From assembly GCA_963605145.1 (NCBI GenBank), contig CAVCTP010000001.1:1-51703 (forward strand): a DNA stretch of 51,703 bases, given 5' to 3'. The notes under the pieces were generated by a model that was given only the letters and a program-made list of their open reading frames with translations, was not told the origin of the DNA and did no database searches. The translations under genes and the position numbers were made by a program. How positions within the stretch are numbered: position 1 is the first letter of the stretch; each line of letters opens with the position of its first letter. The DNA comes from Tannerellaceae bacterium. GTDB lineage: Bacteria; Bacillota_I; Bacilli_A; Erysipelotrichales; Erysipelotrichaceae. Positions 1-51,703 of this stretch are shown here, one piece after another.

Positions 1-575
1 GCCAATGTTAATGCTTTTATTTTATTTGTGTATGGTTTAATCGCCTTATATACGCCCATAATACTAGAACCAGTAGTTAAAACATCATCAACTATCAATA
101 CTTTATTAAGTTTAGGACCTTCATATTCATAATTATCAATCATCTTCTTTCTATCTAATAAAGACTTACCTTCTTGTATTAAATTCTCTTTCATTTTTAA
201 TCCATCAACTATATCTAAACCAACTTCTTCAAATATTAACTCTAAATGATTAAAACCTCTTTTCTCTAATTTATTAATACTACTAGGTACTAATAATATT
301 TGATAATTAAAGTATTTATATTTAATATAATCTTTTAATTTATATAGAAATATTGGATATAATGCTTCATCATAACATTCTTTATATTGAATGAGTAATT
401 GTTTAAATATACCATCATAGTTATAAAAACTTTCTACCTTTAAATCAGAAATATTACTATATATTTTTTCTATCTTTAATTTATTACGACATTCTAAACA
501 TAATAAATCCTCTTCAATAAATAAAGATAATAAGTTATATTTTTCAATCTTTTTATCACAAAATAAACATCTCAT
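1..575 (-). CDS. comFC: ComFC-type phosphoribosyltransferase-like competence protein (C-terminus runs off the window)
   Basis: My own translation from the ATG at 575 gives MRCLFCDKKIEKYNLLSLFIEEDLLCLECRNK... and later KVLIVDDVLTTGSSIMGVYKAIK, a PRTase PRPP-binding loop. The start overlaps the comFA stop as ATGA (572-575). This ORF is absent from the supplied track because it is open-ended. Confidence 0.8.
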   Translation of the reverse strand, partial: MRCLFCDKKIEKYNLLSLFIEEDLLCLECRNKLKIEKIYSNISDLKVESFYNYDGIFKQLLIQYKECYDEALYPIFLYKLKDYIKYKYFNYQILLVPSSINKLEKRGFNHLELIFEEVGLDIVDGLKMKENLIQEGKSLLDRKKMIDNYEYEGPKLNKVLIVDDVLTTGSSIMGVYKAIKPYTNKIKALTL

Positions 576-1705
576 AAATAGGAATTACAATGTTTTAAAT
601 ATGTTATTGCTGCTTTAATATTCTTATCAAAATGATTTGATAAGATATATGCTTCACCATATGGATTATTTATATTTCTACCAACCCTGCCTAACATTTG
701 AATTATATTGGCTTCATCAAAAGTAGAATCTCTTATAAAGAGTATTACATTTACATCTTTAATAGTGATTCCTCTTTCGAGTACGGAAGTCGCAAAGATA
801 AATTGATACTCTTTATTTCTAAAGGCATTTATATTTTCTGATCTACAATCTAAGTCAGCATATACATAGGTACAAGAATATAGATGACGAAATAGTTTAT
901 ATAATAACTTACACATCTTTTTACTAGAAACAAAGATAATACATTGTTTATTCATTTTATGCATTAAATAAAGTAATACTATGATAAGTAAGAATTCTGG
1001 TAAATAAATAAGTTTGGGTATTACTAGTGGTGCCATTGATGGTCTTACAAATAATTCAACTTTCTTATAATTTCTTCTTTTTAATATTCTTTTTAAATAA
1101 TCATCAATTGTAGCGGTAGAAAAGATTATTCTACCCTTACAACTATTTATACATATATTCATTAATGTTTCATTACCTTTTAAAGGAAAAGCATCTACTT
1201 CATCTAATATCAATAAATCAAAACTTTTGTAATATCTATATAATTGATGGGTTGTACATACTATTAAATCACCACTTAACTTATTATGATGGCCACCATA
1301 TACCGAAATAATATTGGCATTTTTAAAGATCTTTTTAAAACGTTCACTTAGTTCAATTACTACTTCTCTTCGAGCTATAGCATATGCTACCTTTAGTCCT
1401 TTTGATAAATAATAGGCTATTGATTCAACAACAATTTCAGTTTTCCCTGCCCCACAGCAACAAAAAAGTAATACATCGCTATATTCTAAGCAGTTTAAAC
1501 ATTTTTTAGATGCTTCTATTTGTTTACTTGTTAGTTTGTAGTCAAAACTATAATCATCAGCACCTTCACTAATATCATATTCATAAGGATATAAGTCTTC
1601 ATCAATTAAAACTCTAGAAAACTTGATACATTTTCGACAATAGTAGCCCTTATGTCCTAAATAGAAATATGTTTGATCTTTATTACCACATCTTAAACAT
1701 TCCAT
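572..1705 (-). CDS. comFA: ComFA-like DEAD/DEAH-box helicase (late competence protein)
   Basis: N-terminal zinc finger CLRCG...CRKC, Walker A CGAGKTE, DEAD-like LILDEVD, and helicase C motifs TSVLERGITI and QMLGRVGR. Translationally coupled to comFC. Confidence 0.85.
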   Translation of the reverse strand: MECLRCGNKDQTYFYLGHKGYYCRKCIKFSRVLIDEDLYPYEYDISEGADDYSFDYKLTSKQIEASKKCLNCLEYSDVLLFCCCGAGKTEIVVESIAYYLSKGLKVAYAIARREVVIELSERFKKIFKNANIISVYGGHHNKLSGDLIVCTTHQLYRYYKSFDLLILDEVDAFPLKGNETLMNICINSCKGRIIFSTATIDDYLKRILKRRNYKKVELFVRPSMAPLVIPKLIYLPEFLLIIVLLYLMHKMNKQCIIFVSSKKMCKLLYKLFRHLYSCTYVYADLDCRSENINAFRNKEYQFIFATSVLERGITIKDVNVILFIRDSTFDEANIIQMLGRVGRNINNPYGEAYILSNHFDKNIKAAITYLKHCNSYL

Positions 1706-1761
1706 CTAATATATATTTATTAAAGATAAGAAAAATTCCTAATTTAATATAGAATAATTGT

Positions 1762-3090
1762 ATGGAACTTCCACAAATTTATTTAAACAATATGAAAGAA
1801 CTATTAAATGATGAATATCAAGATTATTTAGATAGTTTTAATAATGATAGAGTTTATAGTTTAAGAGTTAATACTAATAAAATTAGTGTTCAAGATTTTT
1901 TAAATATTGTTCCCTTTAAATTAGAAGCAATTCCTTGGACTAGTGATGGCTTTTATTTTAATCCTAATGATAATGTCACAAAACACCCTTATTATTATGC
2001 GGGTTTATATTATATTCAAGAAGCAAGTGCTATGCTTCCAGCGGAAGTACTACCTATTGAGGAAAATGATATTGTCTTAGATGCTTGTGCAGCACCAGGT
2101 GGTAAATCTAGTAAGATTGCCAATAAATTAAATGGTAGTGGTCTACTTATTGCCAATGATATATCAGTATCACGTGCCCAAGTATTATTAAAAACTTTAG
2201 AATCCCAAGGTATTAAGAATGCTTATGTTATGGCTGAGGATATTAATAATTTAAATATGGAAAACTATTTCGATAAGATACTTCTTGATGCACCTTGTTC
2301 TGGAGAAGGAATGTTTCGAAAAGATCCGGAATTAATTAAATCTTGGCAAATTAAAAATAATGATTATTATTCTAATATTCAAAAACAAATAATAACAAAA
2401 GCCCTATCCTTATTAAAAGAAGGTGGACAATTAGTATATTCTACTTGTACCTTTTCCAAAAAAGAAAATGAAGAAGTTATTGAATATGCTTTATCAATAT
2501 GCCCTGAATTAAAAGTTTTACCAATTAAAAAATATGAGGGATTTTCTAGTGGCTTAACTGATAAAACAAAAGATTGTATTAGACTATTCCCTCATAAGAT
2601 TAAAGGCGAAGGTCATTTTGTAGCACTACTACAAAAAGGAAATAATTCTAATAAAACAAATAGAATTTATAACAATAAATGTAAATTTGAAGATAATGAT
2701 TTCTTTAAACATCTAAATTTAGATACTTCAAATTATGAACTTATAAATATAAATAATAAACTATATCTTAAACCTAGTATTGCTATCAATACATCACATT
2801 TAAGAATATTAAGATCAGGTTTATTTTTAGGTGAATATAAACATGATAAATTTGAACCAAGTGAGGCTTTAGCTCTATCTTTAAAAATTAATGAATATGA
2901 TAATATCTTAAATCTAGATATTAATGATAATCGGGTTATTAAATATTTAAAATGTGAGACATTAGATGTTAAGGATTTTAATGTTGAAGGATTAGTGCTA
3001 GTTTGTGTTAATAATTATCCTTTAGGATTTGGTAAGGTCAATAGTGGTATTTTAAAGAATAAATATCCTGCCAATTATAGATATAAATAA
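1762..3090 (+). CDS. NOL1/NOP2/Sun-family rRNA cytosine-C5 methyltransferase (RsmF/RsmB-like) with a C-terminal PUA-like extension
   Basis: SAM-binding DACAAPGGKS. Catalytic cysteines in DAPCSGEGMFRKDP and YSTCTF. Confidence 0.85.
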   Translation: MELPQIYLNNMKELLNDEYQDYLDSFNNDRVYSLRVNTNKISVQDFLNIVPFKLEAIPWTSDGFYFNPNDNVTKHPYYYAGLYYIQEASAMLPAEVLPIEENDIVLDACAAPGGKSSKIANKLNGSGLLIANDISVSRAQVLLKTLESQGIKNAYVMAEDINNLNMENYFDKILLDAPCSGEGMFRKDPELIKSWQIKNNDYYSNIQKQIITKALSLLKEGGQLVYSTCTFSKKENEEVIEYALSICPELKVLPIKKYEGFSSGLTDKTKDCIRLFPHKIKGEGHFVALLQKGNNSNKTNRIYNNKCKFEDNDFFKHLNLDTSNYELININNKLYLKPSIAINTSHLRILRSGLFLGEYKHDKFEPSEALALSLKINEYDNILNLDINDNRVIKYLKCETLDVKDFNVEGLVLVCVNNYPLGFGKVNSGILKNKYPANYRYK

Positions 3091-3107
3091 AAAGAGGATT
3101 GCTCCTC
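3087..3107 (-). terminator. Small intrinsic terminator after the Fic-like gene
   Basis: On the minus strand: GAGGA-gcaa-TCCTC followed by TTTTTAT, immediately after the TAG stop at 3108-3110. The stem is only 5 bp. Confidence 0.45.
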
Positions 3108-3671
3108 CTAGTGATATTCGCTCTTAATTCCTTTAATGCAGTAATTATAGATCCATGTTTTTAAATCTAAATTACCATTTTCTTTATAATCTTTTAATTT
3201 TTCTCTAAAGATATCTTTTCTACGTGGCTCAACAGTAATAAAACCATTTCCGGCATTTATTAATATCTTATTGGCAAACATCAATGCTGCACGTACATCA
3301 CCATCTTTAAATAATCTTTTATCTAAGATAAATATCATTACATCGATTGCTATCTCAACATTAGCCTTTGCGGGTTGATCTAATAATTTATCTAATTCTT
3401 TAATTTGTTGCTCAGATAGTTCATCTTTAATATCACTATTTAAATCTTTCATCAAAATATGATGAATCTTTAATAGACATTTATAATCTGATTCTTCATC
3501 AGTATTTAAAATATAGTCATAACATTCTAAAAAATTTCTTTTAGCGATTTGCTTTTCAGGATCATTATCCTCATAACGGGAAAGAGATAGATTATTTTCA
3601 ACATATTCATCTAAATTATCTTTTACAAATTTGATGTTACTTGCACGACTCATTAAATATTTGTTAATCAT
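3108..3671 (-). CDS. Fic/DOC-fold-like protein with a degenerate active-site motif; function unknown
   Basis: A helix LLKIHHILMKDL is followed by RLFKDGDVRAALMFANKILINAGNGFITV. This aligns by eye to the Fic signature HPFxDGNGRxxRlLxNxxLxxxGyp, but with H>R, P>L, N>D and G>V. It has its own promoter and Shine-Dalgarno (SD) sequence (AAAGGGG). Confidence 0.5.
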   Translation of the reverse strand: MINKYLMSRASNIKFVKDNLDEYVENNLSLSRYEDNDPEKQIAKRNFLECYDYILNTDEESDYKCLLKIHHILMKDLNSDIKDELSEQQIKELDKLLDQPAKANVEIAIDVMIFILDKRLFKDGDVRAALMFANKILINAGNGFITVEPRRKDIFREKLKDYKENGNLDLKTWIYNYCIKGIKSEYH

Positions 3672-3696
3672 AATAAATGCCCCTTTTTATATTGAT

Positions 3697-3724
3697 ATTC
3701 TACTATGAACATAATTATAAGCAA
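3697..3724 (-). promoter_or_regulatory. Sigma-A-type promoter for the Fic-like gene
   Basis: Minus strand: TTGCTT, 16 nt spacer, TAGAAT, located about 25 nt upstream of the ATG at 3671. Confidence 0.55.
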
Positions 3725-3747
3725 ATATAAAATAATAGATTTGGCAT

Positions 3748-3774
3748 AAAAAAAGCACTCCCAGATGGGAATGC
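3748..3774 (-). terminator. Intrinsic terminator of the rplM-rpsI operon
   Basis: Minus strand: GCATTCCC-atct-GGGAGTGC followed by TTTTTTT. Confidence 0.8.
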
Positions 3775-3790
3775 AATTTTGCATACAAGA

Positions 3791-4195
3791 TTAACGTTTT
3801 GAGTATTGAGGTCTTCTTCTTGCACCACGTAGACCGTATTTCTTTCTTTCTTTAGCACGTGAATCACGAGTTAAGAATCCAGCTTTCTTTAATACAGGTC
3901 TGAAGTCTTCGCCAACTTCTAGTAATGCTCTAGCGATACCATGTCTCATGGCACCAGCTTGACCAGTTAAACCACCACCGTAAACATTGATAAGGATGTC
4001 ATATTGACCATCTGTACCAGTTTCAACTAGTGGAGATTTTACAACCATTCTTAGTATTTCTTGTGGTAAGTAATCTTCGAGAGTTTTGCCATTAACAGTA
4101 ATAATACCAGTACCAGGTGTCATGAATACACGTGCTACTGATGACTTACGTCTACCTGTTCCGATATAATTTACATTTGATTTCTTTTTTGCCAT
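3791..4195 (-). CDS. rpsI: 30S ribosomal protein S9
   Basis: Sequence [12 protein letters not shown] ... [19 protein letters not shown] ... [17 protein letters not shown] lies upstream of the ATG. Confidence 0.97.
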
Positions 4196-4205
4196 ATCCT
4201 ACTCC

Positions 4206-4634
4206 TTATTTAAGCACAGTTGGCTTTTGAGCAGCATGTGGGTGCTCGCTACCTTCATAAACGAATAAATGAGTTCTCATTGTATCGCCTAGTGTGTTGT
4301 GTGGAAGCATACCTTTAACAGCTTTTTCCACTAATAGTACAGGGTTTTCTCTCTTTAACTCACCGATAGATACTGACTTTAATCCACCTGGATATAAAGT
4401 GTGATGGTAATAAGTCTTCTTGTTTTCTTGATCGCCTGAATAAACGATCTTAGCAGCGTTGATAATGATAACATTGTCACCACAATCAACATTAGGTGTA
4501 AATGATGGTTTGTGTTTTCCTCTAAGAATAGAAGCAGCCTTAGTTGCAAGTCTACCTAAAGTTTGACCTTCAGCATCAATTACATACCAGTCTTTTTTAA
4601 CTTCAGCTGGTTTTGTCATTGTTGTTTGACGCAT
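4206..4634 (-). CDS. rplM: 50S ribosomal protein L13
   Basis: MRQTTMTKPAEVKKDWYVIDAEGQTLGRLA. SD AAAGGAG lies 7 nt upstream of the ATG at 4634. The track start at 4679 falls inside the leader hairpin, so I rejected it. Confidence 0.95.
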   Translation of the reverse strand: MRQTTMTKPAEVKKDWYVIDAEGQTLGRLATKAASILRGKHKPSFTPNVDCGDNVIIINAAKIVYSGDQENKKTYYHHTLYPGGLKSVSIGELKRENPVLLVEKAVKGMLPHNTLGDTMRTHLFVYEGSEHPHAAQKPTVLK

Positions 4635-4685
4635 AATTTTTCTCCTTTTACCTTTGTAGTTTCCGGGGCTACAAATCATAAGGCT
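4635..4685 (-). promoter_or_regulatory. rplM 5' leader with a stem-loop (candidate L13 ribosomal-protein autoregulatory leader)
   Basis: Minus strand: TTTGTAG-ccccggaaa-CTACAAA hairpin (4653-4675) between the predicted transcription start and the SD. L13 leaders are known upstream of rplM in Bacillota, but I did not check covariation. Confidence 0.4.
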
Positions 4686-4690
4686 CTATA

Positions 4691-4719
4691 ATAATACCCC
4701 ATAATTAAGGCTATTTCAA
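4691..4719 (-). promoter_or_regulatory. Strong sigma-A promoter of rplM-rpsI
   Basis: Minus strand: TTGAAA (4719-4714), exactly 17 nt spacer, TATTAT (4696-4691). Confidence 0.65.
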
Positions 4720-4727
4720 TAAATTTT

Positions 4728-4756
4728 TTTACAATATTCCTTAAAAGGAATATACT
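4728..4756 (+). promoter_or_regulatory. Promoter of the XRE gene with an embedded palindromic operator
   Basis: TTTACA (4728-4733), 17 nt spacer, TATACT (4751-4756). The spacer contains the inverted repeat ATATTCCTT-aa-AAGGAATAT (4734-4753). The ATG at 4763 lies only 6 nt after the -10 box. Confidence 0.55.
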
Positions 4757-4762
4757 ATTTTT

Positions 4763-5017
4763 ATGGATAAAAAAATTATTGATAACAGTGAACAAATTAA
4801 GAAATCAAGAATAAATGAGCCTATATTTCAAGCGATATTGCAACTTTATGAAACAAGAATTGATTTAGGTATAAGTCAAAAAGAATTAGCTAAATTATCA
4901 GGTGTTAGACAATCTAATATCTCTCGTATTGAAACAGGTACATGTTCTCCAGACTTAGAGACAATCTCAAAACTTGCTTATGCGATGAATAAAAAATTAG
5001 AAATAAAGATTAAGTAG
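4763..5017 (+). CDS. XRE-family helix-turn-helix transcriptional regulator (84 aa)
   Basis: HTH_3-like sequence LGISQKELAKLSGVRQSNISRIETGTCSPDLETISKLAYAM. No SD is present, so the mRNA is probably leaderless. Confidence 0.8.
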   Translation: MDKKIIDNSEQIKKSRINEPIFQAILQLYETRIDLGISQKELAKLSGVRQSNISRIETGTCSPDLETISKLAYAMNKKLEIKIK

Positions 5018-6208
5018 TTATTTAAATTTAATATTTATATTACAAATTTCTGCTTTAGAATCTACACGCATATTAGGACCAAATAAACCTACACCACTAG
5101 TAACAATATTAGTCATATTGCCATATTTTTTTAGACCATAAGCATTATCCCAGAATAGATTGATTGTTAAAGTGCCAGGCCAAACCTGTCCAGCATGGGT
5201 ATGGCCGCATAAGTCTAAATCTACCCCTGCTTCAGATAATTCTTGCAAGTCTTTTGGTTGATGATCTATCACAATAATTGGTAAAGACTTATCTAAATCT
5301 TTTGTTAGATCACTTGCTGTAACCCTTTGAGTATTACCAAAGTTAATCTTTTGCGCATCAGGTCTACCATAGATATAAACACTATTATTAATTAAAGCAT
5401 AGTCATCATATAAAAGCTTGAAACCAGCTTTTTCAACAAATTCATTCATTCTTTCATCTGCTTGAACATTAGCCTTATCTTCTTTAGTTATATGAAAGGT
5501 AAAACCGAGCAGAATCTTTTCCTCGATATCGTGATTGCCATATACGGCATATTTACCATATTTAGCCTTCATAGTACTTAATACTTCGATTATCTTTTCT
5601 GGCTCTTCAATTGCTTCATATTCATTATCAAATATGTCACCCGCAACAACTATAATATCGGGATTTAAAGAATTAACCTTATCAACCATATCCTGCATTT
5701 GTTTTAAACCATCATTATAACCAATATGCAAGTCGGCAATTAGTACCACATTTAATTCATCAAAGTCACATTCTTTATCTATTGTTACATCATAATTAGT
5801 TATATGTAGTTCATGAGCATTTTTAATACCATAGATAGAAATAATTGTTGTGAATACAACAACAAAAGCAATAGTTATATGTCTTGCTAGATGCTTGTTA
5901 TATTTTTGCTTATTAGAAAATAGCCAAATGATATAACGAACTATTAAAGCAATAATTAAACTGACAAAGAAATATAATAAAAAACCTAGCCAATAAAAAG
6001 ATGCTTTAGTCAATAATCCTTTAAAGTCACTAATTGGTAAAAAGAAGGCAACAATAACAATGATTACCCCACCAAATAAATATAAAGCAAAGACAACTAA
6101 TAAAAATATATTAAGAAAATGTGCAGGTTTACTAAGATGTTTAACAGTTCTTAAATATATAAAAATAAATAAGGCTAATGCAAATGGTGCAATTATAAAA
6201 GCTATCAT
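5018..6208 (-). CDS. Membrane-anchored calcineurin-like metallophosphoesterase
   Basis: About 5 N-terminal transmembrane (TM) helices, then DLHIGY, AGDIFDN, GNHD and GHTHAGQ. ATGA overlap with the upstream gene. Confidence 0.85.
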   Translation of the reverse strand: MIAFIIAPFALALFIFIYLRTVKHLSKPAHFLNIFLLVVFALYLFGGVIIVIVAFFLPISDFKGLLTKASFYWLGFLLYFFVSLIIALIVRYIIWLFSNKQKYNKHLARHITIAFVVVFTTIISIYGIKNAHELHITNYDVTIDKECDFDELNVVLIADLHIGYNDGLKQMQDMVDKVNSLNPDIIVVAGDIFDNEYEAIEEPEKIIEVLSTMKAKYGKYAVYGNHDIEEKILLGFTFHITKEDKANVQADERMNEFVEKAGFKLLYDDYALINNSVYIYGRPDAQKINFGNTQRVTASDLTKDLDKSLPIIVIDHQPKDLQELSEAGVDLDLCGHTHAGQVWPGTLTINLFWDNAYGLKKYGNMTNIVTSGVGLFGPNMRVDSKAEICNINIKFK

Positions 6209-8028
6209 AATTTATCGAATCTTGTAACCTCCGCAGTATCGTAATCAGTTATACCCTTACCCTTATTAGGATAGAAATGAGAGTATACACTATCAACTAA
6301 AAAGATACTCAACAATATTGAACAGACAACAATTAAATGTTTTCTATTTATCTTTCTTAATATGTCATCAATAATAGGACCTAAAACATATACCACTGCC
6401 ATGCCACCAAGCATAAATACCAATAAACCTTCTGCACAGATACGGCCATTTATATTTAAGAAATATCCCGAATAATCCCACCATTTTGTACCTTTTGTTA
6501 CTTCTAGATACCAATGGGTAAAATATTCAATAACACCACATAAAGAAATAGTTAATATTGATTGCAAAGCAGGCTTTTTTCTAAAACGATATAAAAGGAT
6601 AAGAATAAAGACACAACCATAGCCATATATTGGTAACCATGGTCCATGCATTGTACCTCTATTAACAAACATACCATCCTTAAGTAAATGAATAGATACT
6701 TCCCATAACCAGCCTGCAAAAGAGAAAATAAAAAACATTGCGATAATTGACCATATTGAATAATGTCTTAAATAATGAACTTGTTCTAGACGAGGATCTC
6801 TTTGATTAATAGGAATTGGTGATAATCTTCCAGGATATTGTTTACCCTTTAAGATTTGCTTATATTCACTAATCTTTTCTTCTTGTTCGATGGCAACATT
6901 GAAATCATCTTCTTCTTTATCATATTTATAAATTATGCCAAAGTTATTTTCAATGAATCCTCTAAAACCACCATGAATATAATCATCAATGATAATATCA
7001 TCATTCATAATTTCAATAACATCACTATAAGTTGCGCAAAGTACATCTTTAGATGCTACTTCATATAAATATTCATCATTCAATTTACCAGCATAAGATA
7101 TACCTTTATCTTTAGCTAACTTTCTTAAATAAATATAATATGCCGTATAAACACATTCTTCATAAGGATTAGAGAATAAAATTCTTGATAAGCCAAAAGT
7201 AAACATACCTAAAATTCGCCAACCAATAAATGATAATTCAAGTTTAAACATCTCCCATTTATGGCCATACATCATTCTTCTAGATAACTCTATAGCATCT
7301 CTAGCTTCGATATCCGGATTTTCCGCAACAATATAAGCAACCATAGCATAAGAATAATTCTTAATTAAACCACCAATAATACTTAAATCCCAGAAAAATT
7401 GATAGATAGATGTTAAAAATATCGTAAAGAAAGCCTTCATAAATTTCTTAACTCTAAATAAGAATAAGAAACGTGATACCTTAACATAATCATAGGTATG
7501 ACCCTCTAAAAATATTCTTTTAAAGGCTACTTTATAAGTATTTTTTATAAATATAGAAAAACCATAAGTAACCATTGAAACAATTACAATCATGATACTA
7601 GTAGTTAATCTTTCTGATTTAGTAAGTGATAATATTGTTTGGAATAAGATAACTAAGAATTTACCAGAATTTAAATTATTAACAAAAGAAGAAAGAACAC
7701 CCTTAGTTCTACCAAATTCTAATCTACCAATCTTAAAAGTTGAATTCTCTGCTTCAATTAATAAGGTATTAGAATCATCTTCACCTTCTTTAACCTTACC
7801 AGTTAATAATTCATCTAAAACTGTTTCGGCAGAAATAGTTTTATTATCATAATTAGAAACAGTGCCATTTTTATTAAAGATATTCAATGAACTCATTTGA
7901 GTATAATTCATTGTTGAACCATGAGCTACACCAATATATGCCGCTAATAAACATGCCAAAACAAATACTACATAATCACTTTTGACATTTCTTTTTGCCT
8001 CTATTTTTGCTTTCTTTCTATCAAACAT
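6205..8028 (-). CDS. Polytopic membrane protein: DUF975-like N-terminal part fused to a putative ABC-transporter type IV (CmpB-like) C-terminal module
   Basis: DUF975-like FIGWRILGMFTFGLSRILFSNPYEECVYTAYY. CmpB-like FSFAGWLWEVSIHLLKDGMFVNRGTMHGPWLPIYGYG. SD AGGGGGG. Confidence 0.65.
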   Translation of the reverse strand: MFDRKKAKIEAKRNVKSDYVVFVLACLLAAYIGVAHGSTMNYTQMSSLNIFNKNGTVSNYDNKTISAETVLDELLTGKVKEGEDDSNTLLIEAENSTFKIGRLEFGRTKGVLSSFVNNLNSGKFLVILFQTILSLTKSERLTTSIMIVIVSMVTYGFSIFIKNTYKVAFKRIFLEGHTYDYVKVSRFLFLFRVKKFMKAFFTIFLTSIYQFFWDLSIIGGLIKNYSYAMVAYIVAENPDIEARDAIELSRRMMYGHKWEMFKLELSFIGWRILGMFTFGLSRILFSNPYEECVYTAYYIYLRKLAKDKGISYAGKLNDEYLYEVASKDVLCATYSDVIEIMNDDIIIDDYIHGGFRGFIENNFGIIYKYDKEEDDFNVAIEQEEKISEYKQILKGKQYPGRLSPIPINQRDPRLEQVHYLRHYSIWSIIAMFFIFSFAGWLWEVSIHLLKDGMFVNRGTMHGPWLPIYGYGCVFILILLYRFRKKPALQSILTISLCGVIEYFTHWYLEVTKGTKWWDYSGYFLNINGRICAEGLLVFMLGGMAVVYVLGPIIDDILRKINRKHLIVVCSILLSIFLVDSVYSHFYPNKGKGITDYDTAEVTRFDKL

Positions 8029-8039
8029 AGTTACCCCCC

Positions 8040-8717
8040 TTATATTTTTGGAATAATTATTCTAGCTTTCTTATTCTTTTTAATAAATAGTTTTATAAAA
8101 GGAATCAATAAAATAATAATTATTATTGTCCTAACAATTAACTTAAATAGATTTCTATAAAATGTATAATCTGGATAAATATGAGGCATTATTATATCTA
8201 ATATAAATAAAATAAAATTGCCAATTACAACAGTTAATATAGTTTTCTTATTCAATATCTTTTTTAAACTTAAATTAGGAAATAATATTTTTACACATAT
8301 AACAATTATTAATAAACTAATTAAAGTTGAAACAATAAAATCAATAATTAAACCTAGTATTGGTGATAATAATTTTAATAATTTATTAAGCATAAAAGAT
8401 ATAAAGGTACCTAAAAACCACATAGGAACAATAAAGATAATTCTAATAAATTTAGGTAACTTATATATTAAATTAAGAATTATATTCTTAAAATCGTTAC
8501 TATCTTCTTGATCATAATCATCAAAGATATCATCATCTTCATTAATAGAAGCATATTCAATATTATTATTTTGTTTAATATTCATATTGTTGATAATTTC
8601 ATTAGGATTATCAATAGTAGAACTTAATAAAACACTAGAAGAAATAGAAACTAATGTTGTAGTAGTTAATAGTTTTCTCTTTAATTCTTTTTTCACAAAA
8701 ATAATGATATCACTCAA
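8040..8717 (-). CDS. Hypothetical membrane protein (acidic linker plus about 4 TM helices)
   Basis: The ORF has a TTG start and no SD, so the start is uncertain. Hydrophobic C-terminal half. I recognise no family. Confidence 0.45.
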   Translation of the reverse strand: MSDIIIFVKKELKRKLLTTTTLVSISSSVLLSSTIDNPNEIINNMNIKQNNNIEYASINEDDDIFDDYDQEDSNDFKNIILNLIYKLPKFIRIIFIVPMWFLGTFISFMLNKLLKLLSPILGLIIDFIVSTLISLLIIVICVKILFPNLSLKKILNKKTILTVVIGNFILFILDIIMPHIYPDYTFYRNLFKLIVRTIIIIILLIPFIKLFIKKNKKARIIIPKI

Positions 8718-8726
8718 TCAGCAACT

Positions 8727-8753
8727 AAAAAAGCGAGTAATTACTCGCTTTTT
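8727..8753 (-). terminator. Bidirectional-looking intrinsic terminator after the CBS gene
   Basis: AAAAA-AGCGAGTAA/TTACTCGCT-TTTT, a perfect palindrome. Confidence 0.8.
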
Positions 8754-8757
8754 GCAT

Positions 8758-9162
8758 CTATAACCTATTTAACAATTTCTGTAGTACTTTCTTTCTGGTG
8801 ATAATACCCATCAAAATATTTCTATCATCTACTACTGGAACAAAGTTTTGTTCGGTAATCATGTTTGCTACATCATCAAATGTTGTATCTACTTTAATGG
8901 AAGGAGTATAGGTTTTTCTAATTATTTCATCAATATAGATATCAGATAATGATTCTAAATCACAATCTTCATCCATTAAACAATATAATAAATCTCCTTC
9001 AGTAATAGTTCCAACATATTCGCCAGTTTTAGAAATTACTGGTATAGCCATATATCCATGGGCTCTCATCTTCTCTAAAGCCTGTCTAACTGTCATAGTA
9101 TTTTGTATACATGCTAAGTCAGTTTTAGGTGTTAATAGTAATAAAATATTATCTTTCTGCAT
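8758..9162 (-). CDS. CBS-pair domain protein
   Basis: 134 aa with two CBS-like repeats: AIPVISKTGEYVGTITEGDLL and FVPVVDDRNILMGIITRKKVL. Confidence 0.8.
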   Translation of the reverse strand: MQKDNILLLLTPKTDLACIQNTMTVRQALEKMRAHGYMAIPVISKTGEYVGTITEGDLLYCLMDEDCDLESLSDIYIDEIIRKTYTPSIKVDTTFDDVANMITEQNFVPVVDDRNILMGIITRKKVLQKLLNRL

Positions 9163-9202
9163 ACTTATATTCTAATCTTCTAAAGTGAAAAGTGTGTGAA
9201 TA

Positions 9203-10573
9203 CTATTCTAATGACTTATCCTCTTCTTCTAAACGATCTTCATCTAAATAATATTTCTTATCACTTAGAATTTGATCTTTTAACATCCAAATCAAAATAC
9301 AGTTTGGTATACACATTGCTGCATTTAATATATCAGCCACCTTCCATACTGTACCTTCAGTAATTACTACGCCCAAGAATATAACGATAATCCATAAAAC
9401 GCGATATGGGATAATAGCCTTATTACCAAATAGATAACGAACAGCATTTTCACCATAATATGACCAACCTAAAATTGTGGAATAAGCAAATGTTAAGATA
9501 CCAAATATTAATAATGGTGTACCAATATAAGAAATTTGGCCAAATACTTTAGATACTAATAAAGCACCAGTTTGAATTGAGCCATCAGCTAAACTAATTG
9601 AATCATTGCCGATGATACTAGAAACCAATACAAGACCTGTCATTAAACAAATAATGATGGTATCCCAGAACACACCAGTTGATCCAACCAATGCTGGTTT
9701 AACAGCATTCTTGGCAACACCAGCTGCGCTTGCTTGAGGAGCACTGCCCATACCTGCTTCATTAGAGAATAGGCCTCTACTAATTCCTGCTGACATAACT
9801 TGTCTTATAGTTAAGCCCGCAAAGCCACCCATTATAGCTTTACCAGTAAAAGCAGATTGAATAATTACTGAAAAAGTTTGTGGTAAATATTTACCATTGA
9901 TAATCAAAATAATAAGACAACCTATAACATAGACAATGCCCATAATAGGAACTAGTTTTTCACAAACTCTAGCAATAGATTTAACACCACCAAATACAAC
10001 TAAAGCGGTTAATATACAAAGCACAATTCCGGTAATATAGGTACTAATACCAAAATTATCCATTAATGAATCAGCAATTGCTCCAGATTGAGTAGCACAG
10101 CCTATACCAAAGGCAGCGATAGCACAAAAGATTGCATATAACTTAGCCATGGTAGGCTTTTGAAGTTTTTCAAAAGCAATCATAGCACCACCAATATATT
10201 TGCCTTCTTTATCTTTTTTACGATATTTAACCGCAATATATGTTTCCGCATATTTAGTAGCTATACCAAATAAGCCACCCATCCAAATCCAAAATACAGC
10301 ACCAGGTCCACCAGCTACTACGGCTGTACCAACGCCTATGATATTACCTGTACCAATAGTGGAACTTAAGGCTGTCATTAAGGCACCAAATATTGATAAC
10401 TCACCTTTGTTTGAACCATCTTTTCTTATTGAGATGTTTATTCCTTTAAATGTATATCTTTGCACAAAGGAAGTCTTAAATGTCATATATATACCTGTAC
10501 CAAGCAAAAAGGCTATCATGGCAGGCCCCCACATAATATCATCAATTTTACTTATTATTTCACTTATCCCCAT
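9203..10573 (-). CDS. Alanine/glycine:cation symporter (AGCS family amino-acid carrier)
   Basis: GGPGAVFWIWMGGLFG and FSNEAGMGSAP motifs. Polytopic membrane protein. Confidence 0.9.
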   Translation of the reverse strand: MGISEIISKIDDIMWGPAMIAFLLGTGIYMTFKTSFVQRYTFKGINISIRKDGSNKGELSIFGALMTALSSTIGTGNIIGVGTAVVAGGPGAVFWIWMGGLFGIATKYAETYIAVKYRKKDKEGKYIGGAMIAFEKLQKPTMAKLYAIFCAIAAFGIGCATQSGAIADSLMDNFGISTYITGIVLCILTALVVFGGVKSIARVCEKLVPIMGIVYVIGCLIILIINGKYLPQTFSVIIQSAFTGKAIMGGFAGLTIRQVMSAGISRGLFSNEAGMGSAPQASAAGVAKNAVKPALVGSTGVFWDTIIICLMTGLVLVSSIIGNDSISLADGSIQTGALLVSKVFGQISYIGTPLLIFGILTFAYSTILGWSYYGENAVRYLFGNKAIIPYRVLWIIVIFLGVVITEGTVWKVADILNAAMCIPNCILIWMLKDQILSDKKYYLDEDRLEEEDKSLE

Positions 10574-10603
10574 AAATTACTTCCTTTCCAATCTAAATAA
10601 AAC

Positions 10604-11464
10604 TTATACTAATTCTACCTTAACTTCTTTTTGATAAGCAAATACTTTATCCTTATTTGGAGGCTTTGTACCACTAGTTTCAACACTGGCACAAGACGCC
10701 GCAATCGCTAAAGAGATTGTATTCTTAATATCATAATTATTTAACTTACTATAAGCAAAGCTAGCAACCATAGCATCTCCTGCTCCTACCGCACTAGCAT
10801 ATTTAACATCTAAGGCTTTAGCCTTATAAACCTTATCCTTATTAATAAATAAAGCCCCATCCTTACCTAAAGATATACAAATTAAATCCATATTTAATTC
10901 TTTACATTTTTTAGTTACTACCTTTTCATCATAATCAATATTAAATAATCTACTTATTTCATCTTTATTAGGTTTAATAATATTAGGACAACCCTTAATA
11001 CCCTCAACTAATAAATCCTTATCAGCATCTAATATTACATAATTATTATTCTTCTTTAATAATTTAACTAAATCATAATAGATATTTACATTTGAACTAC
11101 CAGAAATTACGACAATTTCATTTTTAAATTGTTTTAAATAATTTATTAGATTGTTTATATCTTCTTTAATAGGAGTAGGTCCCTTTTCATTTTCTTCAAT
11201 TAATTCATTATTAATAATTCTTTTGGTATTAGTTCTAATAGCGCCTTCAATTTCAATAAAATGATGTTTAATATCCAATTCATCTAATTTATCATAAATG
11301 ATATTTTTATTATCTTTGCCAATAAAACCAGTGCAGATACTATCTACACCAAGACTTTTTAATACTTTAGATACATTAATACCCTTGCCACCAATATCAA
11401 AAATTGTATTATTATCTTTTATTGTTTTATCGATTGCGGGATTACAAGTAATTGTTATGATCAT
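10604..11464 (-). CDS. PfkB-family sugar kinase (1-phosphofructokinase / tagatose-6-phosphate kinase-like)
   Basis: GGKGINVS near the N-terminus and VGAGDAMVASF near the C-terminus. ATGA overlap with the upstream gene. Confidence 0.8.
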   Translation of the reverse strand: MIITITCNPAIDKTIKDNNTIFDIGGKGINVSKVLKSLGVDSICTGFIGKDNKNIIYDKLDELDIKHHFIEIEGAIRTNTKRIINNELIEENEKGPTPIKEDINNLINYLKQFKNEIVVISGSSNVNIYYDLVKLLKKNNNYVILDADKDLLVEGIKGCPNIIKPNKDEISRLFNIDYDEKVVTKKCKELNMDLICISLGKDGALFINKDKVYKAKALDVKYASAVGAGDAMVASFAYSKLNNYDIKNTISLAIAASCASVETSGTKPPNKDKVFAYQKEVKVELV

Positions 11465-12117
11465 AGATGTAAAGAGAAACTAATTAATATTTGGCCTAAA
11501 AAATATAATAAGGAATATACTGGATGCATCCATGATTCACCTCTAGAGAAATTATCTAAGATTAAGATACAATCGCTAGATACAAATAATAATGCGCCTA
11601 ACATAAATACTAAATTAGAACTTGATTTATATGTTATATAAACACCTACCGCAAAACATGCCATCATAACAATCATGATGCAATAAACAATACCAACATA
11701 TCTTATAGGTTTAGGAATACGGCAAGCATTGTCCATAATCATAAAGAGCATTGCCCCAAGTATGACCGCAAAGATAATACATTCAATACGATAATCATTA
11801 TTTATTAAGAATAAGGCTCTTATATAGGTAATATGGCCAAATAAAAAAGCAATTGCTCCAGCGAAAAACATTACATTTTTTAATAAAAGATTTCTTAAAG
11901 CTAAGAACAAATCACCTATTCCATCTAAGACTAATCCTATAAGAATATAATATTTAAAAGTACTAGGGTTCTCTTTATTTGCCATATAAGCAATTAAAAT
12001 AAAGCACATTGCCGCAAGACACTTGGCAATTAAACCTATTAAATATCTTTTTCTTTTCTTACAACTGATATAAACAATATCAAATAATAAGCATAAACAC
12101 ATTAATAAATATTTCAT
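11461..12117 (-). CDS. YhhN-family (lysoplasmalogenase-like) membrane protein
   Basis: Polytopic, with a GDLFLAL motif. I moved the start to the ATG at 12117 because the track's TTG at 12150 lies inside the leuS terminator stem. Confidence 0.6.
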   Translation of the reverse strand: MKYLLMCLCLLFDIVYISCKKRKRYLIGLIAKCLAAMCFILIAYMANKENPSTFKYYILIGLVLDGIGDLFLALRNLLLKNVMFFAGAIAFLFGHITYIRALFLINNDYRIECIIFAVILGAMLFMIMDNACRIPKPIRYVGIVYCIMIVMMACFAVGVYITYKSSSNLVFMLGALLFVSSDCILILDNFSRGESWMHPVYSLLYFLGQILISFSLHL

Positions 12118-12133
12118 AAAACCATCATAACAT

Positions 12134-12159
12134 AAAAAGAAGCTCCACAAGGAAGCTTC
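12134..12159 (-). terminator. Intrinsic terminator after leuS
   Basis: Minus strand: GAAGCTTCC-ttgt-GGAGCTTC followed by TTTTTAT. Confidence 0.8.
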
Positions 12160-14558
12160 TAGATAACAATATTAACCATCTTGCCTTTAATGACAAAGTG
12201 TTTTTTAATTTCTTTGCCATCAATGAATTTAATGACATTCTCTTGTTTTAAAGCTGTTTCATATAATTTGTCATCACTTTCATCAACATCGCAAATAAAC
12301 TTAGCTCTTAATTTACCATTTACTTGAACAACTACTTCTTTTTGAGCACTAACTAATTTGCTTTCATCATATGTTGGCCAAGTTCTATATGCTAAATCAG
12401 TCTTGCCACTTAATATTTCATACATTTCATTACATACATGTGGGGCAAATACTGATAACATTTGGACAAAGTTAAGGGCATATTCTTTATATACCTTATC
12501 CACTTTGTAACATTCATTGATGAATATCATCATTTGTGAGATAGCGGTATTAAGTTTTAATTCCTCAATGTCTTCACTAACTTTCTTAACTGTAGCATTA
12601 TATACAAAGTCTAATGAGCCATCATTGTTGTCAGATAATTTATCTTTTTGTTCGATAAATAATCTCCATACTCTTTCTAACCATCTATGAGCACCTTCAA
12701 GTCCTTGAGTTGACCAAGGTTTATCAGCTTCTAGTGGGCCCATAAACATTTCATATAATCTTAAAGTATCAGCACCATAATCTCTAACAATATCACTAGG
12801 ATTTACAACATATTTAGGATATCTCTTGCCCATCTTAATGCCATTAGCACCTAAGATATAACCTTGGTGTACTAATTTCTTAAATGGTTCAGCAACCGGT
12901 ACTAAGCCTTTATCGTATAGATAATTGTTCCACATACGCGAATATAGTAAGTGTCCTACTGCATGTTCTGGACCACCGATATATAAATCTACTGGCATCC
13001 AATGTTCTAGTAATTTATAATCCGCAAATTCCTTATCATTTTTAGGATCAATATAACGTAAGAAATACCAAGAAGAGCCAGCAGAACCAGGCATAGTTGA
13101 AGTTTCACGCTTACATTTCTTACCATGATATTCAATATTAACCCAATCAGTTGCTTTATCTAATGGAGCGCCTGTCTTTGATGGTCCATAATCCTCTAGT
13201 TCAGGAAGAATTAAAGGTAGATCTTCATCATCTAATACACCAACTGTACCATCTTCATAATAGATAACAGGAATTGGTTCACCCCAATATCTTTGTCTAG
13301 CGAATATCCATTCTCTTAATTTATAGTTAATCTTCTTCTTACCAATTTTTCTTTCTTCTAACCATTCAATCATCTTATTAATGGCATCTTCTTTATTTAA
13401 ACCATTAAGGAAACCAGAATTAATATGAGTGCCATCTTGTGTCCATGCTTTTTCACTAATATCGCCACCTTCTAATACTTGAATGATTTCAATATTAAAT
13501 TTCTTAGCGAATTCATAGTCTCTATCATCATGGGCAGGAACAGCCATGATAGCACCACTGCCATATGACATTAATACATAGTCTGAAATCCAAATAGGAA
13601 TCAACTTATCATTAACAGGATTAATCGCATAAGCACCAGTAAATACACCAGTCTTATCCTTATTTAATTCTGTTCTTTCCATATCAGACTTACTAGCGCA
13701 AAGTTTCTTATAATCTTCAACATCTTGTTTCTTATCAGCAGTTGTAATCTTATCAACTAATGGATGTTCAGGTGATAATACACAATATGTAGCACCAAAT
13801 AAGGTATCACATCTTGTGGTGAAGACAGTGAAACTCTCATCACTATCATTTACTTTAAATTTAACTTCGGCACCAATAGATTTACCTATCCAGTTTCTTT
13901 GCATATCTTTAGTTGAATCTGGCCAATCAATAGTATCAAGCCCAGCAAGCAACTTCTCCGCAAAAGCAGGTATATCAATAATCCATTGTTTCATATTCTT
14001 ACGAATAACAGGATATGAACCTCTTTCTGACTTACCATCTATTACTTCATCATTGGCAAGTACACAGCCTAATTCTTCACACCAGTTAACTGGCATTTCA
14101 ATGCATCTAGCATAACCATCTAAGAATAATTGTTTAAATATCCATTGCGTCCACTTATAAAATGAAGGATCAGATGTAGAAACAACTCTTGACCAATCAT
14201 ATGAAAAACCTAAACCTTTTAATTGTTCAGTAAAGTGTTCAATATTTCTATTAGTAAAACCAGCTGGATGATTACCAGTTGAAATAGCATATTGTTCAGC
14301 AGGTAAACCGAAGGAATCAAAGCCCATTGGATGTAAAACATTGAAACCCTTCATACGTTTATATCTACTAATAACATCAGTTGCAGTGTAGCCTTCTGGA
14401 TGGCCAGCATGTAGTCCTACACCTGATGGATAAGGAAACATATCTAATACATAATATTTAGGTTTAGAAAAATCATTAATATCAGTTTTAAATGTTTCAT
14501 TCTTTTCCCAAAAATCTTGCCACTTCTTTTCAATTGCTTTGTAGTCAAATGCGCTCAT
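12159..14558 (-). CDS. leuS: Leucyl-tRNA synthetase
   Basis: HAGHPEGY (HIGH motif), KMGKR (KMSKS variant), and the full class Ia architecture. Start is the ATG at 14558 with SD GGAGGG. The track's TTG extension lies in the T-box terminator. Confidence 0.97.
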
Positions 14559-14720
14559 AAATCCCTCCAAAAATAAAAGGTAGCACAAGGGCGTAAATAC
14601 GCGGTACCACCTTATTTTTTAACTTAAGCTCTTAACGCGAGTAACGATTAACCCTCTGTTAAACAAGTTCATTATTCTTTTTAACTGATTTGCACCAAAC
14701 ATCAGTTCTCTAAATAAATC
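14559..14720 (-). promoter_or_regulatory. T-box leader (tRNA-Leu responsive transcription attenuator) of leuS
   Basis: Minus strand: exact T-box core GGTGGTACCGCG (14611-14600). AGAGA (14711-14707) is followed by the hairpin ACTGAT-gtttGGTGCAA-ATCAGT. Candidate specifier GAA-CUU-G (CUU at 14667-14665). Downstream stem GGTACCGCG.../...GTGCTACC followed by TTTTATTTTT. Confidence 0.8.
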
Positions 14721-14761
14721 AAATAATTACTACTTTTAACGATTACTTTTTTATTTTACAA

Positions 14762-16135
14762 CTAATCTATTGCTGATGCTATACCAGATTTACCATAACC
14801 ATATACATCTTGATTCTTATATACGGCATATAAGGTAAATATAAGCATTACAGATTCTGTTACTAAGTAACTATACCAAACTCCATCAATACCAAATATA
14901 AGTGGCAATACAATAACTGAAATATTAGATAAAACAACGTTTTCAATCATTGACAATATTGTTGAAGCCTTATAGTTAGATAAAGCAGCTAACAATTCTT
15001 GAACTATTAAATTATAAGCAAATATAAACAAGGCAAATGGTGATATAGCCATACCATAATAAATCATATGTTGCATATTGCTTTGAGTTGAATTCATTAA
15101 ATATAAAGATATTAATGGTTTCTTACAAACTGTATAAAGTAAGAATATACATACTGATAAACCAGTAGTTACAATAATAATTTGTTTTAATGTCTTAACT
15201 AACTTTTTCTTATTCTTTTCGCCATAAGCATATGAAGCAATTGGACAAACTGTGCCTAATAAGCCAAAATAAGAATTCATAAACATAAATTGAATATTAT
15301 TAACAATTGTTTGTGCTGCCACACCATCTTCCATAGCATAATGTAACATTACAATATTAGATACATAACTATTTAAAGAAATAGCTAAAGATGTTAAAGC
15401 AGATGACTTACCTAAATTGAATATTTCAATAAATAATTCAAATGGTTTTTCAACAAAGCTAGATAAATGTAATTCTCTATTTTTATTAAGATAGAATATA
15501 AAACCAATAATGGCAACTACCGCATTACTAATTAAGTTTGTATAAGCCGCACCAACAATGCCTACTTGTAACTTAACAATAAATAACCAGTCAAAGAAGA
15601 AGTTTAAGAAAGTACTTAAAACGGTAACAAAAACATTCATCTTTGGTTTTCCAGCTACAATATACGCTCTATTAAATATTTGAACAACTAAAATTAATGG
15701 AATATAGAAACGTGATACATTCATATATGCTAATGCATAATCCATTAAAACATCGGTTGCACCTAAGATAGTTAATATCTGTCTTCTAAACAAAGTTAGA
15801 ATAAGAGTTAAAATGCAGCCAATAAAGAAAGTAATACCAATCATTGTGGTAAATGAGCGGTTAGCTTCTTCATTTTTCTTCTCCCCCATTAAGATTGAAC
15901 ATTTAGTCACAATACAACCTAGAAGCATTGCCACTGCATCCACAACCATAAACCAAGGCATAGCGATGGAAAATGCTGCTAAAGCATTAGTTCCACAATA
16001 TCTCGAAAGAAATAAGCTATCATCAAGTGTTGCTAGTAATGAAGTAAATAACCTTGATATGACTGGTCCTAAAGAGAACTTAATCATTCCCCCAATTGTG
16101 TAATCTTTACCAATAGTATTTATTTTTTCGCTCAT
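14762..16135 (-). CDS. MATE-family efflux transporter
   Basis: 12-TM-like protein. The N-terminus KDYTIGGMIKFSLGPVISRLF is typical of MATE. The start is uncertain (ATG at 16135 or 16144; the track's TTG at 16165 is unlikely). Confidence 0.75.
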   Translation of the reverse strand: MSEKINTIGKDYTIGGMIKFSLGPVISRLFTSLLATLDDSLFLSRYCGTNALAAFSIAMPWFMVVDAVAMLLGCIVTKCSILMGEKKNEEANRSFTTMIGITFFIGCILTLILTLFRRQILTILGATDVLMDYALAYMNVSRFYIPLILVVQIFNRAYIVAGKPKMNVFVTVLSTFLNFFFDWLFIVKLQVGIVGAAYTNLISNAVVAIIGFIFYLNKNRELHLSSFVEKPFELFIEIFNLGKSSALTSLAISLNSYVSNIVMLHYAMEDGVAAQTIVNNIQFMFMNSYFGLLGTVCPIASYAYGEKNKKKLVKTLKQIIIVTTGLSVCIFLLYTVCKKPLISLYLMNSTQSNMQHMIYYGMAISPFALFIFAYNLIVQELLAALSNYKASTILSMIENVVLSNISVIVLPLIFGIDGVWYSYLVTESVMLIFTLYAVYKNQDVYGYGKSGIASAID

Positions 16136-16194
16136 GTTCAACATTGTAGCACAACATATAAGCAAAAGAAAGGATTCAAAATGATGCTAACACC

Positions 16195-16755
16195 TTATTT
16201 ATCGTTTTTTATAATATAAGAAGCCATCTGATACATTGCATCATAACTAACATTTCCACTTATTGAATAAGAATAATTATTAAAATTAAAAATACATAAT
16301 ATATAACTATCATTTTCTTTAAAAGTAACATCTACCCCATCAATGCTTACAATTTTCTCATCATCATATTTATTAGAATCACCTGAAATATCATCATTTC
16401 CAAGAGCCTTACGATAAGTAATATCACCAATATTAATCTCTAATATTTCATTATCTATAACTATATAAGATATAGAATCAGTATTATCATTCATAAAACT
16501 AAAATCAAAGCCAACTGCATCACATGCTTCATTTAAAGAACTATATTCTACTAATGGATTGACAATAGTTACATTTTCATCTTCTTTTTTAATTAAATTT
16601 ATACTAATACAAGTCGCAAAAAGTAAAACAAAGAAAGCAGGAATATATTTAAATATAGAAAATGTTTTCTTTTCCTTAAATTCATTTGGCAAGGCTTCAG
16701 TTACATATTTATCATCTATATCATTAATAACTTTTAATAAATCCATATTTTTCAT
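16195..16755 (-). CDS. Putative single-pass anti-sigma factor; its extracytoplasmic domain is paralogous to the lipoprotein at 17302-17766
   Basis: Short cytoplasmic N-terminus, one TM (FSIFKYIPAFFVLLFATCISI), and an extracellular domain. ATGA overlap with the sigma gene. Confidence 0.6.
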   Translation of the reverse strand: MKNMDLLKVINDIDDKYVTEALPNEFKEKKTFSIFKYIPAFFVLLFATCISINLIKKEDENVTIVNPLVEYSSLNEACDAVGFDFSFMNDNTDSISYIVIDNEILEINIGDITYRKALGNDDISGDSNKYDDEKIVSIDGVDVTFKENDSYILCIFNFNNYSYSISGNVSYDAMYQMASYIIKNDK

Positions 16756-17312
16756 AAATTATATCCTTCACCTATTAAATAGGTTTTTAAATCATCTCTT
16801 GTTCTTTTTAAAGACATCTTGACTGCGCTATTACTTAATGAAAGTTGCTTAGCTATTTCTTCAATATTAAATAAATAAAAATATCTCTTAACAAAAATGA
16901 TTCGATTATTCTTACTAATATTGCTTAAAAAATCATTAATAGAATCTTTAAGCAAACTATAATCAATATATTCTCTTACATTATCTTTATCACCAATTAC
17001 ACCATTTAATTCGTCTAAGGCTAAATCAGTTTCAGTTCCCGATCTTTTCTCAGCACTATATTTTTCAAATAAATTTATAGAAATATTTCGACAAATCTTA
17101 CCTACATAAGTCCTTAAATTATTTGGTCTATTATCGGGAATTGAATTCCAAGTTTTAAGATATGTTTCATTAACACAATCCTTTGCATCTTCATAATCAA
17201 AGAGGATATTGTAAGCAATCTTGCCACAATATCCTTCATATTTAGATGCAGTCTCCTTAATTGCTGACTCATCCCTATTCCAATATAAATTTACAATATC
17301 TTTATCTTCCAT
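16752..17312 (-). CDS. ECF-type (sigma-70 family, regions 2 and 4) RNA polymerase sigma factor
   Basis: Region-2-like DAKDCVNETYLKTWNSI and region-4 HTH NIEEIAKQLSLSNSAVKMSLKRTRDDLK. Confidence 0.85.
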   Translation of the reverse strand: MEDKDIVNLYWNRDESAIKETASKYEGYCGKIAYNILFDYEDAKDCVNETYLKTWNSIPDNRPNNLRTYVGKICRNISINLFEKYSAEKRSGTETDLALDELNGVIGDKDNVREYIDYSLLKDSINDFLSNISKNNRIIFVKRYFYLFNIEEIAKQLSLSNSAVKMSLKRTRDDLKTYLIGEGYNL

Positions 17313-17766
17313 TATTGATTACATCACTAATAGCATCTAAACTTAAGCCATTATTTGTAGTTATAGAATAAGAATAATCATCTACAATAAATGTTACACA
17401 ATTATATGTATCACCACTACCTTTTAAAGTAACTTCGACATCATTAATATTTTCTGTTTTAGTAATTTCATAACTATTGAAGTCACCAGAATAATCTTCA
17501 CTACCTTTACCTTTTCTAAAAATAATATCATCGCCATATCTTACTTCAATAAGTTCATCATTCATTACTTGAATTAAAGTAATTGATTTGCCATCAAGAG
17601 TATCTGGTACATTAAATTCAAAACCAGTAATCTTTGATGCTTCATCTAACGAATCAACTTCAACCCACGGATTGGCGATTTGATTGTTTTCTTCTTTATT
17701 AGAAGAACAGCCAACTAAACTCATAACTACAAATAAACTTGCTAATAAAATAAATAATTTTTTCAT
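17302..17766 (-). CDS. Lipoprotein, paralogous to the anti-sigma ectodomain
   Basis: Signal peptide plus lipobox: MKKLFILLASLFVVMSLVGC-SS. SD AAGGAGA upstream of the ATG at 17766. 11-nt overlap with the sigma gene. Confidence 0.75.
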   Translation of the reverse strand: MKKLFILLASLFVVMSLVGCSSNKEENNQIANPWVEVDSLDEASKITGFEFNVPDTLDGKSITLIQVMNDELIEVRYGDDIIFRKGKGSEDYSGDFNSYEITKTENINDVEVTLKGSGDTYNCVTFIVDDYSYSITTNNGLSLDAISDVINNGR

Positions 17767-17838
17767 GTTTTTCTTTCTCCTTGTAAGTAACCTTACAAAC
17801 ATATAGACAAGAAATGATTATGTTTGGTCACAATAAAT

Positions 17839-19014
17839 TTAATCTGCCTTTAAACATATTTGACATGCAGCATCATTTATTGATTTTGGTAATTCTTGTA
17901 TACCATTTTTCAAATTAGAATTATGCTTAATTTCCTCTAAACTTAATAGTTGTAAAGCATAACCTAATTCCATAATTTCAATTGGATTTCCAGCACCTGA
18001 AGAAAGATTTAATGGATTAGCATTCTGCAACAAGAACAACTTTTTACCATCAACTATATATTCCATTACACCATCTTGCATTTTTTCTTTATGGGATGTT
18101 ATTTTTTCTAATCCTTTAACATCAATTTCCATATTATAATGACCAGCATTACAAAGAATTGCTCCATCTTTCATCATACGGATTTGTTTTTCACACATAA
18201 CATCAAATCTACCAGTTACTGTAACAACTACATCTGCCATTGGTAATAGTTCTTCTAATTCACCAACAATATGTCCTTCAATTTTTGCTTTTAATAATCG
18301 TAAAGGTTCTATGTCATAAACCATTGTAGATGCACCAAGCGCTCTAAAGCGTTGTGAAATACCTGTTCCACAATAACCATAGCCGATAATTAAAATTTTC
18401 TTGCCACCAACAAGCATACTGGTTGCTCTCATAAAACCATCAACTACCGATTGACCTACACCTGCTTCATTTTCAACAAGACGTTTAACAGGTGAATCAT
18501 CAATAACTAAAACTGGAAAATTAGGGACAATATTTTCTTTTTCCAAAATTAATTTTCCTGAACGAGTTTCTTCTATAGCTCCAATAGGTTTCCATTTATC
18601 TTTTTGATTCCAATATTGATGCATCAAACTAGCACCATTGTCCATTAATAAATCATAAGAATCTTCCATCGCAAGTGATACATAATGTTTTAAATCATCA
18701 ATCGTATCATCCTTTTTAGCCATAACTGTTACATTAGGTAAAGTGGCAACATAAGCTGCAGTATCTGGTTTAGTTGAACCAAGATTACCAATAAATACAA
18801 TTTTCTTAGCACCACCTGCCAATAATACTTCTGTTCTAACTGCGGCCTTTGGTTCACAATGCATGCATACCAAAAAAGATGTATCTTTAAATGGTTGTTC
18901 TTTTTCATATCGATTTTTAAAAAGTTGAAGAACTTTCATTTTTTCACGATACCATTTAACTCTAGCTTCTCCATCATGAACTAATTCAGGATTATCAATT
19001 ATTGTTTCTAACAT
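17839..19014 (-). CDS. ahcY: Adenosylhomocysteinase-like protein (AhcY/SAHH family, short divergent form)
   Basis: NAD-binding KKILIIGYGYCGTGISQRFRALGA. N-terminal HCEPKAAVRTEVLLAGGAKK...GNLGSTKPDTAAYVA resembles the SAHH substrate domain. Confidence 0.65.
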   Translation of the reverse strand: MLETIIDNPELVHDGEARVKWYREKMKVLQLFKNRYEKEQPFKDTSFLVCMHCEPKAAVRTEVLLAGGAKKIVFIGNLGSTKPDTAAYVATLPNVTVMAKKDDTIDDLKHYVSLAMEDSYDLLMDNGASLMHQYWNQKDKWKPIGAIEETRSGKLILEKENIVPNFPVLVIDDSPVKRLVENEAGVGQSVVDGFMRATSMLVGGKKILIIGYGYCGTGISQRFRALGASTMVYDIEPLRLLKAKIEGHIVGELEELLPMADVVVTVTGRFDVMCEKQIRMMKDGAILCNAGHYNMEIDVKGLEKITSHKEKMQDGVMEYIVDGKKLFLLQNANPLNLSSGAGNPIEIMELGYALQLLSLEEIKHNSNLKNGIQELPKSINDAACQICLKAD

Positions 19015-19055
19015 ACACTAACCTCAACTTTCTCATAATATTGCGCTTTACATTT

Positions 19056-19082
19056 AAAATGTTCCTAAATTAGGAACATTTT
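19056..19082 (-). terminator. Strong intrinsic terminator closing the long minus-strand unit
   Basis: AAAATGTTCCTAA-a-TTAGGAACATTTT, a near-perfect palindrome with flanking A and T runs. Confidence 0.85.
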
Positions 19083-19103
19083 AGATAAAGATTATATGAA
19101 TGA

Positions 19104-20264
19104 TTAATATAACAATGTATCTACTTTATTAACTAAATCAATAAGTTTACTTCTACTATTTTCAATTAATTTTATGTTCTCTGGCTCACGTCTTAAAGTT
19201 CTTCTAAGACATCTAGTATAGCCAACAATTCTAGCTTTAAGTTTAACATCCTCTTTAAATTGTTCATCTTTATCTTCAAAATAGAAATCAATTAATTTAT
19301 TCCAAATATATGATGCAGTTTGCCAATCCATCATCATGAACTTTTCTGTTCTATTGTGATCTGTTTCGCCATATCCTACATAAGCTAAAAATATTGAAGC
19401 AAATTCAAAAATAGGATGGCCAACAGATAAAGTATCCATATCAATTAAGATAGCCTCACCATTGGCATAATGAACATTATTAGTATGATAATCACCATGA
19501 ATCATCGTATTTTGTTCAGGAACTGCATCAACTAATTTATATAACTTATCATATGTATCTGCTGGAATATGTCCATTTAACCATTCAACCCAAGATAAAA
19601 CTATTTGTTTTTCAGAAGGTAATAGTCCTGGTTTTACTTCAGTGCTATGTATTTCTTTAAGCATATCAGTGAATATCTTGATATATTTATCTTTATTTTC
19701 TGGTTCATCATTTATATATTTTGTTATAGATTTAGCACTTAACATTTCAAATACTGAACCATATTTATCACCAACTTTAACAACATCAAAAGGAATAGCG
19801 GTATTAATTCCTAAAACTAGAGCAGTTTTCGCAAGTTCTCTTTCTCTTTTTATTGATTCTAAAGCATCATTATTTTTATATACTTTGATAATAGTATCAG
19901 GATTTAAACGATAAACAATACCATTAGAACCCTCACCTATAACTTCACATCCATCAATTGAAACTTTACGATATGCTTTTTCAATATTCATCATTTCACT
20001 AAAGCCTGTCATCTCAAAAATTTCATATATTTCAGATGAACAATTGATAATCTTTAAATTAATATCCTTTTTTCTTAGTTTTAGAATTTGTCTTAAACCA
20101 GCGCTAGAAATATATTTTAAATTCTCTAAATCTAAAACTAAGGAACCTTGAGGAGTTTGAGATCTAATTTCTTCAATTTGCTTACCTACTTGTTCAGCAT
20201 TGCTGGTATCAACACTTCCATCAAGATATATTGTTAGTACATCATTTTCAAATTTGCTCTCCAT
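19104..20264 (-). CDS. Fusion protein: N-terminal STAS (anti-sigma antagonist) domain plus C-terminal APH/choline-kinase/protein-kinase-like phosphotransferase domain
   Basis: STAS: LKYISSAGLRQILKL ... EIFEMTGFSEMMNIE. Kinase-like: glycine loop GEGSNGIVY, IIKVYK, catalytic HGDYHTNNV, metal-binding LIDMDT. SD GGGGAGA. Confidence 0.8.
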   Translation of the reverse strand: MESKFENDVLTIYLDGSVDTSNAEQVGKQIEEIRSQTPQGSLVLDLENLKYISSAGLRQILKLRKKDINLKIINCSSEIYEIFEMTGFSEMMNIEKAYRKVSIDGCEVIGEGSNGIVYRLNPDTIIKVYKNNDALESIKRERELAKTALVLGINTAIPFDVVKVGDKYGSVFEMLSAKSITKYINDEPENKDKYIKIFTDMLKEIHSTEVKPGLLPSEKQIVLSWVEWLNGHIPADTYDKLYKLVDAVPEQNTMIHGDYHTNNVHYANGEAILIDMDTLSVGHPIFEFASIFLAYVGYGETDHNRTEKFMMMDWQTASYIWNKLIDFYFEDKDEQFKEDVKLKARIVGYTRCLRRTLRREPENIKLIENSRSKLIDLVNKVDTLLY

Positions 20265-20276
20265 CAGTTTTCTCCC

Positions 20277-20693
20277 CTATTTTATTGTTTTACGCATTAC
20301 AAAAATATTCAAACCATCAATTCTTTGATAAGCACATTCATCCATTGATTTTTTAACCATATAAATACCTAAACCACCAATATCTCTATCTTCGGCATTC
20401 AAAGTAACATCAGGATCTTTTTTATTTAACGGATTAAATTCCATACCAGAATCAACTAATTGAATATAGACATCTTCATCAGTAAACCATACAGCAATCA
20501 TGCATTTGCCTACCTTTTCACCATAGGCATAATTTGCGACATTGGTATACATCTCTTCTACCGCAATATCTATAGTCATCTGTGCTTTCATAGATGCACC
20601 ATGCATTTCTAATTGTTCATCAACAAAAGCTAATACGTCATGCATATTATCTACTTTTGCTTCAAATACTTTTTCTATATAATCTTTTTCCAT
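20277..20693 (-). CDS. RsbW/SpoIIAB-like anti-sigma regulatory Ser/Thr kinase (HATPase_c type)
   Basis: 138 aa. N-box-like AVEEMYTNVANYAY, DSGMEFNP, and G2 box GGLGIYMVKKSMD. Confidence 0.8.
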   Translation of the reverse strand: MEKDYIEKVFEAKVDNMHDVLAFVDEQLEMHGASMKAQMTIDIAVEEMYTNVANYAYGEKVGKCMIAVWFTDEDVYIQLVDSGMEFNPLNKKDPDVTLNAEDRDIGGLGIYMVKKSMDECAYQRIDGLNIFVMRKTIK

Positions 20694-20695
20694 AA

Positions 20696-21727
20696 TTAAT
20701 ATATATTATATTTACATCCACTATGGTGAATTCTTTTTTCCTCATACATTCTCGAATCAGCTAATAATGTAAGTTTATCAAAATCTAAGCCTGGATCTTC
20801 TTTGGTACATGCGTGACCTACAGATATAGAAATATCCATATCAGAATGTATTAACTTATATGTTGAACAATATTCTTTAAATTTATTAATCATCTCTTGA
20901 GGATTGATATCCTTAGATATAACTACAAATTCATCGCCACCAATTCTAAAGCACTCTGATCCTTCAAAAATCTTTTGAATTGCGGTAGCAGCAGCTTTAA
21001 TTAATTCATCACCAGCCTCATGGCCATAAGTATCGTTGGTGTATTTTAAATGATTTAAGTCAAAAGAGAAACAACATAAATCATTTTTAATGCCTTCTTT
21101 TCTTATCTTTTCTCTTACTTCGTTATAATATTTACGATTATGTAAATTTGTTAAAGCATCATAATAAGATTCTTGATAAATTTTCTTATAAAGTAATTGT
21201 CTTTGCCACATTAGGAAGGTATTAGAACCAAAGGATGCAAAATATAGTAAAGGAAAACGTAACATAAAGTTAGGAGTATAGTAATCCTTAACAATACTTG
21301 AAAGTGGTGTATAAAATAAAACAATTATAAATATTTGAAAGTATAAACTTAAGATAAAGCCAAAACCCATACCTACTAGTAACATGCCAATAGCAGGTAC
21401 TAATAATATCCACAAAATCGCAAAGCCATCATTGCCACCTGTTAAGGCAAAGAAAGAAAACATTCCACCACACAAGATAACTATGATTGTTCTGCTTATT
21501 ATATATTTCTTCTTTAAAGCAAATAAAGCAGAAATAAAAAAGCCAATAGAAAGAATAGTAGTGGCAATACTCATAAATGGTTTAACATGGTTAGAAAAAT
21601 TAACGCCAGTTAAAATAATAGAAATAACCATAAAAAACATACTACCGAATAATTCTTCGGAGTAAGCATTTTTATTAGTTATTTCTCTGCCCTTTTCTTT
21701 AAAAAGAAAATTCAACAATTTATGCAC
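20696..21727 (-). CDS. Membrane-bound diguanylate cyclase (GGDEF domain)
   Basis: About 6 TM helices, then DALTNLHNRKY ... FDLNHLKYTNDTYGHEAGDELI ... RIGGDEFVV. GTG start with SD AGGGGA. No RxxD I-site is visible five residues upstream of GGDEF (the sequence there is GSECF). Confidence 0.9.
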   Translation of the reverse strand: MHKLLNFLFKEKGREITNKNAYSEELFGSMFFMVISIILTGVNFSNHVKPFMSIATTILSIGFFISALFALKKKYIISRTIIVILCGGMFSFFALTGGNDGFAILWILLVPAIGMLLVGMGFGFILSLYFQIFIIVLFYTPLSSIVKDYYTPNFMLRFPLLYFASFGSNTFLMWQRQLLYKKIYQESYYDALTNLHNRKYYNEVREKIRKEGIKNDLCCFSFDLNHLKYTNDTYGHEAGDELIKAAATAIQKIFEGSECFRIGGDEFVVISKDINPQEMINKFKEYCSTYKLIHSDMDISISVGHACTKEDPGLDFDKLTLLADSRMYEEKRIHHSGCKYNIY

Positions 21728-21770
21728 TATTAATCCCCTATCTAGTTAATAAATTATTAAAATTAAACAA

Positions 21771-22067
21771 TTATTCAATTGTCAAAATAGATGTAAAACC
21801 AGTAATTTCAAATACTTCCAAGACTTCTGGTTTAACATTAATTATTTTCATAGTTCCTAGATTATTCATCTTCTTTTGTGCTGCTAGTATAACTCTTAAA
21901 CCAGCAGAAGATATATAGTCTAGTTGCGCAAAATCAAATACTAATTCTTTAATAGTATCTAATGTTCCATCTAATTCTTTTTCTAATTCAGGAGCAGTTG
22001 TTGTATCTAATCTACCTTCTAGGCCAATAGTACATAAACTACCATCAATTAATTTATTTATCTTCAA
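21771..22067 (-). CDS. STAS-domain anti-sigma-factor antagonist (SpoIIAA/RsbV-like)
   Basis: 98 aa, with LDYISSAGLRVIL carrying the conserved phosphorylatable Ser, and EVFEITGFTSILTIE. TTG start 6 nt after SD GGAGG. Confidence 0.85.
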   Translation of the reverse strand: MKINKLIDGSLCTIGLEGRLDTTTAPELEKELDGTLDTIKELVFDFAQLDYISSAGLRVILAAQKKMNNLGTMKIINVKPEVLEVFEITGFTSILTIE

Positions 22068-22099
22068 TTTGGGCCTCCATCTATGACTTTATTATACTA

Positions 22100-23581
22100 T
22101 CAATCTTCTTCAATTATTTCTATTGCTTTAAGCATTTGATAATCATTTTCTTGCTTGGCAAGACTTGCGACAACTTCAGATATTAAGCAATCATATGTTT
22201 GTTTATCTAATTTACTATCTGCACTTAAGTCATTATCAATCTTAAATTCTTTTAAAGCATCGGCAAATTCTTCATTGAAATAACCATCTTGACGATCATC
22301 ATAATAATTTAAGAAAGTTAAACATTTTTGGGCTACAGCAACCTTATCACTAACGCAATCTAGTTCTAAGACTTCATCTTCTTTCATAGCCTCGTATTGT
22401 TCATAATAGATATCAGCTTCCTTAACTTCAACATCAGGAATTATACCTGTACCATGAATAGAATTACCATTAGGTGAATACCATCTATAACTAGTAAATT
22501 TAATTGCCCCGCCATTTGATAAATAACGACTTGATTGAATTACGCCTTTACCATAGGTTGTAGTACCAACAATAGTAACATTATCTAATTGTTCTTTTAG
22601 ACAAATTGTAAATACTTCAGCTGCTGAAGCAGTATTTTCATTAACAAGTAAAACAATTGAATCAAAGTTTGTATATGTCTTTGTGCATGAAGTTTTACTT
22701 TCTATAACATTACCATTTTTATCTTCTTGTTTTAGATATACTCTATCATTGCCAATAAATAAGCCACAAATTTCACTAACTGAATTTTGATATCCGCCAC
22801 CATCATTTCTTAAATCAATGATAATCTTCTTATAATCGGTATATTGATCGAGATATGTCATACAATCTTTAGCAGTAGTTTCACCAAAACTATAGATATG
22901 TAAGACCACATGATCGTCTTCTGCATAACAATAAACCGAATTATCAATAGCAGCACGAGTAATTTCCATATCGATATACTCACTACCTCTTAAAACAGTA
23001 ATTGTTACAATTGTTCCTTCTTCACCTAATACTTTTTCTTTGAGTTCACTTGATTCCATGCCGCTAGTAGATTCACCATCTACATGAGTTATGATATCTC
23101 CTGCCTGCATGCCGGCTTTTTCAGCGGGTGAGTTAATAATTACTCTTTCAATTAATGGATAATCACCTTGAACAACATAAACTACACCAATACCAACATA
23201 TTCCATATTGATACTCTCAGAAAATTCTTCCATTTCCTTTTTTGACATATAAGTAGTATATGGATCATCTTCAAATTCCGTCATACCATAAAAAGCCTTA
23301 TCCTCTAATTCGCTTTGTAGGTCTTCATATTCATCAGAATATAACCAATAGTTCTCTAATAGAGCTTCTATTTCACCAAGCGTATTTGTTGCATCAGCAT
23401 TTTTTCTAGGGTATAAATCTCTATAAAAAATAATTCCTAAACCAAAACCAATAAATAAAAATAAGATAAGTATAAAAGAATAGAGAAAAATCTTCTTTCT
23501 TTTTTGCTTCTTTTCATTTCTTTCTGATTCCAAAGGAACCTTTTTTAAATTTACATAAACTTTATCATTTTCTTCATTCAT
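22100..23581 (-). CDS. S41-family C-terminal processing peptidase (Ctp) with a PDZ domain and a C-terminal peptidoglycan-binding-like repeat
   Basis: N-terminal TM. PDZ SPAEKAGMQAGDIITHVDG. Catalytic region NENTASAAEVF and YGKGVIQ. Start is either the ATG at 23581 or the GTG at 23590. Confidence 0.85.
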   Translation of the reverse strand: MNEENDKVYVNLKKVPLESERNEKKQKRKKIFLYSFILILFLFIGFGLGIIFYRDLYPRKNADATNTLGEIEALLENYWLYSDEYEDLQSELEDKAFYGMTEFEDDPYTTYMSKKEMEEFSESINMEYVGIGVVYVVQGDYPLIERVIINSPAEKAGMQAGDIITHVDGESTSGMESSELKEKVLGEEGTIVTITVLRGSEYIDMEITRAAIDNSVYCYAEDDHVVLHIYSFGETTAKDCMTYLDQYTDYKKIIIDLRNDGGGYQNSVSEICGLFIGNDRVYLKQEDKNGNVIESKTSCTKTYTNFDSIVLLVNENTASAAEVFTICLKEQLDNVTIVGTTTYGKGVIQSSRYLSNGGAIKFTSYRWYSPNGNSIHGTGIIPDVEVKEADIYYEQYEAMKEDEVLELDCVSDKVAVAQKCLTFLNYYDDRQDGYFNEEFADALKEFKIDNDLSADSKLDKQTYDCLISEVVASLAKQENDYQMLKAIEIIEED

Positions 23582-23582
23582 T

Positions 23583-24947
23583 TTAAGCACCCGGTAAATA
23601 CCATTCAGGATTTAAGATACATGGCGCAGATTGTCTACGCGATCCATCATTGTAATAACATCTATTATTATATGCAGTTCTTCCTCTACCACATGACCAA
23701 GTAACATTCCAAGACATGTCTAGATATTCATCTAATGTGCCACTACCTAATTCATACATTTCAATATGACAATGTGGTCCAGTTGATTGACCAGATGAGC
23801 CAACTAAGGCAATTACATCATCTTGTAAGACAAAGTCACCTACACTTACTTTTAAAGAATTTAAATGCATGAAGATAAAGCCATAAACCTTGCCATCAAC
23901 TTCACACATCATATATATTTGATTACCGCCACCACCTAGTGGCACGCCACATGAGTCAAATACATAAGATTTATTTACATCAGGGCAACTACTACTAGCT
24001 CTAACTATAACACCTGTTGCTGGGGCATGAACTTCCGTATATCTACTAGCGGCATAATCAACACCTAAATGCCATTTACCATCTAAGAAATCAGATGAAT
24101 AATTCCAAACTCCAGCAGAAATCCAAGAATTATGTACACAGGCAACAAAGCCAGTACTAACACTAATTCCGGCATCCCTTACCGCATCGGCAATAGTAGA
24201 AAATGATTCATAGACATTATCTTTTTCTTCATTCATTCTATCTAATTCTTCCTGAATCTCAGCAGCTTGTTGTTCATAATACTCTTGCATTACTTTTAAT
24301 TCTTCTTGCTTAGTAACTAATTCTTTATAGCTTTCATCTAAAACACTTTTAGATTCATCTAATTCTTTCTTATCATTAGTTAATTGAGTAATTATTTCAA
24401 TATAATCTTCTCTATCAGCCTTATCTTTAGAAACAACAGCCTCAACGCCATAGATTCTTCTAAGCATATCTGTAAAAGATTTTGAACCCAATATAAATTC
24501 CAAATAACCATTAAAATGCATCGTCTTTTGCGAATTTACCATTCTATTTTTAACACGTGTATTTAAAGCTTCTACTAATGCTTCATTTTCAGCTATTTGC
24601 GTTTCTAATTCTTCTATCCTTACTTTTAATTCATTAATTTGGGTAGCTAAAGAATCAATCTCTTCTTGCATTCCTTCAGCTTCCTTAGCATATTTATTGG
24701 CTAATTCTTCTTTAGCTTCTTTATCATCTTTAGCGTTTTCTATCTCTTTTTCTTTTTCCTTTACTTTGTTTCTAGCATCTTCATACATCTGTTGACATTC
24801 TTCATAAGTGAACTCTTCACCATTAATAACGCAACCTTCATTTTCTGATGTATCTTCATCATCTTCAGCATAAATAAAACTTGCTTCGTTTAAATTAAGC
24901 AAGACTAATAATAAACATAGTAAAACTGATAATATTTTTTTAGGCAT
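23583..24947 (-). CDS. Secreted coiled-coil M23 metallopeptidase (PcsB/EnvC-like partner of FtsEX)
   Basis: Signal peptide, a long coiled coil of about 200 aa, then M23 motifs HLGVDYAA and GPHCHIEMY, so the catalytic residues are retained. TAATG coupling to ftsX. Confidence 0.85.
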   Translation of the reverse strand: MPKKILSVLLCLLLVLLNLNEASFIYAEDDEDTSENEGCVINGEEFTYEECQQMYEDARNKVKEKEKEIENAKDDKEAKEELANKYAKEAEGMQEEIDSLATQINELKVRIEELETQIAENEALVEALNTRVKNRMVNSQKTMHFNGYLEFILGSKSFTDMLRRIYGVEAVVSKDKADREDYIEIITQLTNDKKELDESKSVLDESYKELVTKQEELKVMQEYYEQQAAEIQEELDRMNEEKDNVYESFSTIADAVRDAGISVSTGFVACVHNSWISAGVWNYSSDFLDGKWHLGVDYAASRYTEVHAPATGVIVRASSSCPDVNKSYVFDSCGVPLGGGGNQIYMMCEVDGKVYGFIFMHLNSLKVSVGDFVLQDDVIALVGSSGQSTGPHCHIEMYELGSGTLDEYLDMSWNVTWSCGRGRTAYNNRCYYNDGSRRQSAPCILNPEWYLPGA

Positions 24948-25843
24948 TATCTAGTTAACCTCAAATACTTGCATACCGAAATGTAAGAACCAATAAAACC
25001 AACAACAATGCCAATTAATAATAAAGCTAAAGACAAATATAAAATATATGGAAATACGGGAATTAAAGATAATACACCAGCTAAAACACCACCTGATAAG
25101 TTATATAAACGATAATAACCATAAATAATTAAACCAATAGGAATAATAGAACCAATAACACCAATAATAATTCCTTCTACCAAGAATGGTGCTCTAATAT
25201 AACCATTTTTAGCGCCGACATTTCTCATGATGATAATTTCATCTTTTCTAGTAGCAATTGTAACTTTAATAGTGTTATAGATTAGATAGATTGCTAGTAA
25301 GACTAAAGCTAAAACAAATATAGCACCAGCCAATCTAGTTTCTTGTAGGATATTAATTAAACGATAGGTATTAGTACCACCATCTTCTACAGAAGATATG
25401 CCATTAATCTTACCGATATTGGTTTTGATAGTAGACATATTTGAACCTTCAGTTAAAGAAACAATATAAACATCATGGAAAGGATTATCTTCACGATATA
25501 ATTCAGAGAACTCTACCATATCAGGATATTGTTCATTATAATAATCAAATTCTTGATCCTTTGTACGATATTCAACAGATAAAACACCATCCATATTTTC
25601 TATTTGTTTTTGCATAGATTTTAATTGTGTTTGATCTGTAACATCATAATCAATCAAAGCAACTAAAGATATAGATTGTTCTATTTCTTGAGTTAAGAAA
25701 GCAACATTACTTACTAGGACCGCAAAAACACCAATCATCGTTAAAGTAATTGTTACCGCAGTAGCACTAGAAAAAGCCATCCCAAAGTGACGTCTAACAC
25801 CAATAAAGCCTTCTTTTATATGTCTAAAAAATCTTCTAAACAT
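24947..25843 (-). CDS. ftsX: Cell-division ABC transporter permease FtsX
   Basis: 4-TM FtsX topology with a large extracellular loop. I prefer the ATG at 25843 (SD GAAGGTGA) over the track's GTG at 25852. Confidence 0.85.
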   Translation of the reverse strand: MFRRFFRHIKEGFIGVRRHFGMAFSSATAVTITLTMIGVFAVLVSNVAFLTQEIEQSISLVALIDYDVTDQTQLKSMQKQIENMDGVLSVEYRTKDQEFDYYNEQYPDMVEFSELYREDNPFHDVYIVSLTEGSNMSTIKTNIGKINGISSVEDGGTNTYRLINILQETRLAGAIFVLALVLLAIYLIYNTIKVTIATRKDEIIIMRNVGAKNGYIRAPFLVEGIIIGVIGSIIPIGLIIYGYYRLYNLSGGVLAGVLSLIPVFPYILYLSLALLLIGIVVGFIGSYISVCKYLRLTR

Positions 25844-26603
25844 TTTCTTCACCTTCTATTTCATCATCTTGCTTTTCAATAGGTAAAGAATTAATGGTAT
25901 TTAAGAATTGTTCTTCATTTTCCTTATTATCTTTAATATATGGATGATCATGAGTTATATGACCTGACTCAATTGTGATAATCCTCTTTGGGTGATTTTT
26001 AACCATTACATTATCATGAGTAACAACTAAAATGGTTGTTTTTTCTTCTTCATTAATTCTTTCTAAAATGGTAATAATCTCATTAGTCATTGCGGGATCT
26101 AGATTACCAGTAGGTTCATCAGCAATTAAAATAGCTGGCTTTTTAGAAATAGCTCTAGCAATAGCTACTCTTTGCTTCATACCACCAGATAATTGTGAAG
26201 GATAGGCCTTAGCCTTATCTTCTAGACCAACAAGTTTTAAAACTTCTCTTACCCTTTTTCTAATCTTTTCTGTAGGCATATCTAGTATTTCTAAAGCATA
26301 TGCTACATTTTCATAAGCTGTCTTTTCAGGTAAAAGTTTATAATCTTGGAATACTACGCCAATCTTTCTTCTATATAAATATACCTTTGATTTTCTAAGT
26401 CTACCTACATCAACACCAGATACTAGTACTTTTCCACTAGTAGCAATCTCTTCACCATCTAGTAATTTAATTAATGTTGATTTGCCAGAACCAGTAGGCC
26501 CAATAATATAAGCAAACTCGCCATCTTGTATCTCTAAATTAATGTTGTGTAAAGCATTTGTACCGTTTTTATATGTCTTTGAAACATTTCTAAGTTCTAT
26601 CAT
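25836..26603 (-). CDS. ftsE: Cell-division ABC transporter ATPase FtsE
   Basis: Walker A GPTGSGKST, signature LSGGMKQR, Walker B ILIADEPT. Acidic C-terminal extension. Confidence 0.9.
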   Translation of the reverse strand: MIELRNVSKTYKNGTNALHNINLEIQDGEFAYIIGPTGSGKSTLIKLLDGEEIATSGKVLVSGVDVGRLRKSKVYLYRRKIGVVFQDYKLLPEKTAYENVAYALEILDMPTEKIRKRVREVLKLVGLEDKAKAYPSQLSGGMKQRVAIARAISKKPAILIADEPTGNLDPAMTNEIITILERINEEEKTTILVVTHDNVMVKNHPKRIITIESGHITHDHPYIKDNKENEEQFLNTINSLPIEKQDDEIEGEENV

Positions 26604-26664
26604 ATTTATAATTGTAGCATATCACCTTTCACATGAATCGAATATGAAATTATTGTGAATTAGA

Positions 26665-27657
26665 TTACAAATTAGCAAACATATCTTTTGCATATAATCC
26701 AATATCTCTAGGGGAATTCATATTATATTTTTCTTTTATCTTTATAAAATAATCACCAATTATCTGTTTATCGATAATTTTAATAGAGATAGCACCATCT
26801 GAAAGTTCTCCTCTAGTATTAATCCATGGAGATTCATTATGAGTAAAAATTTCTAAAACCTTTCCACTATAACAACAAATATTTCTAATTACACTATCTA
26901 AAATTGCTTTTTCCTGTGTTGTGAATATAGATGAATCAAATGAATCAACTTTCAAGATTGGATCAAAATGATAATTGGCATATCTACTATAAATATCTCT
27001 ATAAACCGGACCATGTGACCAAGCTTCACAATCTTCTTTAAATATAAAATTTCCATAAAAGGCATAATAAAATCCTTGAATATAATAAAGACTCTTTTGT
27101 AGTGCGAGTGGCGTAATATCCTCACATTGATTTAAAAGATAAGCAATAACTTCATTTATCTTTTCACTAGATTTTTCATTATTAATTAAAGTCCTAACAG
27201 CTTTTAAACTTTTTTCATAAGTCTGTTTAGAATTCAAACGTTCTTTATTTTCCTCTAAAATATTTAGATAATAAGTAGGCTCATTAAATAAACGATTTAA
27301 AATCTCAGAATATTGTCTAGTAGGTATATCTCCATCAGCATAACGAGTAAAGGTATGTTCTCCCCAACCTAAAAGTATTGATAATGGACGTTTACCAATG
27401 GCATAGCGCTTAGGAATTGATTGAATCTTTTCAAGAGAAACAATACCATTTTCTTTTCGATATACATCATAAAGTGCTTTTAGATTAAACTCACTAATTT
27501 CTTCTACATCTATATAGGCTCCACAATTAGCACACTTTGCCTGCTTTCCTATATAGTGATAATCAACACCACGAATTGTTCCAACCATTTCCTTTTCTTC
27601 AATAATATATTCAACATCATCTCTACATTCTTCACAAAATACTTTTCTTTCGTTCAT
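26665..27657 (-). CDS. Putative antitoxin: MqsA-like zinc ribbon plus HTH, fused to a Panacea (DUF4065, SocA/GepA-like) domain
   Basis: CEEC...CANC zinc ribbon. HTH-like LSILLGWGEHTFTRYADGDIPTRQYSEILNRL (compare MqsA, from memory: GGGVNAFSRYEKGNAQPHPSTIKLLRVL). Panacea-like ITPLALQKSLYYIQGFYYAFYGNFIFKEDCEAWSHGPVYRDIY. The true start is the ATG at 27657, 8 nt after SD GGAGG; the track's TTG start is part of that SD. Confidence 0.7.
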   Translation of the reverse strand: MNERKVFCEECRDDVEYIIEEKEMVGTIRGVDYHYIGKQAKCANCGAYIDVEEISEFNLKALYDVYRKENGIVSLEKIQSIPKRYAIGKRPLSILLGWGEHTFTRYADGDIPTRQYSEILNRLFNEPTYYLNILEENKERLNSKQTYEKSLKAVRTLINNEKSSEKINEVIAYLLNQCEDITPLALQKSLYYIQGFYYAFYGNFIFKEDCEAWSHGPVYRDIYSRYANYHFDPILKVDSFDSSIFTTQEKAILDSVIRNICCYSGKVLEIFTHNESPWINTRGELSDGAISIKIIDKQIIGDYFIKIKEKYNMNSPRDIGLYAKDMFANL

Positions 27658-27678
27658 AATATTTTCCTCCAAAAATTC

Positions 27679-28137
27679 TTATTTAAATAAATATTCAATA
27701 GGTTTATTTAACTTATGAAAAGAGACGACAATTGTTCTATTTCCATTTAGTCTTTCAATCACATTGAACTTGGTATATATATCAATCTTTTCTTTTTCTC
27801 CTAGAGCATTAAACATTTCAACTTGAGGAACAAAAACATAAAGAATTTCATGCTCATATCCTATTTTTGTATTTTGTAAAGTATGACAAAAATCTTCTAT
27901 AGAAATTTGCATTAATATTTCTTTTCTCTTCTTAGGATAAATATTGTATTCATTTATAAAATTAATATTCTCCTGCCTATTTTCATTCATTGAAATCTGA
28001 AATCGGCCAGTTTCAACACATTCTTTTATTTTCAAAAGAACACTTTCAATTTCTTCCCTAGTATAATTTTGATTGTAATGCGAATTAGTCACTTCTTTAA
28101 TGTCCTTTCGTATATTATTATACACTATATGTACCAT
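27679..28137 (-). CDS. MqsR-like toxin candidate (ribosome-independent mRNA interferase family) with an extra N-terminal segment of about 40 aa
   Basis: By-eye alignment to E. coli MqsR, recalled from memory: LLKIKECVETGRFQIS vs VKKLVNAGQVRTT; ISIEDFCHTLQN vs LSESDFYKSMTT; ILYVFVPQ vs QDVYRPR; IDIYTKFNV vs VYLKITV; IVVSFHKL vs LIVSFKEK. Toxin-first gene order, as in mqsRA. Confidence 0.6.
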   Translation of the reverse strand: MVHIVYNNIRKDIKEVTNSHYNQNYTREEIESVLLKIKECVETGRFQISMNENRQENINFINEYNIYPKKRKEILMQISIEDFCHTLQNTKIGYEHEILYVFVPQVEMFNALGEKEKIDIYTKFNVIERLNGNRTIVVSFHKLNKPIEYLFK

Positions 28138-28153
28138 TTGACAAGATTGAAAT

Positions 28154-28167
28154 GTACTAATTAGTAC
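28154..28167. promoter_or_regulatory. Perfect 14-bp palindrome GTACTAATTAGTAC; candidate operator of the toxin-antitoxin promoter
   Basis: Lies 16 nt upstream of the toxin ATG (28137) and directly downstream of a TATAAA/CATATA -10 candidate (28169-28176). A TGACA -35-like element sits at 28194-28198. Confidence 0.45.
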
Positions 28168-28299
28168 TTTTATATGTAACTAAAAGTTAAATTTGTCATA
28201 AATTTTTCTAAATTCATTCTTCAGTCAAAAAAGTAAAAAATTTTGCTTATTAAAAATATTAATATAAAATTAAGTTATACAAAAAAGGAGTTTTAAATT

Positions 28300-28623
28300 A
28301 TGAAACTAATACTTGCGATTATCTCAAATGATGATGCTAAAGCATGTACTTCAGCATTAAACAAAGCTTCTTATCATGTTACTAGACTTGCAACTACTGG
28401 TGGTTTCTTATCAGCTGGTAATACAACATTAATTATTGGTTGTGAAGACAAAGAAGTTGATAGAGCCATTGAAATCATCGGTTCTGAATCTCAAAGAAGA
28501 AAAGAAGCTGTACCTTCAGCTATGGCTGGTGAACTTGGTGGTCTTACAGTTTATCCAATCGAGGTTGAAGTTGGCGGTGCAACAATCTTTGTTTTAAATG
28601 TTGATCAATTTAAGAAACTATAA
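28300..28623 (+). CDS. darA: Cyclic-di-AMP receptor, PII-like (DarA/PstA, YaaQ family)
   Basis: MKLILAIISNDDA...HVTRLATTGGFLSAGNTTLIIG...GGATIFVLNVDQF. SD AAGGAG. Confidence 0.85.
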   Translation: MKLILAIISNDDAKACTSALNKASYHVTRLATTGGFLSAGNTTLIIGCEDKEVDRAIEIIGSESQRRKEAVPSAMAGELGGLTVYPIEVEVGGATIFVLNVDQFKKL

Positions 28624-28649
28624 GAACTAGAATTAACTAGTTCTTTTTT
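28624..28649 (+). terminator. Intrinsic terminator-like hairpin after darA
   Basis: GAACTAG-aattaa-CTAGTTC followed by TTTTTT. It ends 3 nt before the acyP ATG. Confidence 0.6.
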
Positions 28650-28652
28650 AAG

Positions 28653-28919
28653 ATGAAAAGATATTACATTATATATAAAGGTAGAGTTCAAGGTGTTGGT
28701 TTTAGATGGCAACTTGCACAGATTGCTAGAAAATATGATTTAACAGGTTATTGTCGTAATCTCCATAATGGCGATGTTGAGGTAGAAATACAAGGAGATA
28801 AGGTTGATGAGTTCCTTGAAGAATCCTTAAAACCACAACATTTTATTGATGTAGAAGATTATGCAATAAAGAGTATCGATATTGATACTCATGAAACAAC
28901 ATTTGATGTTAGATATTAA
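28653..28919 (+). CDS. acyP: Acylphosphatase
   Basis: YKGRVQGVGFRW ... GYCRNLHNGDVEVEIQG. No SD; the ATG sits 3 nt after the T-run of the preceding hairpin. Confidence 0.85.
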   Translation: MKRYYIIYKGRVQGVGFRWQLAQIARKYDLTGYCRNLHNGDVEVEIQGDKVDEFLEESLKPQHFIDVEDYAIKSIDIDTHETTFDVRY

Positions 28920-28949
28920 TCCAAGTTAAGCGCTTGGATTTATTTTTTT
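28920..28949 (+). terminator. Terminator after acyP; overlaps the 3' end of the convergent SpoU gene
   Basis: TCCAAG-ttaagcg-CTTGGA followed by TTTATTTTTTT. Confidence 0.7.
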
Positions 28950-29654
28950 GAAATGGTACATGATTATAGAAGCCGCCATAGCAACATTTAAAGAATCAAT
29001 ATTATGCATATCTATCTTTACTGTTTCATCAGCAATATCCATTAATTTATCTTGTACACCACTACCTTCATTGCCTAAAATAAAGGCCATTTTTTTATAA
29101 GTATTTAATTCATTCATGGTCTTAGTTTCATTTCTTAAACCAGTCGCAAATACTTTATAGCCTCTTACTTGTAGATTTTTAACTTCTGATAATAAATCTT
29201 TATGACATATATTTAATTTAAATATGGCACCTTTAGAATTAATAATACATTTTTCATTATATATATCAGCAGATTCTTCGCTTAAAATAATAGAATCATA
29301 ACCAAATAAATAAGCAGCTTCCATAATCCTACCAATATTTAAAGGATCTTGTAAGTGATCTAGAATAATTATCCTATCACCATAATTATCATTTTCTTTG
29401 ATATGTTTTCCTACACCTATATAATTTAGATTCTCTATTTTACTTATCTTATTTAATACTTCTTGACTTACTTCAATAGCATTATTAAAAGCAAAAGGAA
29501 TATCTTTGGTATAAATTAAAGTATCTAAATAATTATTATCCTTAGCTAAGATAACTAGTTGTTCATCCAATAATAAAAATTTATCAGTACGATACTTTTT
29601 TTGATGCAATTTAGTTAATTCTTTAACTGTTTTATTTTCTAAGGATGTAATCAT
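28926..29654 (-). CDS. SpoU/TrmH-family RNA 2'-O-methyltransferase
   Basis: LDHLQDPLNIGRIMEAA, FILGNEGSGV, and NVAMAASIIMY (SPOUT knot motifs). Confidence 0.8.
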   Translation of the reverse strand: MITSLENKTVKELTKLHQKKYRTDKFLLLDEQLVILAKDNNYLDTLIYTKDIPFAFNNAIEVSQEVLNKISKIENLNYIGVGKHIKENDNYGDRIIILDHLQDPLNIGRIMEAAYLFGYDSIILSEESADIYNEKCIINSKGAIFKLNICHKDLLSEVKNLQVRGYKVFATGLRNETKTMNELNTYKKMAFILGNEGSGVQDKLMDIADETVKIDMHNIDSLNVAMAASIIMYHFKKINPSA

Positions 29655-30355
29655 TTTTTTCTTTGAGCAAACAATAATGTTGCCAATACATCTAATGCTC
29701 CACAGGCATTTAAAGCATTTCTAAAGTCTGAACCATAAGGAATATATAAATATTCATCACATAAATCTAATAATTGAGATGAGATGCCCCTTTTCTCTCC
29801 ACCTAAAATAAATAAGGACTTATTATTAAATTTAACATTGAAGACATCTTTTGCTTCATCTCCTCTATATAAGGCATATAGATAATAACCCTTATCTTTA
29901 TATTCTTTTATTTCGTTGATACTATCTTTAACTATTTTGATATTTAATAAATCAAAAGCACCAGCTGATGATTTAAGTAATTGAGCTTCCATATTAGAAT
30001 AATCTCTATTAGATAGTAATACATTCTTAATACCAAAGGCATATAGAGTACGACAGGCATAGCCTAAATTAAAAGGATCTTCAATACCATCTAAAAAGAA
30101 GATATCAGAATCATCAAAATCATTCATATATCTATTAGATACTTCAGCTAATATGCCACCATATGTTTTGCCTAAAGCAATTTTATCTAATTCATCTTTA
30201 CAACTTTCAATTAATTCGATATTGTTATTTTTAATTATTTTTCTTAAATAATTAAAGTCTTTAGTCTTTTTATCCTTATTAATATAAACTTTATCTATCT
30301 TTCTATTTCCAGCATTAATTGCTGCTTTTATACTTATAGCACCCTCAATTATCAT
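29651..30355 (-). CDS. Second SpoU/TrmH-family RNA methyltransferase (RlmB-like)
   Basis: LDGIEDPFNLGYACRTLYAFG, FILGGEKRGIS, and a C-terminal LNACGALDVLATLLF. ATGA and TAATG coupling on either side. Confidence 0.75.
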   Translation of the reverse strand: MIIEGAISIKAAINAGNRKIDKVYINKDKKTKDFNYLRKIIKNNNIELIESCKDELDKIALGKTYGGILAEVSNRYMNDFDDSDIFFLDGIEDPFNLGYACRTLYAFGIKNVLLSNRDYSNMEAQLLKSSAGAFDLLNIKIVKDSINEIKEYKDKGYYLYALYRGDEAKDVFNVKFNNKSLFILGGEKRGISSQLLDLCDEYLYIPYGSDFRNALNACGALDVLATLLFAQRKK

Positions 30356-31560
30356 TATCCATTGACCTTTCGAATCATGTCGTTAGTATGAAGTACAAAA
30401 GGAACTCTTAAATATAATAATTGGGTTGGTTTATTGGCAACTTCAACCTTATTAAAATCTTCATCAAACATCAATTCATTTTTAAAGATAGTGTTATCTA
30501 AATTAGGACCAAAGGCTTCTAATTCATCATTTAAAGAAAATATATTCTTTACTTCTATTAAAGCAATAGACCTATTTGCATCATATCCTTTAACAAATGC
30601 TACATAATCGTGAGTTACGCCAGCTCCATTAATACCATATAAGTGCTTTGAATTATCACACTCTCCTGATAAGAAACCATCATCACTTGGTCTATTTTCG
30701 GCTTTAATTAATTCTTCATCATAATATGAAAGTCTATCAGCACTTAATGTTCCTTTTTCATAAATTTCATCAATCATCTTACGATATGTTTTAACAACCT
30801 GCGCAATATAGTATTCTGACTTCATTCTTCCTTCAATCTTTAAAGAAGAAATACCACATTTAATCATTCTTTCAACATATGCACTAGCTCTTAAATCTTT
30901 AGAAGACATTGATAATAGACATTCTGGATCACCTATTTCATATTCACCATCATATAGATGATATTTCCAACGACATGAATGAGCACATCCTCCCCTATTA
31001 GCGTCTCTTAAAGTCATACGATTTGATAAAACACATCTACCAGAATAGTTAGAGCACATGCCACCATGGATAAATACTTCTAAAGGAATATCTACTTTAG
31101 AAGCAATATGTTCAATTTCTGTCATACTAGCTTCTCTACCTAGCACTACCCTATCAGCACCAAATTCTTTTAATGTTTCTACAGCAGCCCTATTTAAAGA
31201 AGAAAGTTGCGTAGATATATGGCATTCTAGATTTGGGGCAATATTTTTAATAATAGGAATCAATGCTAATGAAGAAATAATAACAGCATTTACACCGATA
31301 TCATTTAAATATTTAATATATTCTTTAATTCCTGCATAGTCACTATCATGGAAAACAATATTTACTGTTACAAATACCTTAGCATTATAATTCTTGGCAA
31401 ATTCGCAAAGTTCCTTGATATCTTCATTTTCAAAATTAGAAGCACGTGAACGCAAAGAAAAATGCTTACCGCCTACATATACGGCATCAGCTCCATACAT
31501 AATCGCAATTTTGGCCTTTTGTAAGTCCTTAGCAGGCGCTAATAATTCAATCTTTTTCAT
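30355..31560 (-). CDS. Peptidase-U32-family protein, long form (YrrO/TrhP2-like; tRNA U34 hydroxylation in B. subtilis)
   Basis: U32 signature region EVFIHGGMCSNYSGRCVLSN ... RDANRGGCAHSCRW. Confidence 0.8.
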   Translation of the reverse strand: MKKIELLAPAKDLQKAKIAIMYGADAVYVGGKHFSLRSRASNFENEDIKELCEFAKNYNAKVFVTVNIVFHDSDYAGIKEYIKYLNDIGVNAVIISSLALIPIIKNIAPNLECHISTQLSSLNRAAVETLKEFGADRVVLGREASMTEIEHIASKVDIPLEVFIHGGMCSNYSGRCVLSNRMTLRDANRGGCAHSCRWKYHLYDGEYEIGDPECLLSMSSKDLRASAYVERMIKCGISSLKIEGRMKSEYYIAQVVKTYRKMIDEIYEKGTLSADRLSYYDEELIKAENRPSDDGFLSGECDNSKHLYGINGAGVTHDYVAFVKGYDANRSIALIEVKNIFSLNDELEAFGPNLDNTIFKNELMFDEDFNKVEVANKPTQLLYLRVPFVLHTNDMIRKVNG

Positions 31561-32425
31561 CTTTACTTATATTTGTTTTCTCATATAAATATCCTGTGGA
31601 ATAACTATCAGGATAACTCTTTTTTAATACATCTAATAAGAATGTTGAATTGATATCACTAATACGTTTATAGTCTCTTAATACTGTAGCAACGCAACTA
31701 TCCTTAATAAATAAAGTATCTACTATTCCTCTAGCTAGATATGGCTTTAATATATTTAATTCCTTATACATTTGAAATATATAATCTGTATATATCTTTG
31801 TACCAGAACTATCTTCTAGTATAGGCATCTTATAATCTCTTTTTTCTTCAATTAAATATAAAGTTTGTTTATTTAAATAATCATAATATCTATTAATCTC
31901 TTTAAAATAATTACTTAAAAACTTCCTTTTAGAATATGACATCCTTAAATGGCCAAATATCTGCATATCACATTTTCCCGGATTACTCATTAAAATAGTC
32001 TTTAATTCATCTAAGGTTAATTCTCGAGATAAGCAAACACCTTTTAATCCCTTTGATAAATAAAAAGTTGTATCTAATGAATTACATAAAACAGTTTGAC
32101 CATCATATATTAATTTATCAACAATATCAAAATACTTGCCAACTTCGTAAACTGCTAAGTCATGATAATAGATACCATCAACATCTAATTTTTGTAAGAA
32201 TTCAACATATTCATATAATAGTGATAAATCATTTTCACTAATAAAATTATCTAAAGCAACATAAAACTTTAAGTTTATAACCTTACAATAAGCTCTTAAT
32301 TTCTTTAAATCCTCAAGACTATAGTTATAAGCACTAGTAAAGTATGAACCTACAATAATGCCATCACATAAATCTTTAAATTTATTAATACTATTTACAT
32401 TTCTTAAAGTAACTAATAGTTCCAT
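31547..32425 (-). CDS. Peptidase-U32-family protein, short form (YrrN/TrhP1-like)
   Basis: MQIFGHLRMSYSKRKFLSNY aligns with the U32 core. 14-nt overlap with the long-form gene, mirroring the yrrN-yrrO order. Confidence 0.7.
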   Translation of the reverse strand: MELLVTLRNVNSINKFKDLCDGIIVGSYFTSAYNYSLEDLKKLRAYCKVINLKFYVALDNFISENDLSLLYEYVEFLQKLDVDGIYYHDLAVYEVGKYFDIVDKLIYDGQTVLCNSLDTTFYLSKGLKGVCLSRELTLDELKTILMSNPGKCDMQIFGHLRMSYSKRKFLSNYFKEINRYYDYLNKQTLYLIEEKRDYKMPILEDSSGTKIYTDYIFQMYKELNILKPYLARGIVDTLFIKDSCVATVLRDYKRISDINSTFLLDVLKKSYPDSYSTGYLYEKTNISKDEKD

Positions 32426-32439
32426 ATCATCATTATTTT

Positions 32440-32476
32440 ATCTAAAAAAAATAAAAATCACACATATAGTGTGATT
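32440..32476 (-). terminator. Intrinsic terminator after hup
   Basis: Minus strand: AATCACAC-tatat-GTGTGATT followed by TTTTATTTTTTTT. Confidence 0.85.
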
Positions 32477-32502
32477 ATTTAGATATTTAATATCAATTTT
32501 AA

Positions 32503-32790
32503 TTATTTAATTAAATCTTTTAAGGCTTTAGCTGGAGCAAATTTAATCTTCTTGCTTGCTGGAATTTCAATTGTTTCACCAGTTGCAGGGTTTCTACCAG
32601 TTCTAGCGCTTCTTTCAGCAACCTTTAATTTACCAAAACCAGGAATATCAACAGTTTCGCCTTTTTCAACGCAAGCTTTAACTTCACTTAGACAGAAATC
32701 TAAAATTGCCTTTGCTTGAGTCTTCTTAAGACCTTGTTCTTCAGCTAGTTTTTCAACTAATTCTTTGTACTTTAATACTTTTTCAGCCAT
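32503..32790 (-). CDS. hup: HU-family DNA-binding protein
   Basis: FGKLKVAERSARTGRNPATGETIEIPASKKIKFAPAKALKD. ATG at 32790 with SD AAAGGAGA; I rejected the track's longer start. Confidence 0.93.
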   Translation of the reverse strand: MAEKVLKYKELVEKLAEEQGLKKTQAKAILDFCLSEVKACVEKGETVDIPGFGKLKVAERSARTGRNPATGETIEIPASKKIKFAPAKALKDLIK

Positions 32791-32855
32791 GTTACTTGTC
32801 TCCTTTTCTTTAGACATTTATATTTTACTACGAATTAATGTAGAATGCCTATATA

Positions 32856-34685
32856 CTAATCATCTTGGGCTTTATTTACTTCTCTTAAATGACGTCTTCT
32901 ATCAAGATTTGTTAAGTATCTCTTTCTTAATCTAATTGCATCAGGTGTAATTTCAACTAATTCATCATCATTGATAAATTCCAATGCTTCCTCTAGTGAG
33001 AATACTCTTGGTGGTACTAACTTCATTGCTTCATCAGCACCAGTTGATCTAATAGCCGTCATCTTTTTATTGATAGTTGGATTAACTTCAATATCTTGAT
33101 TCTTATTGGATACACCAATAATCATACCTTCATATACTTCAGTTTGTGGTGTAATAAATAATTGACCATGAACTTGTAAGTTCCATAATGAATAAGTCAT
33201 TGCCTTACCAGATGCCATAGAAATTAATGCACCATTTGCACGTTCTGGTAATTCGCCAAAGTAAGGTTGATATTCAATAAACTTTCTAACCATGATACCT
33301 TCACCCTTAGTATCATTGATAAATTCAGAGCGGTATCCTAATAAACCTCTAGTAGGAACATGATAAATAATCTTGGTATAAGAACCTTCATCTTGAATAT
33401 CAATCATTTGTCCTTTTCTAAGATTTAGTTTATTGATAACTGTACCAGAATATTCATTTGGAACAGAACAAATTACTTCTTCAACTGGTTCACATTTTTG
33501 ACCATCAATTGTTTTAAAGATTACTTGTGGTTTACTTACTGCGATTTCATATGACTCTCTACGCATATTTTCTAGTAAGATGGATAGATGTAACTCGCCT
33601 CTTCCTGATACCTTGAATGTATCAGTAGTAGCAGTAGCTTCTACTTTTAAACCAACATTTACTTCAAGTTCTCTTTCTAGTCTTTCCTTAATATTTCTAC
33701 TAGTTACATATTTACCAGATCGGCCTTGAAATGGTGAAGTATTAACCATGAAATTCATACTCAAAGTAGGTTCTTCAATATCAATTTGAGGTAGTGGATC
33801 ATAAACATCAACTGGGCCAATAGTATCACCAATTTCAATATCATTAATGCCACTAATCAAAACAATATCACCACATTGAGCTTCATTAATTAAAACTCTC
33901 TTTAAGCCTTGATAATTATATAAGTTGGCAATCTTCTTATTCTCTTTTTTACCATTGTTATTACAAATTGAAATCATCTCATTGTTTTTGATTGAACCAG
34001 AATAAACTCTACCAACACCGATTCTACCAATATAATCATCGTAAGCTAAAGCACTTACTTGCATTTGTAAAGGCTCATCCATTAGATTTGGATATGGTTC
34101 AACGTGTCTAACAATTGTTTCAAATAATGGATTGATATCATTATTACTATCACCTGGATTGTATCTAACAATACCATCTCTTGCGATACCATATAGTATT
34201 GGGAAGTCTAGTTGTTCATCAGTTGCGCTTAAATCTAAGAATAAATCATAAACTTCATCAATAACTTCGTTGATTCTAGCATCCTTTTTATCAATCTTAT
34301 TAATTAGTAATATTGGTCTTAAACCTGCTTCTAGAGATTTCTTTAATACAAATCTAGTTTGAGGCATAGGTCCTTCAGATGAATCAACTAATAAGATAAC
34401 AGTATCTACAGTTTTAATAATACGTTCAACTTCACTTGAGAAGTCAGCATGTCCTGGAGTATCAACAATATTAATCTTATAGTCCTTATAAACAATTGAA
34501 CAATTCTTAGAATAAATAGTAATACCTCTTTCTCTTTCCAAAGCATTTGAATCCATTACTTGGCTTACTATTTCTTCATGTTCACCAAAGACATGAGATT
34601 GAGCTAAAAAAGCATCAACTAAGGTTGATTTTCCAGCATCTACGTGAGCAATAACAGCTACGTTAATAATCTTCTTGAATTCCAT
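32856..34685 (-). CDS. typA: Translational GTPase TypA/BipA
   Basis: [21 protein letters not shown], and full-length similarity to the BipA architecture. Confidence 0.95.
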
Positions 34686-34781
34686 ACCTTACTATTTTAA
34701 TCATATTTATCACACGTTTCAAGAGAATATTGTTATTTTGTGGTGGATAATATTTTGTAAATTATTGTAGAATATTTTTAT

Positions 34782-34864
34782 GCACCAATGGCGGAATTGG
34801 CAGACGCGTATGATTCAGATTCATATGAGAAATCGTGCAGGTTCAAGTCCTGTTTGGTGCACCA
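34782..34864 (+). tRNA. tRNA-Leu (anticodon CAG), CCA encoded
   Basis: Hand-folded. Acceptor GCACCAA/TTGGTGC, D arm GCG-gaattggcaga-CGC, anticodon arm TATGA-TTCAGAT-TCATA, long variable arm, T arm GCAGG-TTCAAGT-CCTGT, discriminator A, CCA. Confidence 0.9.
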
Positions 34865-34886
34865 AAATTATGTCAGGAGTAGCAAA

Positions 34887-35759
34887 ATGAAAAAAGTATT
34901 AATTATCATATCTTCCCTATTAATTTTATGTTCTTGTTCAAGCAGCAAAGACTCATGGGAAAATATTGAAACAAAATATAACGATATCAAAGCTGAAGTA
35001 GAAAAGATTAGTGAAAATACTACTACTTATTTAAAAAATGATTATTTAAATGCTATTGAAGAGATAGATACTATTGTAGATAAATTAAAAAAAGATTCAT
35101 CTGAAGAAAATGTTGAACAATTAGTAAAACTTGTTAAATTGTCTCATCAAATGAATATCATATCTTCAGCATACAATGGTGATGCTTCTTCTTATATCTT
35201 AAAACTTGCCAATGTGGTAGATAGTTTAATTAAGAATATATATGAAGGTAAAGATGATGAATTCACAAGTTTAAAAACCGAAGCAGAAGGTTTACTTGAT
35301 AAACTAGAAGGTTTAAGTGATGAACAATGGTCTAAAGTAGAAAAGAAAGTATTAGTTTCTTGGAATGATGAAGAATTCAAGCAATTAGAAAGTGATACTT
35401 TAAATGAATTAACTGATAAATATGATTTAACAGAATATGAATTAGAAGACTTAAAAGATTTCATCATTGATAATTATGAACTTATCAAATATGGCGTATC
35501 AGATTATGATGAAGATACTGCTAAGCAAATTTATGCTGATGCTATTAAGTTAGAAGCATATACAAAAGATTGTAGTAGTGAAGAAGGATTAAAAGTATTA
35601 AATTTCGCAAGACATATAAAGGCTTATGTTAAATCTTGTTATGGTAAACAATTAGATGAAACAGAAGTATTTGATACTACTATTGATGAAGAAATAGAAT
35701 CCGCTACAAAATGGACGCAATCAACTTGGAATATCATCACAACTGAAATAAAAGCCTAG
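34887..35759 (+). CDS. Helical acidic lipoprotein of unknown function
   Basis: SD AGGAG, then MKKVLIIISSLLILCS-C-SSS (lipobox). The track ORF start (34788) lies inside the tRNA and is spurious. The TAG stop ends 2 nt before the next tRNA. Confidence 0.75.
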   Translation: MKKVLIIISSLLILCSCSSSKDSWENIETKYNDIKAEVEKISENTTTYLKNDYLNAIEEIDTIVDKLKKDSSEENVEQLVKLVKLSHQMNIISSAYNGDASSYILKLANVVDSLIKNIYEGKDDEFTSLKTEAEGLLDKLEGLSDEQWSKVEKKVLVSWNDEEFKQLESDTLNELTDKYDLTEYELEDLKDFIIDNYELIKYGVSDYDEDTAKQIYADAIKLEAYTKDCSSEEGLKVLNFARHIKAYVKSCYGKQLDETEVFDTTIDEEIESATKWTQSTWNIITTEIKA

Positions 35760-35761
35760 TT

Positions 35762-35846
35762 GCACCAATGGCGGAATTGGTATACGCGCACGTTTGAGGG
35801 GCGTGTGAGGTTACTCGTGCAAGTTCAAGTCTTGTTTGGTGCACCA
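35762..35846 (+). tRNA. tRNA-Leu (anticodon GAG), CCA encoded
   Basis: Same acceptor and D arm as the first tRNA. Anticodon arm CACGT-TTGAGGG-GCGTG, long variable arm, T arm GCAAG-TTCAAGT-CTTGT, discriminator A, CCA. Confidence 0.88.
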
Positions 35847-35855
35847 TATAAAAAT

Positions 35856-35880
35856 AAACCGAGGTAATACACTTCGGTTT
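35856..35880. terminator. Bidirectional terminator shared by the tRNA/lipoprotein unit (+) and rsmI (-)
   Basis: AAACCGA-ggtaatacact-TCGGTTT, flanked by AAAAT on one side and TATTTAT on the other. Confidence 0.7.
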
Positions 35881-36695
35881 TATTTATGTTTAATATATTC
35901 GTTATATAGATTATTCTTAGAAATATTATATTTTGAAGCAATAATACTTACCGCATCCTTAGTTTTTTTACCATTTTTAATTAATTCTTCGATTTCTTTT
36001 ATTGAATCATTAACATCTATTTCTACATCTTCTTTTTCATAACCATCAATTATCAATACCATTTCGCCTTTTAAATCTTTTAGGTTACATAAATTTGATA
36101 GTTTATCACGATAGAATGTTTCATGAATTTTAGTTAATTCTCTAGCGAGACACGCTTTTCTATCGCCTAATACTTCTAAACATAGTTTTAAAGTCTTTTC
36201 AATTCGATGTGGTGCTTCATAAAAGATAATAGTATAAGGAAATTCTTTTAAACTTTCCAGTTCCTTTTTTGCTTGGGACTGTTTAGCGTTTAAAAAACCA
36301 TAGAATAGATAATGTTGTGTTTTCATTCCAGAAGAAACTAAGGCATTTAGTGCGGCATTAGCTCCGGAAATAGTTGTAACATTATGTCCAGCTTCTATTA
36401 CTTTATTTACTAATATATAACCGGGATCAGATATTAAAGGATATCCTGCATCAGATATCAAAGCAATATCTTCTCCTTGATCTAATAGTTTTAAAATACC
36501 GACGCTAGATTCATCTTCATTAAAGTTATGATAAGTAATAAGTTTATTATGAATATCAAAGTGGCTTAATAATTTTTTAGAATTTCTGGTATCTTCGCAA
36601 GCAATTGTCGAAACACTCCTTAAAACTTCAAGTGCCCTACTTGATATCTCATTTAAATTACCTATTGGAGTTGCGACAAGAAAAAGTGTTGCCAT
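35880..36695 (-). CDS. rsmI: 16S rRNA (cytidine1402-2'-O)-methyltransferase
   Basis: LFLVATPIGNLNEIS ... CEDTR ... SDAGYPLISDPGY (tetrapyrrole-methylase fold, RsmI motifs). Confidence 0.9.
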   Translation of the reverse strand: MATLFLVATPIGNLNEISSRALEVLRSVSTIACEDTRNSKKLLSHFDIHNKLITYHNFNEDESSVGILKLLDQGEDIALISDAGYPLISDPGYILVNKVIEAGHNVTTISGANAALNALVSSGMKTQHYLFYGFLNAKQSQAKKELESLKEFPYTIIFYEAPHRIEKTLKLCLEVLGDRKACLARELTKIHETFYRDKLSNLCNLKDLKGEMVLIIDGYEKEDVEIDVNDSIKEIEELIKNGKKTKDAVSIIASKYNISKNNLYNEYIKHK

Positions 36696-37555
36696 TACTG
36701 TTCAACACTTTCATCTTCCTCAGTTTCAACCTTTGGCTGAGGTTTATTATATTTACCTTTTTTAACTAAATCATCCAAAGAAATAAATAAGGTATGCTCG
36801 GAATTTTCTAACTTACAAGTTTTGGCAATTACATTCATTGAAGTAATTCTAAACTTTTCATTTTCATATTCAACCATTGAATTAAGTTTAGGTAGGTTCT
36901 TTCTTAAATCTTTATATGCTTCATCTTCAAATCTTAGACAACACATTAAGTTACCACATTGGCCAGATAGTTTTTGAATATTTAAAGCTAATAATTGATT
37001 TTTAGCCATATTAATAGAAATTCTATCAAAGTCTGCCATAAATTTAGCACAACATAATTCTCTACCACAAACACCAATTCCGGAAACCATTTTAGCTTTA
37101 TCTCTTGTTCCAACTTGTCTTAAATCAATACGACAATGGAATATTGAAGCTAGTACTTTTAATAGTTCTCTAAAGTCTACCCTATCATCTGCTAGATATA
37201 TAAAAGTAATCTTAGTTCTATCTAAGGTATATTCAGCAGAGATAATATTCATATTAAGATTTAACTTATCTGATTCACATTGACAAACCTGTTTAGCACC
37301 AACAGCATCTGCTTTATTCTTTTCAAATTGTTTCTTATCTTCTAATTTAGCCTTTCTAACAATTGGTTTAATTTCGATGTCAACATTTGGTTTATCAAAA
37401 GGATCACCAACTACTGTAGCATATTCAATACCACGTTGGGTTTCTACTACTACACCATCATTTTCCTTTATATTGGCATCAGTAGTGGAAAATGTATATA
37501 TTTTATTTGTTGTTTCAAATCTAACTGATAAATATTTTACTTGTTCTTCTTCCAT
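36695..37555 (-). CDS. ricT: PSP1-domain protein RicT (YaaT)
   Basis: ELCCAKFMADF ... GQCGNLMCCLRFE, the cysteine motifs of YaaT/PSP1. Synteny with holB and tmk. Confidence 0.88.
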   Translation of the reverse strand: MEEEQVKYLSVRFETTNKIYTFSTTDANIKENDGVVVETQRGIEYATVVGDPFDKPNVDIEIKPIVRKAKLEDKKQFEKNKADAVGAKQVCQCESDKLNLNMNIISAEYTLDRTKITFIYLADDRVDFRELLKVLASIFHCRIDLRQVGTRDKAKMVSGIGVCGRELCCAKFMADFDRISINMAKNQLLALNIQKLSGQCGNLMCCLRFEDEAYKDLRKNLPKLNSMVEYENEKFRITSMNVIAKTCKLENSEHTLFISLDDLVKKGKYNKPQPKVETEEDESVEQ

Positions 37556-37563
37556 ATTTTTAC

Positions 37564-38529
37564 CTAAATATATGATATTATTTGACAGGCAATGCCGTCA
37601 AACAATAACTTCCTTTCTGCATTCATAAGTGTTTTATCACTTGCTTCAATAAATATTTCTAATAATTTACCTACATCATATTTACTTAATTTCTTTAAAT
37701 AGTTGTTATATTGTTCATCATCAATAGTTCTATTTTCTAAAGTATCTTCTAACATTTTAATCATAATAGCTAAATAATAATCAACACATTTTTTAAACTT
37801 ATCTTTTTCTTTAAAAGTGGTATAAAACTCTTTATAAAACATTACTGGTAGATAATCTTTATCTTTTAAAGTATCAATTGTCTTATAAACATATTCCTTA
37901 GCATTTATATAATAAGGATCATTTAAATCAAATTCAGGATCATATTTATGTAAGATATTAGCTAATAAATAAGCATCTTCATATTCAAATCCCGCATTCA
38001 AATATTTCTCTATTAAATAAGAAAAGTCTCTTGTTAGAAATGGTATTTCTTCGCATCTAGAAACAATAGTTGGAAGTATATCTTCTTTCTTATCTGTAAT
38101 TAAAATAAAGTAAGTATCATTACTAGGTTCTTCCATAAACTTTAATATCATATTTAATACTTTAGGACTAGCATTATTAATATTAGATAAGATACATATC
38201 TTTTTACCAGCAGCTTCTAATGCAGTACGGCTAAATTCATCCATTATTCTTTCAATATCATCTTTTTTAATACTTTCATCATAACCATCAATATGTATTA
38301 AATCGAAATATTTATCATTTTTAATTCTTAAACAAGTATTACATGTTTCACATGCGAAATCATTTTTATTTTCTATTATTGATTGGGCCAATAAATAAGC
38401 AACATCTAATTTTAAGGGACTATATTCACCAGAAAATAAGTAGCAATGTGCTACTTTATTATTCTTTAAAGCATTAAATAAACTTTGATATGCTATGGGT
38501 TCTTTAACTCTTAATTCATCTACTATCAT
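37564..38529 (-). CDS. holB: DNA polymerase III delta-prime subunit
   Basis: HCYLFSGEYSP, the zinc-module-like CETCNTCLRI, FMEEPS, and TIVSRC. Position between tmk and ricT. Confidence 0.85.
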   Translation of the reverse strand: MIVDELRVKEPIAYQSLFNALKNNKVAHCYLFSGEYSPLKLDVAYLLAQSIIENKNDFACETCNTCLRIKNDKYFDLIHIDGYDESIKKDDIERIMDEFSRTALEAAGKKICILSNINNASPKVLNMILKFMEEPSNDTYFILITDKKEDILPTIVSRCEEIPFLTRDFSYLIEKYLNAGFEYEDAYLLANILHKYDPEFDLNDPYYINAKEYVYKTIDTLKDKDYLPVMFYKEFYTTFKEKDKFKKCVDYYLAIMIKMLEDTLENRTIDDEQYNNYLKKLSKYDVGKLLEIFIEASDKTLMNAERKLLFDGIACQIISYI

Positions 38530-39145
38530 TTATTAAATTAATTATTAATTGATAAGTATCATCAACAACCTTATCTAATTCTTGGCTAGCATCAACAACA
38601 GAAATTCTATCCTTATATCTTTTTAAAACTTCTTTATAACCTTCATTAACTCGATGATGGAATTCTATTGATTCTTGGTCTAATCTATCTTTAAAACTAC
38701 GATTAGAAAGTCTATTTAGACCTGTTTGTTCATCAACATCTAGATAGATTGTAAGATCAGGGAAAGTATTATCTATCGCAAATAGATTTATACTTAAAAC
38801 TTCATCTATACCAATAGATCTAGCATAGCCTTGGTAAGCTAAAGATGAATCAACAAATCTTTCACATATTACAATCTTACCAGCCTTAACTGCTGGGAAT
38901 ACTTTTTCAACTAAGTGTTGTCTTCTACTAGCAGCATATAATAGTGCTTCCGTTTTAGCATCCATTGCCGTATTTTTAGGATCTAAGATAACATTTCTTA
39001 TCTGTTCTGCGATATCTATGCCACCTGGTTCTCTAGTATGAACAACTTCTATACCTTGCTTATTGAGTTTTTCAACTACTGCATCAGCAACCGTAGTCTT
39101 GCCAGAGCCATCAGGACCTTCTAAAGTGATAAAATAGCCCTTCAT
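38516..39145 (-). CDS. tmk: Thymidylate kinase
   Basis: FITLEGPDGSGKTT, TREPGG, DRFVDSSLAYQG. Confidence 0.95.
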   Translation of the reverse strand: MKGYFITLEGPDGSGKTTVADAVVEKLNKQGIEVVHTREPGGIDIAEQIRNVILDPKNTAMDAKTEALLYAASRRQHLVEKVFPAVKAGKIVICERFVDSSLAYQGYARSIGIDEVLSINLFAIDNTFPDLTIYLDVDEQTGLNRLSNRSFKDRLDQESIEFHHRVNEGYKEVLKRYKDRISVVDASQELDKVVDDTYQLIINLINDSR

Positions 39146-39438
39146 TAATTCAACTTCTCCGCTTTAGGTTTTAAGGTCTTTTCAACCACTTCAATAATCA
39201 TATCCTTTATTCTTTCATATTCCTCATATGTAAGTTCACTATCATTAACAACCTTAATTTGTGGTTTTAAGATATCAGCATTCATAGCCATCAATATATC
39301 TTCAACCTTATCATAGGTTTCACTAGTGATAATGGCGTATTTATTGTTACCATCTTCATTAATGAAAATAGCTTCATCATTCTCTAAGCTATCTAATTCA
39401 TCTTTAATTTCTTTAACTTTTTCAATATCAATGTTCAT
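39145..39438 (-). CDS. Small acidic hypothetical protein (97 aa)
   Basis: Good ORF, TAATG-coupled to tmk. Weak Phd/YefM-like flavour (KYAIITSETYDKVEDIL). No confident family. Confidence 0.5.
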   Translation of the reverse strand: MNIDIEKVKEIKDELDSLENDEAIFINEDGNNKYAIITSETYDKVEDILMAMNADILKPQIKVVNDSELTYEEYERIKDMIIEVVEKTLKPKAEKLN

Positions 39439-39450
39439 ACTTAAATTATA

Positions 39451-39945
39451 TCATTTTAGGAATACTTTAACTGCTTTTGCGATTGGTTCATAAAAAATAA
39501 TACCTAAGATAGTTACTGATATAAATTCACCTATTGCCACATATAACATAGTTAATAAAACATCTATTTCATAATAAATATTTAGTTCTAAACCTACTAG
39601 TACGCCATTAATAAGTGCTGGCATCAATAAACTTAATATGGGTTTATTAAATAATTTAATATCTTTAAACATATAGACACATATTCCTGATAAAAAGGTT
39701 CCTAGTGTTCCAACTAATATATCTAAAACCATCGGATTAATACCAATAAAAATACTTATTAGATTACATACAAAGCAAGCTATAGTTAAAGGTAAAATAA
39801 ATTCCTTATCAATTAAGGCTAATACCATCATTAGTTCTGCCACCCTTACTTGAATTAAACCAAATGAAAAAGAGCCTAATAATAAACTTACGGCTGTATA
39901 AGTTGCGACAATGATAGCGTATAATGACAACTTCTTACTTTCCAT
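39451..39945 (-). CDS. queT: QueT-family queuosine-precursor transporter (ECF S-component-like)
   Basis: 164 aa, 5 TM. FSFGLIQVRVAELMMVL and NGVLVGLEL resemble the QueT family pattern. Confidence 0.6.
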   Translation of the reverse strand: MESKKLSLYAIIVATYTAVSLLLGSFSFGLIQVRVAELMMVLALIDKEFILPLTIACFVCNLISIFIGINPMVLDILVGTLGTFLSGICVYMFKDIKLFNKPILSLLMPALINGVLVGLELNIYYEIDVLLTMLYVAIGEFISVTILGIIFYEPIAKAVKVFLK

Positions 39946-40723
39946 ATTTTGTCTTCACCTTATTAATCCAAGAAAATAAATTTGGAACTGACATAAGATC
40001 TTCAAAACAACTATCAACTTCGGCATAAAACTTCTTTTGTTCCTCATCTTTATCATCTAAGTCCCAAATATGGTCTAAATATAAAGCATATTCGTTTTTC
40101 TCAAACATATCTAATAATACTTCTTGAGCCTTTAAATCTTCATCGTGTTTTAGCAAAGTTACTATCAATAATAAATATTGAATGGTATCTAATTCATAAT
40201 TAGTATATAAACGATAATATTCTTTCTCATCTTCAATTAAAAAATACATATAAGAAAGTTTACTTATGATATCATCACTTGCCTTATTGGTAAGTTTAAT
40301 TACCATTTTTGAGACATTGATACATTTTGTATAATTATGAATCTCACCATAGAAATCACCATATATATTTAAGATATCTATATAACATTTCTTCTCATAT
40401 TCATTGAATTCAGCGTACTCATCTAAAAGACTATAATATTGATTAAATCTTAATTGTAAGAATACTGCTTCTGATATTAAGTAATAAGCTAAGAATGCTT
40501 CTCTACAAAACATATCATAGTCAAAAGCATCTTCAATTCTCTTCTTTAAATCTTTAGAAGAGGTAAACATTATTTTAATGGCCTTTACTTGATTTCTATC
40601 AGCATCTTCATCTATTTCATATTCTTTAAAATTCTTTTTATTAAAAAAGTCTAATAAAAAATCATTTATCTTATCAGAATCTGTTTTATAAGCTTGTATC
40701 TTTAAGTTTAAAAAATTAAGCAT
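39935..40723 (-). CDS. Hypothetical helical cytoplasmic protein (262 aa)
   Basis: Long ORF, overlaps both neighbours (8 nt and 11 nt). Acidic and Tyr-rich, with no motif I recognise. Confidence 0.55.
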   Translation of the reverse strand: MLNFLNLKIQAYKTDSDKINDFLLDFFNKKNFKEYEIDEDADRNQVKAIKIMFTSSKDLKKRIEDAFDYDMFCREAFLAYYLISEAVFLQLRFNQYYSLLDEYAEFNEYEKKCYIDILNIYGDFYGEIHNYTKCINVSKMVIKLTNKASDDIISKLSYMYFLIEDEKEYYRLYTNYELDTIQYLLLIVTLLKHDEDLKAQEVLLDMFEKNEYALYLDHIWDLDDKDEEQKKFYAEVDSCFEDLMSVPNLFSWINKVKTKYGK

Positions 40724-41243
40724 CTAATCCTTCTAATTCAATTCTATACATTAAAGCAATGGTCTTACTATCATTAATAGTTCCATCTAATATCATCTTC
40801 TTTATTTGCTTAAAGGTATATTTTTCTAATTCTATCCTTTCATCAACATCAAAATGTTGGCCTATATTTTCACCTGCTTCACCATAATATAAATAAATTA
40901 TCTCATTATCATAACCACAAGTTGGTATGACATAACCTAATTTCTTTATATTCTTAACTTCATATCCTGTTTCTTCTCTTGCTTCTCTAATGATGGCTAA
41001 ATCAGGTAATTCACCCTTTTCAATCTTACCAGCAGGAAATTCTAATAATTCATCATTTAAAGCATAACGGAATTGTCTTACTAGATAGTAATAATCACCA
41101 TCTTTTAATGCAATACAGACACCACCATTGTGTTTAACAACTTCCCTATATGATAAAGTACCATCATCTAATTCAACTTGATCTTTAACTACATGAATAA
41201 CTTTTCCACTATATATCTCTTGTCTATTCTTTAACTTTTCCAT
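40716..41243 (-). CDS. NUDIX hydrolase (ADP-ribose pyrophosphatase-like)
   Basis: Nudix box GKIEKGELPDLAIIREAREETGY. Confidence 0.88.
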   Translation of the reverse strand: MEKLKNRQEIYSGKVIHVVKDQVELDDGTLSYREVVKHNGGVCIALKDGDYYYLVRQFRYALNDELLEFPAGKIEKGELPDLAIIREAREETGYEVKNIKKLGYVIPTCGYDNEIIYLYYGEAGENIGQHFDVDERIELEKYTFKQIKKMILDGTINDSKTIALMYRIELEGLDA

Positions 41244-41252
41244 AATTTAATC

Positions 41253-41276
41253 AAAAAATGACTTATACAAGTCATT
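41253..41276 (-). terminator. Intrinsic terminator after the divIC-like gene
   Basis: Minus strand: AATGACTT-gtat-AAGTCATT followed by TTTTTTG. Overlaps the stop codon. Confidence 0.75.
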
Positions 41277-41574
41277 ATTCACTAGGTAAATAAAATACCT
41301 TTTCATCTCCCTTAGAAAACATATATTCGCCCCTAGCATAGGTTTGTATATAATCAGGATCTTCAAGTTTTTCTTTAGTTGAAACTAAACTTGCATTCTC
41401 ATCTTTTAATTCTTGTAGTTGTGCTTCTACTAAGTCTGCCTGTTCCCTTAAAACAAACATGTTATATATCTTTTTTAAAGCATCAGATAGTATGAATATG
41501 GCAAATATTATGACAATAATCCATACCATCTTTGCGACCTTACTCTCTTTTTTTCTTCTCTTAGTCTTTGTCAT
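41275..41574 (-). CDS. divIC: Septum formation initiator family protein (DivIC/FtsB-like)
   Basis: Basic N-terminus, one TM, a coiled coil (QLQELKDENASL), then DPDYIQTYARGEYMFSK. Confidence 0.75.
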   Translation of the reverse strand: MTKTKRRKKESKVAKMVWIIVIIFAIFILSDALKKIYNMFVLREQADLVEAQLQELKDENASLVSTKEKLEDPDYIQTYARGEYMFSKGDEKVFYLPSE

Positions 41575-41589
41575 GTGTCAATAATTATA

Positions 41590-41847
41590 CTAATTATCTT
41601 TTCTTTCTTCAATTACTTCATACATCTTAAAAGCATCTTGCTTACTAGCACTAAGTCTAATTTCTAATACTCTAATAATGATTTCTCGATGGCCAAATTC
41701 AATCTTAACTATATCGCCTACTTTAACCTCTGATGATGGTTTAGCTACTCTATCATTAATAAATAATCTTTGGTTTAGTGCTAATTGTTTACCAACTTCT
41801 CTTTTCTTTAATATACGCGCAACTTTTAAAAATTTATCTATTCTCAT
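41590..41847 (-). CDS. S4-domain RNA-binding protein (YabO/RqcP/Hsp15-like)
   Basis: MRIDKFLKVARILKKREVGKQLA...INDRVAKPSSEVKVGDIV. Confidence 0.85.
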   Translation of the reverse strand: MRIDKFLKVARILKKREVGKQLALNQRLFINDRVAKPSSEVKVGDIVKIEFGHREIIIRVLEIRLSASKQDAFKMYEVIEERKDN

Positions 41848-44800
41848 TCTTCATTAACTTATCTAAATTATCAACTAGTGTCAATAATTTATTGATATTC
41901 TCCTTATGATTATCTATCTCTATTATTAATTTATTATTCTTATAAGCAATCTTAATATCCTTTGATAAAGAATTACAATATTCAAATAATTTAATACCAT
42001 CAATATTATCAGAATATTGTTTCGATAATATAATTCTAAATACACCGTTTATATTAGAAACCTTTTCCACTAAATTTAAATTACATAATAATTCTAATTT
42101 CTTCTTATCAAATAAGGCTTCTACTTGTTTAGGTAATTTGCCATATTCATCATTAACTTTTAAATAAAACTGCAATAAATCCTTTTTATTATCAATATTA
42201 TCTAGTTCATGATAGATAGCTAACTTATCATAATCATTATCAGAAAAACCTTCGGGAATATAACTAGAAATAGGTATATTGATTGTAGGTTTAGTCTTTT
42301 CTTCTTCAACAATCTCACCTTTTTGTTTTTTAATGGCATTATTAAGCATTGCCAAATATAAATCTAGACCTACATTATCAATAAAGCCGGATTGTTTTTC
42401 ACCTAATAAGTCACCAGCACCTCTAATAGTTAAATCACGCATCGCAATCTTATAGCCTGAACCTAATGAGGTAAATTCTTTAATAGCATCTAGTCTCTTA
42501 ACAGAATTTTCATTTAATTGTTTCTTTTCGGGAATCATTAAATAGGCATAAGCAACCCTATCGGATCTACCAACTCTACCCTTGATTTGATAAAGTTGAG
42601 CTAAACCAAAGTTTTGGGCATTATCAACAATAATCGTATTGGCATTAGGTATATCTAAACCTGTTTCAATGATAGTTGTACAAATCAAAACATTTATTTC
42701 ATTGTTGTAGAACTTGTACATGATATCTTCTATCTCTTCGCGAGACATCTGTCCATGGGCTACACCAATTCTGGCATATGGTAAAGCTTGTTGTAACTTT
42801 CTAGCTACTGTATGAATTAAATCAACATTATTAAATAAATAAAATACTTGACCATTTCTTTCTAGTTCTCGCATGATAACTTCTTGAACTAAATTATCAT
42901 TTTTATGAACGACATATGTTTGTACCGGATATCTATTAATTGGTGGAGTATCTAAAGTAGATAAACCTCTAATACCAATTAAAGACATTTGTAAGGTTCT
43001 AGGAATTGGGGTAGCACTTAAAGATAAAACATCGATGCTATTTTTTAAGGCTCTAATCTTTTCTTTATGTTCTACACCAAATCTTTGTTCCTCATCAATA
43101 ATTAAAAAACCTAAATCCTTATATTCAATATCTTTAGATAAGATTCTATGAGTTCCAATCAATATATCAACTTTGCCTAATTTTAAATCTTCAATGATTT
43201 CTTTTTGTTTTTCTGGCATTACATATCTATTTAATACTTCTACCCTAACAGGAAAGTTTTCAAAACGTTTTTTAAAGGTATCAAAATGTTGGAAACTTAA
43301 AACTGTAGTAGGACATAAATATGCTACTTGTTTGCCATCACAAACTGCTTTAAATGCCGCTCTAATTGCGACCTCAGTCTTACCAAAACCGACATCACCA
43401 CAAAGTAGTCTATCCATTGGTTTACTCATTTCCATATCAGCCTTAACTTCTTCAATAGCCCTTGCTTGATCACTTGTTAACTCATACATAAAGGTATCTT
43501 CAAATTCCTTCTGCATAGGACTATCTTTAGAATAAGCAAAACCAATATTAGTTTCTCTAGCACTATATAGTTCAATTAACTTACCCGCAATATCATTAAC
43601 CGATTCTTCAACCTTTTTCTTTGTTTCTATCCAATCTTTAGAACCTAATTTATGTAATTTAGGTACTACTCCTTCTTTAGAAACATATTTTCTTACTAAA
43701 GAAAATTGCGATAATGGTACTAATAATTCATCATTACCCTTATAAATTATCTTTAAATAATCACAAGCTACACCATTAACAGTTCTAGTTTCAATATCAA
43801 CATATTGGCCAATACCATATTGGTTATGAACAACATAGTCACCCTTATTTAATTCTTCATAAGAATTTAAGGTTCTAGCTTCGGCATATTTATTCGCAAA
43901 TCTACCACTTACTGGTTTAACTTTATATAATTCGCTAGCTGTATATAAAGCAAAATCTAACTTATCAATCTCATAGCCACCATAGATATTGCCACTACCT
44001 ACATTTAAACCTTGCCTTAACTCGCCAGTATAAATACTATATTTAATATCTTGTTTAATTAAACTATTAATTATTTCTTCAGTTTTCTTTTCATCAACAA
44101 TTATTAATTTATATTTAATATTGCTGCTATTTAAAACACTTAAAACATAATCAATATTGCCATATGGTAAATCAATTTCACTAATTGGACTTATCTTTTT
44201 AAAAGGTTGACCTTCAATTATATCTTCATCAAGTATTTCCCTATTGTAATCCGCATAAACATAAAACTTTAAAGGCAATCTATTTTCATCATGCATTTCT
44301 TGGATATAGGCAATAGTTTCATCAGCCAACATCTTTAAATGACTATGTATTTTATCCTTATCACTTAGGTATAATTTATGTCTACCTATATAATCTTTTA
44401 AATGACTTGTTTCAAAATAAGCATAATAGAAATATTGATTATTGCGATAATTATCATTTAATAGATATTCCATATCAAGTTCCATTTCGCCACTTAATAC
44501 TTCAACATTTTCTTTTAAATACTTCTTTTGTTCATCGCTAAAGAAAACATCCTTGGCAAAACAGATTTCAACTTCATCAATTACTTCTAATGTCCTTTGA
44601 GAATCATTATCAAAGAAACGAATGCTATCAACAACATCATCAAAGAATTCAATTCTTATTGGTTTATCATAATTAACCGAAAATACATCAACAATATAGC
44701 CTCTAGAGGCATAAGTCATAGGATTTTCAACATGTGATGTCTTCTCATATCCTAATTTAATTAATCTATCAATTAATTCTTGTTTATCTAAGGTATCATC

Positions 44801-45211
44801 TTTTTTAATCTTGATGATATTATCTTTTAGTTCTTGTTTATTAGGTAAATGTCTAATTAAACCATAGGGAGAACATAAGATTAATTTATAATTATCTTCG
44901 TGAACTAGACGATACAAAGCATTTACCCTACTTGCCCTATTTTCATAAGAAGAAGCAATCTCTTCAGCTCGAAGTGATTCTTCAGGTAAATAAGCAATAA
45001 TTTCTGATTCATCAAAATAAGATAATAAAATATCTTTTAATTTATTAACTAGATAATTATTTTCTTTAACAATGATTAAAGGACAATCACTGTTTTTTGC
45101 TTTAATACTTATTTTTAAAGCTTCTTCTACTAAACTTGAATATGATAAAGATGAATAATCATCATTATTCAATACTTCTTCAATATCATTTAAAATATTT
45201 AAATATTTCAT
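41834..45211 (-). CDS. mfd: Transcription-repair coupling factor
   Basis: 1125 aa. RNA polymerase-interacting domain GDYVVHNQYGIGQY. Helicase motifs GDVGFGKTEV, IIDEEQRFG and QLYQIKGRVGRS. Confidence 0.96.
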   Translation of the reverse strand: MKYLNILNDIEEVLNNDDYSSLSYSSLVEEALKISIKAKNSDCPLIIVKENNYLVNKLKDILLSYFDESEIIAYLPEESLRAEEIASSYENRASRVNALYRLVHEDNYKLILCSPYGLIRHLPNKQELKDNIIKIKKDDTLDKQELIDRLIKLGYEKTSHVENPMTYASRGYIVDVFSVNYDKPIRIEFFDDVVDSIRFFDNDSQRTLEVIDEVEICFAKDVFFSDEQKKYLKENVEVLSGEMELDMEYLLNDNYRNNQYFYYAYFETSHLKDYIGRHKLYLSDKDKIHSHLKMLADETIAYIQEMHDENRLPLKFYVYADYNREILDEDIIEGQPFKKISPISEIDLPYGNIDYVLSVLNSSNIKYKLIIVDEKKTEEIINSLIKQDIKYSIYTGELRQGLNVGSGNIYGGYEIDKLDFALYTASELYKVKPVSGRFANKYAEARTLNSYEELNKGDYVVHNQYGIGQYVDIETRTVNGVACDYLKIIYKGNDELLVPLSQFSLVRKYVSKEGVVPKLHKLGSKDWIETKKKVEESVNDIAGKLIELYSARETNIGFAYSKDSPMQKEFEDTFMYELTSDQARAIEEVKADMEMSKPMDRLLCGDVGFGKTEVAIRAAFKAVCDGKQVAYLCPTTVLSFQHFDTFKKRFENFPVRVEVLNRYVMPEKQKEIIEDLKLGKVDILIGTHRILSKDIEYKDLGFLIIDEEQRFGVEHKEKIRALKNSIDVLSLSATPIPRTLQMSLIGIRGLSTLDTPPINRYPVQTYVVHKNDNLVQEVIMRELERNGQVFYLFNNVDLIHTVARKLQQALPYARIGVAHGQMSREEIEDIMYKFYNNEINVLICTTIIETGLDIPNANTIIVDNAQNFGLAQLYQIKGRVGRSDRVAYAYLMIPEKKQLNENSVKRLDAIKEFTSLGSGYKIAMRDLTIRGAGDLLGEKQSGFIDNVGLDLYLAMLNNAIKKQKGEIVEEEKTKPTINIPISSYIPEGFSDNDYDKLAIYHELDNIDNKKDLLQFYLKVNDEYGKLPKQVEALFDKKKLELLCNLNLVEKVSNINGVFRIILSKQYSDNIDGIKLFEYCNSLSKDIKIAYKNNKLIIEIDNHKENINKLLTLVDNLDKLMKNENR

Positions 45212-45220
45212 TATTTAAAT

Positions 45221-47119
45221 CTACCAAATAACAACACGTTTATTTGGCGCAATATACATCTTATCATTCTTTGTTACATTGAATGTTTTATACCACTCAT
45301 TGAAGTTTCTTACTGGCATATTAGTTCTTAAGATATGAGGTCCATGAACATCTACTTTTAATAAGACTGCTAGATATTCCTGTTTTGCTTTCATACACCA
45401 AACTTTAGCCCAATTGATGAAATATTCTTCATAATTAGCATCCTTCATATTATTTAAGATGTTTAAAGAAACAGCCATACCACCATTATCGGCAATATTT
45501 TCGGAAACAATTAACTTTGCATTTACTTCACCCCAAGGTAATGTAATTCCAGAGAATTGTTTAATCATCGCATTAGTTTTCTTCTTGAAGTTTTTAAAGT
45601 CTTCCTTAGTCCACCAATCATGTAGGTTACCAAATTCATCAAATTTAGCACCATTATTATCGAAAGCATGTGATATTTCATGCCCTATAACAGCACCAAT
45701 ACCACCTAGATTTTGACTACGGCTTTGTTTTATAGAATAAAATGGTGCTTGTAAGATTGCAGCTGGGAAAGTAATATCATTACTAAATGGGTTATAACAA
45801 GCATTAACCATATTACCAGGCATTGCCCATTCATTTCTATTTGTTTCCTTTAACAACTTTTCTAATTGATGAGTTTTAATCTTCTTACTTAATTCACATA
45901 CAATATCAAAATAAGAATCCTTTTCATCAAATGTTAATTTATTATAGAAAGCATCAGCCTTATCAGGATAAGCCATCTTAACAACCATCGTATCTAACTT
46001 CTTGATAGCCTTATTCTTTGTCTCTTTAGATAAAATATCATTCTTCTTGATACGTTTTTTATAAGTATCAATAACTTCATATACGATATCTTCAATATCT
46101 TTTTTAGCCTTAGCACCAAAGTATTTCTTACCATAATAGATACCAATTGGTTCACTATAAAATTGATTTGCGATATTGTAAGCATATTTATCAATATTAG
46201 ATATAGAAGCAATACCCATCAAAGTTCTGTGATATATAGAACCCTTCTCTCTTAAATCTTCACTTAAATAACTTGTTAAAGATAATAAAGTTTTAACATA
46301 AGCCCAATGTTTATATAATTTAAAATTATCTTCATTAAATAAAGTATTAAATCCTTTATAGAATCTAGGATCGGCAATAGATAATTTTTCAATATCAACC
46401 TTATATAAGGATTTAAGTAATGAATTTAAATCTAAGGGATATAAATATTTGGCAGCCTTTTTAACTGAATAAATATTATATAACTTTGTATATTCACTTA
46501 ATTCTTGTGATGATTTAACTAAGGTTGCGATTATCGCATCAAACTTTAATGTATCATCAATATATTCATTTATCTCTTCTTCGCTTAATTCACTTTCCTT
46601 TAATATATCCTTAGCCATATTAGAATAAACATCTAATAAAGCCTTAGCTTGATCTTTCATTTCATCTTTATAGTAAGTAGTATCAGGTAAGATAGTTGAA
46701 GGACCACTTAAATAAATTAATGAATGATTGGTATCTTTCATATCAGTATCAATATCAAATACAAAAGGAAGAGCTAATCCTTTTAAGATAAATTCCTTCA
46801 TATTGTTATTTAAATCATCAATACTATTTAAATCTAATATAGGTTTAATATAATCTAATGCTGGCTTAATTCCTGCCTTATTTCTTTTTTTGATATTGGA
46901 AGCTGCTTTATATAAGATACATGCCTTTTTTATATTGGCATTAGGATACTTATCATCTTTAATCATCTTTTTAATATCATTAATAAGTATCTTTTTAACT
47001 TCTTCATCTAAGTTGGCAAAACCACCAGTAGTTGGCCTATCACTTGGTATAACTGCCTTATCTAACCATTCTTGATTGACATAATGATATAAATCATCTT
47101 GTATTCTTAAATCTTGCAT
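45221..47119 (-). CDS. pepO: M13-family zinc metallopeptidase (PepO/neprilysin-like)
   Basis: HEISHAFD (HExxH), ENIADNGG, and a C-terminal VVIW. SD GAAGGAGA. Confidence 0.9.
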   Translation of the reverse strand: MQDLRIQDDLYHYVNQEWLDKAVIPSDRPTTGGFANLDEEVKKILINDIKKMIKDDKYPNANIKKACILYKAASNIKKRNKAGIKPALDYIKPILDLNSIDDLNNNMKEFILKGLALPFVFDIDTDMKDTNHSLIYLSGPSTILPDTTYYKDEMKDQAKALLDVYSNMAKDILKESELSEEEINEYIDDTLKFDAIIATLVKSSQELSEYTKLYNIYSVKKAAKYLYPLDLNSLLKSLYKVDIEKLSIADPRFYKGFNTLFNEDNFKLYKHWAYVKTLLSLTSYLSEDLREKGSIYHRTLMGIASISNIDKYAYNIANQFYSEPIGIYYGKKYFGAKAKKDIEDIVYEVIDTYKKRIKKNDILSKETKNKAIKKLDTMVVKMAYPDKADAFYNKLTFDEKDSYFDIVCELSKKIKTHQLEKLLKETNRNEWAMPGNMVNACYNPFSNDITFPAAILQAPFYSIKQSRSQNLGGIGAVIGHEISHAFDNNGAKFDEFGNLHDWWTKEDFKNFKKKTNAMIKQFSGITLPWGEVNAKLIVSENIADNGGMAVSLNILNNMKDANYEEYFINWAKVWCMKAKQEYLAVLLKVDVHGPHILRTNMPVRNFNEWYKTFNVTKNDKMYIAPNKRVVIW

Positions 47120-47131
47120 ATTTCTCCTTCA

Positions 47132-47689
47132 TTAACCATTAAACTTTGACATTACTTCATCAAAATTATGATCAAAACTATATATTAAAGCATCAGCTGC
47201 CTTATCTATTACCTTTTCAACTACCTCATATTCTTCTTTAGAAAACTTGCCTAAAACATAATCTTTTGTATCCATTTGTTTATTATTAGATATACCAACT
47301 CTAATTCTATTGATATTATTTGTACCTAATAAATCGATAATATTGCCCATTCCCTTTTGGCCACCAGAAGATCCTTTTTGTCTTAATCTTAATTTACCAA
47401 GTGGTAAATCTAAATCATCATGAACAACTACTAAATCTTGTGCATTGATATCATAAAACTTCATCAAAGACTTCACAGATTCCCCTGAAAGGTTCATAAA
47501 TGTCTGTGGTTCTGCGATTATAATCTTTTCACCCTGATAGTTATATATACCATATATCGCCTTACATTTGCTTTTATTTAGCTCACAATTTAATTTCTTA
47601 ACTAAATTATTAATAGTCAAAAAACCCGCATTATGACGAGTTTTTTCATATTCTTTACCAGGATTACCTAAACCTACTATTAGTTTCAT
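47132..47689 (-). CDS. pth: Peptidyl-tRNA hydrolase
   Basis: MKLIVGLGNPGKEYEKTRHNAGF ... VVHDDLDLPLGKLRLR. Confidence 0.96.
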   Translation of the reverse strand: MKLIVGLGNPGKEYEKTRHNAGFLTINNLVKKLNCELNKSKCKAIYGIYNYQGEKIIIAEPQTFMNLSGESVKSLMKFYDINAQDLVVVHDDLDLPLGKLRLRQKGSSGGQKGMGNIIDLLGTNNINRIRVGISNNKQMDTKDYVLGKFSKEEYEVVEKVIDKAADALIYSFDHNFDEVMSKFNG

Positions 47690-48498
47690 TATTTATTTTC
47701 TTCGTTATTTTCTTCTTTAACTTCTTCTACTTTTTCTTCAGTAATTTCTTCAACTGGTTCTTCACTTACTTCTTCAACATGATATTTATCATATATACCT
47801 AAATTTCTAGTATATTCCTTACCAATTAAAGTCTTAACAAAATCCTTAATATCATCAATAAAGAATTCATCAAATGGTTCATTTAAATAAGCTAAAGTTG
47901 ATATAGCGATTCTTTTAAATAAACCAATCATATTCTTATCATAAACATATTCCGTATATGAACCATCTAAGAAACTATTAAATAAAGCTACACCTTTATC
48001 TTCTTTATTCAATAATGCATTATTTAAAGCAACTATTTCTTTTACTTCAAGATGATCTTCTAATCCTTTAACTTCTAATACTTTATTAGTTAAAGATTCG
48101 ATTAATTCATCCTTTTTCATTTGATGTGCTTTAGATAAAACAAGCATTATAAATAAGAATGAATCTGAATTAAAATTAATTAAATCTTTTTTTAGATTAC
48201 CATTCTTATCGTAGAAAATATCTTTAACATTTAATTCATTTAAGGTTGTACTATAATCTAAATCACTAATTAATTCTTGATATAGTTTTAAGATTCTAGC
48301 CTTATTCTTAAATTCATTAGAATTTTCATTTTCAATATAATTATTAATACGCTCTAAAGCATTTTCATTATTCTTTAATAAGTCCTTATAACATTCAATA
48401 TATTCCTTATTATGTTTATATCTTCTAAATAAAACAAAATTCTTAATCACTGATGATACTAATAATACGGTAATTATGATATATAATACTGTTCCCAT
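47689..48498 (-). CDS. Hypothetical membrane-anchored protein with an acidic EEV-rich tail
   Basis: The true start is the ATG at 48498 after SD GGAGG; the track's TTG is part of that SD. One N-terminal TM. Tail EEVSEEPVEEITEEKVEEVKEE. TAATG-coupled to pth. Confidence 0.55.
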   Translation of the reverse strand: MGTVLYIIITVLLVSSVIKNFVLFRRYKHNKEYIECYKDLLKNNENALERINNYIENENSNEFKNKARILKLYQELISDLDYSTTLNELNVKDIFYDKNGNLKKDLINFNSDSFLFIMLVLSKAHQMKKDELIESLTNKVLEVKGLEDHLEVKEIVALNNALLNKEDKGVALFNSFLDGSYTEYVYDKNMIGLFKRIAISTLAYLNEPFDEFFIDDIKDFVKTLIGKEYTRNLGIYDKYHVEEVSEEPVEEITEEKVEEVKEENNEENK

Positions 48499-48520
48499 AA
48501 ATAAATCCTCCAATTAGATA

Positions 48521-49282
48521 TTATATCTTATCAAATAATTTATGATAATTTTCGCTTATTTGCTTCTTAAATACTTCTTCATCTATATTTAATTCTTCAC
48601 ATATCTTTTTACCCGTATAGACAACATAAGAAGGTTCATTTCTTTTACCTCTATTAGGAGCTGGCGTAAGATATGGACAATCCGTTTCAATTAATAATTT
48701 ATCAAGTGGTACTGCCTTAATAACTTCTAATACTTGTCTCGCATTTTTCCAAGTAATAGTGCCACTTATAGAAATATAATATCCTAGTTTAATAAATTCC
48801 TTTGCCATCTCGCTACTACCGGAATAACAATGTAATACACCTCTACATTTATTTTCTTTCATAATGTCGAATGTATCTTGTATAGCGTCTCTAGCATGTA
48901 CAATAATTGGTTTATTTATTCTTATTGCGATATCAATTTGTCTTTTAAATATTTCAATTTGTTTATCTTTATTTTCCTTATTCCAATGATAATCTAAACC
49001 TATTTCCCCAATAGCATCACATCTATCATCTTCAAATAATTTCGCAAATTCACAAAACAAATTATCATCTACATCGTCAACATCACCTGGATAAATACCT
49101 AAACTATGTTTAAAATCAATTCCATCCTTTTTAATATCTAAACCATAATAAAAGTCTTTGATATAACTAGAAATAATCATTGCTTGTTTAACATCACTTA
49201 CAAGCATATTATTTAAAACATCATCTAAATCATCCTTAAATGCTTCATCATTTATATGACAATGTGAATCAGTCCAATACAT
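48521..49282 (-). CDS. tatD: TatD-family metal-dependent hydrolase/DNase (YabD-like)
   Basis: WTDSHCHIND, GEIGLDYHW, VHARDA, LHCYSGS, ETDCPYL. Confidence 0.92.
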   Translation of the reverse strand: MYWTDSHCHINDEAFKDDLDDVLNNMLVSDVKQAMIISSYIKDFYYGLDIKKDGIDFKHSLGIYPGDVDDVDDNLFCEFAKLFEDDRCDAIGEIGLDYHWNKENKDKQIEIFKRQIDIAIRINKPIIVHARDAIQDTFDIMKENKCRGVLHCYSGSSEMAKEFIKLGYYISISGTITWKNARQVLEVIKAVPLDKLLIETDCPYLTPAPNRGKRNEPSYVVYTGKKICEELNIDEEVFKKQISENYHKLFDKI

Positions 49283-50592
49283 TATTTACCTAAACAGAAG
49301 TTTCTAAACATATGGTCGATTAGATCTTCTTGATATTCCTTTCCTAATATTTCACATAGATAATGATAACTTTCCATTAAATCCGTAAATACCATATCTA
49401 TGCCATCGATATCAATGTTGTTATACATTTGCTTTAATTCATTTAAACATTTCTCCATAGAAGCAATTTGTCTTTCATTATTTAAGATATCTTCATTAAC
49501 TAAACTAATATCATCCTTATATTTATCATTAAGATAATCAACTAATTGCTTAATATCATTATTCTTAGCACTAATATTGATACCATCTTTTTTATTTAAA
49601 TCAGACTTATTATAAACAATGATATGTTCATATCCCTTAACCATATCAATTAAACTTTCATCCTCTTCATCAATATTAGAACTGTCTAACACCAATATAA
49701 CTAAATCCGCATTATTCAAAGCTTTCTTAGATTTCTCAATACCAATTCTTTCAATCTTATCACTAGATTCTCTAATACCTGCTGTATCAATTAAATTTAA
49801 AGTAATATTCTTTAAATTAACCTTACCTTCAACTAAATCCCTAGTAGTACCGGCAATATCGGTAACAATAGCCTTATCTTCTTCTAATAAAGCATTTAAT
49901 AAACTAGATTTGCCAACATTAGGTTTACCTATAATAACCGTATTTAAACCATCCTTAACAACTCTAAAACGCTTAGCCTTATCAACCATATCACTACATT
50001 CATTTATCCACTTATTTAAATATGGTTTAATAACATCATTACTCATCTGCTTTTCATCTTCATATTCGGGATAATCAATATTAACTTCAATCATTGATAT
50101 AACATCCTTCATCTCATCCATTAAAGGTGTTAATAATCTTTCAATTGAACCATTGATTCCTCTAATAGCTGATTTAGCTTGTATTGAATTATTAGCCTTA
50201 ATTAAATCATTTATGGAATCCGCTTCTGATAAATCAATTCGACCATTTAAATAAGCCCTCTTAGTAAATTCGCCAGGCTCAGCTAAACGACAACCATTTT
50301 CTAATAATAGATTTAATATCGTCCTAGTTACATAAACTCCACCATGGCAATTTATTTCTACCATATCTTCTTCCGTATAAGATTTACCCTTAACAAAAAA
50401 AGATACTAATACTTCATCAAGTATTTCATTGTCCTTATAAATATGACCATAAACAATGGTGTTGCCATTACATTTTTTAATGTCAGATATCTTCTTGATA
50501 ATCTCAAAACTATCATCTCCTGACATTCTAACAATTGATATAGCACCATCTTTTAAAGCCGTAGAAATCGCACAAATTGTATCAGATAACAT
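49282..50592 (-). CDS. mnmE: tRNA modification GTPase MnmE
   Basis: DTICAISTA, GKPNVGKSSLLN, DTAGIR, and a C-terminal FCLGK. Confidence 0.95.
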   Translation of the reverse strand: MLSDTICAISTALKDGAISIVRMSGDDSFEIIKKISDIKKCNGNTIVYGHIYKDNEILDEVLVSFFVKGKSYTEEDMVEINCHGGVYVTRTILNLLLENGCRLAEPGEFTKRAYLNGRIDLSEADSINDLIKANNSIQAKSAIRGINGSIERLLTPLMDEMKDVISMIEVNIDYPEYEDEKQMSNDVIKPYLNKWINECSDMVDKAKRFRVVKDGLNTVIIGKPNVGKSSLLNALLEEDKAIVTDIAGTTRDLVEGKVNLKNITLNLIDTAGIRESSDKIERIGIEKSKKALNNADLVILVLDSSNIDEEDESLIDMVKGYEHIIVYNKSDLNKKDGINISAKNNDIKQLVDYLNDKYKDDISLVNEDILNNERQIASMEKCLNELKQMYNNIDIDGIDMVFTDLMESYHYLCEILGKEYQEDLIDHMFRNFCLGK

Positions 50593-50682
50593 AACTTAAT
50601 TTTAAACTCATCGTTTGTATTAGTAAATTCAATATAATAAAATAAATTTGAGTAAATACAACTATTTAATAGGAGGAAAACA

Positions 50683-51078
50683 ATGGGTAAATATGTAATT
50701 ACTAAGTCCCCAAAGGGCAAATTTCATTTTAATTTGGAAGCAAAGAATGGTGAAGTTATCTTAAGTTCGCAAATGTATGCCAGCAAAGCTAGTGCTGTTA
50801 AAGGACTAGAATCAGTAGGCAAAAATGCACCTGAAGCACCAATTGAAGATCAAACTGCCAAAGAAGTAAAAACTCTAGCAGCACCTAAATTTGAAATTTA
50901 TACTGGAAAAGACAAAAACTTCTATTTCAGATTAATTGCCGCTAATGGTAAACCAATCGGTTCTTCTGAAGGATATAGCACATTAGTTGCTTGTAAGAAT
51001 GGCATTAAATCAGTTAAGAAAAATGCTTTATCAGAAGTAGAAAAAGAAGATAAAGGCTGCAAGGCTTGTAAGAAATAA
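50683..51078 (+). CDS. YegP-family (DUF1508) protein with two tandem repeats
   Basis: Two repeats: KGKFHFNLEAKNGEVILSSQMYASKASAVKGLESV and DKNFYFRLIAANGKPIGSSEGYSTLVACKNGIKSV. Tail GCKACKK. SD AGGAGG. Confidence 0.8.
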   Translation: MGKYVITKSPKGKFHFNLEAKNGEVILSSQMYASKASAVKGLESVGKNAPEAPIEDQTAKEVKTLAAPKFEIYTGKDKNFYFRLIAANGKPIGSSEGYSTLVACKNGIKSVKKNALSEVEKEDKGCKACKK

Positions 51079-51085
51079 TTTAACG

Positions 51086-51108
51086 AGGTATCGAAAGATA
51101 CCTTTTTA
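51086..51108 (+). terminator. Intrinsic terminator after the yegP-like gene
   Basis: AGGTATC-gaaa-GATACCT followed by TTTTT. Confidence 0.85.
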
Positions 51109-51148
51109 ATTGATAAGTAAGTGCTAGAAAATAGAAAATTATGTGATT

Positions 51149-51178
51149 TTAACTCTATATCTAATTTTTAGGTATAAT
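51149..51178 (+). promoter_or_regulatory. Sigma-A-type promoter for the terminal ORF
   Basis: TTAACT (51149-51154), 18 nt spacer, TATAAT (51173-51178). Confidence 0.5.
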
Positions 51179-51205
51179 TTAATTAAAGAAAGAGAGGTAC
51201 TATGA

Positions 51206-51703
51206 ATGGATAAAATTCAAGAGACTATAAACGAAATGAAAGCTTGTGTTGAGGAACTGGAAAAGGCTTGCAAAGAAAAAACCGCTAATCTAGATGATGA
51301 AACAAAAGCAAAAGCAAGTGCTATTGTTGAAAGGACTAAGGAAGCAATTAATACATCAATCGAAAAAGTAAGTTCAGTTATTGATGATGTTAGAGATGAT
51401 GAAAAATTAAATGAATTCTTAGACAAAGTTAAAGCTAAATCAATGGAAGCAGTTGAATATACAAAATCTAAAGTTGATGCTTTAACAAATCAAGAATCAA
51501 AGAAATCTCTAGATGACATACATGATGAAATCATGTCTGAATTCGATAAAATCAAAGATACTGACACAGTTAAGAAAACAGCAGAAGTATTAAAAGATAT
51601 CGAATCAAAGATTAATGAATTCTTCGAAAAACCAGAAGTAGTAAGTGCAATCAACAAAGCTAAAACAACTACTGTAAATATCGCAGAAAAAGGTGTTGAT
51701 GGT
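51206..51703 (+). CDS. Hypothetical all-helical, Lys/Glu-rich protein (N-terminal part; continues beyond the window)
   Basis: My own translation: MDKIQETINEMKACVEELEKACKEKTANLDDETKAKASAIVERTKEAINTSIEKVSS... It stays open for 166 codons to the window end. SD AGAGAGG. It is not in the track because it has no stop. The listed minus-strand ORF 51217-51426 is its shadow. Confidence 0.6.
   Translation, partial: MDKIQETINEMKACVEELEKACKEKTANLDDETKAKASAIVERTKEAINTSIEKVSSVIDDVRDDEKLNEFLDKVKAKSMEAVEYTKSKVDALTNQESKKSLDDIHDEIMSEFDKIKDTDTVKKTAEVLKDIESKINEFFEKPEVVSAINKAKTTTVNIAEKGVDG

Follow-up and report, generated by a model that had tools for sequence, protein, structure and literature searches.

Organisation of the four-gene operon

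Four open reading frames of 98, 343, 138 and 386 aa lie on the minus strand of the window (the whole 51.7-kb stretch of DNA analysed), in the 5' to 3' order STAS protein, membrane GGDEF protein, RsbW-like kinase and STAS::APH-like kinase fusion, with intergenic gaps of 43, 2 and 12 nt. The coordinates, lengths and spacing given in the original prediction were borne out, and the same four proteins have been called independently in public MAGs. Pfam and NCBIfam profile searches, by which domains in the window were assigned, recovered the anticipated STAS, GGDEF, HATPase_c_2 and STAS plus APH domains, and the motifs quoted earlier are present in the sequence. The features are as follows:

21771..22067, minus strand: standalone STAS protein, 98 aa (Pfam STAS 1.6e-15, TIGR00377 5.9e-18)
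20696..21727, minus strand: membrane diguanylate cyclase, 343 aa (Pfam GGDEF 3.4e-26)
20277..20693, minus strand: RsbW/SpoIIAB-type serine kinase, 138 aa (Pfam HATPase_c_2 1.4e-21)
19104..20264, minus strand: complete STAS::APH-like fusion gene, 386 aa (Pfam STAS and APH)
19971..20264, minus strand: N-terminal STAS domain of the fusion, aa 1-98 (Pfam STAS 1.7e-14)
19104..19958, minus strand: C-terminal APH/eukaryotic-like kinase-fold domain of the fusion, aa ~103-386, including the stop codon (Pfam APH 1.7e-12)
19046..19090, minus strand: intrinsic-terminator-like hairpin (RNA folding)

The four genes form one operon. The hairpin that closes it, 3' of the fusion gene, was missed by a simple terminator scan and found by direct folding; it has a 13-bp core stem and a U-rich 3' side, and folds with -19.4 kcal/mol (z = -5.3), a stability reached by none of 200 shuffled sequences. 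All four genes show dN/dS values of 0.14-0.23. An anti-phage defence system was rejected, since PADLOC returned no match for any component of the cluster. Exact-match context look-ups for two other window proteins likewise gave no match.

STAS proteins and the RsbW-like kinase

The standalone STAS gene, with a TTG start and a GGAGG ribosome-binding site, encodes what its sequence identifies as a putative anti-anti-sigma-type antagonist. Its phospho-acceptor-equivalent Ser lies within DYISSAGLR and is kept in 45 of 45 standalone STAS proteins from related loci. The fused STAS domain shares 42% identity with the standalone protein and carries Ser54 within KYISSAGLR. Both domains align to SpoIIAA with Ser at the phospho-acceptor position, and S54, G56 and L57 are invariant among 50 diverse members of the fusion family, in agreement with the phosphorylatable Ser earlier proposed for both.

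The RsbW-like kinase starts 2 nt past the stop codon of the GGDEF gene and matches the PDB structure of RsbW (6m36). Its catalytic residues are in place, as had been expected, with the N-box Glu/Asn and the G-boxes conserved in 69 related RsbW domains (E47 in 69/69, N51 in 62/69). The nearest named NCBIfam families for the module are RsbW, SpoIIAB and SpoIIAA, all scoring below cutoff. In relatives, the RsbW domain is found fused to a TM-sensor-PP2C protein, to MatE or to the STAS-kinase fusion. The MatE protein of the window (14762-16165) was rejected as an orthologue of the MatE-RsbW fusions, given an identity of just 21% and the lack of an RsbW domain.

A STAS domain fused to an APH-fold kinase

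The kinase half of the fusion matches Pfam APH with 48.1 bits against a cutoff of 23.2, and its best NCBIfam match is TIGR02172 (8e-35; 120.6 bits against a cutoff of 228.2 bits). By these scores the fusion is related to this Fibrobacter paralogous kinase-like family, but is not a member of it. The P-loop, beta3 Lys, HGDxxxxN and DxD motifs are all present, and in the family alignment G110, G112, K127, H256, D258, N263 and D275 are invariant and E141 nearly so, which upholds the claim that the fused domain has kept its catalytic residues. The AF2 model of the fusion (pLDDT 95.5) forms a single body with pTM 0.86, suggesting that STAS and kinase are rigidly coupled.

Foldseek returned APH(2''), APH(3'), methylthioribose kinase and Cph as the best matches to the fusion, with a probability of 1.0 and TM scores of 0.5-0.59 (normalised by target) against APH-type kinases, although the structural matches to the kinase half share only 12-18% identity with it; the best structural and profile matches also include hygromycin and choline kinases. 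The kinase fold is closest to small-molecule kinases. There are also weak sequence matches to protein-kinase-like CotI/CotS/YtaA and SteC, and as APH-fold enzymes include CotS/CotI-like protein kinases, the substrate of the fusion may be a protein. A role in aminoglycoside resistance was rejected because identity to APH enzymes is low and the gene surroundings are regulatory, and the fusion shows no sign of any antibiotic resistance role. Thus, the fusion has the fold and catalytic motifs of the APH/choline-kinase-like kinases (PF01636), including TIGR02172, but differs from them in always carrying STAS in front and lying within a partner-switch operon. In line with the earlier statement that no function had been described for such a protein, the searchable literature contained no description of a STAS-APH fusion and nothing relevant on TIGR02172 or PF01636 combined with PF01740, on partner switching with a small alarmone hydrolase, or on SpoIIE/HATPase_c_2/STAS in Clostridia.

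The membrane diguanylate cyclase

In the cyclase, about six hydrophobic segments (aa ~26-172) precede the GGDEF domain (aa 188-333, nt 20729-21166), in which the RIGGDEF motif is intact; the sequence has no RxxD five residues upstream of GGDEF, and the membrane topology, motif and lack of an I-site all read as first described. The N-terminus matches MASE6 with 6.5e-4 and 20.2 bits, below the cutoff of 27.4, and many homologues with 40-52% identity carry a precomputed PF20966 (MASE6) match. Since the substrate- and metal-binding motifs are intact and align with active cyclases such as 4urs, the GGDEF protein looks catalytically competent rather than inactive. With a dN/dS of 0.16, the cyclase is under purifying selection.

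The presence of the cyclase in this slot is confined to the window species and a sister lineage, L091, which has the same cluster (fusion 88% and GGDEF 85% identical). The syntenic relatives at 75% identity have no GGDEF in the slot; they carry ABC exporters instead and keep HD_4, in the order STAS, unknown, two ABC exporters, RsbW, HD_4 and fusion. The slot between STAS and RsbW also holds an NRPS-like enzyme in relatives. Homologues of the cyclase with 56% identity or less are found in other, unrelated surroundings, with no STAS or RsbW gene nearby. A GGDEF-RsbW fusion was sought as Rosetta-stone support and rejected, as none occurs among the 120 closest RsbW homologues. An origin of the cyclase by replacement of PP2C in a TM-PP2C-RsbW protein was also rejected, since its membrane domain shows no detectable similarity to that of the closest PP2C-RsbW proteins, and is further disfavoured by the cyclase homologues being free-standing MASE6-GGDEF proteins elsewhere. 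The cyclase looks like a recent lineage-specific insertion into the module, and its c-di-GMP link, predicted from gene context, would be equally lineage-specific.

The four genes are therefore not conserved as neighbours, with GGDEF near the fusion in 0/80 loci of other species and absent from the syntenic relatives. For this reason the original proposal that the output is c-di-GMP is not supported, non-conservation of the four genes as neighbours being one of the outcomes that it had itself named as refuting; the unrelated contexts of the distant GGDEF homologues and the lack of a GGDEF fusion among the 120 closest RsbW relatives likewise speak against it.

The conserved module in relatives

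The fusion family comprises 669 clusters at 50% identity (E<=1e-30), with the full-length architecture retained down to about 35% identity, and 594 matches were confirmed in a one-genome-per-species collection, mostly in gut or rumen Bacillota. The neighbourhoods of 80 fusion loci from other species, many of which are cut by contig ends so that all counts are lower bounds, contained an RsbW-like domain in 55, a free STAS in 47, an HD_4 (RelA/SpoT-type) hydrolase in 51 (directly upstream in 45, often overlapping the fusion start) and PP2C in 39, of which 34 were fused to RsbW behind a membrane sensor. RsbW was missing nearby from 25 of the 80, and 5 of the 67 loci with enough upstream flank had no partner at all. 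Pfam assigned TM-sensor-SpoIIE-HATPase_c_2, HD_4 and STAS-APH-HATPase_c_2 triple-fusion proteins in relatives, and a natural STAS-HD_4 fusion also exists. The PP2C-RsbW proteins are 600-950 aa long with 5TMR-LYT membrane sensors, with or without dCache, and the catalytic residues of PP2C and HD_4 are conserved in related loci. Relatives at 70-73% show the order STAS, PP2C-RsbW, HD_4 and fusion, or STAS, RsbW and fusion.

The view of the cluster as a partner-switching-type module without a cognate sigma factor gained support, since the 131 nearest non-module neighbours in the 80 related loci include no recurrent sigma family. The 51.7-kb window contains no group-3 sigma. It had also been claimed that no sigma gene lies in or next to the cluster; this is not strictly right, as an ECF sigma is encoded 1.8 kb downstream (16752-17312). 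Its gene overlaps that of a DUF4367 anti-sigma of its own (16195-16755) and is absent from L091, which keeps the cluster; the ECF sigma was therefore rejected as a partner. Similarly, the reported lack of a PP2C phosphatase is correct for the window, where no ORF contains a SpoIIE/PP2C domain, but misleading as a property of the system, given its presence in 39/80 loci. Judged from gene content, PP2C appears integral to the module in relatives and lost in the window lineage.

Discussion

Partner switching is usually taught as a form of sigma-factor control. We lean, with some reserve, towards a different reading of this cluster, as a reduced, lineage-specific derivative of a sigma-independent partner-switching module that is widespread in gut and rumen Bacillota, with the fused kinase as output. 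The output of the conserved module is probably the STAS-fused kinase. The module consists of a free STAS, an RsbW-like serine kinase that in most cases is joined to a membrane sensor and PP2C, an HD_4 phosphohydrolase, and the STAS fused to the APH-fold kinase. The RsbW-like kinase would bind, and then phosphorylate, the conserved Ser of both STAS domains, which would compete for it, and PP2C would reverse the phosphorylation on a membrane signal. The bound or phosphorylated state of the fused STAS would gate the attached kinase, the real output, and the co-translated HD_4 hydrolase would probably oppose this kinase, with the same phosphorylated small molecule, or a related one, as its target. 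We infer both the substrate of the APH-like kinase and who phosphorylates whom.

In the window lineage, the sensor-PP2C part and the HD_4 gene would have been lost and a gene for a putative MASE6-type membrane diguanylate cyclase inserted between the STAS and RsbW genes. The cyclase, probably translationally coupled to RsbW, would be co-transcribed with the module and maintained by selection, and c-di-GMP synthesis would therefore at least be co-expressed with it; its recruitment may have added an output to the module or given it a membrane anchor. On this model, c-di-GMP synthesis is a recent add-on and not the function of the module. Without PP2C and HD_4, the module of this lineage may work differently or be partly decayed.

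A direct c-di-GMP output strikes us as unlikely, if worth serious attention. In this reading, the cyclase would be turned on or off when the membrane GGDEF protein is bound by RsbW or by an unphosphorylated STAS, whether free or fused, on the pattern of HsbA-HsbD, BgrV-BgrR or SiaC-SiaD. Within the operon, the GGDEF gene follows STAS after 43 nt and precedes RsbW by 2 nt, its motifs are intact under a dN/dS of 0.16, it is kept in two lineages, and a cyclase without an I-site would need another form of control. RsbW domains are tethered to membrane proteins in relatives, and the other cargo enzymes found there between STAS and RsbW suggest that genes in this slot could be regulated outputs, which would favour a real GGDEF link. 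Cyclases controlled by partner switches also have precedents (PMC8457831; for Moorella, as cited in PMC4976288). However, none of the 80 other species has GGDEF near the fusion, the syntenic 75% relatives lack it, its homologues (<=56% identity) are not accompanied by STAS or RsbW, GGDEF is fused to none of the 120 closest RsbW relatives, the cyclase membrane domain is unrelated to the PP2C-RsbW sensor domain, and the conserved fused kinase would be left unexplained. Rather improbable, in our estimate, is that the STAS::APH-like kinase and HD_4 form a writer/eraser pair acting on a phosphorylated small molecule, which could be a messenger of nucleotide type, and gated by the PP2C/RsbW switch with its membrane sensor, and that the window lineage has been rewired to c-di-GMP by swapping hydrolase and phosphatase for a cyclase.

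We give little credence to a self-contained unit in which the Ser of the attached or the free STAS is a substrate of the APH-like domain, as a second protein kinase input beside RsbW. The invariance of both the kinase catalytic residues and STAS Ser54 in the fusion family, and the weak matches to CotI/CotS/YtaA and SteC, would fit such a unit, but small-molecule kinases head both the structural and the profile matches, the tight linkage to HD_4 would go unexplained, and a second STAS kinase would be redundant with the canonical RsbW-type kinase present in 55/80 loci, even on the same polypeptide. Least credible of all is a classical anti-sigma module, in which RsbW would sequester either the nearby ECF sigma or a sigma factor from another part of the genome, the STAS proteins would be ordinary anti-anti-sigma factors, and GGDEF and APH would be incidental. 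RsbW, SpoIIAB and SpoIIAA are indeed the nearest named families, albeit below cutoff, the ECF sigma lies 1.8 kb downstream, and the genome was inspected over 51.7 kb only; yet there is no recurrent sigma family around the module in 80 species, the ECF sigma comes with a DUF4367 anti-sigma and is missing from L091, and RsbW in relatives is fused to membrane proteins, phosphatases or the STAS-kinase rather than linked to sigma genes.

Beyond the cluster itself, the data indicate a very large and so far unstudied family of gut and rumen Firmicutes. Its STAS domains are joined directly to enzymes (the APH-fold kinase, sometimes the HD_4 hydrolase), and its RsbW-like kinases to membrane sensors, phosphatases or transporters. 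The current annotations of these proteins, 'phosphotransferase' or 'anti-sigma factor antagonist', are both misleading. Should the kinase make a signalling metabolite that HD_4 removes, abundant commensals would have a new small-molecule pathway under post-translational gating, and the writer/eraser reading, if true, would mean that hundreds of species of gut Bacillota share a signalling pathway that has gone unrecognised. The window cluster is a natural experiment, the same switch minus phosphatase and hydrolase and plus a c-di-GMP cyclase, and thus useful for asking how such modules gain new outputs.

Among known systems, RsbV-RsbW-RsbU and SpoIIAA-SpoIIAB-SpoIIE of Bacillus have in common with the cluster a STAS antagonist with a phosphorylatable Ser and a GHKL-type (HATPase_c_2) serine kinase, while their PP2C is matched in relatives only and not in the window cluster. 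They differ in that a sigma target is lacking both in the cluster and around the module in 80 related loci, the second STAS is part of the APH-fold kinase protein, and the phosphatase and kinase of relatives form one membrane-anchored polypeptide. A phosphatase-kinase fusion is also known from PP2C-RsbW(-STAS) regulators such as M. tuberculosis Rv1364c, which combines PP2C and an RsbW-like kinase in one cytoplasmic, PAS-linked protein tied to SigF; the TM-sensor-SpoIIE-HATPase_c_2 proteins of the relatives are instead sigma-independent membrane sensors partnered with STAS-tagged enzymes.

Control of a cyclase by the phosphorylation state of a STAS protein is described for HptB-HsbR-HsbA-HsbD and SiaABCD of P. 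aeruginosa and BgrSTUWV-BgrR of S. meliloti (PMC8457831). The original prediction knew of no Gram-positive precedent; the Firmicute Moorella thermoacetica, however, has a stressosome that regulates a downstream diguanylate cyclase, as cited in PMC4976288. In the HsbD, SiaD, BgrR and Moorella systems, as in the window cluster, the gene of a GGDEF cyclase is grouped with those of a STAS(-like) protein and a serine kinase. In contrast to them, the window cluster has no phosphatase, its cyclase is a putative MASE6-type membrane protein whose association is confined to two close lineages and whose interaction with STAS is putative, and the conserved partner is an additional STAS-kinase fusion.

The four-gene operon and its neighbouring sigma factor

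The window, from an uncultured Erysipelotrichaceae bacterium, indeed carries, at 19104-22067 on the minus strand, four same-strand ORFs of 98, 343, 138 and 386 aa, with gaps of 43, 2 and 12 nt. The genes, coordinates, gaps and motifs of the original prediction were all found in the sequence, and the gene calls of public MAGs match all four ORFs. Profile searches against Pfam and NCBIfam also recovered every predicted domain:

Free STAS protein, 98 aa, minus strand: STAS, 1.6e-15
GGDEF protein, 343 aa, minus strand: GGDEF, 3.4e-26; about six N-terminal hydrophobic segments; weak MASE6 match
RsbW/SpoIIAB-type kinase, 138 aa, minus strand: HATPase_c_2, 1.4e-21
Fusion, 19104-20264, 386 aa, minus strand: STAS, 1.7e-14, and APH-family kinase domain, 1.7e-12

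In the same search, the top match of the fusion's kinase half was TIGR02172 (8e-35), under that model's cutoff. The GGDEF domain aligned end to end with active cyclases, and no RxxD I-site was seen on reading its sequence. A hairpin lies 3' of the fusion gene (13 bp, U-rich 3' side, -19.4 kcal/mol, z = -5.3).

We scanned each ORF of at least 90 aa across the 51.7 kb. As predicted, none of them contains a PP2C/SpoIIE phosphatase domain. The companion claim, that no sigma factor lies nearby, needs correction, since one ECF sigma factor, the only sigma factor among these ORFs, is encoded 1.8 kb downstream of the cluster:

16752-17312, minus strand: ECF sigma factor, 186 aa
16195-17802, minus strand: three overlapping genes, for a putative lipoprotein (166 aa, without Pfam match), the ECF sigma factor and a DUF4367 membrane protein (186 aa, probable anti-sigma factor)

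The sigma gene overlaps its own DUF4367 anti-sigma gene, and both are missing from L091, a locus of the sister lineage that retains the four-gene cluster. The ECF sigma factor was therefore ruled out as a partner.

The STAS-kinase fusion family

A word-indexed search for the fusion returned 7526 matches, the best 120 of which all share this architecture at a length of about 386 aa and carry the label 'phosphotransferase' or 'anti-sigma factor antagonist'. Among 50%-identity representatives, searched exhaustively, 669 clusters matched at E<=1e-30; the 150 best matches are near full-length, with identity down to about 35%. When 50 diverse members were aligned, the phospho-acceptor Ser54, G56 and L57 of the STAS half were invariant, as were the P-loop glycines, beta3 Lys127, catalytic-loop His256/Asp258/Asn263 and Asp275 of the kinase half, so that the kinase-like domain, predicted to be complete, does possess its catalytic residues.

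AlphaFold2 modelled the fusion very confidently as a single body (pLDDT 95.5, pTM 0.86). The nearest Foldseek matches of the kinase half were APH(2''), APH(3'), methylthioribose kinase and capreomycin phosphotransferase, with target-normalised TM scores of 0.5-0.59 and 12-18% identity, and profile searches added hygromycin kinase, YtaA/CotI, choline kinase and YihE. The kinase half is thus predicted to adopt a small-molecule-kinase-like fold, far from every characterised enzyme. Literature searches on TIGR02172, on PF01636 with PF01740, and on partner switching with a small alarmone hydrolase found nothing on this family, and a STAS review makes no mention of STAS-APH fusions. In agreement with the original prediction, we found no described function for such a fusion; the family and the PP2C-RsbW/HD_4 module described below appear to be undescribed so far.

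Gene neighbourhoods in other species

A one-genome-per-species scan yielded at least 594 confirmed matches. Those listed span Erysipelotrichaceae, Lachnospiraceae, Oscillospiraceae, Ruminococcaceae, Acutalibacteraceae, Mogibacterium/Anaerovoracaceae and others, and nearly all are gut or rumen MAGs. Several loci (L021, L027, L037, L050, L076 and L082) are filed as Bacteroides, Prevotella, Alloprevotella or Muribaculaceae 'cleanbin' assemblies; this Firmicute-type module under Bacteroidota names probably reflects mis-binned contigs, not true occurrence in Bacteroidota.

For the best 80 of these loci, ORFs were called and searched with iterated domain profiles, and a neighbour was counted when it lay on the same strand within 4.5 kb of the fusion gene.

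Neighbours of the fusion gene in 80 loci (lower bounds, since many loci end at contig edges)
RsbW-like domain: 55/80
PP2C (SpoIIE/RsbU-type phosphatase) domain: 39/80, 34 of them on one polypeptide with RsbW
HD_4 (RelA/SpoT-type) hydrolase: 51/80, 45 of them immediately upstream, with frequent overlap with the fusion start
Free STAS of about 98 aa: 47/80
GGDEF: 0/80

The expectation that the four genes would be conserved neighbours was thus not borne out, as the cyclase is absent from all 80 neighbourhoods. The PP2C metal-binding Asp residues are conserved in 39-40 of 40 proteins, the HD and ED motifs are kept in 50 of 50 HD_4 proteins, and the catalytic or acceptor residues of the RsbW domains and free STAS proteins of related loci are conserved as well. 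No sigma family recurs among the 131 nearest non-module neighbours, whose commonest Pfam family occurs at most three times, and PADLOC gave zero matches for any module component.

By Pfam, the relatives' sensor protein consists of a 5TMR-LYT or other membrane domain, with or without dCache, followed by SpoIIE and HATPase_c_2, and their HD_4/HD proteins are about 190 aa. In natural fusions, RsbW is joined with the STAS-kinase protein, or STAS with the HD_4 enzyme. The former are STAS-APH-HATPase_c_2 proteins of about 534 aa (L073:6300-7904, with similar proteins in L075, L077 and L081), found in Mogibacterium, Anaerovoracaceae and Lachnospiraceae MAGs and all with a free STAS gene in front; as gene-fusion evidence, they argue for joint action of the RsbW-like kinase and the STAS-kinase protein. 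The latter, a 302-aa STAS-HD_4 protein with an ATG start, is encoded immediately upstream of the STAS-kinase fusion (L015:5097-6005), and the hydrolase too can therefore be STAS-tagged. ORFs fusing MatE, a MATE efflux transporter, to a C-terminal RsbW-like HATPase_c_2 also recur next to these modules, in L007 and about seven other loci (including L007:601-2346, L008:597-2342, L021, L025, L028 and L066). To our knowledge, a transporter-anchored RsbW-type kinase has no description.

Origin of the cyclase

The order in L091, ftsEX-M23-S41-STAS-GGDEF-RsbW-fusion-AdoHcyase, is identical to that of the window, with 88% identity for the fusion and 85% for the GGDEF protein. Relatives at about 75% identity have the downstream LeuRS-YhhN-PfkB-symporter synteny in common with the window, and are ordered STAS, unknown, two C39/ABC exporters, RsbW, HD_4, fusion; at L087:150-4972, and likewise in L088 and L089, the GGDEF slot between the STAS and RsbW genes holds a 156-160-aa protein and two C39-peptidase/ABC exporters of the bacteriocin-export type. 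Relatives at 70-73% have either STAS, TM-PP2C-RsbW, HD_4 and fusion, or STAS, RsbW and fusion; in one of them the PP2C is shortened and degenerate. The identity of the window's GGDEF homologues falls from 85% to 56% with nothing between, and the three homologues examined (L092-L094) have unrelated genes around them and neither STAS nor RsbW as a neighbour. Sequence comparison thus argues that the cyclase is a recent insertion in the STAS-to-RsbW slot, since the relatives' slot lacks GGDEF, the homologues show this identity gap and their contexts are unrelated. Nor is its membrane domain related to the sensor domain that the nearest PP2C-RsbW proteins carry.

The cyclase-bearing lineage lacks the HD_4 gene and the PP2C moiety. 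At L010:4223-5431, the PP2C-RsbW protein is shortened to 402 aa, without a membrane domain, and its PP2C is degenerate (Pfam 2e-13 versus about 1e-46 in neighbours), which resembles an intermediate stage as this Erysipelotrichaceae clade lost the phosphatase moiety. Even so, dN/dS between the window lineage and L091 is 0.14-0.23 for all four genes (0.07-0.10 for flanking housekeeping genes), and this purifying selection indicates a functional cyclase, not a passenger pseudogene.

A Ruminococcus contig with the closest standalone-RsbW relatives and without the STAS-kinase fusion (L095:1076-6426) reads STAS, NRPS-like (AMP-binding and Condensation, 996 aa), SpoIIE, RsbW, the NRPS-like gene being further variable cargo between the STAS and phosphatase/kinase genes. 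Such varied cargo could mark an insertion hot spot, or a site for plugging in regulated outputs.

Proposed mechanism and output

Our analysis established which domains are present, that their catalytic and acceptor residues are intact, how the operon is built, and that the module genes co-occur in a conserved way and are tied by the natural fusions above. On the model of SpoIIAA/AB/E and RsbV/W/U, RsbW would bind and phosphorylate the STAS serine, PP2C would undo this as directed by the membrane sensor, and free STAS would contest RsbW with the fused STAS, whose state would gate the attached kinase. More speculatively, the kinase and the HD_4 enzyme may oppose each other on one phosphorylated metabolite, as hinted by their overlapping genes, the RelA/SpoT-type chemistry of the HD domain and the small-molecule-kinase fold.

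The original prediction stands as an observation of the cluster, and its interpretation, with c-di-GMP as the probable output, is upheld in part only. In the window, a physical GGDEF-RsbW or STAS-GGDEF link is conceivable, given the 2-nt GGDEF-RsbW junction and the relatives' habit of tethering RsbW domains to membrane proteins; no GGDEF-RsbW fusion occurs among the 120 closest RsbW homologues. That the module directly regulates the cyclase is, in our view, rather unlikely.

Sigma-independent partner switches are already known, as are cyclases under partner-switch control, namely HsbA-HsbD, BgrV-BgrR and SiaC-SiaD (PMC8457831). Contrary to the original prediction, which knew of no characterised Gram-positive example, the stressosome of the Firmicute Moorella thermoacetica controls a downstream cyclase via its RsbT homologue, according to work cited in PMC4976288. 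With these cases, the concept of a partner-switched cyclase is not new; the system type is known, and the window's version appears to be a variant of partner switching not described before. The presence of the cyclase is a lineage-specific rewiring, and the object of interest is the widespread STAS-kinase module more than the cyclase.

Surrounding genes

The following genes lie around the operon:

17839-19014, minus strand: adenosylhomocysteinase-like gene, immediately downstream
22100-26603, minus strand: ftsE-ftsX-M23/PcsB-like-S41 (CtpA-like, PDZ and PG_binding_1), a cell-wall remodelling gene string
26665-28137, minus strand: SocA/Panacea-domain protein of 335 aa whose N-terminus bears a Zn-ribbon-like CxxC pair; a 152-aa ORF without Pfam match precedes it
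28300-28623, plus strand: c-di-AMP receptor family protein (CdAMP_rec/DarA-type, 3.6e-37)

The ftsE-ftsX-M23-S41 string ends 32 nt from the STAS gene, on the upstream side of the operon. No terminator was detected between them, and transcription of the operon by read-through from the string is possible; this linkage was not seen in more distant relatives. The adenosylhomocysteinase-like gene passed NF004005 (311 bits, cutoff 275) and scored far under the TIGR00936 cutoff (290 versus 498), and is therefore a divergent short form; in the strain variant L005, two ABC ATPase genes take its place. The c-di-AMP receptor family gene, among the window's few plus-strand genes, and the gene for the c-di-GMP cyclase are about 6 kb apart. 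The SocA/Panacea gene and the 152-aa ORF may form a toxin-antitoxin pair.

Follow-up and report, generated by a model that had tools for sequence, protein, structure and literature searches.

The window, i.e., the whole stretch of 51,703 nucleotides analyzed here, harbors on its minus strand two consecutive open reading frames, the first of 152 aa (28137..27679) and the second of 330 aa (27657..26665), at the positions given by the sequence-only reading of this DNA. As that reading had also recognized, the order is the toxin-first one of mqsRA, the gene of a predicted antitoxin following that of a predicted toxin after a spacer of 21 nt with GGAGG inside. The features of the locus, with the evidence for each in brackets, are the following:

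28154..28167, no strand assigned: palindrome GTACTAATTAGTAC, operator-like and conforming to the family motif GYAYYAATTRRTRC (unique in the window, conserved motif)
28139..28144, minus strand: -35 hexamer TTGTCA (best sigma-70-like match in the region)
28117..28122, minus strand: -10 hexamer TATAAT (best sigma-70-like match in the region)
28103..28109, minus strand: GAAAGGA resembling a Shine-Dalgarno sequence, 10 nt ahead of the toxin's GTG 28092 (sequence reading)
Up to ATG 28137, minus strand: mechanical toxin ORF, 152 aa (ORF listing)
27679..28092, minus strand: predicted toxin gene, divergent MqsR family, 137 aa from GTG 28092 (homologue lengths, hhalign to the MqsR profile)
27666..27670, minus strand: Shine-Dalgarno GGAGG of the antitoxin gene, 8 nt before ATG 27657 (sequence reading)
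26665-27657, minus strand: predicted antitoxin gene, 330 aa (MqsA-family and Panacea matches)
27448..27657, minus strand: MqsA-type zinc-binding domain (ZBD; C8, C11, C42, C45) and connecting helix, aa 1-70 (TIGR03830, Cys conservation, Foldseek)
27250..27447, minus strand: XRE-type helix-turn-helix (HTH), the MqsA C-terminal domain, aa 71-136 (TIGR03830 to aa 130, Foldseek)
27163..27249, minus strand: helical linker, aa 137-165, in which aa 162-164 form a hinge of low confidence (AF2)
26665..27162, minus strand: Panacea domain (DUF4065 / SocA_Panacea), aa 166-330, and stop codon (PF13274, AF2)

TTG 27672 was rejected as the start of the antitoxin gene, since the homologues of this protein are 330-331 aa long and the codon overlaps the Shine-Dalgarno sequence. 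The GC content of the module (0.25-0.29) is similar to that of its surroundings, which argues against a recent foreign insertion visible by composition. In PADLOC, no defence-system model matched either the toxin or the antitoxin.

Conservation of the gene pair, promoter and operator-like palindrome

The association of the two genes is extremely constant. Of 80 loci from other species, 79 have a full-length homologue of the antitoxin 15-48 nt downstream of the toxin gene, the sole exception being a locus cut off by the end of its contig. The genes flanking the pair in the window are shared by only one of these loci and, therefore, the toxin and the antitoxin move as a unit.

The best promoter match of the toxin gene scores 11/12, with a spacer of 16 nt between the two hexamers; across 77 homologous loci the promoter is conserved in the form TTGACA-17-TATcAT, and the base before the -10 hexamer is a G in 68 of them. 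The 14-bp palindrome that the sequence-only reading had placed in the promoter or 5' UTR is present on the promoter side, 9 nt upstream of the -35 hexamer, and thus lies outside the 5' UTR. A pattern search found GTACTAATTAGTAC only once in the window, with its two arms adjacent to each other. From a comparative perspective, among 77 distinct upstream regions of homologous loci the motif GYAYYAATTRRTRC occurs without any mismatch in 66 and with no more than one in 76; it always precedes the -35 hexamer by 4-9 nt, with a mode of 7, and its exact matches number only 70 in 577 kb of homologous-locus DNA. These features suggest that the palindrome is a good candidate operator for the antitoxin. 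A role of the palindrome in regulating the divergent PstA-like gene at 28300 was also considered and discarded, because the motif travels with the toxin-antitoxin pair in other species and one locus only shares this neighbor. The E. coli MqsR/MqsA system (YgiU/YgiT; 3HI2, 3GN5, 3FMY, 3O9X) has the same toxin-first operon and likewise a palindrome in its promoter, although the E. coli operator is of the ACCT-N-AGGT type and differs from the GYAYYAATTRRTRC motif of this family.

The toxin and its relation to MqsR

GTG 28092 is the most probable start of the toxin, giving a protein of 137 aa. In fact, the length of more than 100 homologues is 136-137 aa, with the start at the equivalent position, the Shine-Dalgarno-like GAAAGGA precedes this GTG by 10 nt, and the gene callers applied to six identical MAG contigs called the toxin as 137 aa, while ATG 28137 falls between the -35 (28144-28139) and -10 (28122-28117) hexamers of the best promoter match. 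A sister species (locus L008) has GCG GTT at the conserved start position and no canonical start codon there. With the GTG start, the hhalign register, in which MqsR 10-98 corresponds to toxin 19-130, leaves about 9 extra N-terminal residues, and the remaining difference in length from MqsR is due to internal insertions and to a short C-terminal helix. The N-terminal extension of some 40 aa that had been described for this protein is, consequently, largely an artefact of the start codon.

As for the family of the toxin, homology to MqsR emerged from profile methods. The profile of the toxin family, built from diverse relatives, matched the MqsR profile over 89 columns (MqsR 10-98) with a probability of 94.9% and an E-value of 4.5e-8 (hhalign), and the same diverse profile matched the single E. 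coli MqsR sequence at 82% and E 1e-5. The block-by-block alignment to E. coli MqsR that had been drawn by eye was reproduced by hhalign and is significant with the diverse profile, but not with the shallow profile of close homologues (probability 0.2, E 0.29). PF15723 was matched by 17 of 75 diverse relatives of the toxin (best E 3.5e-6), and no other Pfam family was matched by more than one of them. The window toxin itself gave no PF15723 match in the Pfam scan even at E ≤ 1 and matched no NCBIfam model; its homologues carry no precomputed Pfam domain and are labelled "hypothetical" where the sources name them. Searches of the sequences of the PDB with phmmer and with both toxin profiles (hmmsearch) returned nothing relevant for the toxin.

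The AF2 model of the toxin (pLDDT 84) shows the order of elements a1-b-a2-a3, followed by an antiparallel sheet, in agreement with the order of secondary structures in MqsR. MqsR (3HI2) was absent from the best 50 Foldseek matches of this model in the PDB, where weak NTF2-like or cystatin-like matches (E at least 0.02, TM 0.3-0.4) were found; an NTF2-like relationship was rejected, because such scores do not rise above noise and the profiles point to MqsR. Against BFVD, Foldseek returned one marginal and uninformative match, to a phage protein named "HTH-type transcriptional regulator" (E 3.2e-4, TM 0.5). The MqsR relationship advanced by the sequence-only reading is thus upheld by the comparison of profiles, and it is accompanied neither by a direct Pfam match nor by MqsR among the best 50 Foldseek matches. 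As judged from these comparisons, the toxin is a divergent member of the MqsR family, detectable by profile methods.

The catalytic residues of E. coli MqsR are K56, Q68, Y81 and K96. In the hhalign alignment, Y81 corresponds to toxin Y106, which is at least 90% conserved in the 75 diverse relatives, and K83 corresponds to K108, which is invariant in them. The two catalytic lysines are both replaced by histidine: K56 aligns to H70 and K96 to H126, the latter at least 90% conserved in the diverse relatives. Q68 falls in a gap and has no aligned equivalent, so that both the chemistry of the toxin and its cleavage specificity may differ from those of E. coli MqsR. Besides these residues, the two proteins differ in size (98 aa in E. 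coli and 137 aa here, as a result of the insertions and the C-terminal helix).

It is conceivable, albeit improbable, that the upstream protein lacks toxin activity and is a decayed or repurposed relative of MqsR, or a regulator, and that the pair no longer works as a toxin-antitoxin system. The lack of a direct family match for the window protein, the two histidines in place of MqsR catalytic lysines and the GCG GTT of the sister species are all in line with such a decay, as is the fact that eight tested PanT toxins, i.e., partners of Panacea antitoxins, showed no toxicity in E. coli (Kurata et al., 2022; PNAS 119:e2102212119, PMC8832971). Nevertheless, 43 invariant columns across 31 toxin sequences denote strong purifying conservation, Y106, K108, S124 and H126 are kept in the diverse relatives, the co-occurrence with the antitoxin is strict, and the promoter and the operator-like palindrome are intact and conserved. 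Moreover, histidine is commonly a catalytic residue in RNases of the RelE superfamily. We favor, on balance, the reading of the upstream protein as a functional toxin.

The antitoxin and the MqsR:PanA class

The two CxxC pairs, the MqsA-type zinc ribbon with its HTH and the Panacea/DUF4065 C-terminal half that had been recognized in the 330-aa protein by eye are all borne out. C8/C11 and C42/C45 are invariant in 34 antitoxin homologues. TIGR03830, the MqsA family model, matches aa 8-130 with an E-value of 4.6e-15 over 123 of 127 model positions (55.5 bits, below the cut-off of 61.8), and PF15731 gives a match of E 1e-3 at aa 40-114 (19.7 bits, below the cut-off of 30), a match that is precomputed for several close homologues. 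The Panacea family PF13274 is found at aa 186-278 with E 3.5e-17 and 63.8 bits, well above the cut-off of 25.7, and is precomputed for all 120 antitoxin homologues among the matches listed. The AF2 model of the antitoxin comprises a beta-rich region at aa 6-42 and a compact domain at aa 166-328. From a structural perspective, the first two Foldseek matches are chains A and B of E. coli MqsA (3GN5), with E 1.5e-4, probability 1.0 and 131/132 residues aligned; the MqsA C-terminal domain (3FMY) superposes over 63 columns with a TM of 0.75 and an rmsd of 1.9 Å, and the C-terminal domain of HigA2 matches the HTH with a TM of 0.8. A phmmer search of the antitoxin against PDB sequences gave no match, MqsA being recovered by the fold search only. 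The N-terminal half of the protein has, therefore, the same four-Cys ZBD and XRE-HTH fold as E. coli MqsA, which is 131 aa long, as compared with 330 aa here, and lacks the Panacea domain.

The sequence-only reading knew of no characterized example of this architecture. This view is contradicted by two published studies. In the first one, 90 MqsR-like toxins were counted among 1,268 PanT, and orthologues of the window pair are listed in Dataset S1 as predicted PanAT of cluster T2, in the order T|A, among them those of Clostridium luticellarii and Gardnerella vaginalis; other toxins of cluster T2 are called "MqsR superfamily" by CDD, and the window's own species is absent from the dataset (Kurata et al., 2022; PMC8832971). 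In that study only the HTH was annotated in these PanAs, the word "zinc" being absent from the main text, and a Herbaspirillum MqsR:PanA pair was toxic, yet not rescued in E. coli (PMC8832971). The proteins of C. luticellarii DSM 29923 are 67% (toxin) and 60% (antitoxin) identical to those of the window, with a gap of 26 nt between the genes, matching one of the loci of the present analysis (L060). In the second study, PanA:MqsR(D2) pairs with the organization ZBD-HTH-Panacea were validated from Bacillus fungorum (WP_099686063.1 / WP_099686064.1) and Lactobacillus rossiae (WP_017263062.1 / WP_017263061.1) (Ernits et al., 2023; PNAS 120:e2305393120, PMC10440598).

The window pair shares with the B. 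fungorum and L. rossiae pairs the toxin-first module and the ZBD-HTH-Panacea order of this subclass next to an MqsR-like partner, a likeness of architecture that the T2 cluster of Kurata et al. supplements with an indirect link. The PanA of B. fungorum (349 aa) is divided into ZBD (1-71), ZBD-HTH (1-174) and Panacea (175-349), boundaries nearly identical to those of the window antitoxin, at approximately 1-70, 1-165 and 166-330 (PMC10440598). Furthermore, the B. fungorum toxin is an enlarged MqsR relative that becomes non-toxic upon mutation of its catalytic Tyr, Y97 (PMC10440598), for which Y106 is the aligned candidate in the window. Unlike these pairs, that of the window comes from an AT-rich genome and its toxin falls below the Pfam MqsR_toxin threshold. 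Since the same design was catalogued in 2022 and then dissected experimentally in 2023, the module belongs to a known family, of which it is an ordinary representative, toxin-first and with a zinc ribbon, an HTH and a Panacea domain in the antitoxin. Taken together, these data make it quite likely that the locus encodes a chromosomal toxin-antitoxin system of type II, belonging to the published class MqsR:PanA, toxicity, neutralization and DNA binding being predicted here.

Which part of the antitoxin deals with the toxin is best judged from the dissected pair of the same architecture. An unlikely arrangement is that the Panacea domain neutralizes, as in stand-alone PanA, and that the MqsA-like half is a DNA-binding autoregulator only. 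A stand-alone Panacea does neutralize directly in the Bartonella PanT(D11):PanA pair (PMC10440598), and in the present family the Panacea domain is conserved as strongly as the ZBD; however, among the truncations of B. fungorum PanA, the ZBD or ZBD-HTH neutralizes MqsR(D2), while Panacea alone or HTH-Panacea does not (PMC10440598). The four zinc ligands invariant in the 34 homologues are, moreover, what is expected if the ZBD keeps the role that it has in MqsA. A type VI mechanism, with the Panacea domain as a proteolytic adaptor that passes the toxin to ClpXP, as in the Caulobacter SocA/SocB system, is very improbable: SocA is the founding Panacea protein (PMC8832971) and its NCBIfam model SocA_antitoxin (NF047745) matches aa 169-250 weakly (E 1.1e-10), but the 41.5 bits are far under the 190-bit equivalog cut-off, SocA has the Panacea domain in common with the window antitoxin but no ZBD-HTH, its partner SocB inhibits replication and is degraded through ClpXP, and the tested PanA antitoxins neutralize without ClpXP or Lon and are found in stable complexes with their toxins (PMC8832971).

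[quoted passage not shown]

In the mechanism that we propose, neutralization by the ZBD is retained. A single sigma-70-type promoter would drive a bicistronic, toxin-first mRNA, whose first product would be a 137-aa endoribonuclease, RelE-like and divergent within the MqsR family, an activity predicted from its relatives, and whose second product would be the 330-aa PanA antitoxin, made up of three parts. By analogy with the B. fungorum homologue, the N-terminal four-Cys zinc-binding domain would bind and neutralize the toxin. The central XRE-type HTH would dimerize and repress the operon through the palindrome GYAYYAATTRRTRC upstream of the -35 hexamer. The C-terminal Panacea domain would be an accessory module and not the neutralizer; its most likely role, following a published hypothesis, would be that of a sensor or regulatory platform for the release of the toxin, for instance on phage infection. 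The second toxin encoded in trans, which had been suggested as a target of the Panacea part, finds no support in the data.

A more specific proposal, which we put forward as a speculation, is that in this widespread gut-Firmicute subfamily the Panacea domain may be a dedicated sensor of a phage protein or stress signal and may allosterically free a His-dependent RNase of the MqsR type from its hold by the zinc domain, giving rise to abortive infection, and that the GYAYYAATTRRTRC motif and the K-to-H replacements (H70, H126) may mark a distinct branch of MqsR with its own cleavage specificity. The module has little significance beyond annotation, where it provides a family name for the toxin and the correction of its start codon. 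The operator motif and the promoter architecture of the subfamily, of which no description was found in the two studies on PanA (PMC10440598, PMC8832971), may have a practical use, as the operator may serve reporter or EMSA work on what the Panacea domain senses.

Gene pair, promoter and probable toxin start

The gene pair is best explained as a type II toxin-antitoxin (TA) module. The observation made in the sequence-only reading is real and its domain assignment is right; its physical description was also correct, both ORFs and the palindrome GTACTAATTAGTAC having been located in the sequence, with the antitoxin ORF 21 nt downstream of the toxin ORF.

Features of the locus and its surroundings
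28137..27679, minus: toxin ORF, 152-aa reading
ATG 27657 to 26665, minus: antitoxin ORF, 330 aa, GGAGG ahead of the start
28144-28139, minus: -35 TTGTCA, best promoter match in the region (11/12)
28122-28117, minus: -10 TATAAT, of the same promoter match
28154-28167: perfect 14-bp palindrome GTACTAATTAGTAC, single occurrence in the window
28300-28623, plus: PstA/DarA-like gene, 107 aa, cyclic-di-AMP receptor family PF06153
34782-34861, plus: single tRNA gene, Rfam match at the gathering threshold

The 152-aa reading of the toxin is probably too long, and the gene would start at GTG 28092 to encode 137 aa. More than 100 toxin homologues measure 136-137 aa and share the N-terminus M-(T/N)-x-H-Y-N-Q-N-Y, which corresponds to GTG 28092 in the window, where GAAAGGA lies 10 nt ahead of the codon. 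ATG 28137, the start of the longer form, falls between the -35 and -10 of the best promoter match, and this promoter (TTGACA-17-TATcAT) is kept across 77 related loci. Gene calls on six MAG contigs with an identical antitoxin and a toxin region matching that of the window also give 137 aa. As a caveat, the locus of a sister Erysipelotrichaceae species (L008:2060-2085) has GCG GTT in place of GTG 28092 and no canonical start at the conserved N-terminus; its sole in-frame start is the upstream ATG, inside the predicted promoter. Toxin translation could have been lost there, or another transcription start could be used, and the 152-aa form may formally be possible.

The PstA/DarA-like gene is divergent from the TA pair and shares with its promoter a 162-nt intergenic region. 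On the other side, 61 nt (26604-26664) separate the antitoxin stop from the start of ftsE on the same strand. With no predicted intrinsic terminator in 26400-28500, transcription of the TA operon may continue into ftsEX. Apart from the tRNA gene, no Rfam family matches the window at the gathering threshold.

A composite antitoxin and a divergent toxin

The antitoxin combines an MqsA-type zinc-binding domain (ZBD), an HTH and a Panacea domain, an architecture confirmed by profile matches, invariant cysteines and structural modelling. SocA_Panacea PF13274 matched aa 186-278 (E 3.5e-17, 63.8 bits; gathering score 25.7 bits). MqsA_antitoxin stayed below threshold (E 1e-3, 19.7 bits vs 30), and the MqsA-family model TIGR03830 (CxxCG_CxxCG_HTH) covered aa 8-130 with 123/127 model positions at E 4.6e-15, its 55.5 bits being slightly below the 61.8-bit cut-off. 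About 2,000 homologues were found; among the 120 listed, lengths are 329-337 aa (almost all 330-331), all 120 match PF13274, many match PF15731 too, and some are named 'type II TA system antitoxin MqsA family protein' by NCBI. Residues C8, C11, C42 and C45 are invariant across 34 homologues. The AF2 model (mean pLDDT 89) has four regions:

aa 6-42: beta-rich domain
aa 52-136: helical HTH region
hinge at aa 162-164: helical linker
aa 166-328: compact C-terminal domain

Its top Foldseek/PDB match is full-length E. coli MqsA (3GN5 A/B; E 1.5e-4, prob 1.0, 131 aligned columns), with the MqsA C-terminal domain 3FMY (TM 0.75, rmsd 1.9 A) and the HigA2 HTH also recovered.

The window toxin itself matched neither PF15723, nor any NCBIfam model, nor any PDB sequence. 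The by-eye alignment to E. coli MqsR was reproduced by hhalign, without significance from a shallow profile. An exhaustive profile search for relatives gave 577 clusters, and alignment A2 was built from the window toxin and 74 diverse relatives (27-56% identity to it); PF15723 was matched by 17 of the 75 sequences (best E 3.5e-6), other Pfam families by at most one member each. With A2 the match to E. coli MqsR became significant (82%, E 1e-5), and against an alignment of 36 MqsR family sequences (A4) it rose to 94.9% (E 4.5e-8, 89 columns, MqsR 10-98). In the hhalign register the toxin has only about 9 residues ahead of the point equivalent to the MqsR N-terminus, so most of the 40-aa N-terminal extension described earlier arose from the choice of start codon and from the place at which the by-eye alignment was begun.

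In the AF2 model of the toxin (pLDDT 84, pTM 0.79) helices and strands follow the order seen in MqsR, to which a hairpin and a C-terminal helix are added. In Foldseek/PDB MqsR was absent from the top 50, with no match below E 0.02, and a BFVD search was uninformative. Profile matches and genomic context, but not the structure searches, lead us to class the toxin as a divergent member of the MqsR family. In the A2/A4 alignment MqsR Y81 corresponds to toxin Y106 (at least 90% conserved) and K83 to the invariant K108, K56 and K96 face H70 and H126, and Q68 lies opposite a gap. A reading of the toxin as inactive is less likely than the TA module.

Published relatives and proposed mode of action

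The sequence-only reading knew of no characterised example, but this architecture has been described and experimentally dissected. Panacea antitoxins (PanA) were defined by Kurata et al. (2022; PMC8832971), who found HTH N-terminal domains in 343 PanAs and, among 1,268 predicted partner toxins (PanTs), recognised an MqsR-like domain more often (n = 90) than any other. Close relatives of the window's pair family stand in that catalogue: its Dataset S1 lists pairs of Clostridium luticellarii DSM 29923 and Gardnerella vaginalis, both in toxin-first order and in toxin cluster T2, which also holds toxins named 'MqsR superfamily' by CDD (PMC8832971). In the C. luticellarii entry the two genes are 26 nt apart (PMC8832971), as they are in our C. 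luticellarii locus (L060), which shows 67% toxin and 60% antitoxin identity to the window. Ernits et al. (2023; PMC10440598) later validated two ZBD(MqsA)-HTH-Panacea PanA:MqsR(D2) pairs, one of Bacillus fungorum and one of Lactobacillus rossiae. Nothing that alters this comparison came up in a search of the literature from 2023 onward.

A single promoter would give a toxin-first bicistronic mRNA, and the toxin would act as an MqsR-like RNase, as homology suggests. Substitution of Y97 detoxifies the B. fungorum toxin (PMC10440598). The ZBD would neutralise it, as shown for the B. fungorum pair of like architecture, in which ZBD alone or ZBD-HTH suffices (PMC10440598). [quoted passage not shown] The construct boundaries used there (1-71, 1-174, 175-349) agree with the domain boundaries of the window antitoxin. 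Panacea would rather be accessory, possibly the sensor proposed by Ernits et al. (2023; PMC10440598). A SocA-like proteolytic adaptor is also less likely, the SocA equivalog score being 41.5 bits vs 190. PADLOC has no model for toxin or antitoxin.

Candidate operator and spread of the pair

The motif GYAYYAATTRRTRC is common to the otherwise divergent upstream regions of the toxin loci. Of 77 distinct upstream regions, 66 carry it without a mismatch and 76 with at most one. Its distance from the -35, on the upstream side, is 4-9 nt (mode 7), and it has only 70 exact matches in the 577 kb of all fetched loci. This phylogenetic footprint makes GTACTAATTAGTAC a strong operator candidate for an HTH dimer; dimerisation via the HTH is predicted for the B. 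fungorum PanA (PMC10440598), and HTH binding at the conserved palindrome would autorepress the operon. The palindrome, earlier placed in the promoter/5' UTR, is on the promoter side, upstream of the -35, but outside the 5' UTR. The base preceding the -10 hexamer (window 28117-28123; L007-L086) is G in 68/77 loci, giving GTAT(C/A)AT, which resembles the operator half-site (GYAYYAA). The E. coli mqsRA promoter has two palindromes, and by analogy a second repressor contact could overlap the -10. Beyond the known architecture, the points of interest are modest: the revised start of the toxin gene, a subfamily of toxins that Pfam and NCBIfam models miss, the apparent replacement of two catalytic Lys by His, and the conserved candidate operator motif, no description of which was found in the published work compared.

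Toxin relatives sought at one genome per species gave 193 matched stretches, from which 80 loci were kept (79 genome records, one Suipraeoptans MAG contributing two), mainly of Lachnospiraceae, Oscillospiraceae, Erysipelotrichaceae and Clostridium, with Gardnerella (toxin identity 73-74%) and a few Bacteroidota MAGs. A full-length antitoxin homologue follows the toxin by 15-48 nt in 79/80, the lone exception being cut off by a contig end. Since the ftsE/pstA flanks are common to only 1/80 loci, from the sister Erysipelotrichaceae species, the pair behaves, by its genomic contexts, as an autonomous, horizontally moving module. In that locus (L008, against window 25836-28623) FtsE is 96% and the PstA-like protein 99% identical, the toxin 85% and the antitoxin 91%, so the two TA genes are changing faster than the genes beside them. 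Loci of Gardnerella (L010, L012) and of Prevotella, Bacteroidaceae and Phocaeicola MAGs (L011, L014, L084) show 64-74% toxin and 56-80% antitoxin identity; occurrence in Actinomycetota and Bacteroidota indicates probable cross-phylum horizontal transfer or, for the MAGs, bin contamination.
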